Source of the DNA: a virus
Lineage: Duplodnaviria > Caudoviricetes
DNA length: 24,280 nt
Virus record (IMG/VR): IMGVR_UViG_3300034993_000055
Location: 1-24,280 of that record
Direction: 5' to 3' (one strand)
Shown here: one piece after another, positions 1-24,280 of the stretch
Layout of the letters: every line of letters begins with the position of its first letter
Numbering within the stretch: position 1 is the stretch's first letter
The notes under the pieces: model-generated
What the model saw: only the letters and a program-made list of their open reading frames with translations
What the model was told of the DNA's origin: nothing
Databases searched by the model: none
Made by a program: the position numbers and the translations under genes

Positions 1-62
1 CTTTGCGCTTTGGAGGTATCAGCGGTCACGACTACGCGTAAGGCAGCGGCGTCAATTGCCAT
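1..62 (-). CDS. Tape measure protein, N-terminus (partial, runs off window)
   Basis: ATG at 62 preceded by GGAG. Reads MAIDAAALRVVVTADTSKAQ, the typical L-x-V-x-V-x-A-D-T-S tape measure start. Directly follows the tail chaperone pair. Confidence 0.85.
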   Translation of the reverse strand, partial: MAIDAAALRVVVTADTSKAQ

Positions 63-85
63 TTAGGAAAGCTCCAATATACAAT
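56..85 (+). promoter_or_regulatory. Putative sigma70-type promoter, antisense to the late operon
   Basis: TTGCCA (56-61), 18-nt spacer, TACAAT (80-85). A 6-nt gap places +1 at G92. Confidence 0.6.
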
Positions 86-91
86 CTGTTC

Positions 92-187
92 GGCTCCGGC
101 ACTCACGGGTGGAAACCTGTAGCGGTTCGACTCCGCTGGCATGTTGGCACACAGCAGGTGAACAATTTCCTGTGCTCCGCTGGAGCC
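92..187 (+). ncRNA. Candidate structured small RNA with tRNA-like T-arm
   Basis: 9-bp closing stem GGCTCCGGC (92-100)/GCTGGAGCC (179-187). Hairpin ACGGGT-GGAA-ACCTGT (105-120, GNRA loop). T-arm AGCGG-TTCGACT-CCGCT (121-137). Third hairpin GCAGG..CCTGT (154-173). G-U pairs, GNRA loop and T-loop only work on the + strand. Fills most of the intergenic gap. Confidence 0.6.
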
Positions 188-429
188 TAGCCCCGCTTTC
201 TCTTGGCCGCTTTGCTGGCGCGCTCCTGCCGCTTGCGTGTGACTTCATTTTCAATCGCTTCAAATTTGAGCGCATGATTCATCCAGTACACCGACTGTTG
301 CTCAAGCTCCCACGGTGGCACGCCCACGTATTTGGCAGCCCGAAAGAGCGCGTACTCATGCGGCACATACCCTGCTTTGCCATCCTGCGTCAGGTACAGG
401 GTCAGCGCCTGAACGTCTTCACTTTTGGG
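187..429 (-). CDS. Tail assembly chaperone frameshift extension (gpT part of a lambda gpGT-like fusion)
   Basis: The -1 frame is open from the slippery site: PKSEDVQALTLYLTQDG...AAKYVGVPPWELEQQSVYWMNHAL...KRKRG*. It lies between the chaperone and tape measure genes and has no convincing start of its own. Confidence 0.8.
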   Translation of the reverse strand, partial: PKSEDVQALTLYLTQDGKAGYVPHEYALFRAAKYVGVPPWELEQQSVYWMNHALKFEAIENEVTRKRQERASKAAKRKRG

Positions 430-782
430 GCTAAGTCCTCGCCGATGGCAGTCACAATGTGGCCCAAGAGCGCATTGGGGAAGGTCATCAAATTCTCTTT
501 GGTGGGCGGCAAGGGTTCGCCATCCTCCACGATGTCCCACGATACGAGCAACTCGGCTAGACGTTCCGCCAACTGTTCGGCGTTGCCCGCCAACGTGTCC
601 CCTATGGACACGTCGCCGTCCCCATTCCTGTGGTCTTCGGCCTCTTGCCTGAGTCTGGCTAATTCCGCTTCTTTGGCGGGCGTCATGCCATCCGGCTTAT
701 AGGTGACGGTAATGGCCTCGCCAAAGTAATCGACGCGGATGGAGCGCAGGACTGCCGCTATCTTGCTTCTTTCTACTGGCAT
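402..782 (-). CDS. Tail assembly chaperone (gpG-like)
   Basis: 126-aa acidic protein directly after the tail tube gene, with LLVSWDIVEDGEPLPPT motif; ends at a slippery sequence. Confidence 0.85.
   Translation of the reverse strand: MPVERSKIAAVLRSIRVDYFGEAITVTYKPDGMTPAKEAELARLRQEAEDHRNGDGDVSIGDTLAGNAEQLAERLAELLVSWDIVEDGEPLPPTKENLMTFPNALLGHIVTAIGEDLAPKVKTFRR
423..429 (-). other. Programmed -1 ribosomal frameshift heptamer C CCA AAA
   Basis: Minus strand GCC CCA AAA GTG gives an X XXY YYZ heptamer in the correct phase near the chaperone 3' end, with an open -1 frame downstream. Confidence 0.8.
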
Positions 783-794
783 AAAATCCCCTTG

Positions 795-1766
795 TTATAA
801 CGCGGCGATTTGGTTGATGACGACGGCCTTCGTTGCGCCGCCGAGCGTGGCATCATGGAATCCCTGAAGGGTATATTCAATCGCATAGACGCCCTCTTGG
901 TCGGAGAAATCACCGATGTCCGTCACCTTGCAGGCGGTGTCCAACGTGAACTTGTACGTGCCGGGGCCAGCGCCAATCACCGGCCCCACGGCCTCAATGC
1001 GAATGTACTTGGTAGCGCCCGTTCGCATGATGGGCAAGAGTTCCATGCCCTCAGCGTCCGCCTCTTGCATCAAGGTCATCTCTAAGGTCGGCTCCAGTTC
1101 GACGTGCTGGTCATAGACGTTGGAACCGTTGAGGAACCAGGCAGGCCCGAATCTATTCGTGAGTGACCACTCAACCGAGATAGCGCCCGCCAACTTGGTC
1201 GCACCCGTGAAGGCTGCTACCGTATCCTCGGCATAGACGGAGATTTGCGGGCCGGTGATGGGCACGAGCGCCAGCTCGGTCGGCGTGGAGGTCAAGGTGA
1301 TGCCGTCGGTCATAGACGTCGCAATGGCCGTGCCGCCGATGGTCGATTCGTCGCGGGCAAAGCTAAGCGTCAGGTCGCTAATCAGCGCATAGGAAACCTT
1401 GTGCGCCCGCTCTGCGCTGCCCTGTTCGATGGTGAAGGTGGTGATGGTATCTTTGGCCGTGGTCGAGGGCGTGAATGTCCACGTCTTTTCGGTTGTGCCC
1501 GCCACCGCTCCCGTCTCTAAGATGCCCGAAAGCAGATAGATGATCTCGGTGTAGGTCAGCGCGCCTTCGATGTCGATCTCCGTCCACTCCCGATTGAGTG
1601 AAGCGACGGAAGGATACTTGTTTCCAGCGGCACGGAAGACGCTGATGTCAGGGTTGGGGCTGAAAGAAAAGCCCACCGAACTGAGTTTCTTATTGGCCGC
1701 CACAGAGGTTCCTGGAACTGTTTCAATTCCGATTTGGGCGGTCTGGCTAATGGTACTGAGGCCCAT
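795..1766 (-). CDS. Major tail (tube) protein
   Basis: 323 aa, Thr/Ser/Gly-rich beta protein starting QIGIETVPGT, with TFTIEQG motif. Lies between the tail terminator and chaperone; AAGGA RBS. Confidence 0.85.
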   Translation of the reverse strand: MGLSTISQTAQIGIETVPGTSVAANKKLSSVGFSFSPNPDISVFRAAGNKYPSVASLNREWTEIDIEGALTYTEIIYLLSGILETGAVAGTTEKTWTFTPSTTAKDTITTFTIEQGSAERAHKVSYALISDLTLSFARDESTIGGTAIATSMTDGITLTSTPTELALVPITGPQISVYAEDTVAAFTGATKLAGAISVEWSLTNRFGPAWFLNGSNVYDQHVELEPTLEMTLMQEADAEGMELLPIMRTGATKYIRIEAVGPVIGAGPGTYKFTLDTACKVTDIGDFSDQEGVYAIEYTLQGFHDATLGGATKAVVINQIAAL

Positions 1767-1768
1767 AG

Positions 1769-2218
1769 TTATATTCCTTTACTCGCCCGCAGGCGATAGA
1801 TTCTTCCGAAGTGGCGGAAGTTCCTCCCGTCACGTACTTCCGGCAATCGAAAGGGCTGTTCACCCACGCACGTCCAGATCACCCCGTAGGCATTCGTGTC
1901 GCCGTTGGGCGTGGCGTGCAAGTCCTCGTCAATGCGCTCGGCAATGGTGAGGATGGTTCCGCCGTAGGAGCTGGTTTCATGCACGCCGCGCACCAGATAG
2001 AGCATGTCACTCCACACGCGCCGCGGCCCCACCCACATCAGGTCTACCGCAGATTGCATCTGGTAGATGACACAGGGGAATACTGTCCCTGTCCCGCTCT
2101 GCGGCGCTTGCTCGTTGTAGATGCGCGGTGACGTAGAGCCGCCGATCAGGGCAGTAAGCGCTGAATCGGCTTTGAGCGTGCTGTAGATCCACTGGTCAGC
2201 GGCGACGGGTTCATTCAT
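1769..2218 (-). CDS. Tail terminator/completion protein (SPP1 gp17/DUF3168-like)
   Basis: WIYSTLKADSALTALIG..RIYNEQAP..FPCVIYQ pattern; GGAGG RBS; canonical position. Confidence 0.8.
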   Translation of the reverse strand: MNEPVAADQWIYSTLKADSALTALIGGSTSPRIYNEQAPQSGTGTVFPCVIYQMQSAVDLMWVGPRRVWSDMLYLVRGVHETSSYGGTILTIAERIDEDLHATPNGDTNAYGVIWTCVGEQPFRLPEVRDGRNFRHFGRIYRLRASKGI

Positions 2219-2245
2219 TCATGCCTCCGCAAACTTGCTACGGCG

Positions 2246-2581
2246 TTATTCAAGGCGAGACTCCAAGTCGGTCATCTTCTTCATAAAGTGGCGGCGCTCG
2301 GCTTCGGCCGCAGGCGTCATGTAGGGCGTTGCTGCCATGCGGCTTGTGCCATATTCCTGATAGGGTGCATACTCGATATTGGTCGCCACTTGCCCGCTCG
2401 TCTCGCCCGTCATCTCGCTCTGGATGGAAGCACGCAAAGCCCCTGTGTCTACAGGAACCTTTATCTTGGCCTGCGTTTCGATGCCGAGGATGGTTTCCTG
2501 CACGATTTCGCCCACCGCCTTCGGCAAGCGCGCCGCCAACTCTGGGAACTTGTCGTACTCTATGACAATCGTTCGCGGCAT
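2246..2581 (-). CDS. HK97 gp10-family tail/neck component
   Basis: Hallmark motifs VPVDTGALRASI, YAPYQEYGTSRMAATPYMTPA. Confidence 0.92.
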   Translation of the reverse strand: MPRTIVIEYDKFPELAARLPKAVGEIVQETILGIETQAKIKVPVDTGALRASIQSEMTGETSGQVATNIEYAPYQEYGTSRMAATPYMTPAAEAERRHFMKKMTDLESRLE

Positions 2582-2986
2582 TTATCGCTCCGCACAAAGA
2601 CATTGGCGCGCCGTTTCGTTTGTCCACTTGGCATAAATCGCCAACACTTCAAACCAGCGCCCCACGCCCTCGACAGGCGTCTGCTCCGGCGGCGTCCCCT
2701 CTAGCTCACCGCCCACATTGAGACGGTCTGATACATCAATCACCGTGCCCTGTGGGAGTGTGATTTCCCAGGGCAATTGCCCCTGCAGCTGACCCCCTAC
2801 CAGCGCCTCCGCTGCCTGCACACGCATCGGAGCCACACGGCAAGGAATCCCGCCCGTATAGGTGAGCACGGTAATCGTGCCGCCCATGCCGTCCGACTCC
2901 TCGCTGCGATGTTGCAAGATGGCGCGGTCAGTCAGCGTCAACGCCTGCGTTTGGCGCGTATAGGCCAGGTCAGCCGCCGAGAGCAT
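2582..2986 (-). CDS. Head closure / head-tail joining protein (SPP1 gp16-like)
   Basis: ESDGMGG turn, IPCRV and WEITLPQGTVIDVSDRL motifs; located between adaptor and gp10-like gene. Confidence 0.75.
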   Translation of the reverse strand: MLSAADLAYTRQTQALTLTDRAILQHRSEESDGMGGTITVLTYTGGIPCRVAPMRVQAAEALVGGQLQGQLPWEITLPQGTVIDVSDRLNVGGELEGTPPEQTPVEGVGRWFEVLAIYAKWTNETARQCLCAER

Positions 2987-3348
2987 TAGCCGTTCCGCTT
3001 GGGTACGGCGGGAGCGTCAGGCTTGTCCTTCGGCTCATTGAGTGGCTTGGGGATGCTCGTCACATCTTCCTCGCCGGATGGCTGCTTGGTGACGACGGTG
3101 GCGCTGGCAATGTCGGCCTCGGTATGCACTTTGGCGTCAGGATTGAGCGGCTTGGGCATGGCGTCACCGGCGGCTCTGGCCGCCGCTTTCTTGTCCTTGA
3201 CCTCGCCTGTCTCAGCGTCAATCTCGACATAGCCCTGCTCTAGCAATGCTTTCTCAACATCGGAACCGACAACCGCTGTTTCGATGCGGCCGGTCGAAGG
3301 GTGCTTGTAGGTCTTGGTCTCTGGTGCTTTTGGCTCACGTTCTGCCAT
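2986..3348 (-). CDS. Hypothetical protein, Lys/Pro/Ala-rich (possible virion accessory)
   Basis: Start moved to ATG 3348 behind AAGGAG. Low-complexity C-terminus with duplicated PKPLN. Confidence 0.65.
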   Translation of the reverse strand: MAEREPKAPETKTYKHPSTGRIETAVVGSDVEKALLEQGYVEIDAETGEVKDKKAAARAAGDAMPKPLNPDAKVHTEADIASATVVTKQPSGEEDVTSIPKPLNEPKDKPDAPAVPKRNG

Positions 3349-3361
3349 TGGGGAGTCTCCT

Positions 3362-3799
3362 TTACTCATATGGATCGTTCACATTGCCAATCCACGATTG
3401 ACTCGTGGAGGTAGAGCGGACTGTCTCGGCTATCCACACGCCCGCTACCCGTCGCCCCTTCCAGAGCCGCGCTTGGGCGACGTAATGTTCGTATTGCTGT
3501 TGCTTTTGGAAGGATGCGCCATCGGCATCAAAGGCAAAGTTGGAAGCGATGGCGGCGCTCTTTTCTTCCCAAATCTCGGCGGCGGCTAACGCCATGTCAT
3601 AGGTAGCTGTCCATCCACTAGCCGAGGGCGCGTAGCCATCGCCTGCGGGCGGGCTAACGCCATCGGCATCATCCACGGGATAACGCCGTATGGTGTCTTG
3701 CAGCATGGCATCCGTGTACTCTGCCGACCCTGTGATCGCCGTCATACGCCGCAAGCGCAGGATGTCAAAGGATGAGCCGCTGCCCGTGTAGCCGGACAT
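3362..3799 (-). CDS. Head-tail adaptor (connector) protein
   Basis: Immediately after the capsid gene; LRRM...YTDAML...YDMALAAAEIWEEKSA..FAFDADGASF pattern typical of adaptors. Confidence 0.75.
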   Translation of the reverse strand: MSGYTGSGSSFDILRLRRMTAITGSAEYTDAMLQDTIRRYPVDDADGVSPPAGDGYAPSASGWTATYDMALAAAEIWEEKSAAIASNFAFDADGASFQKQQQYEHYVAQARLWKGRRVAGVWIAETVRSTSTSQSWIGNVNDPYE

Positions 3800-3801
3800 G
3801 A

Positions 3802-4788
3802 CTAGGGAACCAGTGCCGAGAACGCTAAGCGCGTGCCTGCCGTCTGGTTGACGCGGTTGATTGGGTTCGGCAGAGCAAAGCCCAGGCGAATGACCGCACG
3901 CAGAGCCACCATGTCCTGTTGGGGCAGGTTGTAGATGACCAGCCCACCGGCATCAGTGATGACCGCCTGGTCAAGAATCTTGAAGGTGATGTCCTGGCGC
4001 ATGGCCCAGACCAGCTGATCCCACTGTCCAGAGAACAGGGAAGCTACGGCGGGGTCAATGCTGCCATCGGTAGGAAAGTAAATCGGCGCGCCGTCTAGGG
4101 CATAACGCGTGGTTTCCTGCATGGTCGTCACAAAGATAGGCGAGCCACCGGCCACCAGTGCCGTGCCATTCCAAATCTGTTCGCGGAAGCCGCGCAGTTG
4201 CCCGCGCAAACTCAGGGAGGCGATATGCCCATCCACCATAAAACCATCTTCTTCGACCTTCGCAATGACGCCGGTCGCCCCCATGATTTCATCGTAGAGG
4301 TCGCCCGTATGCGTGCTCTGGTCAACGGCATGGCCCGCCGCTGTAATCACGGCCAGCAAACCAGCGCCGCCCAAATTAGTCGTCCAGGAGGCGGGGATGC
4401 CTGTGCCAAAGAGCACAGCGCGGTTGATGGCAAAGTTGATGGCATTGACAATCTCAGGCCGTACTTCCGCCCAGATGTCATACCCGGCGTCGTCAAGCAC
4501 GGCCTCAGGAATGGGGACAATCACCGCCAGTTCTTCAGCGTCAATGTACTTATTGGCCCAGGCGATTTCGGTGGTCTGTTTGAGGCCCGTATCGGCGGCA
4601 ACAAAGTAGGCGGTGGCTAGTGCCGAGATGACCGGCATCCGTGTACGGGAGGTCGGCATGTCCGGCAAACGCCGCGCCAGTTGCAGGAGCGGATTGGTAG
4701 CCGCTACCCCTTTCATAATGTCCCGCGCTACGTTGTCAGGGATGACAGAAGCGGAATCTGTACGATCCATGATCGAGTTATATGGCAT
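3802..4788 (-). CDS. Major capsid protein (HK97 fold)
   Basis: 328 aa with VIP..., AEELAVIVPIPEAVLDD, AVLFGTG and NLPQQDMVALRAVIRLGFA motifs; AGGAG RBS. Confidence 0.95.
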   Translation of the reverse strand: MPYNSIMDRTDSASVIPDNVARDIMKGVAATNPLLQLARRLPDMPTSRTRMPVISALATAYFVAADTGLKQTTEIAWANKYIDAEELAVIVPIPEAVLDDAGYDIWAEVRPEIVNAINFAINRAVLFGTGIPASWTTNLGGAGLLAVITAAGHAVDQSTHTGDLYDEIMGATGVIAKVEEDGFMVDGHIASLSLRGQLRGFREQIWNGTALVAGGSPIFVTTMQETTRYALDGAPIYFPTDGSIDPAVASLFSGQWDQLVWAMRQDITFKILDQAVITDAGGLVIYNLPQQDMVALRAVIRLGFALPNPINRVNQTAGTRLAFSALVP

Positions 4789-4811
4789 TAGGTATTCTCC
4801 TGTTAAGCGCG

Positions 4812-5345
4812 CTACCGCCTTCCGGTGGCAGAGCGTATGTAGTCATTCATCGAAGGTGTTGCAGGCGGCGAACCATTGCCCACGCCCGCGTTGCCCGGTG
4901 GCGTCTTGCGCCCAAAGAGTTCGGGCATGGCCGCCTTGATAGCGGGCCAATCCGGGTCGCCGCGCTTGGTAAAGAGCCCCTCGGCTTGTGCCACTAAAAA
5001 GGCGGCGCGTGGGTTGGAGCAACCAATCTCAGGTCGCCCCGCTTCCTCATAGAAGGAAGCGCGCTGCTCGGCCTGCTCTAGACGTGAGGACATCTCGCCC
5101 AGCGTCTTTTCGGCTTCGCTGCCCTTTTCGGCCTTTGCCGTTAGGTCACGCAGTTGCTTGCTAAATTCCTTGCGCTGGCTGCGCTCTGACTCCAGAGCGT
5201 TTTTGAGCGCGGTGGTATGTGCGTCTAGGCCCTCTTGTTCATGCGGTGGCAGCTTGCTAAACCACGATTCAAACTCGAAGGTAGGTTGTGCTTCTGTGGG
5301 TTGTGTTGCTTGCGCCGCATCTTGCGGAGTTGTGTCGTCCGCCAT
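4812..5345 (-). CDS. Capsid scaffolding protein
   Basis: Coiled coil (ALKNALESERSQRKEFSKQLRDL), PELF motif, Gly/Pro linker and C-terminal SMNDYIR helix; directly upstream of the capsid gene. Confidence 0.85.
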   Translation of the reverse strand: MADDTTPQDAAQATQPTEAQPTFEFESWFSKLPPHEQEGLDAHTTALKNALESERSQRKEFSKQLRDLTAKAEKGSEAEKTLGEMSSRLEQAEQRASFYEEAGRPEIGCSNPRAAFLVAQAEGLFTKRGDPDWPAIKAAMPELFGRKTPPGNAGVGNGSPPATPSMNDYIRSATGRR

Positions 5346-5360
5346 CTCGGTAGACTCCTA

Positions 5361-5411
5361 AATGAAAAGATGCCCAACTAACCTCGCGGATAGATGGGCA
5401 TCGTGTGCGCT
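5361..5411 (-). terminator. Terminator/attenuator-like hairpin 2 in the scaffold leader
   Basis: Minus strand AGCGCACAC-GATGCCCA..CC-GCGA-GG..TGGGCATC-TTTTCATTT; stem arms at 5369-5376 and 5395-5402; GNRA loop; ends just before the scaffold RBS. Confidence 0.6.
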
Positions 5412-5432
5412 GAAACTATTGAGTTATGGCAT

Positions 5433-5479
5433 AAAAAAAACGCCGTCCGGCCATTGCTGGCTCGTCGGCGTCTAGCGCT
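5433..5479 (-). terminator. Intrinsic terminator/attenuator hairpin 1 in the scaffold leader
   Basis: Minus strand AGCGCTA-GACGCCG..GCCA-GCAA-TGGC..CGGCG followed by 8 T (A-run 5433-5440 on +); GNRA loop. Confidence 0.75.
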
Positions 5480-5508
5480 CTACAATATATAGTTGGTGTT
5501 GCGCCTCT

Positions 5509-5537
5509 ATCCTACTCTATATCGGTTGCGATTTCAA
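5509..5537 (-). promoter_or_regulatory. Putative sigma70-type promoter for the scaffold/capsid operon
   Basis: TTGAAA (5537-5532), 17 nt, TAGGAT (5514-5509); overlaps the 3' end of the upstream small gene. Confidence 0.5.
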
Positions 5538-5706
5538 GACTTGGCAGCATGAGCACATACTCCCGCAAATCAAAGATCACCGTTTCATGGTTGCGGCGTA
5601 CCTCCAACAAGAGCAGCCGCCCGTCAATGCGCGCGCAGAGCTTGCCACGTGAATCACGAAGCTCTTGCCAGACAACGGTGGTCTGGATGGTGGCGTGGTC
5701 GGTCAT
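5512..5706 (-). CDS. Small protein resembling Mu Com-family zinc ribbons but lacking the Cys pairs (putative RNA-binding regulator)
   Basis: 64 aa. ELRDSRGKLCAR...LLEVRRNHETVIFDL parallels the Com pattern (I/L)RCxxCxKLL...IEI(R/K)CPRC. ATGA-coupled with GGAGG RBS. The ORF is well supported; the function is inferred. Confidence 0.55.
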   Translation of the reverse strand: MTDHATIQTTVVWQELRDSRGKLCARIDGRLLLLEVRRNHETVIFDLREYVLMLPSLEIATDIE

Positions 5707-5918
5707 GCGGCCTCTTCCTTGCCGCAGGCAAATAGAAGTGCGAAAAGCAACTCATCTTGTTCCTCTTGCGACAGGTACTCTTCCAAAGGCGTACCAGTGC
5801 CAAGATGGTCTCGAATCTTTTCAGCCACAGAACGTTGCACGACCACAATCGCCGCCTCAACCGGCCCATAGTTCCGATGATCTCCGACCCAAATCGAGAT
5901 GTCTGGACGCATCTTCAT
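5703..5918 (-). CDS. Hypothetical protein
   Basis: 71 aa, ATGA overlaps at both ends. Confidence 0.65.
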   Translation of the reverse strand: MKMRPDISIWVGDHRNYGPVEAAIVVVQRSVAEKIRDHLGTGTPLEEYLSQEEQDELLFALLFACGKEEAA

Positions 5919-6895
5919 CTCATCTCACTTAATGGCACAGTTCGTAAGGTATCGCCCCAAACGGGATTGGGCACTATCTGCGTCGAATCATGCAAGCCTA
6001 TCTGACCCGTCCTCCACAATTCATAACGGCCCCTGCCCATAATGCTCTCCTGCGTTGCGCTTGGTTGCGCCATAAACCAATCCTCGCCTTTGAGCCACTC
6101 AGGTTTGGGCGCGCCCCGTACAATCGGGATGAGGGCGCATCTACAATTTGGATGGCTTGGCATCAACTCATTAGTTGGGTAGACCGTTCCTTCCAGGACG
6201 ATGCAATGGAGACAGGTACGCGTATCATGGGCGGCAATTCGGGTATAGCTGGTGACGATGCCGCTGGCGATGTATTGTTGGCGGCTCGATTCGTTGTACA
6301 CCCTGAGGATTTCTGTGCGACTTATGGTGAGCATCCGATTCAAGCTGCCCGTCATCCCCTCGGCCATCATCTTAGCCGTCTTACGCGGCCCCCATCCCAA
6401 CGCCACGCCGTCCACAAGCGCCTGCGTGAGCCCTTGCGCCGATAACGGCCATGATTGTACTAGCAAGCTATTGAGCGGCGTCCCTGCCCCCGTCAGACCA
6501 ACCATGTGCTCCACGGCTGATACGGGTAGACGGTTAAATGACGTACTGACCTGGGCGGCGATGGCTTGTTGGCTTTGGCGCACGCCCGCCGATGCCATTG
6601 CCTGTTGGCCGTCGCTGATGGTGCGCTCGGCATAGACGGTATATTTGGCTTGCTCCTGCTGGAGTTGCGCCAAGAGTTCCCGGTAGCGCACGTCATTGAG
6701 CAGCATATTGAGCGTGACTGTGCCGCCCTCACGTCGTACCGCATCCATGCGGTAGGCCAATGCTTCCATCTGGCCCATCAGCCTGCGCTCTACGGCTAAC
6801 CAACGCCGTACCATCTCGGCTTGTTGGGCGGAACCGGCGCGGGCGATGTCTAGTTTGAAGGATCGCATAAGGCGCACGACTTCGGATTCAGGCAT
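5915..6895 (-). CDS. Head morphogenesis / minor capsid protein (SPP1 gp7 / Mu gpF family)
   Basis: RMLTISRTEILRVYN, DTRTCLHCIVLEG and PSHPNCRC motifs. Confidence 0.92.
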   Translation of the reverse strand: MPESEVVRLMRSFKLDIARAGSAQQAEMVRRWLAVERRLMGQMEALAYRMDAVRREGGTVTLNMLLNDVRYRELLAQLQQEQAKYTVYAERTISDGQQAMASAGVRQSQQAIAAQVSTSFNRLPVSAVEHMVGLTGAGTPLNSLLVQSWPLSAQGLTQALVDGVALGWGPRKTAKMMAEGMTGSLNRMLTISRTEILRVYNESSRQQYIASGIVTSYTRIAAHDTRTCLHCIVLEGTVYPTNELMPSHPNCRCALIPIVRGAPKPEWLKGEDWFMAQPSATQESIMGRGRYELWRTGQIGLHDSTQIVPNPVWGDTLRTVPLSEMR

Positions 6896-7160
6896 CGTTA
6901 AGCATTTGCGTCACTTTTCGCATCCTCTTGCTTGCTCCTTCAAGATAGCCGCTCATTTTCATGAGTGCTTCAAAGTCATCTGCGACCACATAATCTTTTT
7001 CTACAAAATTGCCAAGCATTTCAAGAAAATCACCAATCTGTTCCTCAGTTGACCAAACGAATAGTTCTGACTCATCGCCTTTAAGCAAAATGTCAGCCAC
7101 GACAATCAGCGTTCGTATCTTGTCCGGGTCATCCGTTTCGATGGTCAGGCTATAGCTCAT
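6888..7160 (-). CDS. Hypothetical acidic protein (visibly AT-richer insert)
   Basis: 90 aa, overlaps both neighbours; no recognisable motif. Confidence 0.6.
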   Translation of the reverse strand: MSYSLTIETDDPDKIRTLIVVADILLKGDESELFVWSTEEQIGDFLEMLGNFVEKDYVVADDFEALMKMSGYLEGASKRMRKVTQMLNDA

Positions 7161-7402
7161 TTCTTAGCGTCCACGGCTCTCGCCTTCTTAGCCGCCCCTG
7201 GCGCGTACTTAGCGGCACGGTTGATGATGTTCTTACGCGCTGCGCTGCTCTTGGCATGGCCGCGTAGACGGATGGCGCTGACGGCGCTCTTACGGTCAAA
7301 GACAGGAAACTTTTTGCCCTTGCCCACGCCATGCTTGCGCCGCGCCGCTGCCGAGACGCCGCCGCTTTTCGTGCGATTCCGCTTTGTTCCACGTTTTGCC
7401 AT
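7157..7402 (-). CDS. Small, very basic protein (possible nucleic-acid-binding or virion core protein)
   Basis: Start moved to ATG 7402 (TGATG overlap, GGAGG RBS). 81 aa, K/R/A/G-rich with only two Asp and no Glu; KKFPVFDRKSAVSAIRLRGHA core. Confidence 0.7.
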   Translation of the reverse strand: MAKRGTKRNRTKSGGVSAAARRKHGVGKGKKFPVFDRKSAVSAIRLRGHAKSSAARKNIINRAAKYAPGAAKKARAVDAKK

Positions 7403-8049
7403 CAAGCCACCTCCAGTAACGGCAATTGCCATTGCGCTTGCTCAATACGCCGTTGAGCGATGGCGAAATACTCAGGTGAGATTTCGCATCCTATAAAGTT
7501 GCGCCCTGTTTTCACCGCTGCGACTCCCGTCGTACCGCTGCCCATAAACGGGTCAAAGATGGTATCGCCTGGTTGGGTGTAGTTTTCGATGCACCATTTC
7601 ATAAGTGATAGCGGCTTCTGCGTTGGATGTTCTTTGTCATTTGATTGTCCCTGCAAGCTCAAGTCCCGAAAGCAATAAACGCCGCAACCGCCCTTGCGCC
7701 ATGCTAGATCGGCGTCACTCAGAAACGAACCCAATCCCGTATCGTATCGCTTGAGCCATACCAAGACTGACCCCGTTGGTAATTTGTCCGAAAAGTGATG
7801 AAATCCCCACAGGATCACCTTGTCGAAATGCAGAAATGGCGTCGGGTCAAATGGCCTATCATCGTTAGCTATCGTCACGCCAAAATGCCGCGTTGGAACA
7901 TCTTTGGTAGTTCCATGCCTGCTATCACTTGGCCCGCGCACCACTCGACCATCCCATCCCATCCCGTAAGGTGGATCGGTAATCACAGCGTCAATCCCCG
8001 TCAAGGTTGGCAGGATGTCCAGACAATCATTCAGATGGAGCGTTACCAT
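7402..8049 (-). CDS. DNA amino-methyltransferase (N6-A/N4-C, beta class)
   Basis: DAVITDPPY catalytic motif, HPTQKP, then DPFMGSGTTG SAM-binding motif. Confidence 0.95.
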   Translation of the reverse strand: MVTLHLNDCLDILPTLTGIDAVITDPPYGMGWDGRVVRGPSDSRHGTTKDVPTRHFGVTIANDDRPFDPTPFLHFDKVILWGFHHFSDKLPTGSVLVWLKRYDTGLGSFLSDADLAWRKGGCGVYCFRDLSLQGQSNDKEHPTQKPLSLMKWCIENYTQPGDTIFDPFMGSGTTGVAAVKTGRNFIGCEISPEYFAIAQRRIEQAQWQLPLLEVA

Positions 8050-9433
8050 TCACCCCCGCACCGTTCTGCGTAGCACCATTCTGGTCGAAGTTCCTTTGCG
8101 CGTTGGTCAAGGCCGTCGCCAAACTCTGTTGCTGTCCCGTCGTCTCCTCCTGCCGCGCATCTTCGAGGTCGGCTAACTCCTGCTCCGTGTAGCCCTCCTG
8201 CTCCATCTGCCACATCAGCGGGATGCCCGCGGCTACGCTCTCTTTGCGAATGAGCGCCTGCGTATAGGGCTGTACGGTTTCCGGCTCCTCAAAGACGGGG
8301 ATAATGGCATCGTCGGCAATGACGCCCATGCCCGCCACCATCATCATAAATTGGGCCAGCTCTGACCATGTCGCCGTCCAGCGCGTGATGTACTTTTGCG
8401 CCTTGTGGTTTAAGGGCGCTTCCATTGCGATCAGTGCCTCGCCGGATGGGTCGCCGCCCTGCCCAAAGAAATAGTGCTTTGGCGTGCGGCTGATGATGGC
8501 GATGGCCGTCGTCCACTTGTCAATCGCCTCTAGATAGTTGCCCAGTTCGGTAGAGGCAAACTGCCCGACGGCCGTCGGCTGCCCCTCACCGTCGGAGCCG
8601 GGAATGTCCCAAATCAGGTTGGGCGCGTTCTTGAACTTGCCTGGGCTGGCCTGCGAGATAATGTAACGCTGCGGAAATGCGCCGTATTCGGCGGCAATCA
8701 TCATGTCGGAGAGCAACTTGTTAATGGCGTTCTGTGGCTCAATGACATTGGCAAGCTCGGAGGTAATGACGCGGCGCTCTCGCTTGAAGTGAAAGACAGG
8801 AATCGTAGCGTAGGGGTTGCGCTCAATATCGGTGATGACAAAGGATTTGCCGTTGCTCACTTCGTTGACAAAGGCGGTGGGCACGCTGGAATCAGAGCGC
8901 ACCATGTTGGTTGAGCGGTAGTATTCGAGGCGGTCTGGATAGTAGAGCGTGAGCAGCCGATGGCCGTCATCACCTATCCACCACTTGCAGGCAAAGCGTT
9001 TACGGCGCGGCTGGTCGGCCTCGTAAAAAAGATGCACGTTGCGAGAATCGTTGTAGTAGGCTTCCGGCTGCCCTGACTCCTCATCCGGCCAGGCAATCAC
9101 GTAGGATTCGCCTGTGACTAAAGCGGCCAAATGCACATCCTCAGATTCAAGCACAAGCTCGGAGGAGTTCATGAGCGTGGCAAGGTTGTCTGAGGCCGCG
9201 TCATCATCCGCCACGCGGATGCGCTGCAACTGGATGCGGTCTAGCACACTGTCCACCACGACCGCGCTCCAATTCTGCGTCCAGCGTGATCGGATGTCAT
9301 TGAATAGGTCGGTTAGCCCATCGGTGGCATAGATGAGCGGCTGGATGCCCTGGTAGTAGTTCCACATGCGCGTATAACGCGGCGTCTTGTATAAAAGCGT
9401 TTGTACCGCTAACTCTAGGTCTTCAGCCATCAT
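8027..9433 (-). CDS. Portal protein (SPP1 gp6-like)
   Basis: 468 aa after terL; NYYQGIQP, NWSAVVVD, YGAFPQRY, TPKHYF and SGEAL motifs. Confidence 0.93.
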   Translation of the reverse strand: MMAEDLELAVQTLLYKTPRYTRMWNYYQGIQPLIYATDGLTDLFNDIRSRWTQNWSAVVVDSVLDRIQLQRIRVADDDAASDNLATLMNSSELVLESEDVHLAALVTGESYVIAWPDEESGQPEAYYNDSRNVHLFYEADQPRRKRFACKWWIGDDGHRLLTLYYPDRLEYYRSTNMVRSDSSVPTAFVNEVSNGKSFVITDIERNPYATIPVFHFKRERRVITSELANVIEPQNAINKLLSDMMIAAEYGAFPQRYIISQASPGKFKNAPNLIWDIPGSDGEGQPTAVGQFASTELGNYLEAIDKWTTAIAIISRTPKHYFFGQGGDPSGEALIAMEAPLNHKAQKYITRWTATWSELAQFMMMVAGMGVIADDAIIPVFEEPETVQPYTQALIRKESVAAGIPLMWQMEQEGYTEQELADLEDARQEETTGQQQSLATALTNAQRNFDQNGATQNGAGVNGNAPSE

Positions 9434-9692
9434 TCACCTTCTCTAACCAGAATGTCGTGCCCTTTTCTCGCCAAGAGGTGTCAAATTTTATTGCGTTTTC
9501 AGCAGTCACGAGATGAAAGCTAAGCAGGCGATCTTCTGGACTATCCTCATAGACCGCTAAAAAACTGCCGTCATCAAACCCGAAATCAAACGAGCTATCT
9601 CCTCTATCAAAGAAATGCACGGAAATAATTCGCTTGCCGAGTACCAAATCAACAAAACGTTTTGTGAAGGATTGAGCGTCCTTTTCTGTCAT
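9423..9692 (-). CDS. Hypothetical protein between terL and portal (AT-richer)
   Basis: 89 aa, ATGA-coupled to the terL stop; no recognised motif. Confidence 0.6.
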   Translation of the reverse strand: MTEKDAQSFTKRFVDLVLGKRIISVHFFDRGDSSFDFGFDDGSFLAVYEDSPEDRLLSFHLVTAENAIKFDTSWREKGTTFWLEKVNDG

Positions 9693-11066
9693 CCCTGGTA
9701 TGCGCCTCCTGTGCGCCGCACGCTCGCTGGCGTCAGTTCGTTAAATGCGCCGCTAGACGCATCCATAATGTCATCATGCGCCAGATCGGGCTGCCCGTGC
9801 ATATGTGTGAGCCAGCGCCCATTCCATGCGCCGCGCAACAACTTAACGTTGCCTGCCAGAGCTTGCGCCGATAATGCCCTGGCGCGTGTCAACTTATCGC
9901 CTTGCGGTCTAACCCCACGCGCATCATAGCCCGCTAGTTTGGTGGCAAGATAGCGATTGTCGCGCTTGCCGCTTGCACCGCCCTCCATCTCCCACCGCAC
10001 CGCGACGGATTTGCCGTCTTGAGAAGCGGTATTGAGCAGTAGATCATCAATAGCCGCTGGGCCTTCGCGCTCCTCGATACAGTCCAGCACATAATAAAGG
10101 TCGCCCACCCGTCGCATTAGCACCCCTGCCGTATAGTCTGGGTCATCTTTGGCGAGTTTCTTTTCGCTGGCTGCCAAGTCCCAAAAGCGCACATCTGTCC
10201 CACCTGTCGGCACTGCATCAACAACCGTGAACCAACTACGATTGAATACTTTGCCTGCTGTCGGTTTGACCAGCCAGTTTCCCCCGCGCTCTGGATCGCC
10301 GAGCAAACGTTCGCGCTCCACCAGCGGCAGCGCCATTAAGTTCGCCAGATATTCTGGATTTTGTTGTAACAAAATTCGATTGTCGTAGACGCTTGATTTG
10401 ATAAAAGTAAACGATTTCGGTTCGAGTGCCGGATAGCTTTCGCGTGACTCCTCCGGCGTTTCCGCCCAATGCAAAGTGTCATCAGCGACGACAAACCAGC
10501 GCAGCACTCCACATCGTTCAGGGATAGCCCACCCATCTTTATCGATATACCAGCCAACAAACTCATGAATCCAGCCGCCCGTCTCATCCTCTGGTGGCAC
10601 AGGGTTCATGGTGGCACGAATATAGGGACGCACGCCCGACATTGAACGCGAGCGGCTAAACATATACATAAACTGCACACGCTCAAAGTGCGGGAGTTCG
10701 TCCCATCCCATAAAGGCGAGGCCCGAACCCTGCCAATCAAAGCGATTCTTGGCGTGCTGCATATGGGCAAACTCTATTTTGGCTCCGCTTGCAAACTGCC
10801 ATGATAAATCGGCCTGATTGCTTTTCCCATGTAGAAGCGAATAGAGCTTTTCGGCGGTATCCCACAGCCCTTCTGGATTCGTAATTTGTGGATAAGTGCG
10901 CCGGAAAATCACAGCGCGGAAATCCCGATTGTGAATGTGTCTCAACGGCTCAAGCAAAAGCGAGTAACTTTTGCTAACCGCCCCCAGCGGCCCCGCCATA
11001 GAAAACAACGTCTGCCGAACTAGCCAGAAATTGTTCCTGGGGGCCTCGCTGGGGGCAAATCTCCAT
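9689..11066 (-). CDS. terL: Terminase large subunit, interrupted by a stop plus frameshift (4-nt insertion) in Walker A
   Basis: ATG 11066 reads MEICPQRGPQEQFLASSADVVFYGGAAGGG then TAG (10976-10974), C, and KSYSLLLEPLRH resumes at 10972. Downstream motifs are intact: AVIFRRT, Walker B FMGWDE, RATMNP, nuclease RFWDLAAS..DYTAG..HDDIMDA. Confidence 0.92.
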
Positions 11067-11071
11067 TACGT

Positions 11072-11758
11072 TTAATGCGTTAGCCATCTTGCCGGAAAAT
11101 TCCCATCTTTGTACTGACCATTCCTGCCCGTTGTTTCAGCATAGGGCTTAATACCGTGCTCCTTGCGCGCCCTGGCAATAACCGTTTTGGCTACGCCGAT
11201 TTCATTGCCCAAAACGTAATCAGGAGCTTGCCCTAAGCGCGCCACAATATGATCTGGCAATTCAATACGATTGTGCCCCGCCATTGGTGGAGGCGGTGTG
11301 TTTCGTGTCCTATCGAAAGATGCCGGAATACCCAACTTCTCTCGACGATACGTAACAGTCTTTCGGGTTGTCCCAATCTTTTCAGCAATTATTGAATCGG
11401 CGATTGTGCCAAGAAGTGCATCCAATTCATCTGTCCATGCAACTATCTTTTTGGGATGTTCGCAACCACCTCTGCCAATGCCATCGTTCACTAGATCGCA
11501 GCCTTCGGCCATCAACTTAAGCGTCCAATCAATTTCGGCAGCTTTTCCCATTCCTTCGGGAACTTCATCAACCAAAACGATTAGCGGTCGCAATCCCAAC
11601 GCAAGTAACTCCCGAACCCAAGCGACGCGCTTGTTGGTCTTTTTCCTGGCATCATTTACATGTTGCCGTAGCCGTTGCGCTAGTGACTGAACAGTACGTC
11701 CTACATATTTTCGTTCGCCTGTTCGTGGATCAAGTAGGGTATATATCTTTGTTTTCAT
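11072..11758 (-). CDS. Free-standing GIY-YIG endonuclease with two C-terminal HTH-like repeats (putative homing endonuclease)
   Basis: KIYTLLDPRTGERKYVGRT..RLRQH..E..W..LVN core. Repeats LLGTIADSIIAEKIGTTRKTVTYRREKLGI and RLGQAPDYVLGNEIGVAKTVIARARKEHGI. Confidence 0.88.
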   Translation of the reverse strand: MKTKIYTLLDPRTGERKYVGRTVQSLAQRLRQHVNDARKKTNKRVAWVRELLALGLRPLIVLVDEVPEGMGKAAEIDWTLKLMAEGCDLVNDGIGRGGCEHPKKIVAWTDELDALLGTIADSIIAEKIGTTRKTVTYRREKLGIPASFDRTRNTPPPPMAGHNRIELPDHIVARLGQAPDYVLGNEIGVAKTVIARARKEHGIKPYAETTGRNGQYKDGNFPARWLTH

Positions 11759-11764
11759 GCCTTC

Positions 11765-11773
11765 ATTATAGCA
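11765..11773 (-). promoter_or_regulatory. Extended -10 promoter, probably giving a leaderless GIY-YIG mRNA
   Basis: TGCTATAAT followed by 6 nt (GAAGGC), then ATG at 11758. Confidence 0.65.
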
Positions 11774-11809
11774 TGTTTTGGGTATATCTCCTACTGAACC
11801 CCCATAGAA

Positions 11810-12175
11810 CTAGGTGTCCCGATCATTTCTGCCGTTGTCGGGCAATACCACAATCACTTGTAACGGTGTTCCCTCTGCACCTGTTACCTCGACGCCCGTC
11901 GTATAGCCGCGCTTCTTGCCGCGCGTGGAGAGCAAAAACTTAATCATGCCGTCGTCGCCATCCATTACTTTTTGCACCAGTTTCAACTCGCCGATGTCGA
12001 GGATCTTCTCCCGCTCATGGTCGATACACTCTTGCACCGATTTGTAGCGGCGCGCATAGGCATGGATGGTATCGGCATGGCAGCCCATACGGTCAGCTGC
12101 AAGGTAGACCATGCCTTTGGTTTCCTTGAGCGCGGTGATGATTTGCTCCGCCGTATACTTGAGTGGTCTTGTCAT
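11810..12175 (-). CDS. terS: Terminase small subunit (HTH)
   Basis: KYTAEQIITALKETKGMVYLAADRMGCHADTI HTH, IKFLLSTRGKKRGY and VEVTGAEGTPL..VVLPDNGR tail typical of TerS. The ORF track uses the alternative TTG start at 12181. Confidence 0.8.
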   Translation of the reverse strand: MTRPLKYTAEQIITALKETKGMVYLAADRMGCHADTIHAYARRYKSVQECIDHEREKILDIGELKLVQKVMDGDDGMIKFLLSTRGKKRGYTTGVEVTGAEGTPLQVIVVLPDNGRNDRDT

Positions 12176-12196
12176 AGGCAATCGCGAATAACCGAT

Positions 12197-13417
12197 TTAA
12201 GCCGGTTCTGGTACAGCCGCTTCGACCAGCTCAGGCGTCTTACCTGTTACCGTTGCCCATCGCTCAAGAGCAACGGCCACATAGCCGGCATTGATCTCGA
12301 TGGCGAAGCAGCGACGCTGTAAATTCTCGGCAGCAATGAGCGTAGTGCCGGAACCGAGGAACGGCTCATAGACATCGCCTTCGTGGTTGCGGATTGGGCG
12401 CGCCATACATTCCAGCGGCTTTTGCGTGCTGTGGCCGCCCTCTACATTTTTATCCAGGTTGATCTCCCAAACGGTGCTGGCGTTGAAGTCCCCAATCCAA
12501 TGCGCCGTGCGTCCCTTCTTGACGGCGTACCAACAGGGCTCATGCTGGTAGGTGTAATGGCCTCGGCTGATCGGGAAGTTCGATTTGCGCCACATAATCT
12601 GGTTGCGAATTTGAAAGCCACTAGCCTGTAACGCAGACCCCGTGAGAATCACGTGGTCGCCTGGCGGCGACCACGTATAGGCCACGTCACCAGGGAATAG
12701 CCGCCACGCATCCGACCAATCTACGCGGTCATCATTCTCGACCTCGCCTACGCGGCGAGCCGCGTAGGCGAGGTGTCCTGCCGCGGCTGCCTCGTTACGC
12801 CAGGCCGGATCATAGCCCACGCCGTAAGGCGGGTCTGTTACCATGAGCGCCGGAACCTCACCCTGCAAGAGCCTCGCCACCACCGCCGCGTCGGTACAGT
12901 CGCCGCAGATGAGGCGGTGATCTCCCAACGCCCACAGGTCGCCCGAATTGACACCCCACTTCTGCCTAAGCTCCTCGGCCCTGTCAATCTGTGCAGGCGC
13001 ATCCACGACCGTAGGCGGATTGACCAGCCTAAGCAATTGCTCAAGCTCCTGCGCCGAGTAGCCCGCCGCCTCGACCAGCACAGGCTCCCGCGCTTGCAAC
13101 TCCTCAAGGATTGCCGCAAGCTGCGCCTGGTCAGGGTCGGACTGGCGCGCCAGTTCGTTGTCGGCCACGACGTAGGCCAATGCTTGCGCCTCCGTGAGCT
13201 GGTCTTGCACGTCGGCGCGGATAGTCTCCCACCCCAGAGAACGTGCCGCCAAGACGACGCCATGCCCCGCCAGGATGGTGTTGTTGCGCACGACGATTGA
13301 CCTGACTTGGCCGAAGGTTTCGAGGCTCTTGGCGATGCGTGCGATTTGGGCGTCGCTATGCTGGTTATAGTTGCGAGCGTGTGGTTGCAATTCTGCCAAC
13401 GGAATATCTTTGGTCAT
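12197..13417 (-). CDS. ParB-like N-terminal domain fused to a DNA amino-methyltransferase
   Basis: LQPHARNYNQH..ILAGHG..ADN ParB/Srx domain; GDLWALGDHRLICGD, TDPPY, HSTQKP and EPFLGSGTT motifs. Start at ATG 13417 (ATGA overlap). Confidence 0.93.
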   Translation of the reverse strand: MTKDIPLAELQPHARNYNQHSDAQIARIAKSLETFGQVRSIVVRNNTILAGHGVVLAARSLGWETIRADVQDQLTEAQALAYVVADNELARQSDPDQAQLAAILEELQAREPVLVEAAGYSAQELEQLLRLVNPPTVVDAPAQIDRAEELRQKWGVNSGDLWALGDHRLICGDCTDAAVVARLLQGEVPALMVTDPPYGVGYDPAWRNEAAAAGHLAYAARRVGEVENDDRVDWSDAWRLFPGDVAYTWSPPGDHVILTGSALQASGFQIRNQIMWRKSNFPISRGHYTYQHEPCWYAVKKGRTAHWIGDFNASTVWEINLDKNVEGGHSTQKPLECMARPIRNHEGDVYEPFLGSGTTLIAAENLQRRCFAIEINAGYVAVALERWATVTGKTPELVEAAVPEPA

Positions 13418-13740
13418 ACCACCGCCAAACTTCCCTCGATAAACCAGTCGCACCTGAACGTCTTAGCCGGCGTCTGCCCTGCTCCATACTCGGCTACAAA
13501 TTGCACTTGCAGATTGCCGCTATCCGCCACATCCGCAGCAGACAAGTCCCAGCGAAAGACACCGCCTGTGGCATCGGTGACGGTGAGTGTGCCGCTAATC
13601 GCACGCGTGACGCCAATGACCTGGATGTAGCCGCTCAGGGTCGCGCCCGTTAAATCTACCGGCGAACCATCCGCTTGCAGCCAACTCAGTAGGATGGAGG
13701 GGCGCAAAGCTCCAGCAATCCAATTGGGTAGTGATGACAT
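13414..13740 (-). CDS. BppU N-terminal-like Ig-fold virion protein
   Basis: DGSPVDLTGAT..VTDATGGVFRWDLSAADV..G..QF pattern of BppU-like fibre-attachment domains. Confidence 0.65.
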   Translation of the reverse strand: MSSLPNWIAGALRPSILLSWLQADGSPVDLTGATLSGYIQVIGVTRAISGTLTVTDATGGVFRWDLSAADVADSGNLQVQFVAEYGAGQTPAKTFRCDWFIEGSLAVV

Positions 13741-13742
13741 GG

Positions 13743-14138
13743 CTAGGCGTTCGCATCCGAAATTGAAAATGCGCTGATGGTAAAGCTCTGACCGACCGAA
13801 AAAGTCACGCTGTCCAAAATCATGTCAGCCGCCGATGTGCCACAACTGCCCTGCGCGTGCGTAGTGGCTCCCGCCTTGATACGGAAATGGCCTGCCGTCC
13901 CAGCGCCATCAGCACTTGGATCGCTCCAAACACCCGCTTTGGCCTTGCTGCCCCCACTCGCCGCCGCCATCCAGTCGCTTGGCAAAGAGAGCGAAGCGAG
14001 CAAAGTCCCCGAATCAGCCGCCGCACAATTGGCGGGTTGCGCCCCTGTCCTGATTTCAAGCGTCGGGGATGCGCCGATGACGGTCTCGATGGCATCTAAA
14101 CGTGCATCCCTTACACTCCCTGATAATTGCAAACTCAT
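13743..14138 (-). CDS. Conserved phage structural / fibre-associated protein
   Basis: 131 aa, Ala/Gly/Ser-rich: RDARLDAI..LEIRTGAQPA..GTLLA..ADGAGTAGHFRI..QGSCG; AAGGAG RBS. Confidence 0.65.
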   Translation of the reverse strand: MSLQLSGSVRDARLDAIETVIGASPTLEIRTGAQPANCAAADSGTLLASLSLPSDWMAAASGGSKAKAGVWSDPSADGAGTAGHFRIKAGATTHAQGSCGTSAADMILDSVTFSVGQSFTISAFSISDANA

Positions 14139-14150
14139 AGTTGACTCCTT

Positions 14151-16382
14151 CTATGAAACAATTGCGACCGCAGATGGGCCGTAGACCGTGCCCGTTTTGA
14201 CGGCAAAGGTTAAGGGTGATTCGCTGGCGACCAGCGTCGCCTCGCCTAGCGTTATTGACAGAGAGCCGCTGATGGCGGTGGCGACCAGCGTGCCCGTTGC
14301 AGCCAGCGTAGCCGCCCCTAGCGTCACGTTAACCGCCCCGCTTGCCCCTGATACCAGCGACCCCGTTGCGGCAAGCGTAGCCGCCCCCAGCGTGACGTTA
14401 GCGGTCGCCGTGATAGCAGCCCCGACCAACGTGCCTGTGGCGGCCAGCGTCGCCGGGGCAAGCGTAGCGTTGAGCGTGCCGTAACTGGTGGGCATCGCCA
14501 CAATAGGTTCTGGTGGTAGCGGGTAGGTGCCGCTGTCCCGCAACGTCGCCGCCCCGCCCAAGCTGCCGCTACAATAGTTGACCAGCACCGTTCCCGTTGG
14601 CGTGCTGGTCAACGTGATATTGACCTTGTTTGTGCCGTTGGCCGCTGTGCTGGTGATGGGCGCATTGGCCCCGTCATTCGTGACAATCCAACCCTCTTTG
14701 TCGCCGGCGTTGGCGAGTGACCCCTGCCCGCCTGTAAAGGTGACGGTGATGACGGTTCCTATGCGGGATGCACTGACTGCCTTTGGCCCGCGTGGCACTT
14801 CGCTGCCAGCAAAGTAGTGATAGAGGATCGTGCGCCACCAACGGTTTGTGAGCGTCGTCGCCTCGGTGTTGGTCGTCCAGTGCAAGCCGTCCACAAAATC
14901 CTGGTCGTGCGCCGTTGGCCCTGCCAGGATGTCGGCGTCATTGTCCCAACGGTTGATGATGGCAGAGCGAATGGCGTTGACATTCTCGTCGGTTGCCCCG
15001 GGTGAGTAGGAGCCAATACAGGCGGCGACTAGCTTCACCCCCGCCAATTGTGACTTGGCCGCTTGCATGTTGTCGAGCATCAGCGACAAGGCCGTCTGGT
15101 AATCGCTCTGCGTTGCCCCTTGCGCCGCGTCCCGCTCCCCCTGATACCACAAGATCGCCTTGACCGCATTGACGCCACTGTCCGTGACTTGCTGCAGGCA
15201 GTTGTTGTACTGCAAGCCACCCGCCGACCAGTCGGGGTCTACTGCCGTTAAGCCTGTCCCGCCCTCGGCTGTCGTGATAAAGGCCACAGGGTAGCCCGTT
15301 TGCGCCATGAGGTAGGTCGCCAGTTTCGGCCACACGCTGCCGTTGATACTGCCCGATTCGGAAGGGTCAATCAGTTCACGCCACACATCCAACTCATCAA
15401 AGACGGTGGCCTTGAGACTGCCATGCGAATAGACCTGCGGGTTGTCAAAGCGTCCCGCAGCGTTGGATTGCCCTGCCACCAAAAAGACATCCCCGATGCT
15501 CACAAAGGTCTTGGAGGCGTTGATGGCAGTGTCGTTGGTGTAACGCACTGTCAGCGTGCCTTGCCCCGCTGCTTGGTTAGTGAGCGTGCCGCTAAACGTG
15601 CCACCCGCAGGAGAGGCGACAATGGTCTGGTATGACCCGCCGTTGAAGGATGCCTCGATAGAGGTGGGCGTGCCACCGTAGAGGCCACTGATGGCAATGT
15701 CGGCCAGATTGCTGCCGTTGCGCTGATAGGTCTGGTAATTGCCTGGTGTGTTAAGGACGAGGCCCGTCGCCGTGTCGCCGTCGCCCTCTGACCCCGCCGC
15801 AAACCAGTTGTTGATCTCGGTGACGGTGAGAGCCGAGTCAAACTCGATGACACGGTACATCTCGCAGTTGACATAGGAGGCTGCGCCCGTGCCAGCGATG
15901 GAAATGCGCGCCGTTGCCGTTTCGGTGACAGCCCCGCTATCGGCAATCGTGGTCAGAGAGCCGCCGTCCGTACCTACATAGCCGACGGTCGTGACCCCGT
16001 TAAAGACGGCGGCGATAAAGGTCTTGTTGGTGGTGTCAAAGGTGTACGCCCCGGCCGTCGTCGCCCGCCGCGTGCCGATGCGCAGGTTCAGCCCCTGCGT
16101 GCTATTGGTACTGAGGGTATCGCTGGATGCGCCGCCAACGCTGTGGTTGCACATAAATCTAAGGCTGGTGTAGGTGGCGGCGGTCGCCTTCATCCACAGG
16201 ATCCAGGTGCGGCTGCCGGTCGGGCGCGTGTAGGCGGCATTGGTTGCGCTCTGGCTTGTGCCGTTAAAGCTGTAGCCTGTGCCGCCCCCCACCGTTGGCG
16301 GCGAACCCACCGGCGTCAGCGTCAGCCCGCCCACACTGTCGGTGAAATCCCCGTTTAGTTTCCAGTCGTGAATTTTGGTCAT
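14151..16382 (-). CDS. Multidomain fibre-like protein: LamG/ConA-like lectin domain + SGNH (SASA / sialate O-acetylesterase-type) esterase + Ig-like domain + C-terminal repeats
   Basis: VFLVAGQSNA (catalytic Ser), ILWYQGERD and DGLH motifs. N-terminal WKLNGDFTDSVGG..YSFNG..FDSALTVTEI LamG-like pattern. Start taken at ATG 16382. Confidence 0.85.
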   Translation of the reverse strand: MTKIHDWKLNGDFTDSVGGLTLTPVGSPPTVGGGTGYSFNGTSQSATNAAYTRPTGSRTWILWMKATAATYTSLRFMCNHSVGGASSDTLSTNSTQGLNLRIGTRRATTAGAYTFDTTNKTFIAAVFNGVTTVGYVGTDGGSLTTIADSGAVTETATARISIAGTGAASYVNCEMYRVIEFDSALTVTEINNWFAAGSEGDGDTATGLVLNTPGNYQTYQRNGSNLADIAISGLYGGTPTSIEASFNGGSYQTIVASPAGGTFSGTLTNQAAGQGTLTVRYTNDTAINASKTFVSIGDVFLVAGQSNAAGRFDNPQVYSHGSLKATVFDELDVWRELIDPSESGSINGSVWPKLATYLMAQTGYPVAFITTAEGGTGLTAVDPDWSAGGLQYNNCLQQVTDSGVNAVKAILWYQGERDAAQGATQSDYQTALSLMLDNMQAAKSQLAGVKLVAACIGSYSPGATDENVNAIRSAIINRWDNDADILAGPTAHDQDFVDGLHWTTNTEATTLTNRWWRTILYHYFAGSEVPRGPKAVSASRIGTVITVTFTGGQGSLANAGDKEGWIVTNDGANAPITSTAANGTNKVNITLTSTPTGTVLVNYCSGSLGGAATLRDSGTYPLPPEPIVAMPTSYGTLNATLAPATLAATGTLVGAAITATANVTLGAATLAATGSLVSGASGAVNVTLGAATLAATGTLVATAISGSLSITLGEATLVASESPLTFAVKTGTVYGPSAVAIVS
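14221..14480 (-). repeat. Four degenerate coding repeats (TL-G/A-x-ATL-A/V-A-T/S, about 23-25 aa period)
   Basis: ATLAPATLAATGTLV / VTLGAATLAATGSLV / VTLGAATLAATGTLV / ITLGEATLVASES. On + DNA: recurring AGCGT(A/C)GCC..AGCGT. Confidence 0.8.
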
Positions 16383-16395
16383 AAATACGCCCGAA

Positions 16396-16518
16396 TCAAT
16401 AGAGGTCTCGCAGGAACGCAAAGAGCCAAAAGGCCGTCCCCACCAGGCTGATAACCAGAATGTAGGCCAACAAGCGACGCATCAGAAACCAGTAAGACTC
16501 CCGCGGCGGCTGAATCAC
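16396..16518 (-). CDS. Small single-pass membrane protein (40 aa; not in ORF track), possible lysis accessory
   Basis: AGAAGGAG RBS, GTG start, MIQPPRESYWFLMRRLLAYILVISLVGTAFWLFAFLRDLY*. Confidence 0.65.
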   Translation of the reverse strand: MIQPPRESYWFLMRRLLAYILVISLVGTAFWLFAFLRDLY

Positions 16519-16533
16519 GCTCGTCTCTCCTTC

Positions 16534-16716
16534 TCATAAGCCTGCAAGAAGCCCAAAGCGGTTGACGATGAAAATCAATAATAGGATGGCAATCAGCGCA
16601 ATGATGACCACCCTGATTGGTTGCGGCATCGCAATCTGGTTCAGCACCCACATTAAAAGGTAGACAACGATCGCGATGATGATGATTGCAATGAGCAAAC
16701 CCAAAAGACCTTCCAC
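16534..16716 (-). CDS. Two-TM small membrane protein, candidate holin
   Basis: 60 aa with two long hydrophobic helices separated by MPQPIR; AAGGAGG RBS; immediately after the endolysin. Confidence 0.7.
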   Translation of the reverse strand: MEGLLGLLIAIIIIAIVVYLLMWVLNQIAMPQPIRVVIIALIAILLLIFIVNRFGLLAGL

Positions 16717-16730
16717 GGTATACCTCCTTC

Positions 16731-18599
16731 TTAACGCCCTGCTCCTGGCCCCAATGGTGACCCTGTCAGCAAATAGGCATCCCTGGGATTAAACCTGCCC
16801 TTTGGGTAGCCGTAGGTTACGTCCAGATAGTTTCCGTCACTGTCTGAGCCGCGTAGCTCAAAGTGGACGTGCGGGCCCGTGCTGTTGCCCGTGCTGCCAC
16901 TGAGGGCAATCGTCTGCCCGCGCTGCACAGCCTGTCCCACACGCACGCCGATGCTCTCCAGATGGGCGTAAAAGCTCTGGAAGTGCAATGCCTTGTGCCA
17001 CACGCGGCAGTATCTACCGTACGAAACATCCTCACCCGTATAGACGACCAGGCCATCGGCAATGGACAGGACGGGCGTGTCAAGGCGGCAAGCGATGTCC
17101 ATGCCGTTATGCCCGATACAGCCAAAGCGTGCCGGCGGCGTGCCAAAGTCGTCGGTGATCGGCCCATCCACTGGCCACAAGAGCGGCGCAAGCTCCACGG
17201 GCGGCTTGATGGGTGGCTCTATGGGCGGGATGGGTCGCTCGGCAATCGTGTACTCGAAATCAATAAAAGTGCTTGTGTGAATCGACGGGTTGCCATGCGC
17301 GCCCATGCCGATGCCCATTGCCTTGTCGGATGGGTTGCCATCATCTACCCAGATGCTAAATTCATTGAGCGAAGATGACATCGGGAAATCATAGTTCCAG
17401 CCGAGAATGTGCTGTGCTACCTTGCTAATAACGGTCGTATGTCCTGACGGCCATTCCACGCGTAGTTCGACGCCCGCCACTTGCTTTCCATCATCGATGA
17501 CCCTACCCAAAATATGATGATCCGGCCCCGCCGCGTCCGCCTCTTCCTCATTCAAGTGCTCGGCAAAGGTGATGCGCCAGTAGCCGGTTCCGGCGGGCGG
17601 CGAGATGAAGTCAAACTCAACGCCGCGTGCAGCAAGCACAGGGTCAATTTCACGGTCTGATATAGGTAGCTCAGGTATCCACTCACCATCAGGCGGCAAG
17701 GGCGGCTCTGGAATGGGTGACGGAATGGGCGAGTGATAGCCCTGCTCCACCGCTGCCCGATATTCCGCAATCACATCGTCGCGGCCTTCGATATAGAAAT
17801 GGTCGTGGCGCGGATAGCGAAAGAAGGCCACGCAATGAATGAGCGGCGCATTGTTGGAACGATTCCAAAAGTCAATCTCCCCCAGCATGGCAGGCATCAG
17901 CCCCACCGCCTGCCACGGCCCATCGCCATTGGCTTCGGTGATATACGCGGGCAAATGGCTATACTCTAGCGGGATGGCGTCGCAATAATCTCGGTAACAC
18001 AAAAAGTTGTAATACCTGTTCTGGAATGGCGCATCCATACGGGCCGTAGAGGTGACTAGGTTCACGTCATAGCCGTGCGTATACGAGTGCAAGGCATAGC
18101 CGTCAAACTCGCCGTGTAGCAGGCTCAGTACGTCTGTAAAGTAGGTAATCCAATCACCTTTGGGATTGCCCTCATATTTGCACTCGTCATTCCACGGCCC
18201 CGACGCGGCGACTAAGACTTCATCCGAGGCGTGACCTGGCAGGGCGTGAATGGCATCACGGCAGATCTTGAAACAGGCGGCATAGTGCCACGGATAGATG
18301 GGCGCATGGTCGGGCCATTCCCTGCGGAGGTTACATTCATTCCCAATGACCCATCGGCGGCAGCCGCTAGACCCTGCCACGTAAGCGGCCACCTTTTGGG
18401 CGAACCAGTTGTACATGTCGGGATGGGGCAATGTGCCGGTACTGCCGTACCCGTGATTGAGCCTGGTTATCCACTTGAGCGACGTTGGGTAGGCGATAGG
18501 CTGCGGATTCTCGGACAGAGACACGGTATCTATGGCCCAGGTGTCAGGCGGCGCAATGGCGACAGATTCCCGATCATGTAATGCGGCCAAGTTGGGCAT
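16731..18599 (-). CDS. Endolysin-like protein: clan-A-like glycoside hydrolase barrel + middle beta domain + M23 metallopeptidase
   Basis: M23 motifs HNGMD, YAHL and GSTGNSTGPHVHFE. N-terminal VIGNECN (acid/base), ALHSY and YITEAN (nucleophile). Two Pro-rich linkers. Confidence 0.85.
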   Translation of the reverse strand: MPNLAALHDRESVAIAPPDTWAIDTVSLSENPQPIAYPTSLKWITRLNHGYGSTGTLPHPDMYNWFAQKVAAYVAGSSGCRRWVIGNECNLRREWPDHAPIYPWHYAACFKICRDAIHALPGHASDEVLVAASGPWNDECKYEGNPKGDWITYFTDVLSLLHGEFDGYALHSYTHGYDVNLVTSTARMDAPFQNRYYNFLCYRDYCDAIPLEYSHLPAYITEANGDGPWQAVGLMPAMLGEIDFWNRSNNAPLIHCVAFFRYPRHDHFYIEGRDDVIAEYRAAVEQGYHSPIPSPIPEPPLPPDGEWIPELPISDREIDPVLAARGVEFDFISPPAGTGYWRITFAEHLNEEEADAAGPDHHILGRVIDDGKQVAGVELRVEWPSGHTTVISKVAQHILGWNYDFPMSSSLNEFSIWVDDGNPSDKAMGIGMGAHGNPSIHTSTFIDFEYTIAERPIPPIEPPIKPPVELAPLLWPVDGPITDDFGTPPARFGCIGHNGMDIACRLDTPVLSIADGLVVYTGEDVSYGRYCRVWHKALHFQSFYAHLESIGVRVGQAVQRGQTIALSGSTGNSTGPHVHFELRGSDSDGNYLDVTYGYPKGRFNPRDAYLLTGSPLGPGAGR

Positions 18600-19231
18600 C
18601 AGACAAGCTCCAGCAAGGGCAATTGATATTGCGCCTGCTCAATCCTGCGCTGTGCGATGGCGAAATAGGTCGGGTCAATCTCGCAGCCTATAAAATTTCT
18701 GTTCATCTTGGCACAAGCGACGCCCGTTGTGCCGCTACCCATGAACGGGTCAAAAATTGTTGCGCCCGCAAGGGTCAATAGATGAATCTGCTTTGATGCC
18801 CACTCATACGGTTTTGGGCAGGGATGACCTTTGAGAGAATCATCCGGCTTGATAGTTGCCCGTATTACGTCGGAGGCGGCGACGGCGGGCGTGCCATATA
18901 ATGCAATCGGTTCCCAGTTATTGAATCCGACTACACATCGCCCCATTGCGGCAGGTTTCCACCAGGCCAGCCACCAATCAGGCGGCGCAATCCGCGCCCA
19001 CTCGCTTAAATTCGCCTGACCTACGCTGATAGCCATTGGCCCTCTACAAATGCGCCGCAATTCAGCGAACCACTCCCCGCACCAATCAGCATAATCAGGA
19101 CGATCATCCATGTAGGTGGCATAATCCAAGTCCACATTGTAGGGAGGGTCAGTAATCACGGCATCCACGCTCCCGTCAGCCATGCCGCGCATGGTTTCGA
19201 TACAATCACCTAAATTCAGCGTGACGCTCAC
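18599..19231 (-). CDS. DNA amino-methyltransferase (N6-A/N4-C, beta class)
   Basis: DAVITDPPY, HPCPKP and DPFMGSGTTG motifs. Confidence 0.95.
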   Translation of the reverse strand: MSVTLNLGDCIETMRGMADGSVDAVITDPPYNVDLDYATYMDDRPDYADWCGEWFAELRRICRGPMAISVGQANLSEWARIAPPDWWLAWWKPAAMGRCVVGFNNWEPIALYGTPAVAASDVIRATIKPDDSLKGHPCPKPYEWASKQIHLLTLAGATIFDPFMGSGTTGVACAKMNRNFIGCEIDPTYFAIAQRRIEQAQYQLPLLELV

Positions 19232-19431
19232 TCTTTCACCGCCGGCAGTTCCTGCGTCTCGTCTCTTGCCGTCCTGCCCAGCTCCATCACCAGCTTACTC
19301 GCTTCCACCCAACTGTCCGCCGTGCGGTAATCCTGCCAACGCGCGCCGTGCCCGCGTTGGATTTGTACGATGTGATTGTCGTCGGGGCTGATTCTAAACT
19401 TCCTTTTCCCGTTGATGCTCTCTAGGCTCAT
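19228..19431 (-). CDS. Hypothetical protein
   Basis: Start moved to ATG 19431 (ATGA overlap, GGAGG RBS): MSLESINGKRKFRISPDD... Confidence 0.6.
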   Translation of the reverse strand: MSLESINGKRKFRISPDDNHIVQIQRGHGARWQDYRTADSWVEASKLVMELGRTARDETQELPAVKE

Positions 19432-19652
19432 ATCGCCACCTCCGTTTTCTCGCACGGCGTCAGGCCCAGCCGTTGCGCCGTCAGGACAAGTTGAGTGCGG
19501 TTGCTGGCTCCGAGCTTGTCCATAATGTTGCGGATATGCACTCGCACCGTGCGTTCCGTAATCGAAAGCTCTGCGCCAATCGCCGCGTTGCTTTGCCCAT
19601 CGGCAGCCAGGGAAACCAATACTTCCATCTCCCGCTCCGTCAGGGCTTTCAA
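19428..19652 (-). CDS. Stand-alone LuxR/GerE-type HTH transcription regulator
   Basis: LTEREMEVL..GQSNAAIGAELSITERTVRVHIRNIMDKLGASNRTQLV. Confidence 0.93.
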   Translation of the reverse strand: MKALTEREMEVLVSLAADGQSNAAIGAELSITERTVRVHIRNIMDKLGASNRTQLVLTAQRLGLTPCEKTEVAI

Positions 19653-19876
19653 GAGTCAAACTCCGCATGGGTGACTCTGTTGGGCCGTGCGCGCTTGATT
19701 TCCTGCGCGTTCATCAGGGCTAGTTGCAAGACTTCAATCGTCGTCTTGAGGTCGGTCACGTTGCGCTCATGTGCCGCCGCTAGTTTGTCCAGGGCGGCGA
19801 TGTTGCTCTTGAACTGGAGATAGAGCGCCACGCTGCCGATGGTCACGTAGCCCAGGATGAAGGGCCAGTCAATCAC
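19649..19876 (-). CDS. Small protein with N-terminal TM helix and coiled coil
   Basis: WPFILGYVTIGSVALYL followed by a heptad-like segment; overlaps both neighbours. Confidence 0.6.
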   Translation of the reverse strand: MIDWPFILGYVTIGSVALYLQFKSNIAALDKLAAAHERNVTDLKTTIEVLQLALMNAQEIKRARPNRVTHAEFDS

Positions 19877-20199
19877 GGTACGCCTAGTAACAAGCGCAAC
19901 CGCTTGAGCACATCATCTGAACTGTGTCCGTCATACGTTGCATTGCGCTCGATTTCCGGCACATCAGGCAACCGCTCCCACCATTCGGCAGGCAAGTGGT
20001 AACTGATTTGTCCGTGAATCGTATCCATGCCCGCAATGAACCAACCTTCCCAGATTTCGCCATCTTGATTGCGCCAAGTTTTCCAGGCAGAGCGTAAATA
20101 GCTCGTGAGCACTAGCGCAAAGAGGGCGTGCCGATGCTCGTATAGCTCGTTGAAAGTGTGATAGCCGTCGGAGGTGTCCCCCGTTATTTGCTCGTTCAT
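19873..20199 (-). CDS. Conserved phage protein of the SDGYHTFNELY...QISYH...(W/Y)DGH family
   Basis: Motifs SDGYHTFNELYEHR, WFIAG, GQISYHLP and YDGHSSDDVLKRL, recognised from memory as a widespread phage family; function unknown. Confidence 0.75.
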   Translation of the reverse strand: MNEQITGDTSDGYHTFNELYEHRHALFALVLTSYLRSAWKTWRNQDGEIWEGWFIAGMDTIHGQISYHLPAEWWERLPDVPEIERNATYDGHSSDDVLKRLRLLLGVP

Positions 20200-20285
20200 T
20201 CACGCGTCACCATTGCAAACTGTGCCAGGATTGCGCCCAGCAGCGCCAGCGCCAGCCAAAAGAGCACTTCGTTCGCCGAGGTCAT
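20196..20285 (-). CDS. 29-aa hydrophobic peptide (not in ORF track)
   Basis: MTSANEVLFWLALALLGAILAQFAMVTRE*; ATGA overlaps at both ends. Confidence 0.5.
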   Translation of the reverse strand: MTSANEVLFWLALALLGAILAQFAMVTRE

Positions 20286-20347
20286 CTGGCAAAACTCATC
20301 TCAGGATGTACTTCCTGACAGATGCGCCCGAATGGATTGCTGATCAT
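20282..20347 (-). CDS. 21-aa coupling peptide (not in ORF track)
   Basis: MISNPFGRICQEVHPEMSFAR*; GAGG RBS; ATGA overlaps at both ends fill the gap exactly. Confidence 0.4.
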   Translation of the reverse strand: MISNPFGRICQEVHPEMSFAR

Positions 20348-20835
20348 GCCACCTCGACAGACTCGGCGCGGCGCAAGGTAATCAGGTGCTGCGTGCCGTA
20401 GAGCTTGTTGGTGGGCATGGCAAGCTTCTGCCCAAAGCCGAAATCCTTAAGCGGATGCTCGATGAGCACCGCGTGCGTTGTCCAGCCCAGCGACGTGAAG
20501 CCTGTCTCAATCGTGCCTGCGATGACCACGTAGATGTCGGCCCAGCGATGCGGTTCATCGGGATTCATAATCAGATTGCCCGCCCGTCTTGGTTCGCCCG
20601 TATGGGCATTGATGCCCATCCATACCACCTCGATTTTGAGGGGAAGAACAAAGTCGTAGCCGCCGTCGCCTTTCACCGTGACGCTGCCATTGAAGTGGCA
20701 GCGCAGGATTTCGGCGGCGTACCTCTCAGCGGCCGCCGCTTGGCGGTCGTTCTCGGCACTGGTCAGGCTGCCGTCTTTGCGTACAGGGCTAATGCCTGCC
20801 TGGCGCTTGGCATGGTAGCGGTCGGCTCCGTTCAT
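20344..20835 (-). CDS. PD-(D/E)XK-fold-like phage protein, possibly catalytically altered
   Basis: AAERYAAEIL..GDGGYDF..KIEVV..ADIYVV..LGW pattern. Start at ATG 20835 (ATGA overlap). Confidence 0.55.
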   Translation of the reverse strand: MNGADRYHAKRQAGISPVRKDGSLTSAENDRQAAAAERYAAEILRCHFNGSVTVKGDGGYDFVLPLKIEVVWMGINAHTGEPRRAGNLIMNPDEPHRWADIYVVIAGTIETGFTSLGWTTHAVLIEHPLKDFGFGQKLAMPTNKLYGTQHLITLRRAESVEVA

Positions 20836-21080
20836 TTCTTTTGCTCCCACAGGAGATAGCGCACGTAGTTCTCGCACCGTTTGGCAAGACCGTCCCGCTC
20901 CGGCCTTAAACGCTTCACCGTGTGCTTATACACACGCTCTGGCGTCCAGCCATTCTTCAGGAGCATCTTCATTCTGTCGGCAAGGCGCGGATGGTACGTA
21001 TCAAGCCAGTCCACATCTTCTCTGTACAAGTCGGCGTCAAATTCTTCTTCTACTTCTTCATCGGTAAGTTGTGTAGCCAT
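20832..21080 (-). CDS. Hypothetical protein
   Basis: 82 aa, AAGGAG RBS; acidic N-terminus and basic helical C-terminus. Confidence 0.7.
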   Translation of the reverse strand: MATQLTDEEVEEEFDADLYREDVDWLDTYHPRLADRMKMLLKNGWTPERVYKHTVKRLRPERDGLAKRCENYVRYLLWEQKK

Positions 21081-21121
21081 CTGGTTGCTCCTTTTGGTAG
21101 GGGCGCGTTTGCGCCAATAAC

Positions 21122-21150
21122 AAAAAAAACCACCAAGATTAACTTGGTGG
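21122..21150 (-). terminator. Intrinsic terminator
   Basis: Minus strand CCACCAAG-TTAAT-CTTGGTGG followed by 8 T. Confidence 0.85.
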
Positions 21151-21175
21151 CGGGTCTGTGGGACGTGGCCTTGTG

Positions 21176-21364
21176 CTATTTAGTTTCGAGACTTATCGGT
21201 TCGCTGATGCGCTCTGGCTGGGCCTTGACTCGCATCTGCGCCTTGCCTACATTGATGATGACCGTGCCTACGTCACCATCCGTGTAGAGACGCACTAGCT
21301 CGGCGCGTACCTGCGTAAGCGTCTCGGCAATGGCCTTCTCAAAGGCCTTCTGTCGATCAGGCAT
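21176..21364 (-). CDS. Small helix + beta-hairpin protein (DUF2292/YezD-like pattern; putative regulator)
   Basis: 62 aa with AGGGGG RBS; amphipathic helix then GDVGTVIINVGKAQMRV. It is the only gene between a promoter and a terminator. Confidence 0.6.
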   Translation of the reverse strand: MPDRQKAFEKAIAETLTQVRAELVRLYTDGDVGTVIINVGKAQMRVKAQPERISEPISLETK

Positions 21365-21388
21365 ATGATCCCCCTACGGGATACATCT

Positions 21389-21417
21389 AGGATATAGCCC
21401 ACAGCACAATATGTCAA
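21389..21417 (-). promoter_or_regulatory. Sigma70-type promoter
   Basis: TTGACA (21417-21412), 17 nt, TATCCT (21394-21389). Confidence 0.75.
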
Positions 21418-21536
21418 CGACGAATCGAAAGTCGCCCAATAAGGACGAGCAACAAGCAGACGGGCCAGTAGAGAAATGTAAGCCCAATCGCCAGCCATGC
21501 CAGCGCGCTCAAAAGTTCGTGAATACTGCCATCCAT
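21414..21536 (-). CDS. Small membrane protein (40 aa)
   Basis: GGAGG RBS, ATG 21536: MDGSIHELLSALAWLAIGLTFLYWPVCLLLVLIGRLSIRR*. Confidence 0.6.
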   Translation of the reverse strand: MDGSIHELLSALAWLAIGLTFLYWPVCLLLVLIGRLSIRR

Positions 21537-21540
21537 TCGC

Positions 21541-21852
21541 CTATCCTCCCAGCATGGCGCTAAACTCGGCCACCACTTCGGCATGTTGCGCCTCAGCCTC
21601 GGCCCACGTCGAGCAGCGGTAGGTTTCGTGCCCGTTGTCCTTGACAAAGACCATCGTCTCAAAGAGCAGAGGCGGGCCAATGCCGCTCCAGTTATGATCG
21701 AGCCCTAAGCAAACCGTGGAGATGATGACATTGCCAATCTCGGTTTCGGCTACGCGGCGATTACCTATGTCCCCGAAGCAGTCGCCCCATACGCGTATGT
21801 CATCGGTGGAGATGATGTTATGGTCAGCGTCAAGCATGTAGAAGTGGGTCAT
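21541..21852 (-). CDS. Conserved phage hypothetical protein
   Basis: ISTVCLGLDHNW..PPLLFETMVF..RCSTWAEAEAQH pattern, recalled from many phages. Confidence 0.75.
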   Translation of the reverse strand: MTHFYMLDADHNIISTDDIRVWGDCFGDIGNRRVAETEIGNVIISTVCLGLDHNWSGIGPPLLFETMVFVKDNGHETYRCSTWAEAEAQHAEVVAEFSAMLGG

Positions 21853-22088
21853 TGGTAATCCGCCTTACGTGGCGCATCCAGCAGCAAAGGTTGCTCATGG
21901 CCAGGATCGCAATGAGGCTTTAGTTCGTCCTTTAGCTCCGTCACGATAGCCAGAAGCTTGTCCATCTCCGCTACTTTCGCTTCACGCACAAGCGGGTCAT
22001 GGCGAAAGACGTATTCCCTCATCTTGCGCTCTCTGGCGATGATCTTGTAGGCCGTGTTGAATTTGGTTTTGAGTTCGTCGCTGTTCAT
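21849..22088 (-). CDS. Hypothetical helical protein
   Basis: Start at ATG 22088 (ATGA overlap, GAGG RBS). Confidence 0.6.
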   Translation of the reverse strand: MNSDELKTKFNTAYKIIARERKMREYVFRHDPLVREAKVAEMDKLLAIVTELKDELKPHCDPGHEQPLLLDAPRKADYQ

Positions 22089-22300
22089 GCTTGCACCTCT
22101 AGGTCTAGTTTTTGCCAATCGCCGATGAAGTTCCCTAAGGGGATACATTGCTGCCTGCCTATCAACTTAACCGCCAACTCACGCCCGCGGCGGTTCCACA
22201 CGTAGACGATTTCAACCGGCGCATGGATGGGGCGCAACTGGTTGTTCTGCACTGCGCGGCTGCCGTGAAATATCCAAAAACCTGGCGTGGTGGGGTTCAT
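22085..22300 (-). CDS. Hypothetical protein
   Basis: 71 aa, PTTPGFWIF start motif; ATGA-coupled at both ends. Confidence 0.6.
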   Translation of the reverse strand: MNPTTPGFWIFHGSRAVQNNQLRPIHAPVEIVYVWNRRGRELAVKLIGRQQCIPLGNFIGDWQKLDLEVQA

Positions 22301-22515
22301 TGCAGACGCTCCGGCGGCTTTGCGCCAAAGGGGTAATCCCGTTCGTCTGGCGGATGGAATACCACTGGATCATCGTCCACGATTTCATCCTTCAACTTCT
22401 CCACATGCCCGTTGGTTTCGCGCATCTTGTCCCGTATCTCCGTGAGCACGGTCAGGATGCCCATAAAGCCGAGCAGCAAGATGCAGGCAATGGCAACGAG
22501 GAGGGCGTTGGTCAT
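22297..22515 (-). CDS. Small protein with N-terminal TM helix
   Basis: ATG 22515 (ATGA overlap): MTNALLVAIACILLLGFMGILTVLTEIRDK... Confidence 0.6.
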   Translation of the reverse strand: MTNALLVAIACILLLGFMGILTVLTEIRDKMRETNGHVEKLKDEIVDDDPVVFHPPDERDYPFGAKPPERLQ

Positions 22516-23156
22516 AGCGACGGCTCCCGGATAGCGTCCATCAAATACCGCCCAATAAAGTTTGTATACGCGGGCGGAATCGCCTCGGCTAACTCGCCCT
22601 GTGTCATCCAGCCAATACCCATCGCTTCCCGGCAATACGGCACGTTCGACATATGCCCAACCACATGCACATACTCCCCGTCCTTTGGGGGTCTGCCCAT
22701 CTTGGCGTGTCTGGCGTTGGCAGACGGAGCCAACATAAACGGCACGTCAAAGTTGCACTCAAAGAGGCGCGGGCGCATGGTACGGAGGCCAAACATAGAC
22801 CCAACCAAGAGAGTAGGGTTGAGCAGCGGCGCACCCTGTACGTTCTCAATCACGTAGGGTTTGCCCGTTGCCCGTAACGCTTGCCGGGTATGCTCAATCA
22901 GCATGGGATGGTCATTGCCCCGTAGGTTGCGCGCCTTGCTATAGCCCTGGCAAGGTGGGCTGGCATGGATCGCCGCGTAGCCGCTCAGGTCTGCCGTCGC
23001 CAGGTATTCCAGCGCATCCCCTAAAATAAACACATCCCCCGCATAGCGCGGCTGTGGGCGGTTATCAATGCCGGTCACATGAAAGCCTGCCATCTGGTAT
23101 CCTCTGGCAGCGCCACCGGCCCCTGCGAAAAGATCAAGCAATTTGGGTCTGTTCAT
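22512..23156 (-). CDS. DNA cytosine-5 methyltransferase (compact phage type)
   Basis: Motif I LDLFAGAGG, motif IV ASPPCQ, motif VI VIENV, motif VIII-like RPRLF, motif X-like EAIPPAYT. Confidence 0.92.
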   Translation of the reverse strand: MNRPKLLDLFAGAGGAARGYQMAGFHVTGIDNRPQPRYAGDVFILGDALEYLATADLSGYAAIHASPPCQGYSKARNLRGNDHPMLIEHTRQALRATGKPYVIENVQGAPLLNPTLLVGSMFGLRTMRPRLFECNFDVPFMLAPSANARHAKMGRPPKDGEYVHVVGHMSNVPYCREAMGIGWMTQGELAEAIPPAYTNFIGRYLMDAIREPSL

Positions 23157-23491
23157 AACGGCTCAATCCCTATCCCCGCACACTCGTAGAGCCACCGCTC
23201 CAGTTCCCCCACCGTCCGCACATGCTCTATCTGCCTGCGCAGCATGGCTAGGTCAGCCACATGCGTTACGAAGATGGGAGCCCAAATGTAATAGGCACAA
23301 TATTCGACCACCAGCCTAAGTTCGCCAGCCGTGGGCTCACGCTCAAACTGTGGCGCATCCAGGTGGCGCAAAAGCACGCGGATGGCGTAGGAGGTGACGC
23401 CGCCGTTGTAGCTCAGGCAAGAGTAGGGCGCGCCGCACCAGTAGGGTTCGTAGAGGTCTGTTAGGGTGTTCTCGGATCCGTTGACAATCAT
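23153..23491 (-). CDS. Hypothetical protein
   Basis: Start at ATG 23491 (ATGA overlap); 112 aa ending GIEPL. Confidence 0.6.
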   Translation of the reverse strand: MIVNGSENTLTDLYEPYWCGAPYSCLSYNGGVTSYAIRVLLRHLDAPQFEREPTAGELRLVVEYCAYYIWAPIFVTHVADLAMLRRQIEHVRTVGELERWLYECAGIGIEPL

Positions 23492-24280
23492 GGCGTTGGC
23501 TCCATCCCATCTAAGCAATCCACACAGAGCGGCTGGAATAAGCGCATCTGCCCCGCCTTCTCTTGGCGTACCCAACCTGGCGTCTCTTCGCCCCATCCCC
23601 AACCAAACTTGTCCTTAACGGGACGCTCCAAGTCGTCAAGCCACTTGCCCCATTCAGGAAAGTAGTAAGAGACCTCCTCACGCGTGGCCTGATTCTGGCT
23701 CGTACCGCACAGACATTCGCCCGACCGACATAGCGTTTGGGTGACAGGATTGCAGGGCGCATCCACTTTGTCTAGGTACTCGTCGCGATCTTCTTTGCTC
23801 CAATCGTGAATGACGTTGACCCAGATATTATTGCCGTCGGCGCGGATGGGATTGCTCAGATTGCTGGCACGGTTGGCGGATTCAGAAGTACGCGCGCCGT
23901 TGAGGAGGAGGATCGGACGATTGCGGGCGCGCTGGCGGATATGGCGGCTGATAGTGCGCCGAAAATGCGTCTCTTTGAGGATATGATACGCATAGCTATG
24001 CGCCCGCACGCCGCGGCCAAAGAAACCCTTGCGGTTGACGTACTCAGCGTAAGCGTCGCCCGCGTTAGCTTCGATATAGGTGGGCGATTCACCAGCAGCA
24101 AACGTCCGCACAAAGTCGGTGGTGGCGGCGATGCCCGTGCCTGTGACGCCGTGCAGGATATGGCTAATAGGCGTCGCCAGTTCTTTGGCGACCAGATAGG
24201 CGCATAGGCTATCCTTGCCGCCGCTGATCATGCTGACAATCGCATAGGGCGAATACTCGGCAATGGCGCGCTCGATGATG
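23488..24280 (-). CDS. PAPS-reductase-family (PP-loop) protein, 5' end outside the window
   Basis: SGGKDS PP-loop, LNGARTSESANR, VIHDWS and SGECLCG motifs. The frame stays open to the window edge (IIERAIAEYSPYAIVSMISGGKDS). Confidence 0.88.
   Translation of the reverse strand, partial: IIERAIAEYSPYAIVSMISGGKDSLCAYLVAKELATPISHILHGVTGTGIAATTDFVRTFAAGESPTYIEANAGDAYAEYVNRKGFFGRGVRAHSYAYHILKETHFRRTISRHIRQRARNRPILLLNGARTSESANRASNLSNPIRADGNNIWVNVIHDWSKEDRDEYLDKVDAPCNPVTQTLCRSGECLCGTSQNQATREEVSYYFPEWGKWLDDLERPVKDKFGWGWGEETPGWVRQEKAGQMRLFQPLCVDCLDGMEPTP

Follow-up and report, generated by a model that had tools for sequence, protein, structure and literature searches.

A structured, RNA-only moron may occupy the chaperone/tape-measure junction of a phage with a likely Chloroflexota host

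What is the short stretch of DNA that separates the tail assembly chaperone genes from the tape measure gene in the viral record IMGVR_UViG_3300034993_000055, and does it make an RNA? The window, by which we mean the whole stretch analysed, comprises all 24,280 bases of this record, about 24% of the genome, and carries head, connector and terminase genes on its minus strand. Sequencing runs that contain the window come from sediment and freshwater DNA, and none of them is recorded as RNA. Relatives of the chaperone extension were found at 19 loci in bacterial genomes, the best in an Anaerolinea record and the others in Chloroflexota and Armatimonadota records. Because such relatives reside in bacterial genomes, several of them of Chloroflexota, a Chloroflexota host is likely and a temperate life style may be inferred for the phage; neither an integrase nor a repressor gene is present in the 24% of the genome that the window covers. 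The following features define the junction:

Positions 1 to 62, minus strand: start of the tape measure gene (ATG 62-60), truncated by the contig end and putatively named by its position.
Positions 63 to 186, no strand: 124-bp insertion, a moron-like cassette, delimited by alignments to the empty-site relatives L005, L002 and L111.
Positions 72 to 75, minus strand: likely Shine-Dalgarno sequence GGAG of the tape measure gene, judged from sequence, 9 nt before the ATG and provided by the insertion.
Positions 187 to 782, minus strand: tail assembly chaperone (402-782) with a likely frameshift extension ending at the stop codon 189-187, named by position and conservation.

Several other minus-strand genes of the window deserve mention in their own right. 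The terminase large subunit gene (10960-11066) has a typical N-terminus and then a stop inside the Walker A codons, which are split by four extra bases; the remainder lies in the frame of the ORF 9689-11008, and homologues of the subunit align from residue 13 only. This break may represent a broken gene, an assembly error or recoding, and since the gene looks broken, the phage may be decaying. Directly upstream of it, and preceded by an extended -10-like site, lies a GIY-YIG endonuclease gene (Pfam PF01541; 11072-11758), which probably encodes a homing endonuclease of the free-standing type. There are four DNA methyltransferase genes (7402-8049, 12197-13453, 18599-19231 and 22512-23156), one of them fused to a ParB-like domain, and two methylases in the window have blocks of 75-78% DNA identity in common. 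A PAPS-reductase-like gene is located at 23488-24231. Upstream of the terminase genes and away from the tail operon, the region 13743-18599 encodes a virion protein, a tail-fibre-like protein whose gene has repeats of 69-72 nt, and a peptidase.

How did the gap at the junction arise? Neither the chaperone nor its extension has a PHROG or Pfam match, and the N-terminus of the tape measure gene is that of the long ORF following the chaperone extension in relatives L002, L110 and L111. Close homologues of the chaperone (P0002-P0018) share 65-91% identity with it. In close relatives the stop codon of the extension is joined directly to the tape measure start, and alignments to relatives show that the interval from the stop (189-187) to the ATG (62-60) is longer by 121-124 bases in the window. 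With the trinucleotide CTA at both ends on the minus strand, the boundaries are uncertain by about 3 nt. By these alignments the stretch 63-186 is an insertion, and it breaks the stop-start coupling of the extension and tape measure genes. The junction was reached in five of nine viral tail-tube loci and in six of seven metagenome loci, and all of these sites are empty, as they are in the closest relatives (L110 and L111). We found 99 chaperone-extension loci, 95 of which were usable because they reach at least 150 bases past the stop (some loci repeat records of another set); none of these 95 junctions has a T-arm, the hairpin discussed below, within 300 bases of the stop. The next long gene was called within 31 nt in 62 of 80 viral loci, farther off in 13 and not at all in five. 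A 637-nt contig from a second study (X2, study P2) is identical to window positions 1-217, insertion included, and a contig from a sediment run (X3, study P3) belongs to a relative with an empty site that has 10 differences in 101 bases and is 90% alike in the chaperone extension. The window may itself derive from X1, which has a 2.5-kb contig; contigs of X3-X6, X9 and X10 do not span the insert, and this says nothing for or against its presence.

No credible protein gene was found in the inserted DNA. An ORF at 109-702 on the plus strand was rejected, as it has neither a Pfam match nor a visible ribosome site and relatives likewise contain antisense frames of 83-144 codons, and an ORF at 63-275 on the minus strand was rejected for want of a Pfam match. 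Two relatives do have antisense ORFs in the same chaperone/tape-measure gap, namely L070 (2171-2820) and L089 (2180-2715), which we regard as antisense protein morons. The former ORF encodes a 182-residue protein with a hydrophobic N-terminus, and the latter lies behind a promoter matching 10 of 12 consensus positions, with its -35 element at 12 nt from the tape measure ATG; both proteins are candidates for superinfection exclusion.

What the inserted DNA might encode instead is suggested by the plus strand, which had been read from sequence alone as a promoter-defined, tRNA-like structured RNA antisense to the tail operon. The elements that bear on this idea are:

Positions 56 to 85, plus strand: predicted sigma-70 promoter (-35 at 56-61, -10 at 80-85), called on consensus match only.
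Positions 92 to 187, plus strand: putative structured RNA of 96 nt with a closing stem of 9 bp, from fold prediction.
Positions 105 to 120, plus strand: GNRA hairpin, placed like the variable arm of a class II tRNA, with which an alternative pairing competes.
Positions 146 to 178, plus strand: third arm in a co-optimal four-way fold, with its loop at 160-164, from fold prediction.

The promoter assignment of the sequence-only reading is borne out as a match: TTGCCA and TACAAT, separated by 18 nt, fit the consensus at 10 of 12 positions, and G92, seven bases past the -10, is both the predicted +1 and the first paired base of the closing stem. The window holds two such 10/12 sites, with 1.8 expected. 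The -35 lies outside the insertion and overlaps the tape measure start codon, and the -10 lies within the insertion; because the start codon supplies the -35, chance has to be judged on the -10 alone, for which it ranges from 0.5% when the whole insert is shuffled to 3% when the AT-rich part is. Among the 32 relatives starting with Ala, the second codon is GCA in five. There is no terminator-like site on the plus strand in positions 1-1000; the earliest are at 1467-1480 (weak) and 3168-3187 (stronger), and such sites are no commoner than in shuffled sequence. On the minus strand, at 21390-21417 and 21120-21165, the second 10/12 promoter of the window precedes an ORF of 62 codons that has a hairpin and T-run behind it, possibly a small independent unit.

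Two helices dominate the predicted fold. The closing stem (92-100/179-187) comprises 9 bp, including one G.U, with pair probabilities of 0.98-1.0, and the T-arm at 121-137 is perfect, with pair probabilities of 0.86-0.98; both were part of the original proposal and both persist when the transcript is extended to position 300. Among shuffles, 3.75% have an enclosing helix of 9 bp. No other perfect T-arm exists in the window on either strand, and chance would produce one at a rate of 0.00055 in the shuffled insert and 0.115 anywhere in the shuffled window. The GNRA hairpin proposed at 105-120 can form, but its probability is just 0.43, as a competing fold with swapped strands equals it in energy (both -41.1 kcal/mol). 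These equal-energy folds result from an imperfect internal direct duplication (98-139 versus 146-183) whose second copy has neither the T-arm's 5' strand nor its loop, and which was matched by none of 1000 shuffles, none of 137 long tRNAs and three of 250 window tiles. The two remaining hairpins that had been envisaged, at 154-173 and, acceptor-like, at 139-155, have pair probabilities of 0.03-0.06 and 0.01-0.03, respectively, and overlap, with G154 and C155 common to both. A four-way junction survives in altered form: a co-optimal one exists with the arm 146-178, but the version first drawn lies 4.3 kcal/mol above the minimum, and the corresponding five-helix fold 5.6 kcal/mol above it. Compared to shuffles, the overall fold has z = -2.55 on the plus and -1.61 on the minus strand. 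Of the 31 pairs on the plus strand four are G.U, which become A.C mismatches on the minus strand, and the T-loop, the GNRA loop and these four pairs can be read on the plus strand only. A promoter-defined, structured plus-strand RNA is thus supported by the stems, the T-arm, the strand asymmetry and insertion at a known moron site. Because the T-arm, the enclosing stem and a well-spaced -10 are jointly unlikely by chance, we consider it probable that the sequence represents a real RNA unit, either here or in a donor.

Does this RNA have relatives? Searches of viral, GTDB, phage, plasmid and host-class genome sequences gave no homologue among the matches listed. Pattern scans of the viral collection gave 0, 16, 31, at least 120 (of about 270), 17 and 70 matches, those listed being tRNAs, other T-hairpins and coding DNA; a GTDB pattern scan gave none. 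Patterns were absent from 301 genomes of the phylum and matched twice in 400, neither match being a homologue. By blastn, phages and plasmids yielded chance matches only, and 401 genomes from the class to which the host likely belongs gave no hit. A one-sequence model (R1) found nothing in 150 and in 5 genomes; at E<=0.05 it matched in two of 121 and one of 150 genomes (one tRNA-Leu and two coding regions), and among 50 related viral records it gave three matches at E 0.12-0.16 that bear no likeness to the element. In sum, the model was run on some 425 genomes and on these 50 viral records, with one-sequence models and exact patterns being blind to distant relatives. As no homologue was found, there is no sign of selection, and the single-copy element is a lead, not yet a family. 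Literature searches, which covered mainly freely available papers, listed no description of it.

Other phages do carry intergenic RNAs with a T-arm not called by ARAGORN (L015/L024, L017/L025, L022, L016 and L122/L136; also the L171 group, L191/L206/L208, L355/L392/L403 and L343). Twenty such loci were scanned against Rfam without yielding a family at the matched place. In these RNAs, unlike in the window element, the closing stem mostly comes immediately behind the T-arm; as some of them are present in several contigs, covariation is testable there.

To which known RNA might the element be assigned? The sequence-only reading had likened it to YrlA, a bacterial Y RNA with a circularly permuted tRNA module. 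As the available text of PMC4201824 defines it, YrlA carries the motif GNCGAA and an acceptor hairpin flanked by T and D stem-loops, and a Ro60 gene lies next to it. The element resembles YrlA and bacterial Y RNAs in its size of about 100 nt, its paired ends and the order of terminal stem, V-like hairpin and central T-arm (available text of PMC4201824; RF02553). Of the defining features, however, only the T stem-loop is seen in the contig. The motif GNCGAAN0-1G, expected near the RNA 5' end from that text, does not occur in 86-110; there is no acceptor hairpin and no D-arm; and the models for YrlA (RF02553) and Deinococcus Y RNA (RF01053) give no hit on the contig at E<=10. D-arm likeness of the element has a P of about 0.6, and D-loop-like motifs at 142-149 and 153-162 were rejected, with chance values of 0.6 and 0.30. 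Circular permutations pass ARAGORN only at 80-87% of threshold, where controls pass too (68% at 80%, 52% at 85%). By comparison, a YrlA-like RNA in a Chloroflexota genome (L320 1501-1590, minus strand, genome G523) was detected at E 3e-8 and its permutations pass at full threshold; its T, acceptor and D arms are clear, and it scores 42 bits, under the Rfam cut-off of 69. As had been stated, no Ro60 (TROVE) gene, which would be expected within about 4 kb of a Y RNA, is found in the contig; the contig ends 55 nt from the promoter. A divergent Y RNA, with its Ro60 encoded in the host or in the 76% of the genome outside the window, is very improbable. The related suggestion of a decoy for anticodon nucleases loses its footing, since the element has no anticodon arm to support it.

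Tests for other families were likewise negative. ARAGORN calls no tRNA or tmRNA on the element, and the tRNA model RF00005 gives no hit on the contig at E<=10. Three Rfam scans over the element returned a T-arm match alone (6 bits against the tmRNA model, cut-off 84), with no retron or CRISPR-repeat family. A ToxI mimic was rejected, RF02519 being empty on the contig at E<=10, and so was C4 antisense RNA, for which RF01695 and the c4-a1b1 target motif RF03163 were empty at the same threshold (control on P1: 68.8 and 51 bits). By the tests run, the element is outside the YrlA, C4, tRNA and tmRNA families. Might it then be inert debris, the partly duplicated and decayed 3' half of a Leu- or Ser-like class II tRNA from a phage attachment site? 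The variable-arm and T-arm geometry and register agree with such a half: the best one-sequence-model matches are variable and T arms of tRNA-Ser and tRNA-Leu, 95-134 is in the modal 40-nt register of Anaerolineae tRNA-Leu(CAG), and a profile comparison gives P=0.016 versus shuffles and 0.045 versus hairpin-kept controls. Related phages carry tRNA halves of this kind, and the internal duplication, seen in no shuffle, would fit. The profile score is nonetheless -14 bits, as opposed to 25-38 for true tRNAs; the 5' half, acceptor strand and D-arm are mismatched, with neither acceptor stem nor CCA; the flanked T-arm occurs in none of 301 Chloroflexota genomes searched; and debris would leave unexplained both the -10 and a closing stem that starts at the predicted +1. 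Given the weak profile match and the unmatched 5' half, acceptor and D-arm, 3'-half ancestry of the hairpin-plus-T-arm unit is suggestive only, and the debris explanation, while a serious contender, seems rather unlikely to us.

What, then, might the insertion do? It likely makes a small accessory RNA that is not a Y RNA. Our best explanation, held tentatively and itself doubtful, is that the insertion is an RNA-only moron, a folded head capping an antisense read-through against the tail genes. From the predicted backward promoter, transcription would begin at G92, and as no terminator-like site follows before about 1470, the transcript would run antisense over the chaperone genes. The folded 96-nt head might cap this read-through transcript, its paired 5' end and T-arm serving to stabilise or protect it. 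We envision that the antisense RNA could pair with incoming tail mRNA and thereby cause superinfection exclusion, as by BTP1 STnc6030, so that a lysogen would be protected against related phages. We infer every one of these steps: transcription, the temperate life style, 5'-end stabilisation and exclusion by pairing. The sediment relative on X3 lacks the insertion, and a target for exclusion thus exists. Antisense action needs a promoter alone, however, and this reading therefore does not explain the retention of the T-arm; it also has against it that the start codon largely accounts for the -35 and that the closing stem ends at the insertion edge, which fits a discrete RNA better. Any function at all must reckon with the single copy, the free -35 and the apparently broken terminase gene.

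Because the stem spans exactly the distance from +1 to the insertion edge, a discrete RNA of about 96 nt, trimmed to the closing stem and acting in trans, is nearly as likely as antisense read-through, and thus also doubtful. It might act as a T-arm decoy for host tRNA-recognising proteins, or pair C4-style, through linker 138-145 and loop 160-164, with a target beyond the contig. The T-arm is intact, small RNAs at moron sites are known (available text of PMC4104026), and in the C4 consensus, too, a tetraloop hairpin adjoins a 5-bp hairpin, with a single-stranded linker after it. P1 C4 (RF01695) shares the closing stem as well, but the element has an extra third arm, sits in the tail operon, has in the window no a/b target sites above shuffles and no icd/ant genes nearby, and is not matched by the C4 and c4-a1b1 models. 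Anticodon, acceptor and D arms are not above chance, and pairing of 138-178 to the late strand of the window (-37.7 kcal/mol) falls within the range of shuffles (-35 to -41), with no better partner. Alternatively, the insertion may be a cis element of the late minus-strand mRNA, tuning tape measure translation or mRNA processing: it provides a Shine-Dalgarno sequence, breaks stop-start coupling and folds on the minus strand too. We deem this quite improbable, as the T-loop, GNRA and G.U pairs belong to the plus strand, and the predicted accessibility of the ribosome site (0.54) is that of empty relatives (0.47-0.56). Least probable of all is a MITE-like miniature insertion element, for which a 3-nt direct repeat flanking the insert and a 6-nt inverted repeat near both ends could be cited; these repeats are short and offset, and a second copy is found neither in the window nor in the 401 host-class genomes. 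More speculatively, the element might stand for a new class of mobile, RNA-only phage morons, in which a four-way RNA of about 96 nt presents the variable arm and T-arm of a tRNA as a unit with no other tRNA part, serving as a decoy for a host defence that senses tRNAs or toggling between the two folds of equal energy that the internal duplication creates; we think this improbable.

If the RNA-only moron were expressed and protective, the junction slot would also take a protein-free cassette that is invisible to gene callers and Rfam, and it would offer a small, testable RNA for the exclusion of one phage by another in a host that has been little studied and likely belongs to Chloroflexota. 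How does it compare with known systems? Morons at the chaperone/tape-measure junction are already known as protein genes. HK97 gene 15, the first named moron, occupies this very junction and mediates superinfection exclusion; its product is a membrane protein and the gene has a promoter and a terminator, whereas the insertion has no credible protein (available text of PMC3594210). Like a moron, the insertion lies between conserved genes and is absent from relatives, but it lacks the terminator that typical morons have. The BTP1 prophage transcript STnc6030 is antisense to late structural genes, as proposed here, and excludes its own phage without lowering induction; it lies within genes, has been demonstrated by experiment and is not described, in the available text of PMC7067206, as having an inserted, structured T-arm head. 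The lambdoid anti-sRNAs of the AgvB/AsxR class are likewise small RNA genes at moron insertion sites; unlike the element, they are 51-60 nt long, Hfq-bound and located after PR', with no T-arm reported in the available text of PMC4104026.
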